Positions 1 through 64,000 of a DNA stretch of 64,000 nt are shown here, one piece after another; within the stretch, counting starts at the first letter, position 1, and the number at the start of each line of letters is the position of its first letter. Source of the stretch: an uncultured Acidobacteriota bacterium (GTDB lineage Bacteria; Acidobacteriota; Thermoanaerobaculia; Multivoradales; UBA5704). The DNA lies in NCBI GenBank assembly GCA_963700145.1, contig OY969474.1, positions 1,152,001 through 1,216,000 on the forward strand. Reading direction: 5' to 3'. The translations under genes and the position numbers were made by a program. Under the pieces are notes generated by a model. It was not told the DNA's origin. It was given only the letters and a program-made list of their open reading frames with translations, and made no database searches.

Positions 1-1
1 C

Positions 2-298
2 GAGATCGTCATCCTCTTCCCCGAGGGCTCGCGCGGCGAGCCGGAGCGCTTGGCCGAATTCAAGAGCGGCGTCTGGCACCTGGCGCGCCGCTGTCCGGAG
101 GCGCCGGTCGTGCCGGTCTTCCTCCACGGCCTCGGCAAGACGCTGCCGCGCGGCTCCGTCCTGCCGGTCCCCTTTTTCTGCGACGTCTTCGTCGGCGAGC
201 CGGTGCCGCTCGGCGGCGACAAGGGCGCCTTCCTCGCCGATCTCAAGGCGCGGATGCAGGGGCTGGCGGCGGAAGGGCGGCTGTCGGTGTGGGAGTGA
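2..298 (+). CDS. Lysophospholipid acyltransferase (PlsC family), 5'-truncated by window edge
   Basis: Frame from base 2 reads EIVILFPEGSRG...FKSG...PVVPV, i.e. acyltransferase blocks III/IV. Confidence 0.85.
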   Translation, partial: EIVILFPEGSRGEPERLAEFKSGVWHLARRCPEAPVVPVFLHGLGKTLPRGSVLPVPFFCDVFVGEPVPLGGDKGAFLADLKARMQGLAAEGRLSVWE

Positions 299-828
299 TC
301 CTCGCCGTCGCCGCGCTCTGGGGGTTCGCGGAGGCGACGGTCTTCTTCCTCGTCCCCGACGTCTTGCTCACCTGGATCGCGCTCCACGACCGCGGACGTG
401 CGATCCGCGCCTGTCTTGCGGCGCTCGCGGGCGCCTTGCTGGGCGGAGCGCTGATGTTCGCCTGGGGAGCGCGCGACCCGGTGGCGGCGCGGGCGCTCCT
501 CGACCGGGTGCCCTCGATCTCGCGCGGGATGATCGAGCGGGTGGAGGGGGAGATCGCCGAGCGCGGGGCCGTCGCCACGGTCCTCGGCCCGCTGCGCGGT
601 ACGCCCTACAAGATCTACGCGGCGCTGAGCGGCGAGAAAGGAGAGGGCCTGGCGAGGTTCCTGGCCGTCTCCGTCCTCGCCCGTCTACCCCGCTTCCTGT
701 TGCTCACCTTGGCTGCCGCCGGCGTCTCCGCCCTCCTCCGCGGCTGGAGCCTCGGCCGCAAGCGCGCCCTCCATGCCGCGCTCTGGGGCGCCTTCTACGG
801 CGCATATTTCGCGCTGATGCCGAACTGA
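295..828 (+). CDS. YqaA/VTT(DedA)-like membrane protein
   Basis: GTGA overlap with upstream stop; WGFAEATVFFLVPDV and PYK motifs; several hydrophobic segments. Confidence 0.65.
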   Translation: MILAVAALWGFAEATVFFLVPDVLLTWIALHDRGRAIRACLAALAGALLGGALMFAWGARDPVAARALLDRVPSISRGMIERVEGEIAERGAVATVLGPLRGTPYKIYAALSGEKGEGLARFLAVSVLARLPRFLLLTLAAAGVSALLRGWSLGRKRALHAALWGAFYGAYFALMPN

Positions 829-866
829 TGCGCGTCACGGCGGTGGGCTAGAGTCTCCAGCCGCTC

Positions 867-2360
867 GTGACTCCAGCCGCCCCGCCACGCCTCGTCTACG
901 AGCTGTACGCCCGCCCCTGGCTCGCCGACCTGGCGCGCCGGTTGGGGCGGCGGATCACCCTCGCCGAGGCGCCGCGCGGCGAGCTCGACCGCCTGGCCGC
1001 CACGGGCGCCGACTTCCTCTGGCTGATGGGGGTCTGGCCGTCGGGGCCGCGCGGCATCGAGATCGCCCGCACGCTGCCGGAGCTACGCGCGGAGTACCTG
1101 CGCCTGCTGCCCGACTTCGCGGAGGCGGACGTCGGCGGCTCCCCCTACTCGATCGCGGCCTACAGCGTCGACCCGCTGCTCGGCGGCGCCGGCGCGCTGG
1201 CCTGGCTGCGCGCGCGGCTCGCCAACCGCGGCATCCGGCTGCTCCTCGACTTCGCCGTCAACCACACCGGCGTCGACCACCCCTGGGTGACCGAGAGCCC
1301 CGACCTCTACGTGCAGGGCGACGAGGAGGACCTGGCGCGGGCGCCGCGGGATTTCTTCGCCGTCGAGACGCAGCTCGGCCCGCGCGTCCTGGCGCACGGC
1401 CGCGATCCCTACTTCCCTCCCTGGACCGACACCGCGCAGCTCAACCTCTTCCATCCGGAGACCCGGCGGCGGCTGCGCGACACGCTGCTCGAGATGGCCG
1501 ACCTCTGCGACGGCGTGCGCTGCGACATGGCGATGCTGGCGCTCACGGAGGTCTTCGACCACACCTGGTGGGGACGGGCGCGCGCGCCGCTGCCGGCGCC
1601 GGCGGCGGGCGAGGCGTGGGGCGACCTGATCGGCGCGGTGCGAGAGAAGCGTCCCGACTTCCTCTTCGTCGCCGAGGCCTACTGGGGGCTCGAGCCGGCG
1701 CTCGAGGAGCTGGGCTTCGACGTCACCTACGACAAGACGCTCTACGAGCGGCTGCGCGACGGCTCCGGGCGCGCGGTGCGCGACCACCTGCTCGGCGACC
1801 CCGCCCGCCAGGGGCGCGCACTGCGCTTCCTCGAGAACCACGACGAGCCGCGCGCCGCCGCCGCCTTCCCCTGGGAGCGCCACCGCGCCGCCGCGGTCGT
1901 CGCCGCCACCGTCCCCGGCCTGCTGCTCCTCCACGACGGCCAGCTCGAAGGGCGGCGCGAGCGCCAGCCGGTCCAGCTCCTGCGCCGCCCGTCCGAGCCG
2001 GCGGCGCCCGAGGTGGCGGCCTTCTACGAGCGCCTCCTCGCCGCCGCGCGCCAGCGCCCGCAAAACGGCTGGCGCCTCCTCGCGCCGCGCCTGGCCTGGG
2101 ACGGAAACCCGACGAGCGAGGACTTCGTCGCCTCCGTTTGGGAGGAGAACGGCGGGCGGCGCCTGGCGGCGGTCAACTTCGCGCCGGCGCCGGGGCAGTG
2201 CTACCTGGAGCTGGCGGGGCTGGAAGGCGGCGAGGTCGAGTTGCGCGACGCGCTGTCGGAGGCGACCTACCGCCGCGACGGCGGCGAGCTGGCGGCGCGC
2301 GGCCTCTACCTCGACCTGCCGCCGTACGGCGCCCACCTGTTCGACGTGGTGCGCGTCTAG
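867..2360 (+). CDS. Alpha-amylase family (GH13) glycoside hydrolase
   Basis: LDFAVNH, DGVRCDMA, AEAYW, FLENHDE conserved regions. Confidence 0.9.
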   Translation: MTPAAPPRLVYELYARPWLADLARRLGRRITLAEAPRGELDRLAATGADFLWLMGVWPSGPRGIEIARTLPELRAEYLRLLPDFAEADVGGSPYSIAAYSVDPLLGGAGALAWLRARLANRGIRLLLDFAVNHTGVDHPWVTESPDLYVQGDEEDLARAPRDFFAVETQLGPRVLAHGRDPYFPPWTDTAQLNLFHPETRRRLRDTLLEMADLCDGVRCDMAMLALTEVFDHTWWGRARAPLPAPAAGEAWGDLIGAVREKRPDFLFVAEAYWGLEPALEELGFDVTYDKTLYERLRDGSGRAVRDHLLGDPARQGRALRFLENHDEPRAAAAFPWERHRAAAVVAATVPGLLLLHDGQLEGRRERQPVQLLRRPSEPAAPEVAAFYERLLAAARQRPQNGWRLLAPRLAWDGNPTSEDFVASVWEENGGRRLAAVNFAPAPGQCYLELAGLEGGEVELRDALSEATYRRDGGELAARGLYLDLPPYGAHLFDVVRV

Positions 2361-2806
2361 GACGCCGCCGAGCTGGGCGCCGCTACTTCCGCGCAGTGCT
2401 CGTCGAAGGCGGCCGTGAGGTCCCCGGCCACCTGCTCGGCGCTCCGCCCTTCGATGCGGTGGCGCGGCAGGAACCAGACCAGCTCGCCGTCTTTGAAGAG
2501 AGCCACCGACGGGCTGCTCGGCGGGACGTCGGGGATGTAGCCGCGGAAGCGCGCCGTCGCCTCGACGTCCTGGCCGGCGAAGACGGTGGCGAGACGCTCG
2601 GGGCGGCGCTCGTGGCGCAGCGCCAGGCGCACGCCGGGGCGGGCCATGCCGGCGGCGCAGCCGCAGACCGAGTTGACGACGAGCAGTGCGGTGCCGGACG
2701 CGCTGCGCATCCAGTCGTCCACCTGCTGCGGGGTGGTGAGCTCTTCGACGCCGGCGCTGGTCAATTCCTCGCGCATCGGGCGGACTAGCAATGGGCTGTG
2801 GGGCAC
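2357..2806 (-). CDS. Bacilliredoxin BrxA/BrxB (YphP family)
   Basis: NSVCGCAAG motif, VFAGQD, PSSPS; AAGGAGG RBS before GTG at 2806. Confidence 0.9.
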   Translation of the reverse strand: MPHSPLLVRPMREELTSAGVEELTTPQQVDDWMRSASGTALLVVNSVCGCAAGMARPGVRLALRHERRPERLATVFAGQDVEATARFRGYIPDVPPSSPSVALFKDGELVWFLPRHRIEGRSAEQVAGDLTAAFDEHCAEVAAPSSAAS

Positions 2807-2903
2807 GGGGGCACCTCCTTCGTTCTCGGCTATTCTATCGGAGCCCGGCGCGAACCCGCATCCGAGAATCGACCGCCCGCTCCGGCGGGCGACCTCTCGG
2901 GTA

Positions 2904-2926
2904 GCGGAGCCCAGACTGGGCTCCGC
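2904..2926. repeat. Perfect inverted repeat GCGGAGCCCAG-A-CTGGGCTCCGC in divergent intergenic region
   Basis: 11-bp arms read directly; second hairpin CGCCCGC-TCCG-GCGGGCG at ~2874-2891. Confidence 0.7.
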
Positions 2927-2951
2927 AAAGCCTTCGCGCCTAGACCGCCCC

Positions 2952-3680
2952 ATGCGCCGCCTGCCTTTCCTCACCCTCGCCGCCGCCGTCCTCCTCCTCG
3001 CCGCCGCCCCGCCGCCCAAGGCGCCCAAGGCGCCGACCCGCCCGCTGCGCGCCGGCTTCCTGATCGTCGACGGCGTCTACAACACCGAGCTGGCGGCGCC
3101 GTACGACGTCCTCCACCACGCCGGGCTGCACGCCAAGCCGGGGATCGAGGTCTTCACCGTCTCGCCGGACGGGCGGCCGGTGACCAGCTTCGAGGGGCTC
3201 AAGATCCAGGCCCACCACTCCTTCGCCAACGCGCCGGCGATCGACATCCTGGTCGTGCCGAGCACCAAGGGGAGCATGGACGCCGACCTCAAGCGCCCGG
3301 CGCTGATCGCCTGGGTGCGGAAGACGGGAGCCAAGGCGCGCTACGTCATGTCGCTCTGCGACGGCGCCTTCGTGCTCGCCAAGGCGGGGCTCCTCGACGG
3401 CGTCGCCGCCACCACCTTCCCCGACGACTACGAGCGCTTCGCCCGCGCCTTCCCGAAGGTGGACCTGCGCGTCAACGTCAGCTTCGTACAGGACGGCAAG
3501 GCGCTGACCTCGCAGGGGGGCGCGCGGAGCTACGCCGTGGCGCTCCATCTCGTGCAGCAGCTCTACGGGCTGAACGTGGCGAAGCGGGTGGCGCACGGTC
3601 TGCTCGTCCCGTGGCCGCCGGCGCCGGGGACCCGGCCGGGGTTCGTGGTCGAGGACGCGCTGCCGCCGCCGGGACGCTAG
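2952..3680 (+). CDS. DJ-1/PfpI family protein with signal peptide
   Basis: E in YNTELAAP, IDILVVP, SLCDGAFVLAKAGLLDG nucleophile elbow; hydrophobic N-terminus. Confidence 0.85.
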   Translation: MRRLPFLTLAAAVLLLAAAPPPKAPKAPTRPLRAGFLIVDGVYNTELAAPYDVLHHAGLHAKPGIEVFTVSPDGRPVTSFEGLKIQAHHSFANAPAIDILVVPSTKGSMDADLKRPALIAWVRKTGAKARYVMSLCDGAFVLAKAGLLDGVAATTFPDDYERFARAFPKVDLRVNVSFVQDGKALTSQGGARSYAVALHLVQQLYGLNVAKRVAHGLLVPWPPAPGTRPGFVVEDALPPPGR

Positions 3681-3994
3681 GCCGCCGACTCGTCCGGTGC
3701 TTCGGCCACCAGCAGCAGCTTCTCCGCCATCATCTCGCCGAGCACGCGGCGCACGTCCCTCTCCTCCGTCTCGGGCTCGGCCTCCAGCTCGTCCTCGAGC
3801 GCGTCGATCAGCTCGCCGACGCTGAGGCCGCGGGCGGTCAAGTCCCAGATCCGGCCGCTCAGCTCGTCGAGGGCGTAGTGGCGGCCGTTGTCGGGATCGA
3901 GGAGCACGCGGCTGCCGGCCACTTTTTGCTCGATCACCCGGGTGGTGGGCGTGAGTCGCGTGCGGGGATCCACGGTGAGGGGTGCGGGGTTCAA
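3677..3994 (-). CDS. PqqD family peptide chaperone (stand-alone RiPP recognition element)
   Basis: VLLDPDNGRHYALDELSGRIWDL...ELIDAL...DVRRVL pattern; ~100 aa; exact start uncertain. Confidence 0.8.
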   Translation of the reverse strand: MNPAPLTVDPRTRLTPTTRVIEQKVAGSRVLLDPDNGRHYALDELSGRIWDLTARGLSVGELIDALEDELEAEPETEERDVRRVLGEMMAEKLLLVAEAPDESAA

Positions 3995-4019
3995 GTTTCG
4001 TGCCTCCAGGGTCGAGGTC

Positions 4020-5195
4020 TCACCCCGGCGCGAGGACGAAGGCCGCCGCCAGGCCGTCGGCGACGGCGAGGCCGGCGGGCGAGGGGACCAGCCGCTCGCC
4101 GCGGCGCGCCAGCAGGCCGTCGGCGGCGAGCCGCTCGAGGAGCCCGGCGTTGGCGGCGAGGAGATCGACCGCGTAGCGCTCGCGCAGCGCCGCCAGGTCT
4201 ACGCCCTCGGCGCGGCGCAGCCCGAGGAGCAGGGCCTCGAGCGCCAGCTCCTCCCGCCCCAGCGTCTCGCCGCCGGCCTCCGGCCGCTCCCCCGCTTCGA
4301 CCCGCCGCTCCCAGGCGTCGAGCGAGCGCTCGTTCCACCAGCGGCGGCGGCCGTCGAAGGAGTGCGCCGAGGGGCCGAGCCCGAGGTAGGGCGCGTGCTC
4401 CCAGTACTTCCGGTTGTGGCGCGAGCGGTGCTCGGGCGCGCGGGCGAAGTTGGAGACCTCGTACGCCGGGTAGCCGGCGTCGGCGAGGAAGGCATGGGTG
4501 AGTGCGAAGAGCCCCGCCTGTGCCTCGCCGGGCAGCTCGCGCAGCGCGCCGCGGTCGCGGCGGGCGCCGAAGGGCGTCCCGTCGTGGACGGTGAGCTGGT
4601 AGCAGGAGAGGTGCTGCGGCGCGAGCCGCACCGCCTCTTCCAGTGTGCGCCGCCAGTCGGCCGGCGAGCCGCCGGGGAGGCCCTCGGGCAAGCCGTAGAT
4701 CAGATCGATCGAGACCGTCTCGAAGCCGGCGGCGAGCGCGAGCTCGACGCTGCGCCGCGCTTCGCCCGCGTCGTGGCGGCGGCCGAGAAAGGCGAGGTCC
4801 GCCGCCGCGAAGGACTGGACGCCGAGCGAGAGCGTGGCGACGCCGAGCGCCCGCCAGGCGGCCAGGCTCGCGGGCGTGACGTCCTCCGGGTTGGCTTCGA
4901 GGAAGACGCGGGCGCCGGCGACGACGCCGAGGCGCTCGCGGGCGGCTTCGAGGATGCGCGCCAGCTCCTCGGGCAGGAGGCAGGACGGCGTGCCGCCGCC
5001 GAAGTAGATCGTGTCGAAGCCGGCGAGCGGTGCCGGCGCGCCGGCCCACAGCCCGATCTCGGCGAGCAGATGCGCCACGAACCGCGCCCGCCGCTCCCGC
5101 CCCCCCGTCCGCACCGCGAAGTCGCAGTACGGGCAGACCGCCGAGCAGAACGGCACGTGGAGGTAGAGGCCGGGGGCGGCGGTGCGGGAAGGCAT
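4020..5195 (-). CDS. hemW: HemN-like radical SAM protein, probably heme chaperone HemW
   Basis: LYLHVPFCSAVCPYCDF (CxxxCxxC), YFGGGTPS, YEVSNFA, HNRKYW, YLGLGPSAHS. Confidence 0.85.
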   Translation of the reverse strand: MPSRTAAPGLYLHVPFCSAVCPYCDFAVRTGGRERRARFVAHLLAEIGLWAGAPAPLAGFDTIYFGGGTPSCLLPEELARILEAARERLGVVAGARVFLEANPEDVTPASLAAWRALGVATLSLGVQSFAAADLAFLGRRHDAGEARRSVELALAAGFETVSIDLIYGLPEGLPGGSPADWRRTLEEAVRLAPQHLSCYQLTVHDGTPFGARRDRGALRELPGEAQAGLFALTHAFLADAGYPAYEVSNFARAPEHRSRHNRKYWEHAPYLGLGPSAHSFDGRRRWWNERSLDAWERRVEAGERPEAGGETLGREELALEALLLGLRRAEGVDLAALRERYAVDLLAANAGLLERLAADGLLARRGERLVPSPAGLAVADGLAAAFVLAPG

Positions 5196-5230
5196 GCGCC
5201 GCGAGGGTAGCACCGGCGCGACGCACCGTT

Positions 5231-5259
5231 GAACCACCGGCCGCGCGCCGGGCACAGAC
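5231..5259 (+). promoter_or_regulatory. Candidate ECF-sigma promoter GAACC-N15-GGCACAGAC
   Basis: Same spacing and 7/9 match to the minus-strand motif at 60889-60917; 35 bp upstream of ATG 5295. Confidence 0.35.
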
Positions 5260-5294
5260 CGCCAAGCGGGAAAGAAAACTTGGAGGAGGGTGCC

Positions 5295-6950
5295 ATGCGC
5301 AGCGTCGCGCGGCTCGCGGCCACGGTTCTGCTTCTTTTCGCGCTTTCTCCCATTCCCGTCGTCGCCGGCACGCCGCCGAGCGGCGGCAACGCCAACTTCC
5401 GCGTCCCGCCGGCCGACCCCGCCCGGAGCACGCCGGCCAAGGCGAAGAAGCTCAAGGTGGTGCGCTCGCCGCGGGCCGCGCCGGAGGCGCTGGCGCCGAT
5501 CGACAGTGAGCCGGGCTACTGCGGCGACGGCCTCTGCCGCGGCGCCGACGGTGAGAGCTCCTCGAACTGCCCGGACGACTGCGGCGGCGGCTCGCCTCCT
5601 CCACCGCCCCCGCCGCCGCCCCCGAGCTGCGCGGGATTGAACGTGCGCGCCGTCAACGTTGTGGACAACGACCTGGTCGGGCCGATGCCGACCGGCGGCG
5701 GCAACTGTAACTGCGTCGTGCGCATCGACACCACGCGCCGGGCGGTGCGCGGCAGCGAGCTGTTCCAGGAGTGCGGCACCGCCAACTTCTTCAGCGACGG
5801 CCACTACGGCCACGGCAACTGCCCGCCGTGCCGGGACTTCCCCCACGACGCGCCGTTGGGCCGCTGGGGCGTCGAGCTCACGAACCCTTCGGTCGCGTCG
5901 CCTCTGCCCGGCGCCACGACCAGCGAGCCCAGCCTGGCGCAGGACTTCAAGCAGTGGCCCAGCTCGCGCACTCAGGCCCAAGACGGTCACGAGGGCGACT
6001 GGAACAGTTGCACCTGCGACACCCAGCACTTCGCCGCGGGCGAGGCAGACTCCCTGTTCCGGGCGCGCGCCGGCTGGTTCAAGATCAACAGCAGCGCGCA
6101 GACCTGCGCGCCCCTCGCCTCGCAAGTGATCTCCGTCGGCTTCACGCTCAACCTCTGGGAGCTCGATCCCGGCCTCACGCGCGACCAGGGCGACGACGAC
6201 CTGGTGGCCGTTTTCACCCGCGCTTTCGGCATCGGCCTGACGTGCGATGCGCCGAACGGGATCTGCACCGGCTCCGTCCCGGCGGTCTTCCAGAACCCGA
6301 CCGGATCGGTGGCTGGCGAGGGTGACGTCTCGATCGAGTGCCGCAGCCGCCCGTGGGAGGAGAGCTGTCTGTCCGAGTGCGGCTCGACGCGCGAGTGCGG
6401 CACGGACCGCTGCGGCAACGACTGCGGCGGCTGCCCCTGGCCGCAGGTCTGCAACGACGGCCGGTGCCAGAGCACCTGCACCCCTTGCCTCGGCCAAGAG
6501 TGTGGTTGGGACTTGAACTGCAACAGCGGCCAGTGGTGCGGCAGTTGCCCGCCGTCGCAGGTGTGCGAGGGCGGGACCTGTTGGGAGACTTGCACCCCCT
6601 GCGCAGGTCAGACTTGCGGCTGGGACCGTAACTGCGGCTCCTTCACCTGGTGCGGCGACTGCAACCCGCCCTTCGAGTGCAACAACTGGGGGCAGTGCGA
6701 GGACACGAGCGTCTGCGTCATCGAGTGCGGCGACGGGATCTGCTGCGTCTCGGAGACGGACCCGTGGTCCGAGCTGTACTGCCCGGCCGACTGCGGCTGG
6801 GGCGGGGGCGGTGGGGGTGGTGGCGGCGGCGGGGGCGGGGGCGGCGGCGGATGCAGTTGCGACTGCGACGGCGACGGCTGGGTGACCGACGCCGAGTGCA
6901 CCGGCGGCTGCGGCGGCCGGATCGAAGGGGAGTACTGCGTGCTCGACTAA
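5295..6950 (+). CDS. Secreted cysteine-rich repeat protein (about 50 Cys, poly-Pro and poly-Gly linkers)
   Basis: GGAGGAGG RBS; signal peptide; three 8-Cys repeats (e.g. CTPCxGQxCGWDxNC...CGxC...C...C); two CGDGxC...CPxDC modules. Confidence 0.85.
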   Translation: MRSVARLAATVLLLFALSPIPVVAGTPPSGGNANFRVPPADPARSTPAKAKKLKVVRSPRAAPEALAPIDSEPGYCGDGLCRGADGESSSNCPDDCGGGSPPPPPPPPPPSCAGLNVRAVNVVDNDLVGPMPTGGGNCNCVVRIDTTRRAVRGSELFQECGTANFFSDGHYGHGNCPPCRDFPHDAPLGRWGVELTNPSVASPLPGATTSEPSLAQDFKQWPSSRTQAQDGHEGDWNSCTCDTQHFAAGEADSLFRARAGWFKINSSAQTCAPLASQVISVGFTLNLWELDPGLTRDQGDDDLVAVFTRAFGIGLTCDAPNGICTGSVPAVFQNPTGSVAGEGDVSIECRSRPWEESCLSECGSTRECGTDRCGNDCGGCPWPQVCNDGRCQSTCTPCLGQECGWDLNCNSGQWCGSCPPSQVCEGGTCWETCTPCAGQTCGWDRNCGSFTWCGDCNPPFECNNWGQCEDTSVCVIECGDGICCVSETDPWSELYCPADCGWGGGGGGGGGGGGGGGGGCSCDCDGDGWVTDAECTGGCGGRIEGEYCVLD

Positions 6951-8332
6951 GGCGGCACGGGCGTGCTCGGCGCGACGGCGCGGCTGAACATCAGGCCGTC
7001 CACCACCTCGCCCCAGGGGGCGCGAATCTCCTGGTGGCCGAGCGGACGGCCGACCAGCGGGCGGCGGAGCCACTCGCCGCCCGCCGGCGGCCGCCGCAGG
7101 TCGACGATGGCATGCTCGAGGCAGGCGCGGCGCAGCAGGTCCTCGAGCGTGCCGGCGCTCGCCGGCGCGACCGGCTCGGGCTGCGGCTCGAAGGGAGTGG
7201 CGATACTCCCTTCATAGGCGGTGAAACCGAGGACGTACATCGCGTCTCCAAGCTCCTTCGCCGCCACCTCCCCCATCACCGTCACCTGGCGGTAGTGCTC
7301 GGCGAGGCCCGGCTCCTCGGGCTCGAGGGGGCCGAGCCCGCGCGCCGCGTGGTAGGTGGCCGCCCAGCCGACGATCTTCCGCCCCGGGTAGCGCCGCTGC
7401 GCCAGCCAGATCAGGTTCCGCCCCATCTGCGTGTCGCGCAGGCGCCCGATCTCCGCCGTGATCGACTGGGCCGCGGGATCGTAGAGCCACGCCTGCCGCG
7501 CGGCGGGGCCGATCCCCTCCAGCACCTGGAGCCAGAACGTGGTCTCCGCGTCGTCCGCGGCGCCACGCGCCGCCACCTCCGCGCGCACCGTCTCCAGGCG
7601 GCTCAGGAAGAGCGCCTGCTCCTCCGCCGGCGGGTCCGGCGCCTTGCCGCGCGGATAGAGGTTCTCGGCCAGCGCCTGGAGCTGCGCCGCGAACGGCTCC
7701 CACTCGGGGCCGCCGGCGAAGGGTGTGCCGAGCCGGTCTAGGTGGGCGCGGAGGTCGGCGACCAGGCGCTCGCGGCTGGCGCTGCCGGTGAACTGATCGT
7801 CGAAGCCGGCGAGCTCCAGCGGCCGCGGCCCGCGCGCCTGCGTGCCCAGGTAGGCGATGAGCGGTTGGACCTGCGCGCTCTTGGTCCAGATCGGGAAGAC
7901 GCAGCGCGGCACCGCCGTCGCCGCTGCCTCGCCGGCGCGCAGCCGCTCCCAGGCGACGGCGCAGTCGAAGAGCCCGCTCTCGAAAGCGAGGACGTCGAAG
8001 CCCATCTCCTGGTGCAGGAACGCGATCAGCCGCGTCTTGGCGAGGAAGACCGTACCCTCGCCGTGCGACTGCTCGCCGAGCAGCACGACGCGAGCGTCGC
8101 GGAGCACTTCCTTGAGCGGCTGGAGGTCGGCGAAGTCGTCGTCCGCGGGATCGACCGAGCGGACGCGGATGGCGTTGGCGGCGAGCCAGCGGACGCGCGG
8201 GTCGTTGGAGGCAGAACCTTCGAGACAGTCGGGGGCGGGCGCGGGGGCGGCGCGAGGCGGGGCGCTCGAAGAGCGGCAGGCGGCGAGGAGGAGAAGGAGG
8301 GCGAGGAGGCTGCGGCGTCGCGGAGCGGTCAT
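6947..8332 (-). CDS. Erythromycin esterase (EreA/EreB) family lipoprotein
   Basis: Lipobox LAAC; VVLLGEQSHG, GFDVLAFES, RDTQMGRN, WAATYH. Confidence 0.85.
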   Translation of the reverse strand: MTAPRRRSLLALLLLLAACRSSSAPPRAAPAPAPDCLEGSASNDPRVRWLAANAIRVRSVDPADDDFADLQPLKEVLRDARVVLLGEQSHGEGTVFLAKTRLIAFLHQEMGFDVLAFESGLFDCAVAWERLRAGEAAATAVPRCVFPIWTKSAQVQPLIAYLGTQARGPRPLELAGFDDQFTGSASRERLVADLRAHLDRLGTPFAGGPEWEPFAAQLQALAENLYPRGKAPDPPAEEQALFLSRLETVRAEVAARGAADDAETTFWLQVLEGIGPAARQAWLYDPAAQSITAEIGRLRDTQMGRNLIWLAQRRYPGRKIVGWAATYHAARGLGPLEPEEPGLAEHYRQVTVMGEVAAKELGDAMYVLGFTAYEGSIATPFEPQPEPVAPASAGTLEDLLRRACLEHAIVDLRRPPAGGEWLRRPLVGRPLGHQEIRAPWGEVVDGLMFSRAVAPSTPVPP

Positions 8333-10050
8333 TCCCCCGCCGGGACCGCTCGCTCCGCTCGCGCCGGCGGCTCCACCGGCTGCATCGCCTTGCCCACCTG
8401 CATCGTCTTCCCCAACCGCTCCTGGGCGGCCGCGATCAACCCGTCGAGCCCGCTGCGGTGGAGGGCGGAGACGGCCACGCCGTCGTGGCGCTTGGCGAGC
8501 GCCTGCGCCTCGTGGCGTGGTAGGAGGTCGGCCTTGTTGAGCACGATGAGCTCGGGTACCTCCGCGAGGTGCAGCTCGCCGAGGATGCCGCGCACCGCCT
8601 CCAGCTTGTGGTCGAGCCGCGGATCGGCGGCGTCCACGACGTGGAGCAGGAGGTCGGCGTCGGACAGCTCCTCCAGCGTGGCGTGGAAGGCGGCGACGAG
8701 GTCCGACGGCAGCTCGGTCAGGAAGCCGACGGTGTCGGTGATCACCACCTCCCCTTCGCGCGGGAAGCGCAGGCGGCGGCTCGTCGGGTCGAGAGTCATG
8801 AAGAGCTGGTCGGCGGCCTCGACCGTGCTGCCGGTGAGGGCGTTGAGCAGCGTGCTCTTGCCGGCGTTGGTGTAGCCGACGATCGAGAGCACCGGCACGC
8901 GGCCGTCGCGCCGCCGGCGGCGGCGCAGGTCGCGCTGGCGCCCCAGCCCCTCGACCTGCTTCTCGAGGGCGCGGATGCGGTCGCGGATGCGCCGGCGGCC
9001 GATCTCGACCACGGTCTCGCCGGGGCCCCGGCCGCCGATGCCGCCGGTCAGGCGCGACAGCCCGGCATCCTTCTCGGTCAGCCGCGGCAGCGAGTACTTG
9101 AGCTGCGCCAGCTCGACCTGGAGCTTGCCGTCGCGGCTCTTGGCGCGCTGCGCGAAGACGTCGAGGATGAGCTGGGTGCGGTCGATCGCCTTCAGGCCCG
9201 TCGCGTCCTCGAAGGCGCGGGCCTGCGCGGGCTTCAGGTCGATGTCGAAGATCGCCACGCTGGCCCGCCGCCGCATCCCTTCGAGCACGATGTCCTGGAG
9301 CTTCCCCTTCCCCACGACCGTCCGCGGGTGCACCTGGCTGCGCTTCTGGCGCAGCGTGCCGGCCACCGTCACACCGGCGGCGCGCACCAGCTCGAGCATC
9401 TCGGCGAAGTGCTCGTCGTCCGGGCGGATGCCGACGACGAGCGCCCGCTCCCGCTCGGTGCCGCCGGAAAGCGGCGCGACGCGCGCGAACTCCTCCTCGA
9501 GGGCGCGGATCGTGGCCTCGAAGTCGAAGGCTAGCTGGTGGACGTCGGCGGCGCGGACGCGGATGAAGGGGTCGGCCTTGTGCCCGTCGCCGGCCTCGGC
9601 GCCGTCCGCCGCGGCGGTCGCGGCCGCCGCCGGCGAGAGGTGGGCGATCTCGACGCGGCCGGCGTCGCCGTCGCCCAGCACCTCGATCGCCGCCACCAGG
9701 TCGAGGCGGAGGAGCGCGAGGTCGTTGAGGTCGTCGCCGGTCAGCGGCTCGCCGCGCAGGTGGGTGTGGACGAGGCGCAGGCCGCGGAAGCGCCCGACGC
9801 CGCCGCGCAGGCGGCCGACGTCCGGCAGCATGAGCTTGTGCGCGTCGCCGACGACGACGTTGCGCACCGCACCGTCGCGCCCGAGCAGCACGCCCACCTG
9901 CCGCCCGAGGTCGTGCGACACCTCGGCCAGGTGCCGCGCCAGCTCCGGCGACACCACCTGCCGCGGCGCCACGCGCCGCCGATAGGTCCTCTCCAGCGCC
10001 CGCCGCTGCGACGGCGAGAGCCCCTGGACGTTGCCTTCGAGTTGACTCAC
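8329..10050 (-). CDS. hflX: GTPase HflX (long form with N-terminal extension)
   Basis: [35 protein letters not shown]. Confidence 0.95.
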
Positions 10051-10131
10051 GTCACCCGTAACGACGGAAGGGAGAGGATATTCCCCGAAAGCCTCGCATT
10101 GATTGGAGTCCGGCGCGAAAGCCTTCGTGCC

Positions 10132-10806
10132 TCAGTGCACCGTCGGCGGCACGTAGCGCTCGCGCGGGCCGGCGGGGACGCCCATTTCGAGGAGGGAGAG
10201 GAGGAGGAGCTCGCGCTGCTCGGGGGCGGCGGCTTCGAGGAGGGCCTGCTTCTCGGCGGGGCCGAAGGGGAGGGCGGCGGCGAGGCCGTTGAGGAGGGTG
10301 ATCCCGCCGAGGCCGGAGAGGAGGGTGAAGTCGAGCTCGAGGCCGTGGGCGCGGCTGAAGGCGCGCACCGCGGCGAGGACCGGGCCGGGGTCGAGCGGCG
10401 CCTCCGGCTCCGCCAGGTCGGCGGCGGCGAACTCGGCGTAGTCGGCGCGCACGCGGCGGTAGCCGCGGTGGAGCGGCAATTCGCCGCCGACGCGGAAGCG
10501 CGCCAGCCCTTTGAGCACGATCAGGTAGCGGCCGTCCGGCTGCGGCTCCCAGCGGTCGATCGCGCCGGCGCAACCGACGGCGTAGAGATCGGGGTCCTGC
10601 TCCTCCTCCCAGAGCCCCCAATTATCGGCAGGGTCCGGCAGCCGCGGCTGGATCATGCCGATCGTGCGCTCGCCAGCCAGGGCGTCGGCCACCATGTTGC
10701 GGTAGCGCGGCTCGAAGACGTTGAGCGGCAGGTAGTTCCCCGGCAGCAGCAGCGACCCGGTCAGGGGGAAGACCGGCAGTACCTCGGGGAGCGGCGGTGC
10801 GAGCAT
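10132..10806 (-). CDS. LON peptidase substrate-binding domain protein
   Basis: LPVFPL...LPLNVFEPRYRNMV, DGRYLIVLKG, EKQALLEA. Confidence 0.85.
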   Translation of the reverse strand: MLAPPLPEVLPVFPLTGSLLLPGNYLPLNVFEPRYRNMVADALAGERTIGMIQPRLPDPADNWGLWEEEQDPDLYAVGCAGAIDRWEPQPDGRYLIVLKGLARFRVGGELPLHRGYRRVRADYAEFAAADLAEPEAPLDPGPVLAAVRAFSRAHGLELDFTLLSGLGGITLLNGLAAALPFGPAEKQALLEAAAPEQRELLLLSLLEMGVPAGPRERYVPPTVH

Positions 10807-10817
10807 CGGCGTCCCGC

Positions 10818-12623
10818 TCAATCGCCCTGGTCGGTCTTGAGCACCGCCAGGAAGGCGGCCTGCGGGATCTCGACCGCCCCGACCATCTTCATCCGCTTCT
10901 TCCCCTCGCGCTGCTTCTCGAGGAGCTTCCGCTTGCGGGAGATGTCGCCGCCGTAGCACTTGGCGATGACGTCCTTGCGGTAGGGGTTGATCGTCGAGCG
11001 GGCGATGATCTGGCCGCCGATCGCTCCCTGGATGGCGATCTTGAAGTTTTGGCGCGGGATCGTCTCGGCCAGCCGCTCGCAGTAGTGCAGGGCGCGCGGC
11101 CGCGACTTCTCGCGGTGGACGAGCTGGGAGAGGGCGTCCACCTTCTCGCCGTTGACTAGGATGTCGACCTTGACCAGGTCGCTCTCGCGGTAGTCGATCA
11201 GCTCGTAGTCGAACGAGCCGTACCCTTGCGTGAGGCTCTTGAGCCGATCGTAGAAGTCGAAGAGCACCTCGGCGAGCGGCAGCTCCGAGAGCACCTGCAG
11301 GCGCCCCTGCGCCAGGTACTCGAAGTGGGTGTTGGCGCCGCGCCGCTCGCGGCAGAGCTCGAGGACGGAGCCGAGGTACCGCTCCGGCACCAGGATGGTG
11401 GCGCGGATGTACGGCTCGTAGACCGACTCGATTTGCGATGGATCGGGAAAGTGCGCCGGGTTGTCGACCTGGAGGACCTCGCCGTCCGTGAGGTGGACCT
11501 CGTAGCGCACCGAGGGGGCGGAGAGCAGGAGCGACAGGTCGTGCTCCCGCTCCAGCCGCTCCTGCACCACTTCCAGGTGGAGGAGCCCGAGGAAGCCGCA
11601 GCGGAAGCCGAACCCCAGGGCCGACGAGGAGTCCTTCTCGAAGGTCAGGGAGGCGTCGTTGAGCTTGAGCTTGTCGAGCGCCTTGGCGAGGTCCTGGTAG
11701 TCGTCGGTGGCGACCGGGTAGATCGAGGAGAAGACGACCGGCTTGGCGTCCTTGTAGCCGGGGAGCGGCTCGGCGGCGGGACGCTCGGCCTCGGTCACGG
11801 TGTCTCCCACCGCGATGTCGGCCACCGCCTTGACGCCGGCGATCACGTACCCGACCTCGCCGGCGCTCAGCTCCGGCGCCTCCATCCGCTTCAAGCGCAG
11901 CCGCCCCACCTCCTCGACCTGGTAGTCGCGTCCGCCGTGCATCAAGCGCACTTTCTGCCCCGGGCGCAGCGTCCCCTCGCGCACGCGCACCAGCAGGACG
12001 ACGCCGCGGTAGGGGTCGTACTGGGCGTCGAAGATGAGGGCGCGGAGCGGCGCCTCGGGGTCCCCCTCGGGGGCCGGCAGGCGGTTGACGATCGCCTCCA
12101 GCACCTCGTCGATGCCGGTGCCGAGCTTGGCCGAGGCGAGGACCGCGGCGTAGGGGTCGAGCCCGAGGTCGGCGTCGATCTCCTCGCGCACCCGCTCGAC
12201 GTCGGCCGAGGGGAGGTCGATCTTGTTGATCACCGGCACGATCTCGAGGTCGTACTCGAGGGCGAGGTAGAGGTTGGCGACGGTCTGCGCTTCGACCCCC
12301 TGCGAGGCGTCGACGAGGAGCAGCGCCCCCTCGCACGACATCAGCGACCGCCGCACCTCGTGCGAAAAATCGACGTGCCCGGGGGTGTCGATGAGGTTGA
12401 GCTCGTAGTCCTGGCCGTCGGCGGCGGTGTAGAGGAGCGAGACGGTGTTGCTCTTGATGGTGATCCCGCGCTCGCGCTCGATGTCCATCGAGTCGAGGAT
12501 CTGGTCGCGGAAGTCCCGCTCCTCCACCGCGCCGGTGCGCTGGATCAGCCGGTCGGCCAGCGTCGACTTGCCATGGTCGATGTGGGCGATGATGCAGAAG
12601 TTGCGGATGCGGTCCACGGACAC
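10818..12623 (-). CDS. lepA: Elongation factor 4
   Basis: [48 protein letters not shown]. Confidence 0.98.
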
Positions 12624-12677
12624 TCCGAAGGGCGGGCATCTTACGATACGATCTCAGCCGACTGAGGAGGTGACGCA

Positions 12678-12863
12678 GTGGCGCGACAGAACTTCCAGCA
12701 CTCGAAGCGGCAGCGGGACCTGGCGAAGAAGCAGAAGCGGGAAGAGAAGCAGCAGCGCAAGGCCGAGCGCAAGCGGCTCGGGCAGCTGCCGGAGGGCACC
12801 CCCCCGGCGCCCGAGTCCCCCGAGTCCGAGGCCGCGCCGGTCGAGCCGCAGAACCCCTCCTGA
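12678..12863 (+). CDS. Small basic K/R/Q-rich hypothetical protein
   Basis: GAGGAGG RBS; coding-like codon use; hairpin follows stop. Confidence 0.7.
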   Translation: MARQNFQHSKRQRDLAKKQKREEKQQRKAERKRLGQLPEGTPPAPESPESEAAPVEPQNPS

Positions 12864-12914
12864 CCGCCCGCTTCGGGACGGTCGATCTTCCACCCCTCTC
12901 CCGGAGGAGATGCG

Positions 12915-13685
12915 ATGTCTGACGCACCGAGCCCGTTCGTCTGGTACGAGCTGCTGACGACCGACGAGGGCGCCGCGAAGGTCTTCTACCCCGCCATCCT
13001 CGGCTGGGGGACGGAGCCCTTCACCGGCGCCGGCGGCGAGAAGCCCTACACCATGTGGACCGCCGGCGGCGCGCCGCTCGGCGGCGTGATGGCGAAGCCG
13101 CCGGGGGCCGAAGGCCCGCCGATGTGGCTCGGCTACGTCGGCGTCGACGACGTCGACGACGTCGTCCGCCGCGCCGGTGAGCTCGGCGCCCAGACCCACG
13201 TCGCGCCGCGCGACATCCCCACCGTCGGCCGCTTCGCCGTCCTCGCCGACCCGCAGGGGGCGTTCTTCGCCGTCTACAAGTCCCTCAACCCGCAACCGGC
13301 GCCGAGCGACGAGTGCCCGCCCGGAAACGTTTCCTGGAACGAGCTGGCGACGAGCGACGGGCCGGCGGCCTGGGGCTTCTACTCCACTCTCTTCGGCTGG
13401 CAGAAGACCGACAGCTTCGACATGGGCGACGGCTGGATGTACGACATGTTCGGCTACGGCGGGGCGTCCAAGGGCGCCGTCTACACCAAGCCGCCCGACA
13501 TGCCGGGGCCGCCGGCCTGGGTCTACTACGTGCGCGTCGAGGACCTCGACGGCAAGGTCGAGAAGGTCAAGGAGCACGGCGGCCAAGTGATCCACGGCCC
13601 CATGGAAGTCCCGGGCGGCGACCGCATCGCCATCTGCACCGACCCGCAAGGGGCGGTCTTCGCGATGCACGCGCTGAAGAGCTGA
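12915..13685 (+). CDS. Two-domain VOC/glyoxalase family protein
   Basis: FVWYELLTTD...DPQGA duplicated (WNELATSD...DPQGA); GGAGGAG RBS. Confidence 0.9.
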   Translation: MSDAPSPFVWYELLTTDEGAAKVFYPAILGWGTEPFTGAGGEKPYTMWTAGGAPLGGVMAKPPGAEGPPMWLGYVGVDDVDDVVRRAGELGAQTHVAPRDIPTVGRFAVLADPQGAFFAVYKSLNPQPAPSDECPPGNVSWNELATSDGPAAWGFYSTLFGWQKTDSFDMGDGWMYDMFGYGGASKGAVYTKPPDMPGPPAWVYYVRVEDLDGKVEKVKEHGGQVIHGPMEVPGGDRIAICTDPQGAVFAMHALKS

Positions 13686-13704
13686 CCCCGGGGGCACGCT
13701 TCGG

Positions 13705-14402
13705 ATAGCACGCATCAGGCGCGTCTCGGCGCTCCTCACGCTCGGTCTCCTGGCGGTCACGACCCGCGCCGGAGCTCAGGCCCCCTCTCCTCGCGTGCCG
13801 CCGCTCCTTCCCGCTGTCCGCTCGGTCCTCTGGATCGGCGCCCATCCGGACGACGAGCTGCTCGCGGCGCCGCTCCTGGCGCGGCTCTGCGTCGAAGAAG
13901 GACGCCGTTGCTCCTTCCTGGTGTTGACCCGCGGGGGCCGCGGCCGCTGCCTGCTCCCCGGCGGCTGCGCTCCGAGCGTGGCGGCGGTGCGCGGCGGCGA
14001 GATGCGGCGCGCCGCGCGGCTGTTCGGGGCGCAGCTCACGCAGTGGGACCTCCCCGACGGCGGCGCGGCGGCGGATGGCTCCGCACCCGCGTGGGACACC
14101 GCTGCAGGCGGGCACGCCGCGCTTCTCGCCCGACTTTCTTCGCTGGTGGCCGCGGTGGCTCCGGGTTCCGCTCCGCCGCGCCCGCGGCCTCGGGCACATT
14201 CGCCTTCGACGGCAACGGCGTCCTGCCGTCCACCGGCAAGCCGGCCTGGGAGGCGCTCCTCCAGGACCTCGCCATCCACCGTAGCCAGTACGACGGCCGC
14301 TGGCTGCGTGCCCTCCGCGCGGCGCCTGCGGCGCAACGGGCGGTCTACCTCGGCCCGGCCGACCTGCTCCTGAAGTCCGAGCGGGCTTGGTCGTGCTTTT
14401 AG
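13705..14402 (+). pseudogene. PIG-L/LmbE family deacetylase, disrupted
   Basis: GAHPDDE and TRGG in one frame, C-terminal HRSQ in another, join near 14165; central HxDH block absent; signal peptide preceded by ATA rather than ATG. Confidence 0.65.
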
Positions 14403-14416
14403 GCGGAGGTCCCCGC

Positions 14417-16387
14417 TCAGGGCTCCGTGAAGTGGGCAACGTAGAGCGTGTCCCGTAGCGTCCGCGCGTAGACCAGGCCGGGCACCCGAGGGTGGGCCAC
14501 GAGCTCGACGGCGTCCGGCAAGACCAGGCCGTCGTTCACCAACGCGAAGGTCGCGCCGCCGTCGGTGCTGCGGAACACGCCACCGTCGGTCGCCGCGTAG
14601 ACCGTCTCCGGGTCGGCGGCGTCGACCGCCAGCCCGCTCACCCCTTCGAAGCTCTTGTAGGCCTCCTCCGGCAGCTCCCCCACGACGCGCCAGCGCCTTC
14701 CCGCGTTGTCCGAGCGCAGCAGCACGCGCTTCGAATCGAAGGTCTCCGCCTTGATCAGGTAGATCGTCGAGGAGCGGCTCGGGGCCATGGCGAAGCGCAG
14801 GTAGTCGTCCTCGAAGACGCCGGCGAGCTCGCGCCAGGTGCGGCCGCCGTCGTCGCTGCGCCAGAGGATGTCGGTGCCGATGTGGTGGAGGTAGTGACCG
14901 GAGGCTTGCGCGTAGACGATCCGCGGCGCCCGCGGGTCCTGGTGGAAGCGGACGTTGCAGCCGAGGGGGCAGATGAACGGCATCACCGCCTGCCAGGTGC
15001 GCCCGCCGTCGCCGGAGCGCTCGATCGCGTTCGGCCGGCCGAGGAGGAGCGTGCCGGCGTCCACCACCGCGACCCCCGAGCCTCCTGTGCCGCGCAGCGT
15101 AGACCAGCTCCGCAGCGTGGACCAGCTCCGTCCCTCGTCGTCGCTGCGGAACAGGGCGCCCGGCGTCGTGGCGTAGAGGCGGTGCGGGCGCGCGCGGTCG
15201 AAGGCCAGGTCGTTGATGAACGCGAAGCCGGTCACGCCGGGGAACGGCGCCAGCGGCGACCAGGTCCGTCCCCAGTCGGAGGTCACCTCCAGGAGCGGCA
15301 AGTTCGACGACGCGTAGAGCGTCCCCGGCCGCCGCGGATGGGGCTTGAAGAAGCTCGACGGGCTCGGCGGCAGCCCCTGCGCGTCCGCCTCCCGCCAGGA
15401 CTCCCCGCCGTCGGCGCTGGACCAGACGCCGAACCCGACCGGGCTCGCCGCGAGCTCGCCGCCGCGCCGCGCGGCGAGGCGGCCGAGGAAGGCGTCCGGC
15501 AGGTCCGTACCGAGCGGTTCCCAGCTCTCCCCTTCGTCGCGGCTCACCCGCGGCTCCGCGGCGGCGAGATAGACCGTGCGCGCGTCGTCGGGGTCCACCA
15601 CCAGGTCGCCGGTCTCCGGCAGCTCCGCGATCGCCAGGCGCTCCTCCCAGGTCGCGCCGCCGTCGCGGCTGCGCCGCAGACCGCACCCCGCGGCGTAGAC
15701 GACGCCCGGGTCGCCGGGCGCGACGGCGAGATGGAACGCGGCGCAGCTGGCGTCCAACGGGGTGTGCCGCCAGGTGGCGCCGCCGTCGTCCGTCCGCCAG
15801 ACGCCGCCGACCTGCCGGTCCCCGTTCTCGAAGCCCCCGACGAAGGCGCGCTCCGGGTGCCCTGGATCGACGGCGAGACCGCTGAGATCGCCGTCCACCG
15901 CCAGCACCTCGGTCCAGCTCGTCCCGCCGTTGGTGCTGGCGTAGACCGCGCTGCCCGAGACCGCGTAGACGGCGCCCCCCGCACCGGCGGCGACCGCCGA
16001 GGCCCCGGGGAGCACGCGCGCCCAGTGCGCGCCGCCGCTCCGGCTGCGGAAGAGGCCGTCGGGGCTCGCGGCGAAGATCGTCGCCGGGCGGTCGGGCGCG
16101 ATCTCGAGGTCGTGCCAGAAGGTGCGCACCGGCCCGAGGACGCGCACCCAGGGCCCTGCCCCGCCGTCGCTGCGGTAGACGCCGCAGGGGGCGGTGATGC
16201 AGTCCCCGGCCGCGGCGAAGAGCGGGCCGCCGTCCGGGTGGGCGGCGAGGGCCGCGACGACCCCGCCGGGCCGCCCGATCGGGCTCCACCGATTGCGCCC
16301 GGCGCCCGCCGGAGCGGCGGCCACGACCAGGGCGCAGGCGAGCAGGAGAAGGCGTGCCGCGGAACGCAGACGAGGGGGATGGGACAT
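14417..16387 (-). CDS. Secreted BNR/Asp-box beta-propeller repeat protein
   Basis: Many S-x-D-G-G-x-T-W repeats; signal peptide. Confidence 0.85.
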
Positions 16388-16463
16388 CCGGGGTTCCTCC
16401 GCTGCGCTAGAATCCGCGCTCCAGCCGCGGTATTCCCTGCCCCGCCAGGAACGAGGAGTTTCC

Positions 16464-18145
<1,682 letters not shown>

Positions 18146-18149
<4 letters not shown>

Positions 18150-18973
18150 GCGGGAGAGAGTCCCTCGCGCAGGAAGCGTGCCAGCTCCAGCCAGACGACC
18201 GGGTGGCCGAGGAGGTCGTTGTGGCCGGCGCCGGGGATGGGGACGAAGCGCGTCGTCGCGGCCGGCAGCGCCGCGGCCAGCTTCTCGCCCAGGCGGAAGG
18301 GGATGATCGAATCGTCGCGGCCGTGGATCAGCAGAGCCGGCACGCGGATGCGCGGCGCCGCGTCGAGCGAGTCGTACCGCTCGGCGACGAGCATGCCGCC
18401 GAGCGGCGTGAAGTGGACCCGCGCCACGTCGCGCAGCGACGACCAGGGGGAGAGTGCGACGAGGCCCGCGACACGGTGCTCCGGCTCGGCGGCGAGCGCC
18501 ACGGCCACCGCCGCTCCGAGCGACCAGCCGCAGGCGACGAGCGGCCGCTCCGGATGGCGCGCCGCCAGCCAGGCGAGCCCGGCCGCGCCGGCCGCCGCGA
18601 GCCCCGCCTCGCTCGCCCGTCCGCCGCTGCGGCCGTAGCCGGGGTAGTCGATCGCCAGGAACGGCACGCCGAGCTTCCGCAGCTCGTCGAACAGCCCCGA
18701 CCGCCGCATCGTCTCCAGGTTCTCGCCGTTGCCGTGCAGGAAGAGCACCGCCGGCGCCCCCGCCGGCGCCGCGTCGGGCGTCCACGCCCAGCCCACGACC
18801 GGCAGGCCGCCGTCGCCTTCGAGCGCCACCTCTTCGAGCGGCGCCGAAGCCGGCGGCACCCGCACCGGCGGCGCCGGGTAGAGGACCTGCTGGGTGAAGG
18901 AGCCGAGCATCAGGAGGGCGGCGAGGCCGAGCGCGGCAGGGAGAACGAAACGGGCTGGGCCGCCGGGGCGCAC
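18146..18973 (-). CDS. Alpha/beta hydrolase
   Basis: HGNGEN, DYPGYG, GWSLG, HGRDD, GAGHND. Confidence 0.9.
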
Positions 18974-18981
18974 GATAGCGC

Positions 18982-20676
18982 CTAGGGTGCGCCCGGCGGC
19001 TCCTCGACGTCAAGGCGCCGATCGGCCTTGACGTCCGCGAGGGTCGAGACCGCCCCCGAGGGCCAGCGCACGACGAGCTTCTCCACCGTCGGCGCCGGCC
19101 CCAGCCCGAAGTGCGGGTCCACCTGCGACTGCGACAGGTAGCTGCCGCCGGTGCGGGCGAGCCAGGTCTGGGTGACGCCGCCGGCCGTCGCCTCGACCAC
19201 CGCGCCGAGGCCGTCGCGGTTGCTCCGCTTCCCCACCAGGTGGACGCGCAGCCAGTGGCCGTAGCCGGCGCCGCGGTTCTCGAAGAGCTTCGCCGGGCCG
19301 GCCAGCGTCGTCAGCACCAGGTCGAGGTCGCCGTCGTCGTCGAGGTCGCCGTAGGCGGCCCCGCGTCCCACCAGCGGCGCCGCCAGGTCGCCGCCGGCGC
19401 TCGCCGTGACCTCGACGTACCGCGCCTTCCCCTCGTTGCGGAAGAGCTGCTGCGGCTGGGCGTAGCGCGCCGTCGCCTGCACCCGCTCCCACTCCGCGTC
19501 GAGGTGGCCGTTGGCGAGGAAGAGGTCGAGCCAGCCGTCGAGGTCGTAGTCGAAGAAGAACGCCGCCCAGGCCACCCAGAGCAGCGTGTTGCGCCCGAAT
19601 TGCGACAGCGTCGCCACGTCCATGAAGAGGCCGTTGCCCTCGTTGCGGTAGAGGCCGGACATCTCGTTGGCGAAGTAGCCGATGACCAGCCCCGGGCGGC
19701 CGCTGCGGGCGAAGTCGGCGGCGTCGATCCCCATGCCGCCGCGCGCGCCGCCGGTGTCGGAGAGGGCCATGCCGGAGGCGGCGCCGATCTCCTCGAAGCG
19801 CACCTGCCCGGCGGCGTCCTTCCCCCGGTTGCGGAAGAGCTGGTTCGGCGTGGTGTCGTTGGCCAGCGCCAGGTCGGGCCAGCCGTCGCCGTCGGCGTCG
19901 AGCACCGCGACGCCGAGCGTCTTGGCGGTCGGATGGTGGAGCCCGGCGGCCCGGGTCCGGTCCTCGAAGCGGAGCCCGCCGAGGTTGCGGTAGAAGCGCG
20001 ACGCCGCGCCGGTGTAGGTCTGCGGCGTGCAGTACGCCTTCGTCTTGCCGTCGAGCGAGCAGAAGAGGTCCCCCTCCGGGCTCCAGGTGACGTAGCGGGT
20101 GGCGAAGACGTCGAGGAGGCCGTCGCGGTCGGCGTCGAAGAGGGCGACCGAGGCGCCCAGCGCGCTCTCGCGCGGGATGCCGGCCGCGGCGCCGGCGTCG
20201 GTGAAGCGCGGGGGTCCGCTCCCCTGCCGGTCGTTGCGCAGCAGCCGGTCGCCGTCGAGGCAGGTCAAGTAGAGGTCCGCGTCGCCGTCGTTGTCGAGGT
20301 CGCCGGCGGCGCCGCCCAGGCAGTAGGCGGCGAAGTCGAGACCGGAGCCCTTCGTCGCGTCCGCGAAGCGCAGGCCGCCGCGGTTGAGATAGAGGCGCTG
20401 CGTCGCCGCCTCCCCCGGCTGGCCCGGGAAGCTGCGGCCGTTCAGGAAGAACAGGTCGAGCCGCCGGTCGCCGTCGGCGTCGAAGAGGACGACGCCCGAG
20501 CCCATCGTCTCGGGCAGCCACTTCTTGCCGAAGGCGCCGTTGTGGTGGATGAAATCGACGCCGGAAGCGGCGGTGACGTCGGTGAAGCGCGGCCCCTCGG
20601 CGGGCAGCTCGGCGGCGGCGCCGGCGGCGCCGGCGGCCAGCAGGAGCGCCGCGAGGGCGTGCGGTGCGCACCTCAT
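18982..20676 (-). CDS. CRTAC1 family FG-GAP repeat protein with C-terminal ASPIC/UnbV domain
   Basis: Repeated D-x-D-x-DG-x-x-D; GGSYLSQ...HFGLG...VRWPSG. Confidence 0.9.
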   Translation of the reverse strand: MRCAPHALAALLLAAGAAGAAAELPAEGPRFTDVTAASGVDFIHHNGAFGKKWLPETMGSGVVLFDADGDRRLDLFFLNGRSFPGQPGEAATQRLYLNRGGLRFADATKGSGLDFAAYCLGGAAGDLDNDGDADLYLTCLDGDRLLRNDRQGSGPPRFTDAGAAAGIPRESALGASVALFDADRDGLLDVFATRYVTWSPEGDLFCSLDGKTKAYCTPQTYTGAASRFYRNLGGLRFEDRTRAAGLHHPTAKTLGVAVLDADGDGWPDLALANDTTPNQLFRNRGKDAAGQVRFEEIGAASGMALSDTGGARGGMGIDAADFARSGRPGLVIGYFANEMSGLYRNEGNGLFMDVATLSQFGRNTLLWVAWAAFFFDYDLDGWLDLFLANGHLDAEWERVQATARYAQPQQLFRNEGKARYVEVTASAGGDLAAPLVGRGAAYGDLDDDGDLDLVLTTLAGPAKLFENRGAGYGHWLRVHLVGKRSNRDGLGAVVEATAGGVTQTWLARTGGSYLSQSQVDPHFGLGPAPTVEKLVVRWPSGAVSTLADVKADRRLDVEEPPGAP

Positions 20677-22889
20677 GGCGCCGCCGGCGCCGAGCGGTGC
20701 TCGTGGATCGGCTGCCGCTCGTCGTTCTCGTGCGGGTGCGCGGCCCAGAACTGCGGGTTCAAGATGTGTCCGGCCTCCATCGGCCCGAAGCGGGCGAAGA
20801 GCTTCTGGTGGCGGGCGGCGCGCTCCGTGTCGCCGAGCGCTCGCCAGGCGAGCATCAGGCTGTTGTGTGCGGCGCGGTCCTCGGGGTCGATGTCGAGGAT
20901 CGCCTCCAGCTCGGCGACCGCCCCGCGGTAGTCCTGCTCGAGCAGGAGGAGCGTGACGATCTCGTTGCGCAGCACGCGGTCGCGCGGGTGGCGCAGCGCG
21001 GCCTTGCGCAGCAGCTCGAGCGCCTTCTGCACCTCCCCTTCTTCCTTGAGGAGCAGCCCCTGGTAGATCCACACCCGCGGCGCCTCCGGGGCGAGCGCGG
21101 CGGCGCGGTCGAGCGCGGCGCGGGCGGCGGCGAGGTCACCTTCGGCGAGCGCCACCTGCCCGAGGTTGAGCCAGCCGTCGAGGAAGGCCGGGGCGAGGCG
21201 CACCGCCGCGTCGAAGGCGGCGCGGGCGCCGCGCAGGTCGCGCTGCGTCCAGAGCGCGATGCCGTAGTCGTTCCAGCGCTCGACGTCCGCCGCCGGCGGC
21301 GGCGCGGCCGGCGCGGGCGCCGGCGGCAGCGGCGCGCCGGCGTCCACCACCCGCAGGGTGACGCTGTCCTCGGCCATCGTGACGATCGGCAGCCGCGGCG
21401 TCTCGGGCTCGCCGGCGAAGACCCAGCGGGTGAGCTCCCAGGCGAGCTTGCGGTAGTTGAGGCGTGCGGTGAGGGTGATCGTGTCGCCGGCGTCGGGCGG
21501 CACCTCGAGGCGGAAGTGGACCGCCTCGGAGGCGCTCGGCATGATGCGCCGCAGCGAGGCGACGCCGCGCGCCGCCCAGGCGTCGCGACGCACGATGGGC
21601 TCGCCCCGCTCGTCCACCCAGCGGTTGCGCCAGAAGTGGGCGCCGGGATCGACGGGCGAGCCCTCGTCGGCGCGCCCACTCCAGAAGACGACGCGGCCAC
21701 GGGAGTCCACCCCCTTGAGCTCCAGCCAGCAGTCGTGGACGTCCTGCTTGCCGCCGGGGAAGAGGTGGCCGACGCCGCGGGTGCGGACGACGACGGTGAC
21801 CCGGCGGGACTCGCCGCGGCGCACCGCGGCGGCGGCGCGGTCGAGCGGGGCGATGACAGGCGCCTCGACGGCGCCCGCGACCGGCGCCTCGGCGGCGCCC
21901 GCGGCCAGCTCCGGCGCCTGGAGCGCGAAGAGATCCACCGTCACCTGCCGCGCCTTGAGGAACGCCTCCACCGCGGCGAGCTGCGCGCGGTCGCCGTGGA
22001 GCGCCGGGAGCGCGGTGTTGGCGGCGGCGAACCTGTGCGAGCCGGCCGCCATGTGGCAGTCGACGCAGCTCCGCGGCCGGTCGGGGAAGTAGAAGCTGCG
22101 CGCCCCGTGGCCGGAGATCGCGTTGGCCTGCCAGGCGTCGTAGTCGTTCATCTCGCGCAGGTAGCCCTTGCCGTTGACCGGCTCGTCGAGGTGCGACTTG
22201 TGGCAGCTCGCGCAGAGCTCGGCGCTCCCGAGGACCGGCCGGGCGTAGGCGCGGCGGTGGGCCGCGGGGTCGACGCGCACCAGGTGCTCGTGGACGGCGC
22301 GCAGCAGCGGCTCGGAGCTGGTCGCCAGGTCGTGGAGGGGCGGCGGGTCGAGCACGTGGTCGCCCTGCCCCATCGAGCTGCGGACGGTGGCGATGCCGTG
22401 GCAGGCGGTGCAGCCGACGCCGCTCCGCGCCAGCGCCGGGTCGGCGGCGGCGAGGTTGTCGATCTGGCCGCTGTGTAGGAGGGCCGGCGCGTGGCAGCCG
22501 GCGCACCAGCGGCCGGCGACCGGCGCCACCCCCGCGGCCCGCTGGAAGGCCTCGAAGGTCTTGCGGAACCAGGGGTTCTCGAGGCCCGAGAAGCGGTGCG
22601 GCGAGGAGCGCCACTCGGCGGCGACGTCGGGGTGGCAGCCGGCGCTGCCGCACCCCTCGGCGTCGGCGAAGAGGCGCGCGTCGAGCCGGCCGCCGGCCGC
22701 GTTGCGGGCCGAGGAGGGGAAGAAGGGGCCGTCGGCGCCGCCCTCCGCTTCCTCGGCCATCGAGAGCGGCGCGGGAGGATTTCTTAGCGTCCAGGTGCCC
22801 TCGGGCGCCACGGCGGCGCCGAGGGCGGCCGCGGCGGCCGCGCCACAGGCCAGTAGGAGAGAGCTGCTCGACAGCAGGTGACGTCGCAT
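20673..22889 (-). CDS. Multiheme c-type cytochrome with C-terminal TPR repeats
   Basis: CGSAGCH, CAGCH, CTACH, CASCH, CVDCH; TPR-like helices; signal peptide. Confidence 0.85.
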   Translation of the reverse strand: MRRHLLSSSSLLLACGAAAAAALGAAVAPEGTWTLRNPPAPLSMAEEAEGGADGPFFPSSARNAAGGRLDARLFADAEGCGSAGCHPDVAAEWRSSPHRFSGLENPWFRKTFEAFQRAAGVAPVAGRWCAGCHAPALLHSGQIDNLAAADPALARSGVGCTACHGIATVRSSMGQGDHVLDPPPLHDLATSSEPLLRAVHEHLVRVDPAAHRRAYARPVLGSAELCASCHKSHLDEPVNGKGYLREMNDYDAWQANAISGHGARSFYFPDRPRSCVDCHMAAGSHRFAAANTALPALHGDRAQLAAVEAFLKARQVTVDLFALQAPELAAGAAEAPVAGAVEAPVIAPLDRAAAAVRRGESRRVTVVVRTRGVGHLFPGGKQDVHDCWLELKGVDSRGRVVFWSGRADEGSPVDPGAHFWRNRWVDERGEPIVRRDAWAARGVASLRRIMPSASEAVHFRLEVPPDAGDTITLTARLNYRKLAWELTRWVFAGEPETPRLPIVTMAEDSVTLRVVDAGAPLPPAPAPAAPPPAADVERWNDYGIALWTQRDLRGARAAFDAAVRLAPAFLDGWLNLGQVALAEGDLAAARAALDRAAALAPEAPRVWIYQGLLLKEEGEVQKALELLRKAALRHPRDRVLRNEIVTLLLLEQDYRGAVAELEAILDIDPEDRAAHNSLMLAWRALGDTERAARHQKLFARFGPMEAGHILNPQFWAAHPHENDERQPIHEHRSAPAAP

Positions 22890-23004
22890 CGTCCGTACGG
22901 ACGCACGGCCGACCGGCGCCCGTACGCAAGGTGCGGAGCGGCGGAGAGCGCGGGACAGCGGCGGCCGCTCGCCGGGCTAGGATGCCGGCGAGAGGAGGAG
23001 CGCG

Positions 23005-24078
23005 ATGAGAGACCGCAAGAGCCCGTTTTCGAGCCTGGCCGCCGCCGCCTTCGCCGCCGCCCTCCTCGCCGCCTGCGGCGGCGGGGACGAGGCGGACTTC
23101 GAAGAGACCCCGCTGCCGGCGACGACGGAGCCCGCCCCGGCGCCGGCGCCGGCCGCGGCCGGAGCGCCGGGCGGCGCAGTCCAGGTCGATCCCGCGCTCC
23201 CCGCCTACCGCCCGGCCGGGAGCCTCGCGGGCACGCTCAACTCGATCGGCTCGGACACCCTCAACAACCTGATGACTCTGTGGGCCGAGGCCTTCCGCCG
23301 CCACCACCCGAGCGTGCAGACACAGATCGAAGGCAAGGGCTCCTCCACAGCGCCGCCGGCGCTCATCGAGGGCACGGCGCAGCTCGGGCCGATGAGCCGC
23401 GAGATGAAGGCGAGCGAGATCGACGCCTTCGAGCGCGAGTTCGGCTACCCGCCGACGCAGGTGCGAGTGGCGGTCGACGCCCTCGCCGTCTACGTCCACC
23501 GCGACAACCCGCTCGCGCGCCTCACCCTGCCGCAGGTGGACGCCATCTTCGGCAAGTCGCGCGCCTGCGGCCATCCGCGGCCGATCGACACCTGGGCCGA
23601 CGCCGGTGTCGCCGGGCCGCTGGCGGCGCGGCCGATCAGCCTCTACGGCCGCAACTCGGCCTCCGGCACCTACGGCTTCTTCAAGGAGAAGGCGCTCTGC
23701 GGCGGCGACTTCCGCGACACCGTCAAGGAGCAGCCGGGGTCGGCGTCGGTGGTGCAGGGGGTGAGCGAGGACGCCGCGGGCATCGGCTACAGCGGCATCG
23801 GCTACCGCACCTCGGGGGTCAAGCCGCTGACCCTGGCCGCGCGCGACGGCGCGCCCTTCGTCGGCGTCGATCCGGAGGACGTGCTGGCCGGCCGCTACCC
23901 GCTGTCGCGCTACCTCTACATCTACGTCAACCGCGCGCCCGGCAAGCCGCTGCCGCCGCTGGTGGCGGAGCTCCTGCGCTTCGTGCTCTCGCGCGAGGGG
24001 CAGGAGGTGGTGGTCAAGGACGGCTACCTGCCGCTTCCCGCCGCGGTGGCACGGGAGGAGCTGGCGAAGCTCCGCTAG
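23005..24078 (+). CDS. pstS: Phosphate-binding lipoprotein PstS
   Basis: Lipobox LAAC; GSDTL, EGKGSSTA, GRNSASGTY, YPLSRYLY. Confidence 0.9.
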   Translation: MRDRKSPFSSLAAAAFAAALLAACGGGDEADFEETPLPATTEPAPAPAPAAAGAPGGAVQVDPALPAYRPAGSLAGTLNSIGSDTLNNLMTLWAEAFRRHHPSVQTQIEGKGSSTAPPALIEGTAQLGPMSREMKASEIDAFEREFGYPPTQVRVAVDALAVYVHRDNPLARLTLPQVDAIFGKSRACGHPRPIDTWADAGVAGPLAARPISLYGRNSASGTYGFFKEKALCGGDFRDTVKEQPGSASVVQGVSEDAAGIGYSGIGYRTSGVKPLTLAARDGAPFVGVDPEDVLAGRYPLSRYLYIYVNRAPGKPLPPLVAELLRFVLSREGQEVVVKDGYLPLPAAVAREELAKLR

Positions 24079-24143
24079 GTCGCTGATTTGTAAAAGATTC
24101 ATCCCTCGCTATGGGTTGGCGGCCGTTTTAACCGCTCCCGGTG

Positions 24144-24159
24144 TGGCACTTCCGTTGCA
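24144..24159 (+). promoter_or_regulatory. Sigma-54 (-24/-12) promoter TGGCAC-TTCCG-TTGCA
   Basis: Exact match to TGGCAC-N5-TTGC(A/T), 75 bp upstream of ATG 24235, with an AT-rich stretch upstream. Confidence 0.8.
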
Positions 24160-24234
24160 GAGCTAGAGACGGTGGAGGCTCCAACGTGGGGCTCACTCCA
24201 GGACGGGCGTTCAACTTCCACAGGAGAGATTGAG

Positions 24235-24837
24235 ATGAAGAATCTAGCTCTGTCCCTATTGGCCCTCGCGCTGATCGCCGGGCCCGCTATCGCTCAGGAA
24301 GTGCAGCCGCTGAACAATCCGCCGGTGCAGGAGGAGCGCACCAACCCGGACGCGCCTGCGATCACCGGCGACTCGGGGCTGACCATCACCGGTACGGTCG
24401 TGTCGTTCACCGACAGCGCCGTGGTCCTCAGCTCCACGGCCGGCGACCTGACCATCCAGATGACCCCGCAGACCTCGCGGCCGGCCACCTTCACCACCGG
24501 TGAGAACCTCGCCATCGACTACGTGCGCAACTCGAACGGCACGATGATCGCCACCGCGATCCGTCCGGTGGGGACCCCGGGGACGGAGGTCGACCACACG
24601 CTGCACGCCCCGGCCCCGTCGGTGCAGGTCGAGACCCAGCTGCAGCCCGCGCCGGAGGTCGAGGCCGAGGTCGAGGCCGACGTGGACGCTGACCTCGACA
24701 CCGACGTCGAAGCCGACGTGGACGTCGACACCAGCGACGACACGCTCCCCGAGACCGGCAGCGAAACGCCTCTGGCCGGCCTGATCGGCCTGCTGGCGCT
24801 CGCCGCCGCGACCGCGCTGCGCACCCGCAAGGTCTGA
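24235..24837 (+). CDS. LPXTG-anchored sortase substrate
   Basis: Signal peptide; acidic linker; C-terminal LPETGS + hydrophobic segment + RTRK tail. Confidence 0.9.
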   Translation: MKNLALSLLALALIAGPAIAQEVQPLNNPPVQEERTNPDAPAITGDSGLTITGTVVSFTDSAVVLSSTAGDLTIQMTPQTSRPATFTTGENLAIDYVRNSNGTMIATAIRPVGTPGTEVDHTLHAPAPSVQVETQLQPAPEVEAEVEADVDADLDTDVEADVDVDTSDDTLPETGSETPLAGLIGLLALAAATALRTRKV

Positions 24838-24929
24838 CGCGGGCGCCCGAGCGCGCGTAAGATCCTCTCGAACGCCCCCGGGGGCCGCGCCTGAGACCGG
24901 CGGTCCCCGATCGGGTTTCTTTGCCCCCG

Positions 24930-25688
24930 ATGGATTCTCACGACGCAGTCCCCCGGCGAGCCCGCAAGGGCTCGCTGCGGCTTTTGGAAACAGCGCTCTG
25001 GGTCGTCGCGGCCCTGGGGATCGGCTGGTTCCTCGTCGCCCAGCTCGAAGGGGACCTCTACCAGGCGCGCGAGGAGGCGCTGCTCGAGGAACGGCTCGCC
25101 GCCTCGCGGCCGGCGCCGGCCCCGCGGCGCGGCGCGGCCTCCGCGACCGCCCCGAGCGTCGCCGGGCGGCCATCTGAACGGCCGGCGGAGCGGGGCGCCG
25201 CCCGGCCCGCGGAGCTCCCCGGCGAGGAGGAGCCCCCGGAGGCGCCGGCGCCGCCGGCCCTGCCAGGCGGCGCGTTCGGCAAGCTGGCGATCCCGCGGCT
25301 CGGGCTCTCGGTGGTGGTGGCGGGCGGCACCGACAAGCGCACCCTCCGCCGGGCGGTGGGGCACATCCCGGGCACGGCGATGCCCGGCGAGGCGGGCAAC
25401 GTCGGGCTCGCCGGCCACCGCGACCGCTACTTCCGGCCGCTCAAGGACGTGCGCCGGGACGACGAGATCACCCTCACCACGCCGGAGGGCACCTTTCGCT
25501 ATCGGGTCGAGTGGACCGAGGTGGTCGAGCGCACCGCCGTCCACGTGCTGGACGACACCGCCGCGCCGGCGCTGACGCTAGTGACCTGCTACCCCTTCTA
25601 CTACGTCGGCCCGGCGCCCAGGCGGTTCATCGTCCGCGCCCGGCAGATCGGGCACGAGCCGCCGGCGACGGCCGGCGCGGCGCCCTAA
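24930..25688 (+). CDS. Class D-like sortase
   Basis: N-terminal TM; LAGHRD, TLVTCYPF, RFIVRA (His/Cys/Arg triad). Confidence 0.95.
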   Translation: MDSHDAVPRRARKGSLRLLETALWVVAALGIGWFLVAQLEGDLYQAREEALLEERLAASRPAPAPRRGAASATAPSVAGRPSERPAERGAARPAELPGEEEPPEAPAPPALPGGAFGKLAIPRLGLSVVVAGGTDKRTLRRAVGHIPGTAMPGEAGNVGLAGHRDRYFRPLKDVRRDDEITLTTPEGTFRYRVEWTEVVERTAVHVLDDTAAPALTLVTCYPFYYVGPAPRRFIVRARQIGHEPPATAGAAP

Positions 25689-26579
25689 CCCTCCGCCCCG
25701 CCATTCAGCTCTTCGGGCAGGAAGCGGTACTGCGCGGCGCAGAACGCGCAGTCGGCGACGATCTCGCCGCGCTCGTCGCGCAGATGGTCGCGGTCCTCGG
25801 CGGCGAGCAGCGCCAGGTGGCGATACAGGCGCTCGCGGCTGCAGCGGCAGCGGTAGCGCAGCGGGCGGCTCTCGACGACCTCGCGGTCGAGCCCGGCGAA
25901 GAGGGTCGAGAGCACCTGCTCGGCGCCTCCCTCCTCCACCAGGTGGCTGACGCCGCGCATGCCGGCGATGTTCCCCTCCAGCCGGTCGATCGCCTCGTCG
26001 CGCGCCCCGGGCAGCACCTCGACGATGATCCCGCCCGCCGCCGCGACGCCGAACGGCTTGCCGAGGACCCCAAGCAGCACGGCCGAGCGGGTCTGCTCGC
26101 TCTGGGCGAGGTAGTGGGCGAGGTCCTCGCTGATCTCGCCGCTCACCAGCTCGACCTGGCTGTGGTAGCTGCCGCCGCCGGCGTGCTCGCGCAGGACGCG
26201 CAGGAGCCCCTGGCCGACGGCGCTGCCGACGCCGAGCTTGCCGTCGGCCCGGTCGGGCACGGCGACGCGCGGGTCCCCCACCATGCCGCGCAGGTTCCCC
26301 TCCTGGTCGGCCTCGGCGAGGACGCGGCCGATCGGCCCGTCCCCCTTGACCTCCAGCACCAGGCGGGTCGGCACCTTGGTCGCCAGGCGCAGCAGCAGCG
26401 CGGCACCGGCGAGCGAGCGGCCGAGGGCGGCCGCGGCGACCGGCGAGAGGTCGAGCCGCCCGCGCGCCTCCTCGACCACGCCGGTGACGTCCGCCACCCC
26501 CCAGCGCAGGCTCCCGCCCCCCGCCAGACCGAGCTGGAGGGAACCGTTGTGGCCCGTTGTCGTGCGGTTCGAGACTCAT
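25685..26579 (-). CDS. hslO: Hsp33 redox chaperone with apparent +1 frameshift near 5' end
   Basis: GDGPIG, SGEISEDLAHYL.QSEQ, CRC...CAFC zinc centre; ATG 26579 joins the main frame only if one base near 26553 is removed. Confidence 0.85.
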
Positions 26580-26620
26580 CGCCTGCTGGAGAACTGCGGC
26601 ACCCTGCCGCGGATTCCCGG

Positions 26621-27895
26621 TTAGCGGGAGACCGGGCTGGCCGCGGCGAGGGCGGCGACGGCGGCGCGGTGGACTTCCCGCCAGGGGAGGCCGCGCTCGA
26701 GGGCGAGCCGCCGCACCGACTCGAACTCCGGCGCGGCGGCAAGCGGCCGGCCGTCGAGGCGCGCGCGCTTGACCGCCACCGGCCCGTAGGGGGTCTCGAC
26801 CTCACCGCTCTCGCGCTCGGCCTCCAGCCGCGCGGCGCGGTGGAAACGGCAGCCGAGCGAGCCCGACTCGGCGAGGAGGAGCCCGGCCAGGGGCTCCAGC
26901 TCGGCGGGGCGGCAGAGGAGGGTGACGAGCGTCCCCGGCCGGTTCTTCTTCATCTGCACCGGCGTGAAGTAGACGTCGAGCGCGCCGGCGCCGAGGAGCC
27001 GCTCCATGAGGAAGCCGAAGCCCTCGCCCGGCAGGTCGTCCACCTCGCACTCGACGACCATCACCTCCGCCGTCGCCCCCGCCGCGGCCGCCGCCCGCCC
27101 GGCGAGGAGGCGTACGGCGTTCGGCCGCTCGCGCGTGTCGCGCCGGCCGAGGCCGTAACCGCTCCCCTCGAGCACCATCGCCGGCGCGTCGCCGAAGCCG
27201 TCGACCAGCTCGGCGAGGAGGACCGCGCCGGTCGGCGTCGTCAGCTCCCCGTCGCCGCCGCCGTAGACCGGCACGCCGCGCAGCAGCGCGGCGGTGGCCG
27301 GCGCCGGCACCGGCAGCTCGCCGTGCGCGGTGCGCACGCGGCCGCCCCCGACGTTGACCGGCGAGGCGGTCAGCCGCTCGGGCGCCAGGTGCTCGATCGC
27401 CGCCGCCGCGCCGACCAGGTCGACGATCGAGTCGACCGCCCCGACCTCGTGGAAGTGGATCGCTTCGAGCGGCACCCCGTGCGCCGCGGCCTCGGCCTCG
27501 CCGAGCCGCACGAAGAGCCGCTCGGCGCGCTCACGCACCGGCGCGGCGAGGGCGCCGGCGCGGAGCAGGCCCAGGATGTCGGTGAGGGACCGTCCGTGAC
27601 CGGACGCGGAGTGGTGCTCGTGCGGGTGGTCGTGGGCGCCGTGGCGGTGCGGGTGCGGATGCGTGTCCGCAACGCCCGACTCCTCGACCGGCCGCCCGTC
27701 GAGCAGCACCTGGAAGTAGGTCCCGGCGAGGCCGCCGCGCGCCTCCTTCCGCGCCTCGACACCGACGCGCGCCAAGCCGAGCCGGGCCACCGTCTCCTCC
27801 AGCACCGCGAGCGGCATCCCGAGGTCGAGACAGGCGCCGAGGAACATGTCGCCGGCGAGGCCGCTCCAGCAATCCAGGTGGTAGACGCGGCCCAT
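26621..27895 (-). CDS. larC: Nickel-pincer cofactor nickel insertase LarC
   Basis: DCWSGLAGDMFLGA, His-rich insert, HFHEVGAVDSIVD, ELTTPTGA, MKKNRPG. Confidence 0.93.
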   Translation of the reverse strand: MGRVYHLDCWSGLAGDMFLGACLDLGMPLAVLEETVARLGLARVGVEARKEARGGLAGTYFQVLLDGRPVEESGVADTHPHPHRHGAHDHPHEHHSASGHGRSLTDILGLLRAGALAAPVRERAERLFVRLGEAEAAAHGVPLEAIHFHEVGAVDSIVDLVGAAAAIEHLAPERLTASPVNVGGGRVRTAHGELPVPAPATAALLRGVPVYGGGDGELTTPTGAVLLAELVDGFGDAPAMVLEGSGYGLGRRDTRERPNAVRLLAGRAAAAAGATAEVMVVECEVDDLPGEGFGFLMERLLGAGALDVYFTPVQMKKNRPGTLVTLLCRPAELEPLAGLLLAESGSLGCRFHRAARLEAERESGEVETPYGPVAVKRARLDGRPLAAAPEFESVRRLALERGLPWREVHRAAVAALAAASPVSR

Positions 27896-27904
27896 GCGGT
27901 CACG

Positions 27905-28594
27905 CTAGCACGCGCCGCGCTGGTGCAAGGACACCCAGCGCCCGCCGCCGCCGAGGATCATGTGGTCCACCAGGCGCACGCCGACCACCTCGCCGGCCTC
28001 CGCCAGGCGGCGGGTGAAGAGCAGGTCGTCGGCGCTCGGGCTGGGGTCGCCGCTCGGATGGGTGTGGAAGAGGAGGATGCCGGCGGCGCCGCGCAGCAGC
28101 CCCTCCTTGAGGATCTCGCGCGGCTCGACGGCGGCGCGGCTCAGCGTGCCGCGGAAGATTTCCTTCTCCCCCATCAGCCGGTTGCGGCTGTCGAGGAAGA
28201 GCGCGCCGACGACCTCCTGGTCGCGCATCCGGTAGCGCAGCGCCAGGTAGCTCGCCACCTCCCCCGGCCGGCTCAGCGGATCGCGCTCGGGGAGCTGCTG
28301 GCGCAGCAGGCGGCGGCCGAGCTCGAGGGCCGCCAGCAGGCTCGCCGACTTCGCCGGCCCGAGGCCGTGCCGGCGCAAGGCGTAGGGGTTCAAGCTGGGC
28401 AGCCCCGCGAGGCCGTCCACGTCGCGCAGCAGCTCGTAGGCGAGCTGGACCGCCGAGCAGCCCTTGTGGCCGGTGCGCAGGAGCACGGCCAGCAGCTCGG
28501 CGTCCGACAGCGCATGGCTGCCCTGGTCGAGCAGCCGCTCGCGCGGCCGCTCGGCATGGGGCAGCTCCTGGATCAGCGAGTCGATGGCCGCCAT
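27905..28594 (-). CDS. radC: RadC family JAB-domain protein
   Basis: RPRERLL...LSDAELLAVLLRTG; HTHPSGDPSPSADD. Confidence 0.92.
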   Translation of the reverse strand: MAAIDSLIQELPHAERPRERLLDQGSHALSDAELLAVLLRTGHKGCSAVQLAYELLRDVDGLAGLPSLNPYALRRHGLGPAKSASLLAALELGRRLLRQQLPERDPLSRPGEVASYLALRYRMRDQEVVGALFLDSRNRLMGEKEIFRGTLSRAAVEPREILKEGLLRGAAGILLFHTHPSGDPSPSADDLLFTRRLAEAGEVVGVRLVDHMILGGGGRWVSLHQRGAC

Positions 28595-29328
28595 CGCGCG
28601 ATCGCCTCCGTCAGGGCGGGGAGCGCTTCGCCGGCCGGCGCGGCCAGCCGCCAGGCGGCCAGCGGCGACAGCGGCGTGGGCTCCGGGTTGACCTCCAGGA
28701 CGCAGGCGCCGGCGCGATGGGCGAGCTCGATCAGCCCGGCCGCCGGGTAGACCTGGGCGGAGGTGCCGATCGAGACGAACAGCTCGCACTCAGCGGCCGC
28801 CGCCTGGGCCCGCGCCAGCGCCGCGCGCGGCAGCGCCTCGCCGAACCAGACGACCGCCGGCCGGAAGCGCCCGCCGCAGCGGCAGCGCGGCGGGGCGTCC
28901 GGGGACTCCGCCACCGCCTCGGCCATCGGCCGCTCGGCGGCGCACCGCTCGCAGCGGGCGCGGTCGATCGTGCCGTGCAGCTCGACCGGGTCGCGGCTGC
29001 CGGCGCGGCGGTGGAGGCCGTCGACGTTCTGCGTCACCAGGAGGTAAGACGGAAAAAGGGCCTCCCAACGTGTCAGCGCCCGGTGTGCCGGGTTGGGGGA
29101 GGCCGCGGCGACCTGCTCCCAGCGCCAGGCGTACCACCGCCAGACCGTCGCCGGATCGCGCGCGAAGGCCTCCGGCGTCGCCAGCTGCTCCGGGCGGTAC
29201 TCCCCCCACAGCCCGCCTGCGCCGCGGAAGGTCGAGAGCCCGCTCTCCGCCGACACGCCGGCGCCGGTGAACGCCACCACCCGCCGTGCCGCGGCGGCGC
29301 GGCGGAGCAGCTCCGGAGGGAGATCCAC
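28573..29328 (-). CDS. cobB: NAD-dependent deacylase (sirtuin)
   Basis: GAGVSAESGLSTFRG, TQNVDGLH, ELHG, CxxC/CxC, GTSAQVYPAA. Confidence 0.92.
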   Translation of the reverse strand: MDLPPELLRRAAAARRVVAFTGAGVSAESGLSTFRGAGGLWGEYRPEQLATPEAFARDPATVWRWYAWRWEQVAAASPNPAHRALTRWEALFPSYLLVTQNVDGLHRRAGSRDPVELHGTIDRARCERCAAERPMAEAVAESPDAPPRCRCGGRFRPAVVWFGEALPRAALARAQAAAAECELFVSIGTSAQVYPAAGLIELAHRAGACVLEVNPEPTPLSPLAAWRLAAPAGEALPALTEAIARWRPSTR

Positions 29329-29337
29329 GCGCCGAGT

Positions 29338-29366
29338 TTGACAGCCCCGAAGGGCGTTGCTACAAC
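29338..29366 (+). promoter_or_regulatory. Sigma-70-type promoter for speB (TTGACA-17-TACAAC, with TGn extension)
   Basis: Perfect -35, 17-bp spacer, -10 lying 9 bp upstream of ATG 29376; no RBS. Confidence 0.55.
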
Positions 29367-29375
29367 TCCGGCCCC

Positions 29376-30243
29376 ATGCCCTATCTCCCCAACAACTTCG
29401 GCCTCCTCGAGGACGAGTTCTCGCGCTACGCGACCAGCGTCGTGGCCGTCCTGCCGGTGCCGTTCGAGCGCACCACCTCCTACGGCAAGGGGACGACGGC
29501 CGGGCCGGCCGCGATCCTGCGCGCCTCGCAGGCGATGGAGCTCTACGACGAGGAGCTGGGGGGCGAGCCCTTCCGCGTCGGCATCGCCACGCTGCCGCCC
29601 TTCCTCCCCGAGGCGTTCGACCTCGGCGAGGCGCTGGCCGAGCTCGAGGAGGCGGCGCGCGTCCAGCTCGCGGCCGGGAAGTTCCTCGTCACTCTCGGCG
29701 GCGAGCACAGCCTGACCCAGGCGCCGGTGCGCGCCGCGCGCGCCGTCCACGGCGAGATCGGCGTCGTGCAGTTCGACGCCCACGCCGACCTGCGCGAGGA
29801 GTTCGAGGGCACCCCCTACTCGCACGCCAGCGTCATGCACCGGTTGGTCGAGGACGGCTTCCCGACGCTCGCCGTGGGCATCCGCTCGCTCTCCACCCCC
29901 GAAGCCGAGCTCATCCGCGAGCGCTCGCTCGCCGTCCTCTGGGGCCACCAGCTGGCACGCGCCGAGGAGCTCTTCGCGCCCCTCCTCGCCGCGCTGCCGG
30001 AAAAGGTCTACCTCAGCTTCGACGTCGACTACTTCGATCCCTCGCTGGTGCCGGCGACCGGCACGCCGGAGCCCGGCGGCGGGCTCTGGTACCCGACGCT
30101 CGCCCTCCTTCGCGCCCTCTTCCGCAGCAAGCGGGTGATCGCGATGGACTTGGTCGAGCTGGCGCCGATCGGCGGCCAGCCGGCGAGCGACTTCCTCGCC
30201 GCCAAGCTGGTCTACAAGTGCATCGGATATCTCGCGGAGGCGC

Positions 30244-30260
<17 letters not shown>
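29376..30260 (+). CDS. speB: Agmatinase (ureohydrolase family)
   Basis: GGEHS, DAHAD, SFDVD, TGTPEPGG. Confidence 0.9.
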
Positions 30261-32787
<2,527 letters not shown>

Positions 32788-32790
32788 CGT

Positions 32791-34854
32791 CTACCCCCTG
32801 CGCAGCTCGTCGACCCGCCGCAGCGTCGCCAGCACCTCGGGGTCGGTCGAGAGCTCCTCGAAGCCGAGCCGCGCCTTGCGCCGCCAGTTGGGCCGCTCGT
32901 CGGTCGTCCCCGGGACGTTCTGCGGCTCCGTCTCCCCCCAGAGGTCCTCCAGGTTCACCAGCATCAGCCGTGCCGGGCTCGCCGCCAGGCGCTCGAGAAG
33001 GCGCCGCAGCACTTCTTGAACATCGGGCGGCTCGTCCTGCAAATCGCGGGGCCGGACCAGCGCCTCGAGCTCCCGCCGGGTCGCCTCCCGCCGCTCGCGC
33101 TCGACGCGCGCCTGCTCCTCGTCGAGGAGCCCCAGCTCCTGCCGGTCGGCGATGTCCAACCCCTCCCAGAAGGCCTTGAACGGCGGCATGTCGTGCGTGT
33201 TGAGGCTGGCCACGGTCGCCGCCGGCGGGGTCCGCTCCAAACCCGGCGCCCCCGGCGCCAGCTCATACTGCATGACGTACATGCCGAGCACGCCGCGCCG
33301 CTCCAGCGCCGCGTTGACCTCCGGCGGTACGGTCCCCAGGTTCTCGCCCACCAGCAGCGCCTGGTAGCGGTGCGACTCGAGAGCCAGCACCGCGAGCAGC
33401 TCCTCCGCAGGGTACCGCACATAGACCCCGTCCTTCGCCTCCAACCCTTGCGGGATCCAGAACAGCCGGTAGAGCTGCATGACGTGGTCGAGGCGGAGGA
33501 CGCCGGCGTGCTCCAGGTGGTGGCGGAGGCAAGCGACGAGGTAGGCGTAGCCCTGCTCGCGCAGCGCCTCGGGCTTGAGCGGCGGGAAGCCCCAGTCCTG
33601 CCCCTTGGTGAAGAAGGTGTCCGGCGGCGCGCCGGCCGACGCCCCCTCGGCGAAGAGGGCGCGCTCGCGCCAGACGTCGTAGGCGGCGCCGTGGACGCCG
33701 ACCGGCAGGTCGAGGTAGAGGCCCGGACCGCGGCGCCGCGCCTGGTCCGCCAGCTCGCGCATCTGCGCGTCGGCCGCCCACTGCGCCCAGAGGTGGTAGC
33801 GGAAGTCCTCGGCGTCGTAGTCGGCCGGCGCCAGGCTCCCGGCGCGCAGCCGCTGGGGCCAGCACTGCCAGGGCTCCCCGCGCCGGTCGCCGACGGCGCG
33901 GAAGGCCGCCCAGCGCTCGACTTCCGGGCGCGCCGCGAGGAAGCGCTCGAAGGCGTCGCGGCGGTCGGAGGGGCGGGCGAAGAAGCTCTCCGCCAGCTCC
34001 TCGAGGACGCGGCGCTTGAGCGTGATGACCCGCTCGTAGTCGACCAGCGCCGAGGCGCGCGCCGCCTCGACCTGCGACTCCAGCTCGACGCTCTCGAGGA
34101 GGCGCCGCACCCCCGGGGCGTGCTCCACCTCCGGCAGGGCCCGCGGGTCGAGGTAGAGCTCGTTCCAGAACAGGCGGCTCGCCGGCCCGTACGGGCTGGG
34201 CTCGAACGGCTGGTCGAGGAAGGCGGCGAGGAGCGGCAGGGTGGCGACGACACCGCCGCCGAGACCTGCCGTCCAGTCGGCCAGCGCCCGCAGGTCGCTG
34301 AGGTCGCCGGCCCCCCAGCTCGCCCGCGTGTGCAGCGCGTAGAGCGGCAGGAAGACGCCCCAGAGCCGCCCGCCGTCGCCCTCCCACGCCCGCTCCGGGG
34401 CGGCGAGCACGGACGCTTCCGCGGTCCGCCCGCCGGCGCTCACCGTCAGCCGGTGGTGGCCGGGGGGGAGGCCGGCGAGCGGCAGCGCCAGGCGCGGCGT
34501 GCCCTCCGGGCCGGGCGCCGCCGCCGACAGGTCGCGGGCGGCGACGCGCCATTCCTTCTCGCCCCCCTCCTCGAAGCGGACGTGGACGACCGCCTCGCCG
34601 CCGAGGAGGCGGAGCGGCGCGCTGCCGGCGCCGTTCCAGGCCACGACGACCGGCTCGACGAGCTGCTCGGCCAGCTCCTGCCGCCGCGCCGCCAGGGACT
34701 CCGCCGCGTCGCCGTCCACCAGCGCGTCCAGCGCCGCGAGCGTCCCCGCCAGCGCCTCCTCGCTCGCCCGCCGCGGGGCGCCGTTCACGTCCTGGTACTC
34801 GGTCTCGACGCCGTAGAGCCGCGCCAGCTCCCGCAGCGCGTCCGGTCCGGGCAC
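32791..34854 (-). CDS. malQ: 4-alpha-glucanotransferase (GH77)
   Basis: EPSPY, GAPPD..GQDWG, LRLDHV, GENLG, THDMP, QNVPGT...NWR. Confidence 0.92.
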   Translation of the reverse strand: MPGPDALRELARLYGVETEYQDVNGAPRRASEEALAGTLAALDALVDGDAAESLAARRQELAEQLVEPVVVAWNGAGSAPLRLLGGEAVVHVRFEEGGEKEWRVAARDLSAAAPGPEGTPRLALPLAGLPPGHHRLTVSAGGRTAEASVLAAPERAWEGDGGRLWGVFLPLYALHTRASWGAGDLSDLRALADWTAGLGGGVVATLPLLAAFLDQPFEPSPYGPASRLFWNELYLDPRALPEVEHAPGVRRLLESVELESQVEAARASALVDYERVITLKRRVLEELAESFFARPSDRRDAFERFLAARPEVERWAAFRAVGDRRGEPWQCWPQRLRAGSLAPADYDAEDFRYHLWAQWAADAQMRELADQARRRGPGLYLDLPVGVHGAAYDVWRERALFAEGASAGAPPDTFFTKGQDWGFPPLKPEALREQGYAYLVACLRHHLEHAGVLRLDHVMQLYRLFWIPQGLEAKDGVYVRYPAEELLAVLALESHRYQALLVGENLGTVPPEVNAALERRGVLGMYVMQYELAPGAPGLERTPPAATVASLNTHDMPPFKAFWEGLDIADRQELGLLDEEQARVERERREATRRELEALVRPRDLQDEPPDVQEVLRRLLERLAASPARLMLVNLEDLWGETEPQNVPGTTDERPNWRRKARLGFEELSTDPEVLATLRRVDELRRG

Positions 34855-34865
34855 GCCCGCCCGCC

Positions 34866-38174
<3,309 letters not shown>

Positions 38175-38192
38175 GGACTCCAGGTGGGAAGG

Positions 38193-40259
<2,067 letters not shown>

Positions 40260-40335
40260 CCGTCCCTCCGCGGCGCGTAGTTTTCCAGACCGGAGCGGTC
40301 GGCGCTAGGTGGGGGTCGTGTGGCTCGTCCGCCGA

Positions 40336-41094
40336 CTAGACCTTCCGGGCGACGACGATGTCCTGGTAGTAGGGACCGGCGACGGCCTTCCAGTAGCCGG
40401 CGTGCAGGGAGACGGGCTGCAGGCCGTGACGCTCCAGATGGCGGGCCACCCAGCTCGGCTCGTAGGCGATCCCGTCCTCGGGAACGTCGGGATCGTGCAG
40501 CAGGCCTTCCTCGATCGGGTAAGAGAACGTGGGGTACGTCGTGCCGGTCCGGGCGGCCAGCCACCCGGCTTCATCGAGAAGAAAGTACGTCGAGAAGAGC
40601 CGGCCCCCGCTGCGGAGCGAGCGGGAGATCTGCGCCATGTAGTTCTGCGCCGCCCCGGGAAGGAGGTGGGTGAAGATCGAGATGGCGATGACGAGATCGA
40701 ACGACGCCGGCGGCCAGGTGAACACGTAGTGTTCCGGCGGGACCGACCCGTTGACGTTGTAAGCCGGCGTGCGGACGTCGGCATGAAAGAACTCGAATCG
40801 GCGCGGGGGCAGCTGCAAGTGCTCCGCGCACCAGTCGACGTAGACCTTCGCCGCGTCGAAGCCCACGTAGCGCCCGAACGGACCGAGGCGGTGCGACAAC
40901 GGCCAGGCGATGCGCCCCAGACCGCAGCCGACGTCCAGCACCCGATCCGAACGCCGAATCCCCGCGAGCTGCGCGATGAGCGCCACGGTGTGCTCGCCCG
41001 TCTGCCAGTAGTCCCCCGGCCCCATCCCATCCACGAGGTTGGCCGGCGGCAGCGGCGGCCGTCTGCGGTTCTGCTTCAGTGACCAGAGCGACAC
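40336..41094 (-). CDS. Class I SAM-dependent methyltransferase
   Basis: VLDVGCGLGR, FDLVIAISIFTHL. Confidence 0.85.
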   Translation of the reverse strand: MSLWSLKQNRRRPPLPPANLVDGMGPGDYWQTGEHTVALIAQLAGIRRSDRVLDVGCGLGRIAWPLSHRLGPFGRYVGFDAAKVYVDWCAEHLQLPPRRFEFFHADVRTPAYNVNGSVPPEHYVFTWPPASFDLVIAISIFTHLLPGAAQNYMAQISRSLRSGGRLFSTYFLLDEAGWLAARTGTTYPTFSYPIEEGLLHDPDVPEDGIAYEPSWVARHLERHGLQPVSLHAGYWKAVAGPYYQDIVVARKV

Positions 41095-41199
41095 ATACCT
41101 TCCTAGCGACGCCCAATGCTACTGCCGGGCTGCACGTCCACGTGCAACGCCTGGCCGATGGAATCGCCGAATCTGCGATCTGCGCTACACTCCTCACAG

Positions 41200-41679
41200 A
41201 TGGACGATTCGGGCGACTGGCTGGCGCAGAAGATCGCGGAGGACGGCGAGCGCATCCTTTCTCTGCTGCGCAGAGTCGTCGCCACCTGCGGGGTGACCCG
41301 CAAGGAGCTCGATGAGATCCTGCACAAAGGGGCGGGGTTCACGAGCGCGGTCCTGACCAGTCGGATCGAGCTCAAGCAAGAGCACGTCTCGGCGATCCTT
41401 CTCGGGCTCGGGGTCCACCCGAGCCTGTTCTACGAGGTGCTCTACCCCAGGGACCGCCCCATCGGGCCGATCGAGGCGACGGCCGATGCCGCCCGGCGGC
41501 TGGCGCTCGCCAGCCTCGGGCCGCCGCAGGTTCCGGCCCCGCCGCCGCCCGCTCCGCCGTCGCTCTCCCCCGCCGAGATCCAAGCGCTGATCGACGAGTC
41601 CGTGCGGCGCGCTCTCGCCGGCGCCGCGAGCCAGCCGCAGCGCAAGCGGCAGCCCGGCAAGCCGAAGCGCGCGCCTTAG
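41200..41679 (+). CDS. Putative XRE-like HTH regulator
   Basis: GVTRKELDEILHKGAGFTSAVLTSRIELK...ILLGLGVHP..F resembles a cro/C1-type HTH; start uncertain. Confidence 0.55.
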   Translation: MDDSGDWLAQKIAEDGERILSLLRRVVATCGVTRKELDEILHKGAGFTSAVLTSRIELKQEHVSAILLGLGVHPSLFYEVLYPRDRPIGPIEATADAARRLALASLGPPQVPAPPPPAPPSLSPAEIQALIDESVRRALAGAASQPQRKRQPGKPKRAP

Positions 41680-41691
41680 GAGGACGAACCC

Positions 41692-42228
41692 GTGGAATCC
41701 GTGAAGACAACCTCTGAATCGCGCACTTACGAAGTCAGGGCCTGGGAGTTCAACCTTCTCTTCGTCGAGCTCATTCTGCTCGCCGCACTGGCCGTCGCCT
41801 GGATCTGGTCGCTCGGCCCTAGTTTCCTCGGCGCCGGGCCGCCCTGGGCGAACGCCGCCCTGAAGGGATTTGGGTTCTTCCTCCTCGGGCTGGCGCTCTA
41901 CCCCGTGCTTTCGATCCAGAGCAGGAATTCGCACGGGCGCGAGCTGTCGCTCGGCCTCTGGATTGCCGGAGCCTTCGCGGCCTCCGTGTCACACACGACT
42001 GAGAGAGTGGCCCCTCCGGCGAGCGGCGCGGTGACGCCGCTCGCCGGCCTAGCTCAAGACGCATCCCCAATCAGGCGAATCAGGGTTGAGCGAAGATCAC
42101 GTCGTAGGTCGAAACCGGCCGCAGCTTCTCCTGCGAGTTTGACGACCAGGCGCGAGCTTGATACCGCAGGAGATTGCCGTGGGCATCTCTCCGCTCCACC
42201 GTCCTGTACGTGTACTCCAGAGCTGTGA
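41692..42228 (+). CDS. Hypothetical membrane protein (about 3 TM; 3' end doubtful)
   Basis: AGGAGG RBS; hydrophobic segments; tail overlaps the convergent gene by ~150 bp. Confidence 0.5.
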   Translation: MESVKTTSESRTYEVRAWEFNLLFVELILLAALAVAWIWSLGPSFLGAGPPWANAALKGFGFFLLGLALYPVLSIQSRNSHGRELSLGLWIAGAFAASVSHTTERVAPPASGAVTPLAGLAQDASPIRRIRVERRSRRRSKPAAASPASLTTRRELDTAGDCRGHLSAPPSCTCTPEL

Positions 42229-43030
42229 TCGCCGTCTGCGCGAGCGGCCGGATCTCAGCGGATTGCGACACGCCGTCGCGGTTCGTGTCGACCCAAACGC
42301 AAAGCTCACCGAACACGGCGTCGGCCGCGTCGATCAAGCCGTCGCCGTTGCCACCGAGTTGCAGATCATCGAGTTCGGCGAGGGCCGCATAGCCGATCTG
42401 CGCCCGCTCGCCCGACAAGAGCCGGGTAGCCCAGCCAAAGAGCTCTCCTCCATCGTCGATCACGCCATTGGCGTTGAGGTCGCGGCAGAGAAAGGCATCC
42501 TCCTCGCCGGCGCTAGTCCAGGCCAGCGCCTCGGGAGCGCCGTCGGCATCGAGATCGAACCAGGCCGGCTCCTCCGGACCGGAAAGGTGGAAACCGTTCT
42601 GGTCCAGGTCAAGAAGAATCGGACACCCATCAGGGGGCGGGCTGTCCGCCGGCAGGCAGGCTTGATTCGAGCCCCATTGGTTCGTGTAGGACGAGCCATA
42701 GATCGAGACGGTGACGCGAGCACGGTAACACTGACCGGCCGTTCCTGTATTGCGAATGTAACCGATGTATTCGCCGGCACTGACGTACGACTCCCCAGCC
42801 AGCCAGCCGCCGTCCTCCGTATCGTAGATGTAGTGGTCGCCTGCGAGCTGACACTGGGGATCCGCGTGGCCGAGGAAGTTGAAGCACTCGACCGCGGCCG
42901 AGGAGTCGATATTTTGGTTTCCGCGCCTAGTGATGGCGATCGAGCCGACCGCGTAGCTACCCTGCGAGGCCGCGGGCTGTGGAAGGGCAAAGCACGTGAG
43001 AAGCAAGGCTGCGAGGCTGCCGCGCCTCAT
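42080..43030 (-). CDS. Secreted protein with C-terminal FrpC self-processing-module (SPM)-like Ca-binding domain
   Basis: Signal peptide; CPILLDLDQNG...FDLDADG...RDLNANGVIDDGGELFG...GYAALAELD...WVDTNRDGVSQ.AE. Confidence 0.8.
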   Translation of the reverse strand: MRRGSLAALLLTCFALPQPAASQGSYAVGSIAITRRGNQNIDSSAAVECFNFLGHADPQCQLAGDHYIYDTEDGGWLAGESYVSAGEYIGYIRNTGTAGQCYRARVTVSIYGSSYTNQWGSNQACLPADSPPPDGCPILLDLDQNGFHLSGPEEPAWFDLDADGAPEALAWTSAGEEDAFLCRDLNANGVIDDGGELFGWATRLLSGERAQIGYAALAELDDLQLGGNGDGLIDAADAVFGELCVWVDTNRDGVSQSAEIRPLAQTAITALEYTYRTVERRDAHGNLLRYQARAWSSNSQEKLRPVSTYDVIFAQP

Positions 43031-43725
43031 TGACAGCCTCCTTCCGCCTGCCTCAGCTGTTCTGGCCAGCTCTCGTGCTCTGGCCAGACGATGCCGATGT
43101 CGGGAGCGACAGCCTCATAGAGAAAACGATCGAACCATGCGGCCCCAAACTCATTACGCGCCCGCACGAGTCCACGATGGCGCTTCTCGCAGAAGCCATG
43201 TGTGGCTTCGTCAATCCTCATCGAAATGCCTTCGCGCGCTGCCTTCGGTGCTCGATTGAGCTCGGCGATCAGAGCCCGGCGAGTGTTCGCCGCTGCCAGG
43301 TAGTCTCCGCCGCCGACTTGGAGGCGCACCCAAAAGTTCGCGGGCAGCCCTCCTCCAGGCGCTCGCGCCTCGACTTGCCGGCGGAAATCCTCTTGCAGTG
43401 ACACCAGTGGATGGAACGCGCGGGAGAGGAGGTGCTGGTAGACCTCCCAAGGTAGAAGCAGCTCGGGATTACGGGCTCCATTGATCACGGCAAACCCTGG
43501 CGCCGGAACAGGCCCCGGTTCGTCCTTCCTCGCGAGAGCCGCCGCGCGGCGCGCCGCGATCTGCTCGGGATCGAACCGGGCGGCCAACCGGTCTTCGGTC
43601 GTCCACTCCCACGCCGGCTTGGGAGTGGCCTCCGTCCGATCGGATGCCGCGAGCGGGAGAAGGGGGGAAAGGGAACAAAGGATCCCCAGCCATCCCGCCC
43701 TGCTGATTTCGGTAAACCTCCGCAT
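43027..43725 (-). CDS. Hypothetical exported protein, translationally coupled to the SPM-like gene
   Basis: Signal-like N-terminus; helical body; ATGA overlap at 43027-43030. Confidence 0.7.
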   Translation of the reverse strand: MRRFTEISRAGWLGILCSLSPLLPLAASDRTEATPKPAWEWTTEDRLAARFDPEQIAARRAAALARKDEPGPVPAPGFAVINGARNPELLLPWEVYQHLLSRAFHPLVSLQEDFRRQVEARAPGGGLPANFWVRLQVGGGDYLAAANTRRALIAELNRAPKAAREGISMRIDEATHGFCEKRHRGLVRARNEFGAAWFDRFLYEAVAPDIGIVWPEHESWPEQLRQAEGGCQ

Positions 43726-44018
43726 AGGATGCCCTCGGACGGAGCACCGTCCCGGTGCCGGGATTGGAACCTGCGGCTCTCGTCCTTCCTCAGTTTCTAA
43801 AGTGCGGACTTTACCGCCGGATGGGACAAAAGACAAGAAAACCGTGGAGGACGCAACAGAAACGGTCCCAGGGAGGCTGTAGAAACACCAGGAGGGGCCT
43901 CCGAGACTATCCCGCGGAGGAGTCGGCGCGTTAGCGCTCGTTGTACTTGAGGCCGCTCTCAAATGCCGAGTGCGGCGAAAGCCCCTCGGCGGGACAGCTC
44001 CGATTCCCGGCCAATGGG

Positions 44019-44257
44019 GAAGCTTCCCTTTTGAAAAGCGAAGCTTCCCCTTTGCAGAGCGAAGCTTCCCTTTTCGTTGGCGAAGCTTCCCTCTTGAAAG
44101 GCGAAGCTTCGCTTTCCGACGGCGAAGCTTGTCTTTTGGAAAGCGAAGCTTCGCTCTCGGACAGGGAAGCTTCCCCTTTGCACAGCCAAGCTTCGCTTTC
44201 CGGTGGCGAAGCTTCGCTCTTGAAAAGGGAAGCTTCGCCAACGCGTGGCGGGGCTTC
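44019..44257. repeat. Tandem array with exact 21-bp period and palindromic GAAGCTTC core (11 copies plus 1 degenerate)
   Basis: Cores start at 44019, 44040, 44061, 44082, 44103, 44124, 44145, 44166, 44187, 44208, 44229 and (44250). Confidence 0.95.
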
Positions 44258-44296
44258 CCGCCGGGGTAGCATCCACTCGCTCAGCAGCCGACGTAC

Positions 44297-45169
44297 ATGC
44301 TCCCGGAGGGTCACATGCCCGACGTGTGGGAGCCGCTGGTCCGGATCGACACCGCGCGGTGGATCGCCGCGCGGCAGCAGCTGCATGCGGCGGCGCAGGC
44401 GGCCGCGGCGCCGGGGAAGCAGCTCCTCCCCCACCAGCCGGACTTTAGCGAGCAGAGCTTCTGCTGGGACGAGGCGGCGCGGGCGCTGGCGCAGGGGGTG
44501 ATCGCCGGGCCGCGGCCGGTGCGCTCGGCGCTCCGGCCCGACCCGCCGGCCCTTCTCCTTCTCGACGGCGCAAGCCCCGCCGCACTGCGCGAGCTGCCGC
44601 TCGACGGCCTGACCCTCGAAGACGCCTTCGGCTGGCTGGAGTCCGAGCTCGCCGCGCTCCTCGGCCGCCCGGTGGCGTTCGACCGGCCGGCCGAGCCGCC
44701 GCCGCTCCCCACCGGCACCGGCGGCCGCTTCTCGACCGCCGACACCGAGGCCTTCGCGGCCCTCGCCGCCTGGTTCGCCGGCGGCCACCGGCTGCTCGCC
44801 GCCGTCGCGGCCTGCCACCCGGGGGCCGCGCCGGTGCGCTGCTGGCCGCACCACTTCGACATCGCCACCCTGCTGCCGCTCGACGAAGGCGGCGATCCGG
44901 AGACCGCGCGCTCGATCGGCGTGGGGCTCCAGCCGGGGGACGGCGCGCGGCCGGAGCCCTACCTCTACGTCACCCCCTGGCCCTACCCGGACGCCGCGCG
45001 CCTGCCGCCGCTTGCCGTGGGCTGCTGGCACATCGAGGGCTGGACGGGCGCGGTGCTGGAGGCCGAAGCTCTCGTCGCAGCGGGCATGGCGGCGGAGCAG
45101 GCGCGCCGGGCCGAGCGCTTTCTCGACGGGGCGGTCGCCGCCTGCCGGGAGCTGCTGGAACGGGACTGA
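44297..45169 (+). CDS. Hypothetical protein (DUF5996-like)
   Basis: LHAAAQ, VRCWPHHFDIA, PGD...PEPYLYVTPWP; host-like codon use. Confidence 0.65.
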   Translation: MLPEGHMPDVWEPLVRIDTARWIAARQQLHAAAQAAAAPGKQLLPHQPDFSEQSFCWDEAARALAQGVIAGPRPVRSALRPDPPALLLLDGASPAALRELPLDGLTLEDAFGWLESELAALLGRPVAFDRPAEPPPLPTGTGGRFSTADTEAFAALAAWFAGGHRLLAAVAACHPGAAPVRCWPHHFDIATLLPLDEGGDPETARSIGVGLQPGDGARPEPYLYVTPWPYPDAARLPPLAVGCWHIEGWTGAVLEAEALVAAGMAAEQARRAERFLDGAVAACRELLERD

Positions 45170-45188
45170 GACCCTGGGAGGAGGAACG

Positions 45189-46346
45189 ATGGCCGACGAA
45201 CGCTGGGTCGAGCTGGGAGACGTCGAGGAGCTCAAGCACCCGCCCTTGCGGCAGGTCACGATCGGCCGCACCCGCATCGCGCTCTCCTGGCGGGACGGCC
45301 GCTTCGGCGCCGTCTCCGGCGCCTGCAACCACGTCGGCGGGCCGCTCGGTGAGGGGACGCTCGACGGCGACTACGTCGTCTGCCCCTGGCACCACTGGAA
45401 GTTCCACCGCGCGACCGGCGAGGGGGAGCCCGGCTTCGAGGCCGACCGCGTGCCGCGCTACGAGCTGCGCGAGGAGGGCGGGAAGCTCCTCGTCAACCTC
45501 GCGCCGGCGACCCGGCGCAACAAGCTGCCGCACGCGCCGCACCCGCTCACCCGGCCGCTCGAGCGGGCGCCGGGGCCGGTGCGCCTCTTGGGGATCTCGA
45601 CGACGGCGATGGACAACGCGTACCCGCGCTACTCGACCTCGGACGCCCTCCTCGAGAGCGCCCTGGCGGCCGCCGGCGAGCACGGCGCCGAGACCAAGCT
45701 CGTGCGCCTGCGCGACCTCCGCTTCCGCGCCTGCGAGGGCTACTACTCGAAGGCCGCCCACGCCTGCACCTGGCCCTGCTCGATCACCGAGATGGACCCG
45801 CAGGACCAGATGGACGCGGTCTACGAGGGGATGGTCCACTGGGGGGACGTGCTGCTGCTCTCGACGCCGATCCGCTGGGGGTCGGCGAGCTCGCTCTTTT
45901 TCAAGATGGCCGAGCGCCTCAACTGCGTGCAGAACCAGGTGACGATCGGCAACCGCGTCCTGCTGCGCAACAAGGTGGCGGCGTTCATCATCACCGGCGG
46001 CCAGGACAACGTCCAGTCAGTGGCCGGGCACCTCCTCGGCTTCTTCGGCGAGCTGGGGTACCTCTTCCCGCAGTTCCCTTACGTCGCCCACAGCCGCGGC
46101 TGGTCGGCCGAGGACATGGAGCGCAACGTCGCCTTCGTGCAGCAGAGCCGCGCGCTGCACGAGGGGGCGGCGGCCCTCGCCCGCCGCGCGGTGGACATGG
46201 CGGGCCTGCTCCTCGCCGCCCACGCCGCCGAGGCGCCGCGGGTCGAGCGCGCCGGCCGCAAGGGGTGCCCGCCGACGATGCACGAGTCCCCGGCCAAGGC
46301 CGCGGCGGAGACCGAAGCGGCCGCCGCCGCGCCCCCCGGCGGCTGA
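45189..46346 (+). CDS. Rieske [2Fe-2S] domain fused to flavodoxin-like NAD(P)H oxidoreductase
   Basis: CNH...CPWH; then ACEG...CTWPC, STPIRWG, GGQD; GGAGGAGG RBS. Confidence 0.85.
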   Translation: MADERWVELGDVEELKHPPLRQVTIGRTRIALSWRDGRFGAVSGACNHVGGPLGEGTLDGDYVVCPWHHWKFHRATGEGEPGFEADRVPRYELREEGGKLLVNLAPATRRNKLPHAPHPLTRPLERAPGPVRLLGISTTAMDNAYPRYSTSDALLESALAAAGEHGAETKLVRLRDLRFRACEGYYSKAAHACTWPCSITEMDPQDQMDAVYEGMVHWGDVLLLSTPIRWGSASSLFFKMAERLNCVQNQVTIGNRVLLRNKVAAFIITGGQDNVQSVAGHLLGFFGELGYLFPQFPYVAHSRGWSAEDMERNVAFVQQSRALHEGAAALARRAVDMAGLLLAAHAAEAPRVERAGRKGCPPTMHESPAKAAAETEAAAAAPPGG

Positions 46347-46449
46347 GCAACCATCCCGCCTTCCGGCGGGACATACCGGGTGCGGCGTAAATTTTCCCCG
46401 CCCCGGCTGTTACGAAACGGCCGTCCGGCGCGTAGTAAAGGACGAGAGG

Positions 46450-46710
46450 ATGCGCACCTCCCCCGACGCCCCCCGCGAGCGGCGCCCCCGGCGCCCGGCC
46501 GCCCCCCGCCCCGAAGTCGTGGCGGAGGTGGCGCGGGAGTGTCTGCGCCGCGAGCGCGAGCGGGCCGCCGCGCCCGACCCCTCCCCCGTCCCGGCGGTGC
46601 CGCGCGCCACTCGCGAGCCCTGGAGCCGGCGCAAGCGCCCCACCGGCTCGGCGCCGACGATCGAGCTGATCCGCTCGCTCGCCCGCGGCGAGCGCACCCG
46701 CCAGCAGTGA
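46450..46710 (+). CDS. Small hypothetical protein
   Basis: GAGAGG before ATG; GTGA overlap with next gene. Confidence 0.45.
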   Translation: MRTSPDAPRERRPRRPAAPRPEVVAEVARECLRRERERAAAPDPSPVPAVPRATREPWSRRKRPTGSAPTIELIRSLARGERTRQQ

Positions 46711-48242
46711 CGGCGGCGGCCCCCCGCGCCGCGGGGCGCCGTCTCGAGCCGGCCCTCTTCGCCCTCTTCGTCCTGCTCTACCTGCTGCCCCTCTGGGCGG
46801 TCGAGCGGGTGCCCACCAACGACGGCCCCAGCCACCTCTACAACGCCTGGCTGCTGCGCGAGCTGGCCTGGGGAGACCCCCACCCGGCCCTCGACGCCGC
46901 CTTCGACGTCCGCGCCGAGCCGATCCCCAACTGGCTCGGCCACGCCGCGCTCGCCCTGCTGATGGGCGTCGTTTCGCCGGCGACCGCCGAGAAGCTCCTG
47001 CTGTCGGCCTGCATCGTCCTCTTCCTGCTCGCCCTCCGCTACCTCGCCGGCAGCGTCGAGCCGGAGGCCCGCCGCTACGCCTGGCTCGGCTTCCCGCTGG
47101 CCTACAACTTCCTCTTCCAGGTCGGCTTCACCAACTACTGCTTCGGCCTCGGCCTGGCGATGCTGGCGGTCGGGGTGTGGTGGCGGCGGCGCGAGCGGCC
47201 GGGGCCCGCCACCGCGCTCCTGCTCAACCTGCTCCTCCTCCTGGCGTACTTCGCCCACGTCCTCGCCCTCGCCCTGGCGCTCGGGGCGATCGGGGTGCTC
47301 TGGCTGCTGACGCTGCGCCGCGCCGGCTGGCGCCGGCACCTCTTGCACCTGGCGATCCTGGCGCCGCAGGCGCTCCTCCCGCTCTGGTTCCTGGCCACGC
47401 GCTCGCTCGCCCCGGTCGGCCGGGAGTGGGCCGGCGAGCAGCTCTGGGGGTACCTCCTGGGGCTCGAGGTGCTGTGGACCTTCGACCGCAGCCAGCTGCC
47501 GCTGGGCCGGGCGCTCGCCCTGCTCTGGGGCGGGCTGGCGCTCGCCACGCTGCTGTGCGAGAACGTGGACTGGGCGCGGCGGCGGCCCCGCGTGCGCCCG
47601 GCCGACGCGTTCCTCCTCCTCGCCGTCCTGGCGGTCGCCCTCTACGCCTGGGCGCCGCCGGGGCTCGCCGGCGGCATCCTCGTCAAACCGCGGCTGAGCC
47701 TCGTCCCCTACCTCTTCCTGGTCCCCTGGTTCTCGCCGCGGCTGGGACGGTGGCTCGAGCGCCTGGCGGCGCCGGCCTTCGTCCTCCTCGCCGCCGGCGT
47801 CCTGGTCTGCCAGCTCCGCGGGTACCGCCGCCTCGACGGCGAGATGCGGGCCTTCCTCCGCCCGCTCGCGGCCGTGCCGCGGCACGCGCGCTTCGTGCCG
47901 CTGCTCTTCCAGCGCCGCCGGCCGGAGGCGCGGGTGGCCCCCCTCTACCACGCCGCCGCCTACGCCGCGCTCGAGCGCGAGCTGGTCGACTGGGGCAACT
48001 ACGAAGCCGGCACCGACCACTTCCCCGTCCGCTTCGCCCCCGGCCTGCCGCGGCCGGACATCTGGACCCTGGAGACCCGGCCGATCGGCTACCGCGTCGG
48101 CGTCCACCGCGACCGCGTGGACGCCGTCTACACCTGGCACCTCCCCGCCGGCAGCGCCGTCGCGCGGCGCCTCCGCCGCGACTACGACCTGGTGCGCGAG
48201 GAGGGCCCGGGGCGGGTCTACCTCCGCAAAGGGCTAAGATAG
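46707..48242 (+). CDS. Polytopic membrane protein, GT-C glycosyltransferase-like
   Basis: PTNDGPSH loop after TM1, GFTNY, many TM segments, soluble C-terminal domain. Confidence 0.6.
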   Translation: MTAAAPRAAGRRLEPALFALFVLLYLLPLWAVERVPTNDGPSHLYNAWLLRELAWGDPHPALDAAFDVRAEPIPNWLGHAALALLMGVVSPATAEKLLLSACIVLFLLALRYLAGSVEPEARRYAWLGFPLAYNFLFQVGFTNYCFGLGLAMLAVGVWWRRRERPGPATALLLNLLLLLAYFAHVLALALALGAIGVLWLLTLRRAGWRRHLLHLAILAPQALLPLWFLATRSLAPVGREWAGEQLWGYLLGLEVLWTFDRSQLPLGRALALLWGGLALATLLCENVDWARRRPRVRPADAFLLLAVLAVALYAWAPPGLAGGILVKPRLSLVPYLFLVPWFSPRLGRWLERLAAPAFVLLAAGVLVCQLRGYRRLDGEMRAFLRPLAAVPRHARFVPLLFQRRRPEARVAPLYHAAAYAALERELVDWGNYEAGTDHFPVRFAPGLPRPDIWTLETRPIGYRVGVHRDRVDAVYTWHLPAGSAVARRLRRDYDLVREEGPGRVYLRKGLR

Positions 48243-48270
48243 GCGCCTCGCCGCGCCGCCGGTCCCGCCG

Positions 48271-49080
48271 ATGTACGACCACTTCTACGGCTTCCACCAG
48301 CCCCCCTTCAACCTGACGCCCGACCCGCGCTTCCTCTTCTACAGCGAGCGCCACCGGGAGGCTTTCCACCACCTCCTCTTCGGCATCCAGGAGCGGAAGG
48401 GGTTCATCCAGCTCACCGGCGAGGTGGGGGCGGGCAAGACGACGATCTGCCGCGCCCTGCTCGAGGAGCTGGGCCCGGCCTACAAGACGGCCCTGATCTT
48501 GAATCCCTGCCTGACCAGCTCGCAGCTCCTGCGGGCGATCCTCACCGAGCTCGGCATGGCGGCCGGGAGGGTGGACCGGGCGACCGGCCTCGAGATGCTC
48601 AACCGCTTCCTCCTCGAACAGGTGGCCGCCGGCCACGACGTCGTGCTGCTGATCGACGAGGCGCAGGACCTCGAGCCCGAGCTGCTCGAGCAGGTGCGCC
48701 TGCTCTCGAACCTCGAGACCGACCAGCGCAAGCTCCTCCAGATCGTCCTCGTCGGCCAGCCCGAGCTGCGCGACCGCCTCGAGGAGCGGGGGCTGCGCCA
48801 GCTGCGTCAGCGGATCACCGTCCGCTACCACCTGACCCCGCTGTCGCGCGGCGAGACCGAGCAGTACATCCGCCACCGCCTGCTGGTGGCCGGCGGCAAC
48901 GGCCGGCCGACCTTCGACCGCTGGGCGCTGCGCGGCGTCTGGCGCTACTCCCGCGGCGTGCCGCGGCTGATCAACGCCGTCTGCGACAAGGCCCTGCTCT
49001 GCGGCTTCGTCGCCGGGACTGACCACCTGACCGGCAAGCACGTGCGGCGGGCGGTGCGCGAGCTGGAGGGGAAGCTGTGA
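48271..49080 (+). CDS. ExeA/GspA-family AAA ATPase
   Basis: PFNLTPDP, GEVGAGKTT, IDEAQ, GQPEL, LRQRI, GVPRLIN. Confidence 0.92.
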   Translation: MYDHFYGFHQPPFNLTPDPRFLFYSERHREAFHHLLFGIQERKGFIQLTGEVGAGKTTICRALLEELGPAYKTALILNPCLTSSQLLRAILTELGMAAGRVDRATGLEMLNRFLLEQVAAGHDVVLLIDEAQDLEPELLEQVRLLSNLETDQRKLLQIVLVGQPELRDRLEERGLRQLRQRITVRYHLTPLSRGETEQYIRHRLLVAGGNGRPTFDRWALRGVWRYSRGVPRLINAVCDKALLCGFVAGTDHLTGKHVRRAVRELEGKL

Positions 49081-49090
49081 GGGAGCGGCG

Positions 49091-49834
49091 ATGAGCCTGA
49101 TCGACGAGGCCCTGAAGCGCGCCCGCGAGCAGGCGGAGCGGGAGAGCGCGGCGCAGCGCAGCGCCGCCAGCCGCTGGGTGCCGGCCTACCCGCTGGCGCG
49201 GCGCCGCTCGCGCGGCCTGGTCTGGGCCGGGCTGGCCGCGGCCTGCCTCCTCCTGGGCGTCGGCGCCGGCCTCCTCGCCTCCCGCTTCTCCGGCGGCGAG
49301 GAGCGGGCTGGCGGCATCGAGGTGCCGGGCGGGACGCCCGAGGAGGGCGGCGAGGGCGGGCTGCCGACCGCGGCGGGGGCCGTGCTCATGGAAGACACGA
49401 CCGGGACGACCGACCTCTCGACCGATCTCCCCGGCTTCCCCTTCGTGGAGCCGCTGACCGAGCCGCCGGCGGACGGGGGCCTGGAGCCGCGGCTGGTGCC
49501 GGTGCCGGTGCCCGAGAGGGTGCCGCCACCCGCCCCGCCGGGCCTCGAGCCGGTGCCGCCGCCCCAGGCCGAGCCCGAGCCCATCGAGCCGCCGGCCCCC
49601 AGCGGCGCCGCCGCGGACGGCGCCGAGACCCACGTCCGCCGCGCCCCGGTGCCCGGCGGCGGCTGGATCCAGCTCGGCGGTATCGCCTTCTCGGCCGACC
49701 AGCCGGTCGCCCTGCTCAACGGCCGGGTGGCGAGCGTCGGGGAGGTAGTCGAGGGCTTCACCGTGATCTCGATCGCGCCCCGGCGGGTCGAGCTGCGCGG
49801 CCACGGCACGACCATCGTCCTGACCCTCGATTAG
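49091..49834 (+). CDS. ExeB/GspB-like protein
   Basis: MSLIDEALKRA start, single TM, Pro-rich linker, LGGIAFS...ALLNG C-terminus. Confidence 0.75.
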   Translation: MSLIDEALKRAREQAERESAAQRSAASRWVPAYPLARRRSRGLVWAGLAAACLLLGVGAGLLASRFSGGEERAGGIEVPGGTPEEGGEGGLPTAAGAVLMEDTTGTTDLSTDLPGFPFVEPLTEPPADGGLEPRLVPVPVPERVPPPAPPGLEPVPPPQAEPEPIEPPAPSGAAADGAETHVRRAPVPGGGWIQLGGIAFSADQPVALLNGRVASVGEVVEGFTVISIAPRRVELRGHGTTIVLTLD

Positions 49835-49850
49835 GCCGGCTCCCCTCGCC

Positions 49851-49942
49851 CTGTCATCCCGAGCGTAGCGAGGGATCTGGGCGGGGGCGAGTTGCGTTCA
49901 CCTTCCCTGCCCCCAGATTCCTCGCTTCGCTCGGAATGACAG
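49851..49942. repeat. REP/MITE-like palindromic element
   Basis: 30-bp inverted arms CTGTCATCCCGAGCGTAGCGAGGGATCTGG / CCAGATTCCTCGCTTCGCTCGGAATGACAG with 3 mismatches. Confidence 0.85.
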
Positions 49943-49989
49943 AGCACGGAGGTCTGTTCTGTGGGGGGAACCGGCCCCCTCTCTCCTTT

Positions 49990-50817
49990 ATGGTCTGCCC
50001 TCACCGCCAGCGCTTCGAGGCGCTCGTGCTGCGTCCGGAGCGCGAGATCGACCTCGGCGAGGCGGCGTTCCTGATCGCCGCCGAGGGCTGCCCGGGGCTC
50101 GACGTCGACGGCTGGCTGGCCCGCCTCGACGCGCTGGCCGAGGACCTGCGGCCGCGCCTCGAAGGCGTGACCTGCGACTTCGAGCGCCTCGCCGCGCTCC
50201 TCGACTTCGTCTACGGCGACCTCGGCCTGCGCGGCAACGACACCGAGTACTACGACCCCCGCAACAGCTTCTTGAACGAGGTGCTCGAGCGGCGCCTCGG
50301 CATCCCGCTCTCGCTCGCCGTCGTCTGCATGGAGATCGGCCGGCGGGTAGGTGTGCCGCTCGTCGGCGTCGGCTTCCCGGGCCACTTCCTCCTCCGCCAC
50401 GCCCGCCACCCGCAGATCGTTCTCGACCCCTTCGACGCCGGCCGCTTCCTGACCGCCGACGACTGCGCCGAGCTGCTGGCGCGGGTGAGCGGCGGCGCCG
50501 TGCCCTTCCACCCGCGGCTGCTGCGGCCGCTCTCGACGCGCCAGGTCCTGCTGCGCATGCTCTGCAACCTGCGCGGCATCTACGCCATCCGCTGCGCCGC
50601 GCGCCCCCTGCTCTCGGTGCTCGACCGCATCCTCCTCCTCGCCCCCGCCGACGCCGAGCCCCGCCGCGAGCGCGGCCTGGTGCGCCTCCACGCCGGCGAC
50701 TTCTGCGGCGCCGTCGAAGACCTCGAGCTGTACCTCGCCACCGCCTCCGAAGTCCCCGACGCCCGCGGCCTCACCGAGCTGGTCGTCGAGGCGCGGCGGC
50801 TGCTGGCCGTCAACTAG
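49990..50817 (+). CDS. SirB1/transglutaminase-like protein with TPR
   Basis: YYDPRNSFLNEVLERRLGIPLSL, GFPGHF, DPF, RERGL. Confidence 0.88.
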   Translation: MVCPHRQRFEALVLRPEREIDLGEAAFLIAAEGCPGLDVDGWLARLDALAEDLRPRLEGVTCDFERLAALLDFVYGDLGLRGNDTEYYDPRNSFLNEVLERRLGIPLSLAVVCMEIGRRVGVPLVGVGFPGHFLLRHARHPQIVLDPFDAGRFLTADDCAELLARVSGGAVPFHPRLLRPLSTRQVLLRMLCNLRGIYAIRCAARPLLSVLDRILLLAPADAEPRRERGLVRLHAGDFCGAVEDLELYLATASEVPDARGLTELVVEARRLLAVN

Positions 50818-50844
50818 AGGCGCGCTCCCCTCGCGGCCGTCCCG

Positions 50845-51846
50845 ATGAGACCCGGCCGCAGGCGGGCGTCTTGGCTGGCGATCGGCGCGCTCCTCGCGGC
50901 CTGTCCGCTCCTGGCGGCACCGCCGCGCGGCGCGGCGGTGGCGGGGTGGAAGCTCACGCTCGCACAAGGGGAGGAGGCGGCTTCGGTGGTCAAGGTCTGG
51001 AACCACTGCCGGGCGCCGTTCCACTACAAGGTCTCGGCGCCGAAGACGCCGTTCGCGCGGCTCGATCTGGGCGCCGACCGCCTGCGGGTCGAAGCGGGCA
51101 AGACGGCGGACGTGGAGGTCGTCTTCGCGGCCGCCGGGCTGGCGGCCGGGGTCTACAAAGGGGAAGTGCTCGTCGAGTGCCTGGACTGCGCGAAGCGGCG
51201 CACCTTCGTCGAGGAGACCGAGGACTGGGTGGCGCTCCGCACCTGCGAGAGCCCGCGGCAGCGCTTCCCGGTCGAGATGACGGTCGTCGCCGCTCCGGCG
51301 CCCCCTCCGCCGCCGCCCCCGGCGAGCGAAGTGCGCAACATCGACCTGGCGATGCGCGACCGCATGGCGGACGCGCTGGCCCGCCTCGCCGGCAAGCGCG
51401 GGCTGACGGTCGTCCCCGAGAGCCTGGCGGTTCTCTCGCTGCCCGCGGGGGGCCTGGTGGCGGGGGTGCGGGTGGCCGGGCTCGAGACGCGGACCGCGGC
51501 GGAGCTCGCCGCCGGTGCCGAGGTGATGTTCCTCCGCCTGGACCTGCCGGCGCCGGCGGGCGGCGAGGCGATCCCCGCCGGGGAGTACGCGCTCTCCGTC
51601 CGCCTTCCGCGTGCCGGCAGCGGCATCTCCAGCACCGCCCTGCTTCTGGACCCGCAGGGCACCGCCGTCCGCGAGCTGCCGCTCACCACCGAGCGGCTGC
51701 CCGGCGGCGGCACGGTCTACGCCGCCTCCCTCGCGCCCGACCTCCTCTTGCCGGTCTGGTGCTCCGGCGCGGCCTCCCCCGCCCCCACACTCTGGCGCGG
51801 CTGGCCGCTCCGTTGCCTGCCCGTCGGCTTGTCCGCAGCGCCCTGA
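50845..51846 (+). CDS. Hypothetical exported protein (beta-rich N-domain, CLDC, Pro linker)
   Basis: Signal-like N-terminus; host-like codon use. Confidence 0.6.
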   Translation: MRPGRRRASWLAIGALLAACPLLAAPPRGAAVAGWKLTLAQGEEAASVVKVWNHCRAPFHYKVSAPKTPFARLDLGADRLRVEAGKTADVEVVFAAAGLAAGVYKGEVLVECLDCAKRRTFVEETEDWVALRTCESPRQRFPVEMTVVAAPAPPPPPPPASEVRNIDLAMRDRMADALARLAGKRGLTVVPESLAVLSLPAGGLVAGVRVAGLETRTAAELAAGAEVMFLRLDLPAPAGGEAIPAGEYALSVRLPRAGSGISSTALLLDPQGTAVRELPLTTERLPGGGTVYAASLAPDLLLPVWCSGAASPAPTLWRGWPLRCLPVGLSAAP

Positions 51847-51889
51847 AGGGTCCTCGCCCACCAGCCAATCCGCGAGCTGCCCGAGAGGA

Positions 51890-53698
51890 CTACTGGAACA
51901 TGCCGCTGAGCCGAGCCAGGTTCCGCCGGGCTTCTTTCCAATACTCTGCCGCCACGGGTCCCAGTGGCAGAGTTGGAAGGAGGCCGTCGATCTCGTCCGC
52001 GCGGCGCGATAGATCCTTGACTTTGACCTCGAGCACTTTGTTGTCCGCTTCGCGGCCGCCTCGATTGAGTCGCAGCATTCCCTTGACGTTGGCCTTCATG
52101 CCCGCGATTCCGGTGCCCGTCGCCTTGCGGAACTCCCTCCGTGTGGACTGTGATGCCTCGCCGAACGCGTTGAGCTTCGTCCAGAGCTGATTTCCTTCGT
52201 GCCCTGCTTCCTCCCCTTCGTAGGCTTCGAGGGTCTGTTCGCTCAGTCGCTCGACATTGACGATCAGATCGTTCATCTGGTTGAACTGGTCCACGCCGGC
52301 AGGCGACGCCGGCTCGGGGCGCGGAGCGACGGGCGGAGGCTCGGCCGGAGGCGCTTGTACCTCGGCGGTCTCTGCCGGAGCGGGAGGCGACTCGACGGCG
52401 CTCCGCGTCCGCGCCTTGTCGAGCGCGGGGCGCTGAGCCGGCAATGGCCGCGCCTGCTCCCAGCGAGCCGCGTCGGCTGATTCGGCGGGCGGCGGAGGAG
52501 ACTGCGGCACCGGCGTCGAGCCCTGAAGATTGGCGGTCGGTACCGCGGCCCCCGGCGGCACTCCGGCCACCAAGGGGGACTCGAGGGAAGCTGCGGCTGG
52601 GACTGGGGCCCCACCGGCCGTTCCGGCCGGCGGCGTGCTCGATTCTGCTGTCGCGGGAGGCGCCGTATCGTTGCTGTCGCTCGACGACGCCATCAGGACG
52701 AAAATTCCGAAGCCCAGACCCACCGCGAGCACGGCCGCCGCCCCGAGCACGATCCAGCGGTTTTTCCCGTGGAGTCTTCCGGATGCCGGCGCCGCAGCAG
52801 CTGCAGCCGGCGCCGCTTGGAGGGCCGGTTCCAGGGTCGTCGCGCGATAGGCGGGCGCCGGCGCCGCCCAACCGGCGCTCGCGGGCATCGCCTCCTGCAG
52901 GGCGCGAAGGAAGGCGCCGGCGCTTGGGAAGCGTTCGTCCGGGGCCTTGCTCAAAGCGGTCGCGGTCGCCCGCACCGCCTCCTCGGGGACCTCAGGCGCG
53001 AGAGCGGCGAGGTCGGGTGGCGGAGCTTCGACGTGCAGCTTCTTGATCTCGTACTCCGTCTCGCCGTCGAAAGGCGGCCGGCCGGCCAGCATCTCGTAGA
53101 GCACCACCGCCGCGCTGTAGATATCGGTGCGATGGTCCACCGAGCGCGGTCGCAGGATCTGCTCGGGCGACATGTACGTCGGTGTGCCGATGGCGGAGTG
53201 GGAAGCGGTCAGCCGCTTGTCGCCGATCAGGAGAGCGATCCCGAAGTCTGCCAACTTCACCCGGCCGTCGGCGGTGATCATGACGTTGGAGGGCTTGATG
53301 TCCCGATGGATGATCCCTTCGGAGTGCGCATAGTCGAGCGCGCTGAGCACCTGCCCGAAGATTCCGAGCGCCAGTCGCGTATCCATGGCCCGGCCGGCCT
53401 GCGCCTGGAGATAATCGTCCAAGCCCTGGCCGGCGACGAGCTCCATGACGATGAAGTACTCGCCCGCGTCTTCGAGGAGGTCGTAGACGGCAGTGATGTT
53501 GGGATGCTGCAGGCGGGCCTGCGTCTTGGCCTCCGAGAAGAACCTCTCCTTGAACTCCGGCTGCTGCGTCAGCTCGGGAGCGAGCACTTTGATGGCCACC
53601 GGACGTCCGAGGTGCTCGTGAACTCCGCGGTAGACAACACCCATTCCGCCGCGCCCCAAGGCCGCTTCAATTCGGTACTGCCCGACGTGCGTCCGCAT
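51890..53698 (-). CDS. Hanks-type Ser/Thr kinase with TM and extracytoplasmic helical domain
   Basis: GRGGMG, VAIK, HRDIKPSN, DFG, GTPTYMSPEQ, TM. Confidence 0.95.
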   Translation of the reverse strand: MRTHVGQYRIEAALGRGGMGVVYRGVHEHLGRPVAIKVLAPELTQQPEFKERFFSEAKTQARLQHPNITAVYDLLEDAGEYFIVMELVAGQGLDDYLQAQAGRAMDTRLALGIFGQVLSALDYAHSEGIIHRDIKPSNVMITADGRVKLADFGIALLIGDKRLTASHSAIGTPTYMSPEQILRPRSVDHRTDIYSAAVVLYEMLAGRPPFDGETEYEIKKLHVEAPPPDLAALAPEVPEEAVRATATALSKAPDERFPSAGAFLRALQEAMPASAGWAAPAPAYRATTLEPALQAAPAAAAAAPASGRLHGKNRWIVLGAAAVLAVGLGFGIFVLMASSSDSNDTAPPATAESSTPPAGTAGGAPVPAAASLESPLVAGVPPGAAVPTANLQGSTPVPQSPPPPAESADAARWEQARPLPAQRPALDKARTRSAVESPPAPAETAEVQAPPAEPPPVAPRPEPASPAGVDQFNQMNDLIVNVERLSEQTLEAYEGEEAGHEGNQLWTKLNAFGEASQSTRREFRKATGTGIAGMKANVKGMLRLNRGGREADNKVLEVKVKDLSRRADEIDGLLPTLPLGPVAAEYWKEARRNLARLSGMFQ

Positions 53699-53742
53699 GA
53701 AACTTCCTCCCTTCTTCCCAGCTGCCAATAAAAGGATCGCCG

Positions 53743-54561
53743 CTACTGCTCCACCAACGGAGGTTCCGGCGTCTCATCGTGGCGGGTTTCTTGGCTTCCG
53801 GACGCCGGCTCGGCCGCCTTGGCGGCGGCCTTCTCCGCCTTCGCCCGTCGGCGCCTTCCCTCGGCAATCGCGGTGAGGATGGGATCGCCCGGTTGGTGGC
53901 GTCCCGAGCCGTCGATCAGGGCGACGAAGCGCTCGCGTCCTCCGTGCTCGACGATCACCAGCGGGTAGGGGCTGTCCCACATGCCGGTGTCTTTCCTCGC
54001 CTCGGCGAGATCGCGCCAAGCTACCGACCATCCCTGACGCGACCGGCCATGGGGTGTGAAGACGACGCCGGCGGACGAGATGAGCAGCTTGCCGCTCGAA
54101 CCTGCCGCGAAACCCTCACCGATCCGTGCGTGGCGCACCTTGAAGGAAGCTTCGGCGCGCGGCGGCGGCGCACCGTCCGGCGCGGGGATCCGGACGACCG
54201 GCCGCGGCCCTTCGGGATTCCCGGCGGTCGCGAGCTTGCCCTCCGCTTTCCCTCGCAGCACTCGCGCCCGCGCGGCCACCTCCTCGGGCACCTCGACCCG
54301 TTTGAGCAGGCCATCCAGCTTCTCGATGGCTGTGGCGTAATCGCCGTCGATGAGGAGATCGACAGCGGCATCCAGCTCTTGCTCCCAGTTGGGCGCCTGT
54401 TCGACGATCGACGTGGGCGGCAGCGGCACGGGCTCGCCCGTCGCCCGGGGGCTCTCGCCCTGCCGTGCCGGCAGCGGCGCCGCGGCGACCAGGGTAACGA
54501 GCCACCAGATGGCGGTTGTGGCCGAGATTCCACCGCGGGCGCTCGTTCTCTCCACCTTCAT
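53743..54561 (-). CDS. Hypothetical exported protein (TPR-like helices plus beta domain)
   Basis: ATGA overlap with kinase stop; hydrophobic N-terminus. Confidence 0.6.
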   Translation of the reverse strand: MKVERTSARGGISATTAIWWLVTLVAAAPLPARQGESPRATGEPVPLPPTSIVEQAPNWEQELDAAVDLLIDGDYATAIEKLDGLLKRVEVPEEVAARARVLRGKAEGKLATAGNPEGPRPVVRIPAPDGAPPPRAEASFKVRHARIGEGFAAGSSGKLLISSAGVVFTPHGRSRQGWSVAWRDLAEARKDTGMWDSPYPLVIVEHGGRERFVALIDGSGRHQPGDPILTAIAEGRRRRAKAEKAAAKAAEPASGSQETRHDETPEPPLVEQ

Positions 54562-55772
54562 TCCGCTCCCTTCACGGGCCTGTTGCGCGGTCGCGCGTCC
54601 GGGCTGAATCTCGCCGGGATGCCGAGGTGCTTCTCCTGCAGCAGCATGCGCACCGACTCCCCAACCGGTCCGCCGTCCTCCGCCAGGCTGAGATGCTGGC
54701 TCATGACGTCCAGCTCGCCTTTCATCCACCGCCACTGCTCACTGCCCGGCGACAACGAGTCCGAGAGGTCGCGCGCCTGCCGGAAGTACTCGGCCGCCTC
54801 GGGGCGGTCCTCGATCAGCGCCTCTTCGAACTTGTACTGCAGCTCCCCGAACGTCTCTCTCTCACTTGCCGGCTGGAGAGGAAGAGCGGATCCCGCCGCC
54901 GCATCCGGCTCGTGCTGCGGTCGTCCGAGGGCCGCGTAGGCCCCGAGCACCAGCACGAGGAGAGCCACTCCGCCGGCGACCCAACTCCACCGCGGCAGGT
55001 GCGGCAGCCGCACTTCGGGCATCCGGGAGGCCGCGGTTTCCGTCCGGCGGCGGGCCTGCCGGAACGCCAGTCGCATCTGCCCGGCGTCGGCGAAGCGCTC
55101 GCGTCGCGCCCGGAGCGTCGCCTTGGCCGCGACGGCGGCGAGCGCGTGGCGGATGTCGTCCGGCACCGTCACGAGTGCTAGCAGCTCCACGAGGATCTGG
55201 CCGAGGGCGTAGATGTCGCTGGCGCAGTCCAGCGTGCCACCGGTCTCCTGCTCCGGGGCGCCGTAGGGAGGGGTGTAGGCCTTGAGCCCCTGCCGTCCCG
55301 AGCGCCGCGCGATCCCAAAGTCGATGAGAACCGGCTGAAACCCCTCGGGCGTGGTCGTCACCAGGACGTTGTCCGGCTTGAGATCGAGGTGCAGGAAGGG
55401 GGTGGCGCGATGGTGGAGGTAATCCACCGCCGCGAGTACGCGCTCGAAGAGGTCGAACACCGCCTCGGGCCGCAAGGCGTGCCGTCGCGCCCAGGCATCG
55501 AGCGGCTGGCCGGCCACTTTCTCCATCAGCAGGCAGACGCGCTGCTGCTCGTCGAAGTAGCAGCGGCGGAAGGTGACCACGTTGGGGTGTTTGAGCTCGC
55601 GAAGCAGCCTCGCCTCCTCGGAGAAGGCCTCTCGCACCTCGGGCCGGGCGCTCATCTCGGCGTTCAGCCGCTTGAGGACCAGCCGCTCCGCCAGAGCGCT
55701 GGCAGCGTCTTCGACCTCGAAGACCTCGGAGAATCCGCCCGCGGCGAGACGGCTGATAATGCGGTAGCTCAT
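54558..55772 (-). CDS. Non-RD Ser/Thr kinase with TM
   Basis: AAGGFS, VLK, HLDLKPDN, DFG, YGAPEQ, TM. Confidence 0.9.
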   Translation of the reverse strand: MSYRIISRLAAGGFSEVFEVEDAASALAERLVLKRLNAEMSARPEVREAFSEEARLLRELKHPNVVTFRRCYFDEQQRVCLLMEKVAGQPLDAWARRHALRPEAVFDLFERVLAAVDYLHHRATPFLHLDLKPDNVLVTTTPEGFQPVLIDFGIARRSGRQGLKAYTPPYGAPEQETGGTLDCASDIYALGQILVELLALVTVPDDIRHALAAVAAKATLRARRERFADAGQMRLAFRQARRRTETAASRMPEVRLPHLPRWSWVAGGVALLVLVLGAYAALGRPQHEPDAAAGSALPLQPASERETFGELQYKFEEALIEDRPEAAEYFRQARDLSDSLSPGSEQWRWMKGELDVMSQHLSLAEDGGPVGESVRMLLQEKHLGIPARFSPDARPRNRPVKGAE

Positions 55773-55782
55773 GTCCTGCCCG

Positions 55783-57222
55783 TCAGACGATTCCGCGCTG
55801 GCGAAGGAAGGCCTGGATGTGATCGGGGCTGACCGCCTTGTTGCCGGCGCCCACCGGCTCCTGGAACTCCACCCGGATGCCCAAGATGTTTCCCCATCGG
55901 CTCACGAGCGGCTGCTGCGAAACGACGCCGATCAGCTCCCCTTTCTCGTTGACCAGCGCGCCGCCGCTGTTGCCTTGGGTCACAGAGGCGTCGAAGAGGA
56001 CATAGGCGGACTCGCTCGAGCCGGTGAGCGGCTGCGACACCGTTCCCACCACAAAGGTGGGCGTGATTTCCTTGACTTCGGTCCACTTCTCCCCGAAGCC
56101 GCTGACGTTCTTCAGGAGCATCGGCCGCTCCCCCAGTTGAGCCGGGTATCCCACCACGGCGATCCGGTCGGTCACGTTGACCTGGCGGTTCGAGGTCGCG
56201 ATCGGCACCACCGGGGCACTCGTAGGATGGATCTGGAGCAGCGCCAGGTCCCGGTCCTCCGCCAGCGCCACGACGGTCGCGTTGACCGGCCGCTGCCCGG
56301 CGAACTGCACCTGCAGGAGCTCGCACTCGGCGGTGGCAAAGCCCTGCTTCTGCCAATCAGACCAGTCCGCGATGGCGACGGTCCAGGGTTGGACCACGTG
56401 CTTGGCGGTCAGGATCAGGCCCGGCTTGATGACGACTCCGGAGCCGGTCGCCGGTCCGCCGAACTCCCCCGTCGGAGCGACCGCAGAGGGGTGCGGCACC
56501 CGGATGCGGTAGAAACAGTGGACTTCCGGCACCGCCGGGCTCACCCTCTTCTCGATGTCTGACCAGAGAGTCTTCTCCTTTTGCATCGCCGCCTGCTGTT
56601 CGCGCAGCTTCCCCTCAAGCGCCGCCTTTTCGGCTCCCGCACGTCGCTGGTTCCACCACATCGCGCCGCCGATGCCGCCGCCGGCGAGCAGCAGCACGAG
56701 CGCGAGCCCGACGCCGAGCCATAGGCCGGTGCTCTTCTTCGCCTTCGTCACCTCCCCCACCATGGCATCGCGCTCTTCCTGCCTGGCACGATCGATCTCG
56801 CGCAGCATCGTCGCGCGGCCGACCGCTTCCTTCGGCGCGGCGGCGGCGCCGGTGGCCGCGAGCGAGGGGCCCGGCGCCGCGGCGGCCGGCGCGGGCTCCA
56901 CGGTGACCTGTAGCTCGGGCCCTTCCCGTGCAAGACGCACGCGCGAGCCGTCGGGGACGGCGACCTTTTGAAAGGGCGGGCACTGCGCTCCGTTGACGAA
57001 GGTGCCGTTGGAGCTGCGCTTGTCCTCGATGACGAGGCGGCCGTTCTGCAGGCTCAGCTCGGCATGGTGAGTGCTGACGCTGTCGTCCGCCGTGTCGCTG
57101 AACTTGAGGTCGCTCTCCGGCGCGCGGCCCAAACGGAGCACCTGCCCTTCCTGTAGCGCGACGCGCTGGCTCTTGCCGGAAAGGGACCCCGTGAGGTGCC
57201 GGATGGTGAGGATCATGGACAT
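55783..57222 (-). CDS. FHA domain - TM - trypsin-like serine protease
   Basis: LGR...VSTHHA...SSNGTFVNG; TM; TAKH, DLALL, GNSGG. Confidence 0.9.
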   Translation of the reverse strand: MSMILTIRHLTGSLSGKSQRVALQEGQVLRLGRAPESDLKFSDTADDSVSTHHAELSLQNGRLVIEDKRSSNGTFVNGAQCPPFQKVAVPDGSRVRLAREGPELQVTVEPAPAAAAPGPSLAATGAAAAPKEAVGRATMLREIDRARQEERDAMVGEVTKAKKSTGLWLGVGLALVLLLAGGGIGGAMWWNQRRAGAEKAALEGKLREQQAAMQKEKTLWSDIEKRVSPAVPEVHCFYRIRVPHPSAVAPTGEFGGPATGSGVVIKPGLILTAKHVVQPWTVAIADWSDWQKQGFATAECELLQVQFAGQRPVNATVVALAEDRDLALLQIHPTSAPVVPIATSNRQVNVTDRIAVVGYPAQLGERPMLLKNVSGFGEKWTEVKEITPTFVVGTVSQPLTGSSESAYVLFDASVTQGNSGGALVNEKGELIGVVSQQPLVSRWGNILGIRVEFQEPVGAGNKAVSPDHIQAFLRQRGIV

Positions 57223-57251
57223 GGTCTCTGCCCCTTTTTCTGGTGGTGCGG

Positions 57252-58118
57252 TCAAACGATCTCCGGCCCGGCGTCCGCAACTACCCGCTCCGAGCCCTCC
57301 TGCGGATCGACGATCAGGAACAACAGCTCGGTCGCGCCGACGCGGATCCGGTCGCGGTCGCGGAGCGGCACGCTGCCGTTGGCCGGCACCTCGCGCCCGT
57401 TGACCCAGGTGCCGTTGGTGGAGAGGCGGTCGGCGAGGTGGAACGTTCCGCCGCGGTGCAGAAGCACCGCGTGCTCCCGCGAGATCTCGGGGTCGCCGCC
57501 GATGACGATGTCATTCCCGCGACCGGTGCCGACGGCGTTCTTTCCGGCGCGTACAGGGAACACGGCGCCAGCCGCGCCGAGACCCGGCGCTGCGAGGACG
57601 GCGACGAGTCTGCCCGTCCCCGCCGGCCCGGCCACCGCGACCGATGGCTGCGGAGCACCGGCACCGATCGAGGCCGGAATCGAAGAGGGCGACGCATCCG
57701 GCTGCAAGACCGTCCGGCCGCGCGACGGGGCCTCCGGTGGCTCGAGCCGCGTGGGTGCGGGGCCGCGTTGCGCGGGCTCCGCCCTCGCGGCGTCCCCTTC
57801 GAGTCGGGTGTGGCGACCCTCTGCGCTCGTGACCACGTCTTCAGGCTCGAGGCGGGTCGGCTTCGACGAAGGCTCTCCAGGCGCCCTGCCGCTGGCCGCC
57901 TGGCGTTCGCAATAGGGGCAGGTCTTCCACGAAGGGTCGATCGGATGTCCCTCTGGACAACGCACCGAATTCGTCGCAGCGGCTCCTGTCCTCACCGCAA
58001 CGTGCAACGTCGTTCCGCAAGCCAGGCAAACTGTTTCGGTCACCGGATTCAACGTCTGGCAGCCAGAGCACTCGATCACGACATTCTCCCCGTCGAGTTG
58101 GCCGACCCAACTACTCAC
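57252..58118 (-). CDS. Zinc-ribbon plus FHA domain protein
   Basis: CSGC/CLAC, CPEGH/CPYC; ISREHA...STNGTWVNG. Confidence 0.88.
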   Translation of the reverse strand: MSSWVGQLDGENVVIECSGCQTLNPVTETVCLACGTTLHVAVRTGAAATNSVRCPEGHPIDPSWKTCPYCERQAASGRAPGEPSSKPTRLEPEDVVTSAEGRHTRLEGDAARAEPAQRGPAPTRLEPPEAPSRGRTVLQPDASPSSIPASIGAGAPQPSVAVAGPAGTGRLVAVLAAPGLGAAGAVFPVRAGKNAVGTGRGNDIVIGGDPEISREHAVLLHRGGTFHLADRLSTNGTWVNGREVPANGSVPLRDRDRIRVGATELLFLIVDPQEGSERVVADAGPEIV

Positions 58119-58875
58119 AGATCCTGGTGCTTCGAGGCCCGGGCCGGCTCGAGATCACGCGAATACAGCCAATGGTGATGTTGTCCTGGCTCTGCCCATC
58201 GAGCGCAGCGCGCAGGAGGTTGTGACACACTTCCGCTGCCGAACCCGAGCGCTCGATAACCTGAGCGATCACCTCATCGGGCACGGCGCCATGAAGACCG
58301 TCGGAGCAAAGCAAGACAACATCGTCAGCGTCGAGAGGCGCGGCTGCCCCGACCTCCACCTCGAGGGCTCCTGCCTGTCCGAGGGCGCGCTGAATCACGT
58401 GATTGTCGGGGTGACCGAATGCCTCGTCCTCTCGCAGCAGACCGTCGCGGACCATTTGGGCGACCAGGGAGTGATCGGCAGTCAGGCGGTAAAGAGAACG
58501 GCCGCGGCAGAGGTAGACCCGGCTGTCGCCCACGTGGGCGATGTGAAGGACGGGGCTCGGCGACACTTCGTCGACGACCACTAGAGCGGCGGTCGCTCCC
58601 ATCGGAGATGGCCCCGTCTCCACGTGGGCCCGGGAGGCCTCGACGACCGCTGTATGCGCCGCATCCACAGCCTCCCGCAAGGCGGCGTCCCAACCCTCGG
58701 CGCTGCGAGTGCGAATCGACTCGAGGCAAACCCGCACCACGATCTCGGCCGCTTCTCGCCCCGCGACGTGACCTCCCATGCCATCCGAGACGACGACCGC
58801 GAGCTCCCGTTCGCCGCGCCAGGCAACGCCCGCGTCCTGGTTTTCCTCGCGTGCCGGGCCGCACTCGGAGATCAC
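58111..58875 (-). CDS. PP2C/PrpC-family Ser/Thr phosphatase
   Basis: REENQD, DGMGG, HVGDSR, DHS, CSDGL, DNIT. Confidence 0.92.
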   Translation of the reverse strand: MISECGPAREENQDAGVAWRGERELAVVVSDGMGGHVAGREAAEIVVRVCLESIRTRSAEGWDAALREAVDAAHTAVVEASRAHVETGPSPMGATAALVVVDEVSPSPVLHIAHVGDSRVYLCRGRSLYRLTADHSLVAQMVRDGLLREDEAFGHPDNHVIQRALGQAGALEVEVGAAAPLDADDVVLLCSDGLHGAVPDEVIAQVIERSGSAAEVCHNLLRAALDGQSQDNITIGCIRVISSRPGPRSTRICE

Positions 58876-59130
58876 CTGAACGTCGAGGGCGAACGTGGGC
58901 GGCGCAGGCGCCGCCTCGACGTTCGCCGCTCTCTCCAGCCGCGAGCTACTCCCTCGCCACCGCTGCTCCAGGTCGCCTCCTCAACGCCGCGCGCTGTTTT
59001 GACTCTCTCCAACAGCTTAAACTGACAGCTGAGCGATAGTCCAATCGAAAAGTTGCGATATCTAGAAGGAAAAGCGGTAGCAACGCCGCTCGCGCGGCGC
59101 TATCCAAGGCGGGCGCGGCGGGTGCCTAGC

Positions 59131-60003
59131 TCAGAACGGGAAGAGCCGGATCAGGTTGAAGCCGAGGCGCACGTCGTCCTCGGCGAAGCCCGGCGGGAAG
59201 TCGCTGCCCAGCATCTGATCGACGGTCGTGGCCCGCGAGTTGCCGAGGACGACCTCGAAGATGTGGCGGCCGACGTCGTGCGAGAAGCCGACGTGCCAGG
59301 CGGTGACGCTGTCGTCGAGGTCGCGGTTCGCCGGCACCACCTCCAGCTCGAGGAGGCGCCCGTGCGGCAGCGGCACGGTGAGGCCGACGGGCACGTTCAT
59401 GGCGTCGCTCAGCCGCGTCGTCTCGCCCACCCAGGAGGGGGCGACGAGGAGGTTCACGCCGCGGCCGAAGCGGCGGACGACGATGAGCTGGGCGAAGGGG
59501 CGCGTGGGGTCGGCGACCCCTTCGCGCTCCAGCCGGTCCACCCCGGCGCGCACGGCGACCGAGAGCGGCACCCGCCGCTTCTGCTCGAAGAGCAGGAGCT
59601 TGCCGAAGACCTCGTAGTCTTCCTGGAACGACGAGCGGTAGAGCCCGAGGTCGAGCCGGCGGGCGAGGCCGAAGGTCATGCCGATGCCGACGTCGGCGGC
59701 GCCGTCGAGGCCCCAGAGGTCGTGCGAGCTGCCGTCCTGCACCGTCTGCTGGAAGCGGTGGGTGAAGAGCAACTCCCACATCCGCGCCCCGACCGGGAAG
59801 GGAGTGGCGGTGTCGATCAGGCGGGTGCCGAGCGGATCGCGCTCGGTTGTCTCCTCGGTGGGCTCCTCGGCGAGCTCTTCGGCCGGCGCCGCCGGCTCCT
59901 GCGGCGCCGCTTCCTCCTGTGCCGGGGCCGGACCGGCGAGCAGGGCGGCGAGCAGGGCGGCGAGGAGGCAGGAGCGGCAGGTCGCGACGCGGGCGTCAGT
60001 CAT
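59131..60003 (-). CDS. Outer-membrane beta-barrel protein (DUF5777-like)
   Basis: Signal peptide; FTHRF, LWGLD, GRHIF..VLGN, terminal LGFNLIRLF. Confidence 0.7.
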   Translation of the reverse strand: MTDARVATCRSCLLAALLAALLAGPAPAQEEAAPQEPAAPAEELAEEPTEETTERDPLGTRLIDTATPFPVGARMWELLFTHRFQQTVQDGSSHDLWGLDGAADVGIGMTFGLARRLDLGLYRSSFQEDYEVFGKLLLFEQKRRVPLSVAVRAGVDRLEREGVADPTRPFAQLIVVRRFGRGVNLLVAPSWVGETTRLSDAMNVPVGLTVPLPHGRLLELEVVPANRDLDDSVTAWHVGFSHDVGRHIFEVVLGNSRATTVDQMLGSDFPPGFAEDDVRLGFNLIRLFPF

Positions 60004-60421
60004 TCAGCGCTCCCTCCCGGATCCACCCGGCGATGCCGGCGATCTGCTCCGCCGTCAGGTACGGCGGCCCGTCCTGCGGCATGCGGTCGCCGGTGATGTC
60101 GGGGTCGCCGCGCAGCTTCTTGATGATGTAGCTGCGCTCCGGATCGCCTGGCGTCACCCGCGGCAGCGCGCTGCCCAGCGAGGTGTGGTTGACCAGCAGG
60201 CCGTAGCTCTGGCCGGCCGCCAACACCAGGCCGTTCTGCGCCGTCGCCGGGTCGTGGCAGCCGGCCTTCGAGCAGATCGGCGTGAAGATGTTGATCTGGA
60301 TCTGCGAGAAGGTGAAGGCCGGGCCTTCGGGCCCCTCCACCGGCTCGGTCGGGCTCTTGACCGTGCCGCAGGCGGCGAGCGCCAGGGCCAGGACGGCGGC
60401 GGCCGGCAGCGCCCCCCGCAC
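59996..60421 (-). CDS. Lipoprotein with cytochrome c-like CxxxxCH motif
   Basis: Lipobox LAAC; IFTPICSKAGCH; PGDPERS..; RMP; WIREGA. Confidence 0.8.
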   Translation of the reverse strand: MRGALPAAAVLALALAACGTVKSPTEPVEGPEGPAFTFSQIQINIFTPICSKAGCHDPATAQNGLVLAAGQSYGLLVNHTSLGSALPRVTPGDPERSYIIKKLRGDPDITGDRMPQDGPPYLTAEQIAGIAGWIREGALND

Positions 60422-60861
60422 TAGTACCCGGGCCCCGGCGGGGGCGCGTCGGAGCCGACGCGCACCGAGCCGCGCATGCTGCAGCAGTCGGCGTGCGCCT
60501 GGCACCGATACTCGAAGGTCCGGCCGCTGTCGGCGGCGCTGAACGTGCGCCGGAAGGTCGCTCCCGGCGCCGTGAACACGGCGCCGCTGTCGAAGGCGCC
60601 GTTGAGCGCGGTCACGGTGTGGGTCGGGTCGCTGCCGCGCATCACCCAGGCGACCGTCTCGCCGGGCTGGATGACGATCTGTTTGGGCGAGAAGCTGTGC
60701 TCGCTCAGCTCGACGGTGACGGCCTGGGGGTTCGGGGCCGGCGGCGCGGTGGGTCCGCCTCCGCCGCCGCCACCGCCGCAAGCGAGAACGAGGCCGAGGG
60801 CGGCGGCCACTGAGGTCAGGAGGGCAAGCGCCGCGCGGTTGGAGAGTTTTCCTTGGAGCAT
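60421..60861 (-). CDS. Plastocyanin/cupredoxin-like lipoprotein
   Basis: Lipobox VLAC; FSP..GETVAW, HTVT, YRCQAH...SM (H,C,H,M ligands); AGGAGG RBS. Confidence 0.85.
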   Translation of the reverse strand: MLQGKLSNRAALALLTSVAAALGLVLACGGGGGGGGPTAPPAPNPQAVTVELSEHSFSPKQIVIQPGETVAWVMRGSDPTHTVTALNGAFDSGAVFTAPGATFRRTFSAADSGRTFEYRCQAHADCCSMRGSVRVGSDAPPPGPGY

Positions 60862-60888
60862 CGCGCACCTCCTTTTTTTGCGTCGCCC

Positions 60889-60917
60889 GTCAGTCCCGGC
60901 CGCTCGCGCCGGGGTTC
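60889..60917 (-). promoter_or_regulatory. Putative ECF promoter GAACC-N13-CCGGGACTGAC facing the cupredoxin operon
   Basis: Mirrors the plus-strand copy at 60934-60962. Confidence 0.6.
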
Positions 60918-60933
60918 ACGGCCCGGCGGCATC

Positions 60934-60962
60934 GAACCTTTTGCCCGCCAACCGGGACTCAC
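60934..60962 (+). promoter_or_regulatory. Putative autoregulated ECF promoter GAACC-N13-CCGGGACTCAC
   Basis: Directly upstream of the ECF sigma gene; same spacing as the divergent copy. Confidence 0.6.
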
Positions 60963-60988
60963 GCGCGAGAGGAGCTATGCTCGCCGCC

Positions 60989-61555
60989 ATGCCGGCGCAG
61001 GACGAACGCTCACTGCTGCAACGGGTTGCGGCGCGGGATCGCAAGGCCTTCGAGGCCCTCTACCACCTCTACTACCGCCGCCTCTTCGGCTACGTCTTCA
61101 AGCTGACGCGGCGGCCCGAGCTGGTCGAGGAAGTGGTCAATGACGTGCTGTTGGCCGTCTGGCAGGGAGCCGGGCGCTTCGACGGCCGCTCCCGCCCCTC
61201 GACCTGGGTCTTCGGCATCGCCTACCACAAGGCGCTCAAGGCCCTCGCCCGCGCCGGCGTGCGGGCCGGGGCGGTCGAGGAGGAGCGGGTGGCGGCGGAG
61301 CCGGTCGACCCCGAGGGGCCGGAGAGCCTGATGGCGCGGCGGGAGCTGCAGAGCGTGCTCGGACGGGCGCTCGCCACCCTCTCGCCGGAGCAGCGGGCGG
61401 TGGTCGAGATGACCTACGTCTACGGCTGCTCGTACCAGGAGATCGCGGCGGCGATCGGCTGTCCGGTGAACACCGTCAAGACGCGGATGTTCCACGCCCG
61501 CCGGAAGCTGCGCGACCTGTTGCCCGGGCTCGGCGTCAGCAGCCACGGCGGCTAG
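60989..61555 (+). CDS. ECF RNA polymerase sigma factor
   Basis: AFEALY, EEVVNDV...F.G..S..STWVFGIA, SYQEIA...PVNTVKTRMFHAR; alternative start 60977. Confidence 0.92.
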   Translation: MPAQDERSLLQRVAARDRKAFEALYHLYYRRLFGYVFKLTRRPELVEEVVNDVLLAVWQGAGRFDGRSRPSTWVFGIAYHKALKALARAGVRAGAVEEERVAAEPVDPEGPESLMARRELQSVLGRALATLSPEQRAVVEMTYVYGCSYQEIAAAIGCPVNTVKTRMFHARRKLRDLLPGLGVSSHGG

Positions 61556-61578
61556 GGCGAGGCGGAGGGGGACACACG

Positions 61579-62280
61579 ATGGGACACGAGGCGCGCGGGC
61601 ACGAGGAGCTGGAGCTGCTCCTCCCCTGGTACGTCAACGGCACGCTGGAAGCGGCCGAGCGGGCGGCGCTGGACGACCATCTCGCCGGCTGCGCCCGCTG
61701 CCGCGCCGAGCTGGCGCGCGAGGAGGGGCTGGCCGCCACTCTGCGCGCGACCGAGGACGTCGCCCCGGCGCCCCACCCGGCGCAGCTCGCCCGCCTGATG
61801 GGCCGCCTCGACGGCGAGCCGCGCGCCGAGCGGCTGCCGCGACTCGCCGCGCTCTGGGCCGGCACCCCGCGGCCGGTGCGCTGGGCCGTCGCGGCGCAGG
61901 CGCTCCTCGTCCTCGCTCTTGCCGCCGTGACCGGCTGGCGGGCCGGCGGCGCGGACCCCGCGCGCGAGACCGCCGCGGTGCAGACGCCCGCCGCCGAGTT
62001 CCGCACCCTGTCCGACACCGCGCCCGAGGCGCCCGCCGCGGCGCCGGCCGGCGCGGTGCGCCTGCGCGTCCTCTTCGCCGAGGAAACCTCCGCCCGCGCG
62101 GTGCGCGCCATCCTCCTGTGCGTCGGCGGCCGCATCGTCGACGGCCCCTCGCCGCTCGGCGTCTACACCGTGGAGGTCCCGGCGGGCCCCGCCGCCGATC
62201 CGCTGGAGGTCGTCCTCGATCACCTCCGCGCCCAGCCGGAGGTCCGCTTCGCCGGGGAGGCGGCCGGCGGAGGGACGTAG
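61579..62280 (+). CDS. Zinc-finger (zf-HC2) anti-sigma factor with TM
   Basis: LLPWYVNGTL, HLAGCARC, TM, periplasmic domain. Confidence 0.88.
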   Translation: MGHEARGHEELELLLPWYVNGTLEAAERAALDDHLAGCARCRAELAREEGLAATLRATEDVAPAPHPAQLARLMGRLDGEPRAERLPRLAALWAGTPRPVRWAVAAQALLVLALAAVTGWRAGGADPARETAAVQTPAAEFRTLSDTAPEAPAAAPAGAVRLRVLFAEETSARAVRAILLCVGGRIVDGPSPLGVYTVEVPAGPAADPLEVVLDHLRAQPEVRFAGEAAGGGT

Positions 62281-63545
62281 TGCGCCGCCGCTCCCGCTCG
62301 GTCTCAGCGTCCGTCCCGGTGCTCGCCGCCCTCCTCGCCGCGGCGTGTGCCGGGGCGGGCGTGCCTGCCGCCGCCCCCGGCGGCGCCGCGCCCGGCGGCC
62401 GGGTCTCCGCCGACGATCGCCAGTTCAGCGGCCGGCAGGTCATGGTCACCCTGCCGCCGGGGCCGCCGCCGATCGTCGGCTGGATGGTCCGCTCGCTGGA
62501 GCAGAAGTACCACCTGCGCACCGTCTTCGCCTGGCCGCTCGCCTCGCTCGGCGGCGAGCACTGCATGGTCTTCGAGGTGCCGCGCGGCCAGAGCGTCGAG
62601 GCATTGGTGGCGGCGTTGGAGGCGGACCCGCAGGTGGGGACGGCACAGCCGATCCACGAGTTCGAGACCGCGGCGACCGGCTACAACGACCCCTACGCGC
62701 ACCTCCAGTACGGCGCCCAGACGCTCAACCTCGAGCAGGCGCACCGCATCGCCACCGGCAAGGGGGTGCGGGTGGCGGTCGTGGACACCGGCGTCGACGT
62801 CGACCACCCCGACCTGCGCGGGCGGATCGCGCGCGTCGGCAACTTCGTCGACCGCGGCGAGCGCAGCTTCACCTCCGACGCCCACGGCACCGCCGTCGCC
62901 GGGGTGATCGCGGCGCGCGCCAACAACGAGGTCGGGATCGTCGGGGTCGCCCCCGGCGCCGAGGTGCTGGCGCTCAAGGCCTGCTGGGAGCAGCCGCCCG
63001 GCTCGCGCCGCGGCGTCTGCAACAGCTACACGCTGGCCAAGGCGGTGGACTTCGCGATCGTCGAGAAGGCGCAGGTGTTGAACTTCAGCCTCGCCGGGCC
63101 GGTCGATCCGCTGCTCACCCGCCTGATCGCCCGCGCCGTCGAGCGCGGCGTCACGGTGGTGGCGGCGCAGGGGGACGGGCAGGGGCGGGGGTTCCCGGCT
63201 TCGCTCGACGGTGTCCTGGGGATCGCCGCCACCGACCCCGCCGGGGCGCTGCACGGCGGCGCGCCGGCGCGGCCGCGGCCGCTTTTCGCCGCCCCGGGGA
63301 TCGACATCCTGACCACCGCGCCGCGCAGCGCCTACGACTTCTTCAGCGGCAGCTCCTTCGCCGCGGCGCACGTCAGCGGCGTCGTGGCGCTGCTGCTCGA
63401 GAAGCAGCCCAAGCTCTCGCCGCGCGACATCGAACGCCTCTTCGCCGACACCGCCCACAAGGTCAACGGCGGCGGCGCGACGGCCGGCCTCATCGACGCC
63501 TGCGCGGCGCTGGCCAAGGCGACGGGAGCGACAGAGTGTCGTTAG
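62280..63545 (+). CDS. S8 subtilisin-like serine peptidase (probable lipoprotein)
   Basis: VDTGVD, HGTAVAG, SGSSFAAAHVSG; LAAAC near N-terminus. Confidence 0.92.
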   Translation: MRRRSRSVSASVPVLAALLAAACAGAGVPAAAPGGAAPGGRVSADDRQFSGRQVMVTLPPGPPPIVGWMVRSLEQKYHLRTVFAWPLASLGGEHCMVFEVPRGQSVEALVAALEADPQVGTAQPIHEFETAATGYNDPYAHLQYGAQTLNLEQAHRIATGKGVRVAVVDTGVDVDHPDLRGRIARVGNFVDRGERSFTSDAHGTAVAGVIAARANNEVGIVGVAPGAEVLALKACWEQPPGSRRGVCNSYTLAKAVDFAIVEKAQVLNFSLAGPVDPLLTRLIARAVERGVTVVAAQGDGQGRGFPASLDGVLGIAATDPAGALHGGAPARPRPLFAAPGIDILTTAPRSAYDFFSGSSFAAAHVSGVVALLLEKQPKLSPRDIERLFADTAHKVNGGGATAGLIDACAALAKATGATECR

Positions 63546-63622
63546 ACTGGCTGGATGCTCGGGGGAATCCCTAGGAACCACGATCTCGCTTGTCGCCGTG
63601 CTTGAGCTGCAGCTCGAGCCGC

Positions 63623-64000
63623 CTAGTGCTGGGCCTCGATCGACACCAACAGAACAAACAGAAGCAGGTTGTCTCCGCGGATTTGGAGATCAGTGAACTG
63701 CCGCGAGTCGAAAGCGGGCTCAAGCTTGTGGACTCCTTTGTTCAGTCGGCTGTAAACGGCCATAGCTGCACGAGCGTCGCTGATCGCAAACTGCCCACGT
63801 TGTCTGAGGTCAGCCCTCTCGAAGAGGAAAAGGATGCGAGCTTGCCATGTGGGCCGATTCTTGGGGTTCTGGTTCACGTAGTGCTCCGGGTCGCTCGTCC
63901 ATCCGCGGACCGCTTCATCGGGTGCCGCCAGCGGGAGAAGCTCGAGCAGAAGCTGCCGGCACGACGTGCAGTAGTGCCGCACGCGGTCAGGGTTGCTCGG
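63623..64000 (-). CDS. Putative pPIWI-associating nuclease-like (pP_pnuc_1-like) protein, 5'-truncated by window edge
   Basis: SNPDRVRH..TS.RQ...APDEAVR.W...RPT..ARI..L...LNKGVH; lower GC. Confidence 0.5.
   Translation of the reverse strand, partial: PSNPDRVRHYCTSCRQLLLELLPLAAPDEAVRGWTSDPEHYVNQNPKNRPTWQARILFLFERADLRQRGQFAISDARAAMAVYSRLNKGVHKLEPAFDSRQFTDLQIRGDNLLLFVLLVSIEAQH

Follow-up and report, generated by a model that had tools for sequence, protein, structure and literature searches.

The window, a stretch of 64,000 nucleotides from an uncultured Acidobacteriota bacterium, contains a gene (P0001) for an exported precursor whose C-terminal domain is a self-processing module (SPM) of the FrpC type, by sequence as well as by fold. 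The scissile Asp of FrpC is replaced by Cys136 in P0001, and by Cys, Ser, or Thr (C/S/T) in its short relatives. Junctions of C/S/T only, in hundreds of relatives, suggest an intein-like cutting that has not been described. The specific proposal is that Ca2+ triggers an N-to-S acyl shift at Gly135-Cys136, and that the (thio)ester so formed sets the N-terminal passenger free or passes it on. It has about an even chance of being right.

P0001 is a single-copy gene in its own genome of 5.46 Mb (Table 1). The protein's N-terminus, MRRGSLAALLLTCFALPQPAAS, resembles a Sec signal peptide that is probably cut after AAS, and in the AlphaFold2 model this region has low pLDDT and a helix at residues 5-13. 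C136-P137-ILLDLDQNG comes directly after the PPPDG linker, and the C-terminus lies six residues beyond D310. A profile search matches P0001 to no Pfam or NCBIfam family, and to no Pfam RTX repeat (HemolysinCabind). A weak match to GEVED (E 0.08) was disregarded, and a lipobox was sought without a match. All P0001 homologues carry the precomputed label PF26745.1, and the Pfam entry PF26745 may already cover such proteins. Soil-metagenome DNA sequencing runs contain the stretch, and no RNA run is listed for it. The seven flanking ORFs (38193-48242) encode GlgE, a methyltransferase, a Rieske/FMN-reductase protein, and four proteins without a family, and none of the seven is a type I secretion gene. 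A preliminary description of this DNA had named the signal peptide, a passenger of about 110 residues with four Cys, the linker, the Cys codon, the lack of RTX repeats and of type I secretion genes, and the ATGA coupling to an upstream exported protein. All of these statements hold, the one on type I secretion genes for the seven flanking ORFs.

Table 1. Positions, within the window, of the P0001 gene, its parts, and the upstream gene P2.
Feature	Coordinates	Strand	Basis or remark
P2 (P0002), exported all-alpha protein, 232 aa, new family	43027..43725	-	translation
ATGA overlap of the P2 stop (TGA) with the P0001 start (ATG)	43027..43030	-	translational coupling
P0001 gene, exported precursor of passenger, Cys, and SPM, 316 aa	42080..43030	-	ORF and translation
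P0001 signal peptide, residues 1-23 (MRRGSLAALLLTCFALPQPAASQ)	42962..43030	-	read from sequence
P0001 passenger, residues 24-135, ending in the PPPDG linker	42626..42961	-	
Cys136 codon TGT, at the FrpC Asp414 position	42623..42625	-	proposed nucleophile
SPM domain, residues 137-316, reaching the C-terminus	42083..42622	-	
P0001 stop codon	42080-42082	-	

Residues 137-298 of P0001 match 6sjw with an E-value of 9.8e-32 (phmmer against PDB chains) and are aligned to residues 1-157 of that chain. Pro137 falls on FrpC Pro415, with which the cleaved SPM begins, and Cys136 therefore stands in for the scissile Asp414. The AlphaFold2 model of P0001 has a pLDDT of 93.6, and Foldseek places 6sjw first and 6sjx second among its matches (TM 0.79 and 0.80, target-normalised; E 3.5e-15). 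The assignment to the FrpC type, made earlier from the letters, is thus borne out by both comparisons. No Hint or intein chain occurs among the Foldseek matches (E up to 1e-3).

The Ca2+ sites of FrpC were mapped onto P0001 through the phmmer alignment to 6sjw. Site 1 (FrpC D419/D421/D423/G424 and D456) corresponds to D141, D143, N145, G146, and D178, and site 2 (D462-E474) to D184, N186, N188, G189 to E196. Site 3 (D499-D511) corresponds to D221 to D237, with a loop that is five residues longer, and site 4 (D521-E532) to D248, N250, D252 to E259. All four EF-hand-like sites are kept, and each is predicted to bind Ca2+. Among relatives, most of the mapped residues never vary or are conserved in at least 90%, and D141, D178, D184, E196, D221, D248, and E259 are invariant or nearly so.

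The port around the FrpC cleavage site is formed by W451, L475, G477, and G491, plus D579-L582, according to the available part of PMC7078468. The first four residues correspond to W171, L197, G199, and G213 of P0001. The stretch D579-L582 most likely corresponds to D310-F313, which lies beyond residue 298, where the phmmer alignment stops. All of these P0001 residues are invariant or nearly so among relatives. FrpC has a fifth, transient Ca2+ site made of the D414 carbonyl, D478, and D579. The D478 equivalent is W200 in P0001 and Y, N, F, or W in C-type relatives; D310, the likely D579 equivalent, is invariant. The P0001 family also has polar residues of its own, T172, H/R148, H/R251, R289, and T308, and a five-residue insert at 303-307 that adjoins the C-terminal strand. 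Both the polar residues and the insert are absent from Asp-type modules.

The residue before the conserved Pro was counted in two homologue samples, each consisting of the nearest neighbours of its query and not of a random draw from the 20,048 matching representatives. Proteins of up to 600 aa provide 244 SPM domains, 240 evaluable and 4 not, for an alignment-anchored count. The residue is Cys in 128, Ser in 88, and Thr in 24 of these domains, and D, A, G, or N in none of the 240 evaluable ones. In one domain of this set the Pro itself is replaced by Ala. On a FastTree tree from which the junction-residue column was left out, the state switches at least 39 times and never leaves C, S, and T. 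Among the chemistries that the preliminary description offered, the comparative data thus favour a Cys-based one. The 47 SPM domains from proteins of more than 600 aa have D (9), P (9), A (9), and S (10), plus Q, E, G, L, Y, and T. The SPM fold per se does not need C/S/T before the Pro. In the internal repeated modules of these giant proteins, Ser precedes Pro or Ala in 10 of the 47. Serial cleavage seems unlikely there, and C/S/T alone is therefore no proof of activity. An Asp-Pro module served as the seed of the second sample, whose 128 domains have D-P in 30, S-P in 47, and T-P in 38, on similar enzyme-plus-SPM architectures. S-P occurs on M23 and on glucosaminidase passengers, and D-P on GH108, SLT, and lipase passengers.

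Where Cys, Ser, or Thr takes the place of the scissile Asp, no Asp anhydride can form. The D414A exchange abolishes the cleavage of FrpC (PMC7846742, in the part available), so that a module without this Asp must use another chemistry or none. In the proposed mechanism, P0001 would be exported by Sec as a precursor in which an Ig-like passenger is followed, at the C-terminus, by an SPM that folds with calcium. A Cys nucleophile, or Ser or Thr among the relatives, would stand in for the catalytic Asp that the FrpC type uses. Once in the periplasm or outside the cell, where Ca2+ is plentiful, the SPM would fold round its four Ca2+ sites and strain its own N-terminal junction. The side chain of Cys136 would attack the Gly135 carbonyl in an N-to-S acyl shift, like the first residue of an intein or Hedgehog domain. 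Reaction of the thioester with water would release the passenger. Reaction with an amine or hydroxyl acceptor would attach the passenger covalently, as a counterpart of the 'clip and link' of FrpC. The SPM would remain with an N-terminal Cys-Pro. P2 may be a passenger-specific receptor, chaperone, or acceptor.

The Cys content of the family bears on the state of Cys136. C182 is present in all 105 sequences with C244. The C-type proteins have an even number of passenger Cys in 86 of 91 cases and an odd total number in 79 of 91. Judged by this parity, Cys136 is the odd, unpaired Cys. A disulfide role of Cys136 is rejected on the same parity, and a Cys-Pro heme-regulatory motif or metal ligand is rejected because Ser and Thr substitute freely. 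In an oxidising compartment, a free Cys136 might alternatively become modified or bond to another molecule through a disulfide.

A different reading, which the preliminary description had put forward in the form of a Ca sensor, is that the SPM does not cleave at all. It would serve at the C-terminus of secreted proteins for Ca2+-dependent folding, stabilisation, or anchoring, comparably to dockerin or RTX-like Ca2+ modules, and the small polar residue before Pro would be only structural at the port mouth. This is somewhat unlikely, even though several features agree with it. In giant proteins, the tandem SPM-like modules have P, A, Q, or S before the Pro position and are presumably structural, and the fifth-site Asp is lost. 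The passengers are many and unrelated, including metzincin-like proteases, as expected of a generic C-terminal Ca2+ module, and 17 of 111 have weak Pfam matches to metallopeptidase families. However, a steric role predicts Ala or Gly, which the short relatives never have despite their repeated substitutions at the site. Cys is also a poor exposed structural residue in an exported protein, yet it is kept unpaired, and the port residues round the cleavage site are strongly conserved.

The passenger of P0001 contains C49, C60, C101, and C125, of which C101 and C125 are conserved in at least 90% of alignment A1. It is modelled by AlphaFold2 as an Ig-like beta-sandwich of seven strands with pLDDT above 90, and has weak Foldseek matches to sandwiches of the ApaG, CARDB, and PapD types. 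A passenger of this type is detected in 109 of the 262 proteins sampled, the query included. The earlier suggestion of a small disulfide-rich effector is not supported by the sandwich model, and nothing shows toxicity.

P2 starts best at the ATG at 43725 and has a signal-like N-terminus of its own. A ribosome-binding site, AAGGAGG, lies just before the ATGA overlap. The same 4-nt overlap of P2 and SPM genes is found at loci L004, L010, L014, and L060, and 10-nt overlaps (by longest-ORF start) at six further loci. Of 80 related loci, 20 have a P2 homologue as the next gene upstream, in the same orientation. P2 matches no Pfam or NCBIfam family. Its model is all-alpha with a pLDDT of 90.2, and has no PDB fold match in Foldseek (E up to 1e-3), a best VIA-align Z of 4.3 to generic helical pairs, and no usable match in the ESM Atlas. 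The invariant residues are R46, R50, G83, P87, C179, L202, Y203, and C231, the last being the penultimate Cys of a conserved C-terminal motif, GGC[RQK]. The P2 gene goes with the passenger type and not with the SPM. Other passenger families have other upstream partners, and two such clusters comprise 11 and 7 loci. Of the two-gene system proposed earlier, the conserved pairing therefore stands, but the partner belongs to the passenger type and not to the SPM.

The C/S/T-Pro junction could also be the target of another enzyme, P2 or an unlinked protein, and not be autocatalytic. That enzyme might be, for example, a transpeptidase of the sortase kind, a protease, or a transferase of glycosyl or acyl groups. 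The subfamilies with conserved upstream exported partners and the two invariant Cys of P2 are in line with this reading, but the partners vary with the passenger type, whereas the junction motif is constant. Moreover, P2 has no likeness to any enzyme family or fold, and the SPM is homologous to a module proven to cleave itself. Action of a separate enzyme is thus very unlikely. Asp chemistry retained at Asp134, two residues before the Cys, was also offered earlier and is barely credible, since the position, though Asp in P0001, is unconserved (E73, P21, D9, S7, and others in 128 C-type relatives), the next residue is Gly and not Pro, and the site is outside the aligned SPM.

P0001 is similar to the SPMs of FrpC and ApxIVA (6sjw, 6sjx) in its homologous domain, the Pro at the module start, the four EF-hand-like Ca2+ sites, the port residues, and a payload N-terminal of the module. 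The gene order is also alike, as frpD lies upstream of frpC (PMC7078468 and PMC5233953, in the parts available) and an exported partner gene lies directly upstream of P0001. In contrast to FrpC and ApxIVA, P0001 has Cys136-Pro137 (Ser or Thr in relatives) and no scissile Asp-Pro. It has a Sec-type N-terminal signal, no RTX nonapeptide repeats, and no type I secretion gene in the flanking ORFs. The module is at the extreme C-terminus, lacks the D478 equivalent, and comprises a longer third Ca2+ loop and the five-residue insert before the last strand. The host is an Acidobacteriota bacterium from soil.

Hedgehog (Hog) proteins and inteins use Hint domains, which process themselves by an N-to-S or N-to-O acyl shift. 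A Hint processing domain may begin with any of Cys, Ser, and Thr, and the product is a (thio)ester of the cargo that can be transferred to a nucleophile. Hedgehog proteins consist of a signal peptide, a variable N-terminal cargo, a Gly-Cys junction, and a C-terminal autoprocessing domain. The P0001 family has a similar architecture and a C/S/T first residue, a likeness of working principle only and not of membership. Unlike Hint, the fold is that of the SPM, and control would be by Ca2+. Cis-autoproteolysis at a strained peptide bond is also known with Asp, in the GDPH motif of vWD domains of MUC2 and FCGBP, or with a Ser, Thr, or Cys nucleophile. Other such junctions occur in SEA, GAIN/GPS, Nup98, and Ntn hydrolases. 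The SPM of P0001 is unrelated to all of these in sequence and fold, and we know of none among them that is triggered by Ca2+ via EF-hand-like loops.

The SPM fold is found in 28 of 301 sampled Acidobacteriota genomes, with up to 11 copies per genome. Its fusion partners are secreted passengers of many kinds, and most sampled relatives have C/S/T at the catalytic-Asp position. The fold is thus common outside RTX proteins. In the available part of PMC7078468, SPMs are described as confined to RTX proteins and as acting only via the Asp-Pro anhydride, and the module is being engineered as the 'NeissLock' ligation tool (PMC7846742 and PMC12538545, likewise in part). No description of non-Asp SPMs was found in the available parts of the clip-and-link literature, including these three papers; the supplementary alignment of PMC12538545 may bear on this point. 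No relevant literature was found that joins FrpC with Acidobacteria, or a self-processing module with an acyl shift.

It is rather unlikely, as a broader claim, that SPMs of the C/S/T type form a widespread class, so far undescribed, that generates (thio)esters on a Ca2+ trigger. Outside the cytoplasm, such a module would turn the C-terminus of its passenger into an activated ester and hand it to a specific acceptor, with an amine of P2, peptidoglycan, and a membrane lipid such as phosphatidylethanolamine as candidates. If this is true, bacteria would anchor or ligate proteins in a way that resembles Hedgehog processing, without sortase or ATP, and the modules would be a natural calcium-switchable alternative to inteins for making protein thioesters. 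If the C/S/T modules cleave, two classic autoproteolytic chemistries would have replaced one another on a single scaffold within this family. Protein ligation could then make direct use of a protein thioester that calcium induces. Many exported proteins of soil Acidobacteriota now listed as 'hypothetical', and the unannotated genes that partner them, would also gain a function.

P0001, an exported protein with a passenger and a C-terminal self-processing module (SPM) of the kind with which Neisseria FrpC cuts its own Asp414-Pro415 bond, is encoded next to P2, the product of the upstream gene. The N-termini of both proteins have positive charges followed by a hydrophobic run and resemble Sec signal peptides. 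In P0001 the signal is followed by about 112 residues with C49, C60, C101, and C125, a PPPDG linker, and then C136-P137-ILLDLDQNG and 180 more residues, reaching the C-terminus. The Cys136 codon is at 42623-42625, where the preliminary description had placed it.

Features of the two-gene locus and its surroundings
Feature	Position	Strand	Details
P2 gene	43027-43725	minus	232 aa
P0001 gene	42080-43030	minus	316 aa
ATGA overlap (P2 TGA / P0001 ATG)	43027-43030	minus	AAGGAGG site just upstream
ORF with hydrophobic segments	41692-42228	plus	178 aa; converges on P0001, ~150-nt overlap with its 3' end
Tandem array	44019-44236		10.4 copies of a 21-nt unit, palindrome GAAGCTTC in each; ~290 nt upstream of P2 start

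The plus-strand ORF has no Pfam match and may be spurious. Arrays of GAAGCTTC with identical 21-nt spacing occur in at least 12 further places in the same genome, in two spacer flavours, AT-richer and GC-rich; the array pattern gives 44 matches per strand versus 0 with a reversed control. The SPM gene is single-copy in this genome (5.46 Mb, one contig). Across the phylum its distribution is patchy: matches at E ≤1e-10 occur in 28 of the 301 genomes sampled, with a maximum of 11 per genome. This distribution and the G+C of 42001-44000, which at 0.64 is the window minimum (0.69-0.77 in the remainder), are consistent with lateral acquisition of the two-gene module.

The C-terminal domain is an FrpC-type SPM, as the preliminary description had proposed. 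Against all PDB chains, P0001 matches by phmmer only 6sjw (E 9.8e-32) and 6sjx (E 4.6e-31), both of the FrpC SPM. The AlphaFold2 model, with 118 homologues as input, has a mean pLDDT of 93.6, and its top two Foldseek matches in the PDB are the same structures (target-normalised TM 0.79 and 0.80, E 3.5e-15). The domain has no model match in the Pfam and NCBIfam copies searched; the precomputed label of all SPM homologues in the database is PF26745.1. Pro137 aligns with FrpC Pro415, with which the module begins after cleavage, and Cys136 therefore occupies the position of the scissile Asp414. FrpC residues (PMC7078468) were transferred through the phmmer alignment with 6sjw. This mapping places four EF-hand-like, family-conserved Ca2+ sites in P0001: D141/D143/N145/G146 with D178, D184-E196, D221-D237, and D248-E259. 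The port residues W171, L197, G199, and G213, whose FrpC counterparts enclose the cleavage site, are conserved as well. D310-F313 is very probably the counterpart of FrpC D579-L582, the phmmer alignment itself ending at residue 298.

P0001 differs from FrpC in several respects. It has an N-terminal export signal, and its module forms the extreme C-terminus. RTX repeats are absent by Pfam search and type I secretion genes are absent among the seven flanking ORFs, both in agreement with the preliminary description. In place of FrpC D478, which contributes to the transient fifth Ca2+ site, P0001 has Trp200, and this position is variable across the family. The P0001 family also has a five-residue insert (303-307) directly before the final strand; in FrpC the scissile bond reportedly bends over the last strand of the SPM. 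T172, H/R148, H/R251, R289, and T308 are conserved in the P0001 family and not in Asp-type modules.

The residue before the Pro was counted per SPM domain, each anchored on its alignment to the query. The relatives listed are the best 120 of 166 from a word-indexed search and the best 150 from an exhaustive HMMER search (20,048 representatives at E ≤1e-3, 1,571 at E ≤1e-30). Proteins above 600 aa, mostly with two to four modules each, contribute 47 domains: Asp-Pro 9, Pro-Pro 9, Ala-Pro 8, Ser-Pro 7, scattered Q, E, G, L, Y, and T, and 2 not evaluable. Many different residues before the Pro are thus compatible with the SPM fold. Among the 244 domains from proteins of ≤600 aa, the nearest relatives listed, Cys-Pro (128), Ser-Pro (88), and Thr-Pro (23) are joined by one Thr-Ala and 4 incomplete cases, and Asp, Ala, Gly, and Asn are absent. 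Within these nearest-neighbour samples, the position in single C-terminal modules is nevertheless restricted to the three side-chain nucleophiles Cys, Ser, and Thr. A FastTree tree of the 240 evaluable domains, computed on the sequence starting at the Pro and so independent of the trait column, requires at least 39 switches within C/S/T. Ala, Pro, and Gly are one base away from Ser/Thr codons, yet none is fixed in the short relatives. The pattern is read as purifying selection for a nucleophile, with the caveat that this sample and the second one described below both consist of the nearest neighbours of their queries.

The second sample was seeded with an Asp-Pro module (residues 325-500 of P0171, a 1,281-aa protein) against proteins of <704 aa. 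Its 128 domains, many from Proteobacteria and Cyanobacteria, comprise Ser-Pro 47, Thr-Pro 38, Asp-Pro 30, Ala-Pro 7, Cys-Pro 1, and 5 others. The Cys junction is thus nearly restricted to the Acidobacteriota group (128 versus 1). Recognisable enzyme passengers sit N-terminal of the module. The junction is Asp-Pro with GH108 lysozyme, SLT, and lipase_3 passengers alike, Ser-Pro with M23 peptidase and glucosaminidase, and Ser-Pro or Cys-Pro with DUF6973; P0372 combines a Ser-Pro junction with RTX repeats. In the non-Acidobacteriota proteins P0316, P0319, P0321, P0328, and P0306, the SPM follows peptidoglycan hydrolase or lipase domains with an Asp-Pro or Ser-Pro junction. Asp and Ser/Thr/Cys are hence interchangeable in like architectures, which is expected if both kinds of junction self-process.

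By Cys parity, Cys136 is the unpaired one. C182 accompanies C244 in 105 of 105 sequences with Cys at 244, regardless of a C, S, or T junction, which fits a disulfide within the SPM. In 91 full-length Cys-type proteins with a recognisable signal peptide, cut by a crude heuristic, the passenger Cys count is even in 86 and the mature total is odd in 79; mature P0001 has seven. The even passenger count, the C182/C244 pairing, and the odd total leave the junction Cys as the odd one.

The FrpC substitution D414A is reported to abolish cleavage (PMC7846742). P0001 has no Asp at the corresponding position, so an Asp anhydride is impossible, and Cys, Ser, or Thr cannot productively attack its own carbonyl. 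It is well established that these side chains instead attack the preceding carbonyl in an N-to-S or N-to-O acyl shift, which in inteins and the Hedgehog processing domain occurs at the first residue. An acyl shift at Gly135-Cys136 is therefore proposed. Ca2+-driven folding of the SPM would strain this junction, a thioester would form between Cys136 and Gly135, and it would be hydrolysed or handed to an acceptor; we infer every step later than folding with Ca2+. No fixed residue precedes the nucleophile (N91, G43, T18, P17, and others in the alignment), and intein junctions show the same variability. Self-cleavage of the P0001 module via Cys136 has, in our judgement, an even chance of being correct. 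The main alternative, which we consider unlikely, is that the SPM of P0001 is a non-cleaving Ca2+ domain.

The passenger is modelled by AlphaFold2 as a seven-stranded Ig-like sandwich with weak Foldseek matches to ApaG, CARDB, and PapD-type domains. No toxin feature is seen in it, and the earlier suggestion of an effector finds no support there. P2 has no family match in Pfam or NCBIfam, and its 18 database relatives are all annotated 'hypothetical'. Its all-alpha model (pLDDT 90.2) has no fold match in the PDB. Eight residues are invariant. Two of them are cysteines, C179 and C231, the latter being the penultimate residue and part of a GGC[RQK] motif conserved at the C-terminus.

The coupled upstream exported partner of the preliminary description recurs, but it tracks the passenger and not the SPM. 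The comparison covers 80 related loci from genomes that represent their species, chiefly MAGs of Thermoanaerobaculia, Pyrinomonadaceae, and Blastocatellia. In 20 of these loci a P2 homologue directly precedes the SPM gene in the same orientation, frequently with a 4-nt or 10-nt overlap. Counted by SPM-bearing ORF in the fetched loci, a P0001-like passenger and upstream P2 occur together in 16 and are both absent in 64. P2 occurs with no such passenger detected in 3, and the passenger without P2 in 3, one an ORF-calling artefact (L026) and one at a contig end (L007). P2 presence is linked to passenger type rather than to the SPM. The P2 family is tandemly duplicated upstream of the SPM gene at L002:3217-5004 and is a fused double-length protein (449 aa) at L026:3577-4926.

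Further SPM subfamilies are preceded by conserved exported proteins of other kinds, one cluster comprising 11 loci and another 7, always upstream. This suggests that it is general for a passenger type to have a partner gene of its own. The 11-locus family (L016, L020-L025, L028, L029), of ~270 aa with a signal peptide, is unrelated to P2 and directly precedes a different Cys-Pro subfamily; the third partner family accounts for the 7 loci. The recurring unit is thus an exported partner, then passenger-C/S/T-SPM. It recalls the gene order frpD-frpC, whose upstream lipoprotein is described as binding the FrpC passenger (PMC5233953; PMC7078468). For P2, candidate roles are binding the passenger, chaperoning it, or serving as its acceptor. 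The 111 short relatives with other passengers include 17 with weak Pfam matches to metallopeptidase families (M10, M7, reprolysin-like), 6 with DUF6289, and 2 with InlB B-repeat.

The published account drawn on here describes the SPM as an Asp-Pro device confined to RTX proteins (PMC7078468). Cys, Ser, or Thr forms found no mention in the article texts and abstracts searched. The fold of the P0001 system is already known, its predicted chemistry and its export route differ from those of FrpC, and its partner family is new.

What the first reader, a model, noticed from the sequence alone, without database searches (positions are those of the whole stretch)
44019..44257. 21-bp-period doubly palindromic array, reading the same heptad on both strands
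Seen: 11 units plus one degenerate unit of GAAGCTTC + 13 variable nt, with no indels. The variable part is itself quasi-palindromic (CCTTTTGAAAAGC, CCTCTTGAAAGGC, TCTTTTGGAAAGC), giving a dyad every 10.5 bp. All 13-mers differ. The ORF track shows five of six frames open across it, and both strands spell EAS(L/P)xxx heptads (a possible 113-aa ORF at 43931-44272, minus strand). It sits at the edge of the lower-GC island. Inference: a helically phased protein-binding or cruciform array, a processed structured-RNA array, or a bidirectional coiled-coil microgene. It is not a CRISPR.
Basis: partly seen in the sequence, partly recalled or inferred. Interest (0 to 1): 0.75.

Follow-up and report, generated by a model that had tools for sequence, protein, structure and literature searches.

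The report
Phased palindrome array, orphan of gene-linked family
The 21-base repeat array is real and non-coding, and it is one copy of a repeat family whose founding copy always sits in front of a small, uncharacterised coiled-coil protein gene found only in this group of soil Acidobacteria, so it is probably a row of protein docking sites.

Summary
There are 11 exact-phase 21-bp units (GAAGCTTC plus 13 nt) and one decayed unit at 44019-44270.

It is not a microgene. Sister arrays carry stops in most or all frames.

It is one of 6 'type A' arrays and of about 100 arrays with a 21-bp-multiple period in this 5.46-Mb Thermoanaerobaculia genome. These arrays use many different cores.

All 16 paralogs of an uncharacterised 123-141-aa helical protein (here 'F1') have such an array 50-130 bp upstream. 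Each array has its own core. 47 of 79 intergenic arrays match one of these gene-linked types.

The window's array is an orphan:
- It is 92.5% identical to the F1-linked type A array 250 kb away.
- It has no flank homology with that copy and no F1 remnant beside it.
- It lies at the edge of a strain-specific island.
- A congener has an array at the same site, but with reshuffled units.

F1 occurs in 22 of 24 genomes of the same family and in 0 of 16 genomes of sister families. It is predicted to form an antiparallel rod-like dimer.

Best reading, which is inferred: a double-stranded DNA docking lattice, probably for F1 dimers.

Rivals: a selfish hairpin satellite, and RNA hairpins.

Earlier reports of this scan found similar gene-plus-array modules on other Thermoanaerobaculia DNA. 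My searches found nothing in print.

The parts
44019..44249 (.). Eleven in-phase 21-bp units. Each is a core (GAAGCTTC or a one-base variant) plus a 13-nt quasi-palindromic spacer. Two spacer classes alternate, which gives a 42-bp super-period.
44250..44270 (.). Decayed terminal unit (GGGGCTTC...). Homology with the F1-linked sister array ends inside it, at about 44259.
40315..44012 (.). Lower-G+C, strain-specific island that ends at the array. In congener G004 it is replaced by about 670 bp, while the flanks are 94% identical.
41200..41679 (+). Island gene. It is 59% identical over 90 aa to a protein encoded 2.2-2.7 kb upstream of F1 paralog 2032990, so the island shares content with F1 cassette neighbourhoods. 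No Pfam family was found for this ORF.
43027..43725 (-). Left neighbour: a 232-aa ORF with a signal-peptide-like start and no Pfam family. Its 5' end faces the array, 293 bp away.
44297..45169 (+). Right neighbour: a 290-aa ORF with no Pfam family, starting 38-48 bp after the array. It is not an F1 gene. The same arrangement is kept in G004.

Best explanation
SHOWN
- The array is non-coding DNA.
- It is an 'orphan' copy of the type A family (6 arrays). That family belongs to a genome-wide set of about 100 tandem arrays with a 21-bp-multiple period.
- Each of 16 paralogous genes for a small helical protein (F1, 123-141 aa, no known family) is preceded by its own array type.
- Orphan arrays of the same types are scattered through intergenic DNA.
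- The window's array is nearly identical to the array in front of the type A F1 gene at genome position 1.445 Mb.
- Arrays keep their place between species, but their units are reshuffled and exchanged between loci.
- The core stays invariant while the spacer drifts.

INFERRED
- The array works as double-stranded DNA: a row of docking sites spaced exactly two helical turns apart, so that all sites face one side of the helix.
- The most likely occupant is the F1 protein.
- F1 is predicted to form an antiparallel coiled-coil dimer. The long helix has about 60 residues, so the rod is roughly 90 A by arithmetic.
- The two ends of such a dimer could reach neighbouring cores about 71 A (21 bp) apart.
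- Ends of adjacent dimers would meet on each palindromic core, and the dimer's own two-fold axis would lie on the spacer dyad.
- This would explain a dyad every 10.5 bp.

What occupancy achieves is not known. Possibilities are control of the F1 gene itself, silencing or insulation at island borders, or titration.
For: Not coding: sister type A arrays have stops in 4, 5 or 6 of 6 frames.

Family: 106 successive AAGCTT spacings are exactly 21 bp. GAAGCTTC occurs 167 times against 37 expected from base composition. Of 175 tandem arrays of at least 100 bp, 103 have a period that is a multiple of 21. 83 of those 103 lie outside my crude gene calls.

Constraint on the core: across 71 type A units, positions 2-7 (AAGCTT) are kept in 67-71 units, while spacer positions split about 50/50.

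Gene link:
- 16 F1 paralogs were found, and 16 of 16 have a tandem array within 450 bp upstream.
- 47 of 79 intergenic arrays match one of 13 F1-linked types at 16 or more of 21 positions. Only 1 of 395 shuffled consensuses does so.
- Type A has 6 arrays, of which 1 is F1-linked.

Sister copy: 92.5% identity over 241 bp with no flank homology.

The unit array + leader + F1 + terminator (about 780 bp) recurs at non-orthologous loci in congeners. Identity between copies is 30-96% per 30-column window in the array (mostly 60-86%), against 80-100% in the conserved part of the F1 coding sequence.

Lineage: F1 is present in 22 of 24 genomes of the family, at 4-48 copies, and in 0 of 16 genomes of other families of the order. 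In 18 of 30 F1 loci (2 of them from this genome) the best upstream self-match is at least 0.55 at lag 20, 21, 40, 41 or 42.

Dimer: ipSAE is 0.73 against a best control of 0.00. That mark was reached by 20 of 30 proteins solved as pairs and by 1 of 23 solved as single chains. The three runs agree in at least 86% of contacts, and partner pLDDT is at least 85. The contacts are antiparallel, centred on residues 54-58. The AF2 monomer has pLDDT 86.6 and a helix at residues 28-87.
Against: No experiment or model shows that F1 binds DNA. It has no recognisable DNA-binding fold and no PDB match.

Three F1 paralogs that are closely similar to one another, with an almost unchanged basic stretch (compared by eye on the alignment; no pairwise identities were computed), sit behind arrays with quite different cores and different arm spacing. 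By eye, the centres are 2, 3 and 7 nt. That is hard to reconcile with F1 reading the core sequence.

The basic tail is not conserved across paralogs.

Two F1 paralogs have non-palindromic arrays, and one has a 20-bp period.

32 of 79 arrays match no F1-linked type.

The rod-length argument is arithmetic, not a measurement on the model.

This array itself has no F1 gene beside it, so any role here depends on action in trans.
Confidence: 0.45

Rival explanations
1. Selfish or structural satellite. Hairpin-prone palindromic tandem repeats persist and spread by slippage, unequal exchange and ectopic gene conversion, and have no cellular function. The 21-bp period is inherited from a common ancestor array. 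The link with F1 exists because the array is simply part of the F1 gene's mobile unit, and orphans are its debris.
For: Turnover is rapid. The orthologous array in G004 is only about 78% alike and not alignable unit by unit, while the flanks are 94% identical.

There has been recent exchange between loci.

Arrays occur in all intergenic contexts with little bias: 22 convergent, 18 divergent and 43 co-directional of 83. The baseline is 465, 514 and 1762 of 2741 gaps.

Near-identical F1 paralogs have unrelated cores.

21-bp arrays built on a control palindrome are also common across phyla (65 loci).
Against: The core is invariant while the spacer varies within the same units. Homogenisation alone does not explain this.

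Orphan arrays keep their position between species.

16 of 16 F1 genes, and many F1 genes in other genera, keep an array upstream even though its sequence changes.

No REP-type (Y1) transposase is encoded.
Confidence: 0.25
2. Docking array for another sequence-specific factor, not F1. Examples would be a regulator or a modification or restriction-type enzyme that recognises AAGCTT-containing palindromes. In this reading F1 is the regulated gene rather than the reader.
For: The core is invariant.

F1 shows little variation between paralogs whose arrays have different cores.

The arrays lie 50-130 bp upstream of the F1 ribosome-binding sites, where an operator or activator site would be expected.
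Against: More than a dozen different cores would need as many readers.

The only gene that always travels with an array is F1.

The Xre-type regulators found in some cassettes are nearly identical in two cassettes whose arrays differ.
Confidence: 0.15
3. RNA-level element. The array is transcribed, as a leader of F1 or as an untranslated region, and forms a string of short hairpins. These stabilise or insulate mRNA, or are bound by the arginine-rich tail of some F1 paralogs.
For: Each unit can form a stem of about 8 bp with a 4-nt loop (read from the sequence). Folding energy is very low, about -130 kcal/mol for 223 nt.

In 9 of 16 modules a small gene on the same strand precedes the array, so read-through transcription is plausible.

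Some F1 tails are arginine-rich.
Against: There is no strand preference in folding energy relative to gene direction: 16 vs 20, with 7 ties.

From the energies and the F1 strands, my own tally for the 10 F1-linked arrays listed is 5 sense, 5 antisense.

This array lies between two divergent gene starts.

The loop positions (AGCT) are as invariant as the stem.

The Rfam hits are only sub-threshold miRNA look-alikes on both strands.
Confidence: 0.12
4. A translated heptad-repeat microgene on one or both strands.
For: Five of six frames are open in this copy.

In the related G+C-rich type B arrays, variation peaks at every third position of the EAS frame. One type B array lies in frame inside a 1106-aa ORF.
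Against: No frame is open in all six type A arrays. One has stops in all six frames.

There is no start codon with a ribosome-binding site.

The invariance is at the DNA level and includes would-be synonymous sites.
Confidence: 0.03

Closest known systems
Centromere-like or iteron arrays next to the gene of their binding protein (F plasmid sopC-SopB, R1 parC-ParR, pSK1 par, P1 incA-RepA). This comparison is recalled from established knowledge and was not tested here.
   Same: Both are tandem, helically phased repeats directly beside a small gene. Each paralogous system has its own repeat sequence, as incompatibility groups do. Extra arrays elsewhere could titrate the protein.
   Different: Here the system is chromosomal, with 16 modules and about 60 orphan arrays in one genome. 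No partition NTPase or replication initiator travels with the about-780-bp unit. The protein has no known DNA-binding fold. Binding is not shown.
REP/BIME elements of enterobacteria and REPINs mobilised by RAYT transposases (recalled).
   Same: Both are short palindromic units clustered in intergenic DNA. Both are fast-evolving and are favoured landing sites for IS elements.
   Different: These arrays have a strict 21-bp head-to-tail period with no indels. The core is invariant and the spacer variable. No Y1/RAYT gene is present in the genome. There is no bias towards gene 3' ends.
ARG-box pairs of ArgR operators and other multi-dimer operators with a 21-bp centre-to-centre distance (recalled).
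   Same: Palindromes are spaced two helical turns apart, so that bound dimers lie on one face of the DNA.
   Different: Operators have two boxes, not 11. They are not dispersed as families of arrays and are not subject to unit turnover.
Gene-plus-phased-array modules reported earlier in this scan in other Thermoanaerobaculia genomes (e1-719954, e1-1156259, e1-3596841, e1-1203193).
   Same: A small coiled-coil, partly arginine-rich protein gene is paired with a 20-21-bp phased array, several times per genome.
   Different: Those notes place the array after the gene's terminator. In this genome all 16 arrays lie upstream of the gene. The finding here is an orphan array without the gene. I could not check whether the proteins are the same family, because a sequence look-up in the scan's notes found nothing.

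Membership tests
CRISPR array | Repeats of about 21-48 bp separated by unrelated spacers of similar length | tested here: not met
   The conserved part is 8 bp. The 13-nt intervals are related to one another and fall into two alternating classes.
REP/BIME or REPIN | A cognate RAYT (Y1 transposase, PF01797) encoded in the genome | tested here: not met
   0 matches in the window's own genome. The same search scores in 6 of 14 control genomes.
REP/BIME or REPIN | Palindromic units in intergenic DNA, preferentially after gene 3' ends | tested here: inconclusive
   The arrays are intergenic (83 of 103). Convergent contexts are only mildly enriched: 22 of 83 against 465 of 2741 gaps. My gene calls are crude.
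Iteron or partition-centromere array with cognate binding protein | A tandem phased array directly beside the gene of a small protein, with a system-specific repeat sequence | tested here: met
   This holds for the family: 16 of 16 F1 genes have an array, each with its own type. It does not hold for this copy, which has no F1 gene or remnant within 1 kb.
Iteron or partition-centromere array with cognate binding protein | A partner NTPase (ParA, ParM or TubZ) or Rep initiator in the same unit | tested here: not met
   The recurrent unit holds only the array, a leader, F1 and a terminator. The cassette neighbours scanned against Pfam gave an Xre HTH, a TPR protein and unknowns.
Iteron or partition-centromere array with cognate binding protein | The protein binds the repeats | not testable with these tools
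   Only a homodimer prediction was possible.
Heptad-repeat protein gene | One reading frame kept open across related copies, with variation mainly at synonymous sites | tested here: not met
   Stops are present in 4 to 6 frames in three of the six type A arrays. The core is invariant at all three codon positions.
Thermoanaerobaculia F1-linked phased arrays (defined here) | Tandem units with a 20-21-bp or 42-bp period, matching the array type in front of an F1 paralog | tested here: met
   The 21-bp consensus matches 17 of 21 positions of the F1_1445307-linked type. Identity is 92.5% over 241 bp.

The most novel reading that the evidence does not exclude
A lineage-specific chromosomal 'address' system. 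Each of up to 48 paralogous rod-shaped F1 dimers per genome polymerises on its own family of arrays. The length of the protein rod sets the 21-bp period, and the two symmetry axes of the filament are imprinted on the DNA as a dyad every 10.5 bp. The arrays mark or insulate the borders of exchangeable islands and act as swap points for gene cassettes. This would be a new kind of bacterial chromatin or genome-plasticity element.
Probability: 0.2. Interest if true: 0.9.

Novelty: new variant of a known kind. Interest (0 to 1): 0.68.

Why it matters
One family of soil Acidobacteria devotes about 100 intergenic sites per genome to rigidly phased arrays. It also carries 4-48 copies per genome of an unknown small protein gene that always comes with such an array.

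If the protein docks on the arrays, this is an unrecognised, highly diversified DNA-protein pairing system on a chromosome. It would have built-in examples of specificity divergence between paralogs and a structural explanation for a two-turn repeat.

The arrays also coincide with borders of strain-specific islands and with IS insertions, so they may shape genome plasticity.

In practice, these arrays break short-read assemblies. One relative's contig starts about 290 bp beyond the array. They also generate spurious ORFs on both strands.

Tried and rejected
RAYT/REP hypothesis: no PF01797 match in the genome.

Cross-phylum conserved system: GAAGCTTC x3 at 21-bp spacing gave at least 109 loci in many phyla. 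The control palindrome CTTCGAAG gave 65. Most distant hits are therefore background 21-bp repeats. Only the Thermoanaerobaculia enrichment stands: by my count of record titles, 26 of the 80 listed loci carry that name, against 1 of 65 for the control.

Neighbour-gene clustering with my first crude gene calls found no shared family; the largest cluster had 6 of 333 proteins. It missed F1 because the small genes were not called. The link appeared only when relatives' loci were blasted back.

RNA evidence: no RNA holder was listed, so nothing can be said about expression.

Read laying used DNA contigs only. One contig of run X1 skips 42 bp (two units, 44018 to 44061). This may be a population variant or an assembly collapse.

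Rfam: only sub-threshold miRNA-like hits on both strands.

The sigma-70 promoter scan found 0 sites in 43500-44500. The 'terminator-like' sites are the repeat units themselves.

F1 annotation:
- No Pfam, NCBIfam or PHROGs family.
- Foldseek against the PDB gave nothing at E of 0.001 or better.
- ESM Atlas and homologue searches returned only 'hypothetical protein'.

SymE-like small genes: 15 in the genome, but only 2 abut an array. This is not a general partner.

A sigma-54 promoter in the F1 leader was looked for by eye only. None was convincing.

Full report
1. THE OBSERVATION

Tandem Repeats Finder reports period 21, 10.4 copies and no indels at 44019-44236, with 42- and 63-bp super-periods.

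In register there are 11 units of an 8-mer core plus 13 nt from 44019. Nine cores are GAAGCTTC and two differ by one base. A decayed 12th unit starts at 44250.

GAAGCTTC occurs 10 times in the window, 9 of them here. The mean in 100 shuffles is 0.96, and none reaches 10.

All 13-mers differ. Five of six frames are open, and both strands read EAS-heptads. The latter follows automatically from the palindrome.

The second dyad is also real. Put in one orientation, type A spacers alternate between a TTGAA-centred class and a TCCGG-centred class, both quasi-palindromic.

G+C is 0.58-0.66 left of the array and 0.74-0.79 right of it.

2. IT IS ONE OF MANY

The window is part of a single 5.46-Mb contig with 71.5% G+C. 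Earlier notes of this scan and the titles of related records call it a soil Thermoanaerobaculia bacterium (Acidobacteriota).

Genome-wide, 106 successive AAGCTT sites are exactly 21 bp apart. GAAGCTTC occurs 167 times against about 37 expected from base composition.

There are three AAGCTT-based types:
- Type A has an A+T-rich quasi-palindromic spacer. It has 6 arrays, including this one.
- Type B has a G+C-rich, strand-asymmetric spacer.
- Type C has an AAAGCTTT core between CCCG and CGGG arms.

A full TRF run shows that the 21-bp period is general. Of 175 non-overlapping arrays of at least 100 bp, 103 have a period that is a multiple of 21, totalling 24.5 kb. A few of those with 126- and 147-bp periods lie inside genes and are probably coding repeats. 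The arrays use more than a dozen unrelated cores, mostly palindromes with arms of about 5 bp.

83 of the 103 lie outside my crude gene calls.

They occur in every intergenic context: 22 convergent, 18 divergent and 43 co-directional. The baseline is 465, 514 and 1762 of 2741 gaps.

3. NOT A GENE AND NOT DETECTABLY AN RNA

Of the six type A arrays, one has stops in all six frames, one in five and one in four. No frame is open in all six.

The core is invariant at every position. AAGCTT is kept in 67-71 of 71 units, while spacer positions split roughly in half. The constraint is therefore on DNA sequence, not on codons.

For RNA:
- Both strands of this array fold equally well (-129 vs -133 kcal/mol).
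- Among 43 arrays between co-directional genes, the sense strand is more stable in 16, the antisense in 20, and 7 are ties.
- Rfam gives only sub-threshold miRNA look-alikes on both strands.
- No RNA run holds the region, so expression is untested.

Type B arrays show a faint third-position pattern in the EAS frame, and one lies in frame inside a 1106-aa ORF. Some G+C-rich arrays may therefore be tolerated inside genes. This does not apply to type A.

4. HOW IT EVOLVES

Within the genome, the array (genome 1196019-1196259) is 92.5% identical over 241 bp to the reverse complement of the array at 1445391-1445631. Nine successive units match with 0-2 differences each, and there is no homology in either flank.

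In congener G004 the flanks are 94% identical and an array sits at the same place. Its 13 units cannot be aligned one to one with ours, and overall similarity is about 78%.

On the left, window 40315-44012 is replaced by about 670 bp in G004. The array therefore marks the border of a strain-specific island.

The type A array at 137 kb likewise has strain-specific segments on both sides when compared with G003 and G004.

Position is thus conserved, while content turns over by unit shuffling and exchange between arrays.

One metagenome contig lacks exactly two units. This is weak evidence, because it could be an assembly collapse.

5. THE GENE LINK

Blasting relatives' type A loci back onto this genome showed that in five of them the array is followed by a homologue of a 127-aa ORF. 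In this genome that ORF lies next to the 1.445-Mb array.

A profile search of the six-frame translation finds 16 paralogs ('F1', 123-141 aa).

All 16 have a tandem array within 450 bp upstream, ending 50-130 bp before a good ribosome-binding site. Each array has a different unit:
- Most have a 21-bp period.
- One has a 42-bp palindrome.
- One has a 20-bp period.
- Two have non-palindromic direct repeats.

47 of 79 intergenic arrays match the array type of one of 13 F1 paralogs at 16 or more of 21 consensus positions. Only 1 of 395 shuffled consensuses reaches that score. A typical family is one gene-linked array plus 2-5 orphans. Type A has 1 linked array and 5 orphans.

32 arrays match none. 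Some of these are obvious near-misses of types B and GTATC; others have no F1 partner.

No F1 remnant lies within about 1 kb of any orphan type A array, including ours.

The recurrent unit is array + leader + F1 + terminator hairpin, about 780 bp. It sits at non-orthologous loci in G003 and G004. Between copies, the conserved part of the F1 coding sequence is 80-100% identical per 30-column window. The array ranges from 30% to 96%, mostly 60-86%.

6. THE F1 PROTEIN

F1 has no Pfam, NCBIfam or PHROGs family. Homologues are annotated only as hypothetical proteins of Thermoanaerobaculia. There are 1312 representative clusters at E of 0.001 or better.

AF2 (pLDDT 86.6) gives a short helix, a 60-residue helix (28-87), a short helix, then a disordered proline-rich tail that is basic in some paralogs only. 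Foldseek finds no PDB match.

A two-copy prediction passes its controls:
- ipSAE is 0.73 against a best control of 0.00.
- That mark was reached by 20 of 30 proteins solved as pairs and by 1 of 23 solved as single chains.
- The runs agree in at least 86% of contacts, and pLDDT is at least 85.
- The contacts describe an antiparallel dimer with its two-fold axis near residues 54-58.

F1 is present in 22 of 24 genomes of the same family, at 4-48 copies, and in 0 of 16 genomes of other families of the order.

In 18 of 30 F1 loci examined (2 of them from this genome) the best upstream self-match is at least 0.55 at lag 20, 21, 40, 41 or 42. In 6 of 30 the best lag is elsewhere.

7. HOW IT MOST LIKELY WORKS

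The following are shown:
- a non-coding array with an invariant core;
- exact two-turn phasing;
- position conserved between species;
- a family structure of one gene-linked array plus orphans;
- an obligate array in front of every F1 gene across a bacterial family.

The rest is inferred. The arrays are docking lattices on double-stranded DNA, and F1 is the best candidate occupant.

A rod-like antiparallel dimer about 90 A long (60 residues x 1.5 A) has two equivalent ends that could reach cores 71 A (21 bp) apart. Ends of adjacent dimers would meet on each palindromic core. The dimer axis would fall on the spacer dyad. This accounts for a dyad every 10.5 bp. It is arithmetic and inference, not a modelled complex.

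Against F1 as the sequence reader:
- Three closely similar paralogs (2032990, 3387763, 3106709) with an almost unchanged basic stretch face arrays with different cores and arm spacings. I compared them by eye on the alignment and computed no pairwise identities.
- Two cassettes with near-identical Xre regulators also differ in array.

So either few residues set specificity, or F1 recognises shape and phase rather than sequence, or the cores are read by something else or by nothing.

I therefore give the docking-lattice-with-F1 reading 0.45. The rivals are a selfish satellite at 0.25, another reader at 0.15, RNA at 0.12 and coding at 0.03.

8. COMPARISON WITH WHAT IS KNOWN

The nearest known kinds are plasmid iteron or centromere arrays beside the gene of their binding protein, and REP/BIME clusters. 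This comparison comes from established knowledge, not from a call.

The first lacks its defining partner here. There is no NTPase or Rep in the unit, and binding is untested.

The second fails on RAYT and on architecture.

CRISPR is excluded.

GAAGCTTC arrays at 21-bp spacing in other phyla are mostly background. A control palindrome gives 65 loci against at least 109. Only the Thermoanaerobaculia enrichment is meaningful.

Literature:
- A full-text search for the core plus 'repeat' listed 20 of 1116 papers, none relevant by title or abstract.
- '21-bp + tandem repeats + palindromic + intergenic + bacterial' gave 3 irrelevant papers.
- 'Thermoanaerobaculia + tandem repeat' gave 0.
- I read no paper beyond these listings.

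Earlier reports of this scan described similar small-gene-plus-phased-array modules in other Thermoanaerobaculia genomes, and other 21- and 42-bp arrays in this genome. I reached the gene link before reading them. They agree with it, but they are not independent evidence.

9. VERDICT

The element is an orphan member of an undescribed, lineage-specific array-plus-gene system. Its function is still inferred.

Noticed in passing
genome G000:C1 5033497-5034821, 2946139-2947463, 748331-749655, 4825741-4827065, 5025158-5026482 (outside the window): A 1325-bp IS3-like element (two overlapping ORFs of 118 and 281 aa) has five copies, four identical and one 99.9% identical. One splits a type B array. 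One abuts a type C array. Two more lie within 500 bp of other arrays. The arrays may therefore be preferred IS targets.
   Followed up: partly
genome G000:C1 1468975-1469185 (outside the window): A type B array lies in frame inside a 1106-aa ORF. The ORF has a signal peptide and a large C-terminal domain, and the array would encode a proline-rich EAS-heptad linker. A second type B array (2324411) is in frame with the membrane protein downstream. Some arrays may be tolerated, or used, inside genes.
   Followed up: partly
genome G000:C1 602910-603023 and 2879975-2880121 (outside the window): SymE-like (PF08845) small ORFs number 15 in the genome. Two end within 50 bp of a phased array.
   Followed up: partly
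genome G000:C1, modules at 2032990, 3106709, 3387763 and 3889926: Four F1 modules sit in paralogous cassettes of about 6-8 kb. Each cassette holds, in order, an Xre-type HTH gene, a TPR protein, a 260-aa protein with a cysteine-rich N-terminus, a 71-aa protein, the array, F1, and four further proteins of unknown family. The nature of the cassette is unknown.
   Followed up: partly
genome G000:C1 257834-258236 and 2660826-2661238: Two loci carry a non-palindromic 21-bp array directly followed by its own reverse complement. This forms a large inverted repeat of arrays.
   Followed up: no
window 40336-41094 (-): A class I SAM-dependent methyltransferase gene (Methyltransf_25, E 1.8e-12) lies at the left end of the strain-specific island that the array closes on the right.
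   Followed up: no
window 45012-46346 (+): This ORF fuses a Rieske [2Fe-2S] domain with an FMN_red flavin reductase domain. It lies just downstream of the array's right-hand neighbour.
   Followed up: no
loci L148, L171, L181, L182 (Candidatus Accumulibacter record) and several Sandaracinaceae, Polyangiaceae and Phycisphaerae loci: Multi-locus 21-bp arrays built on other palindromes occur in unrelated phyla. Whether these also pair with a small gene was not examined.
   Followed up: no
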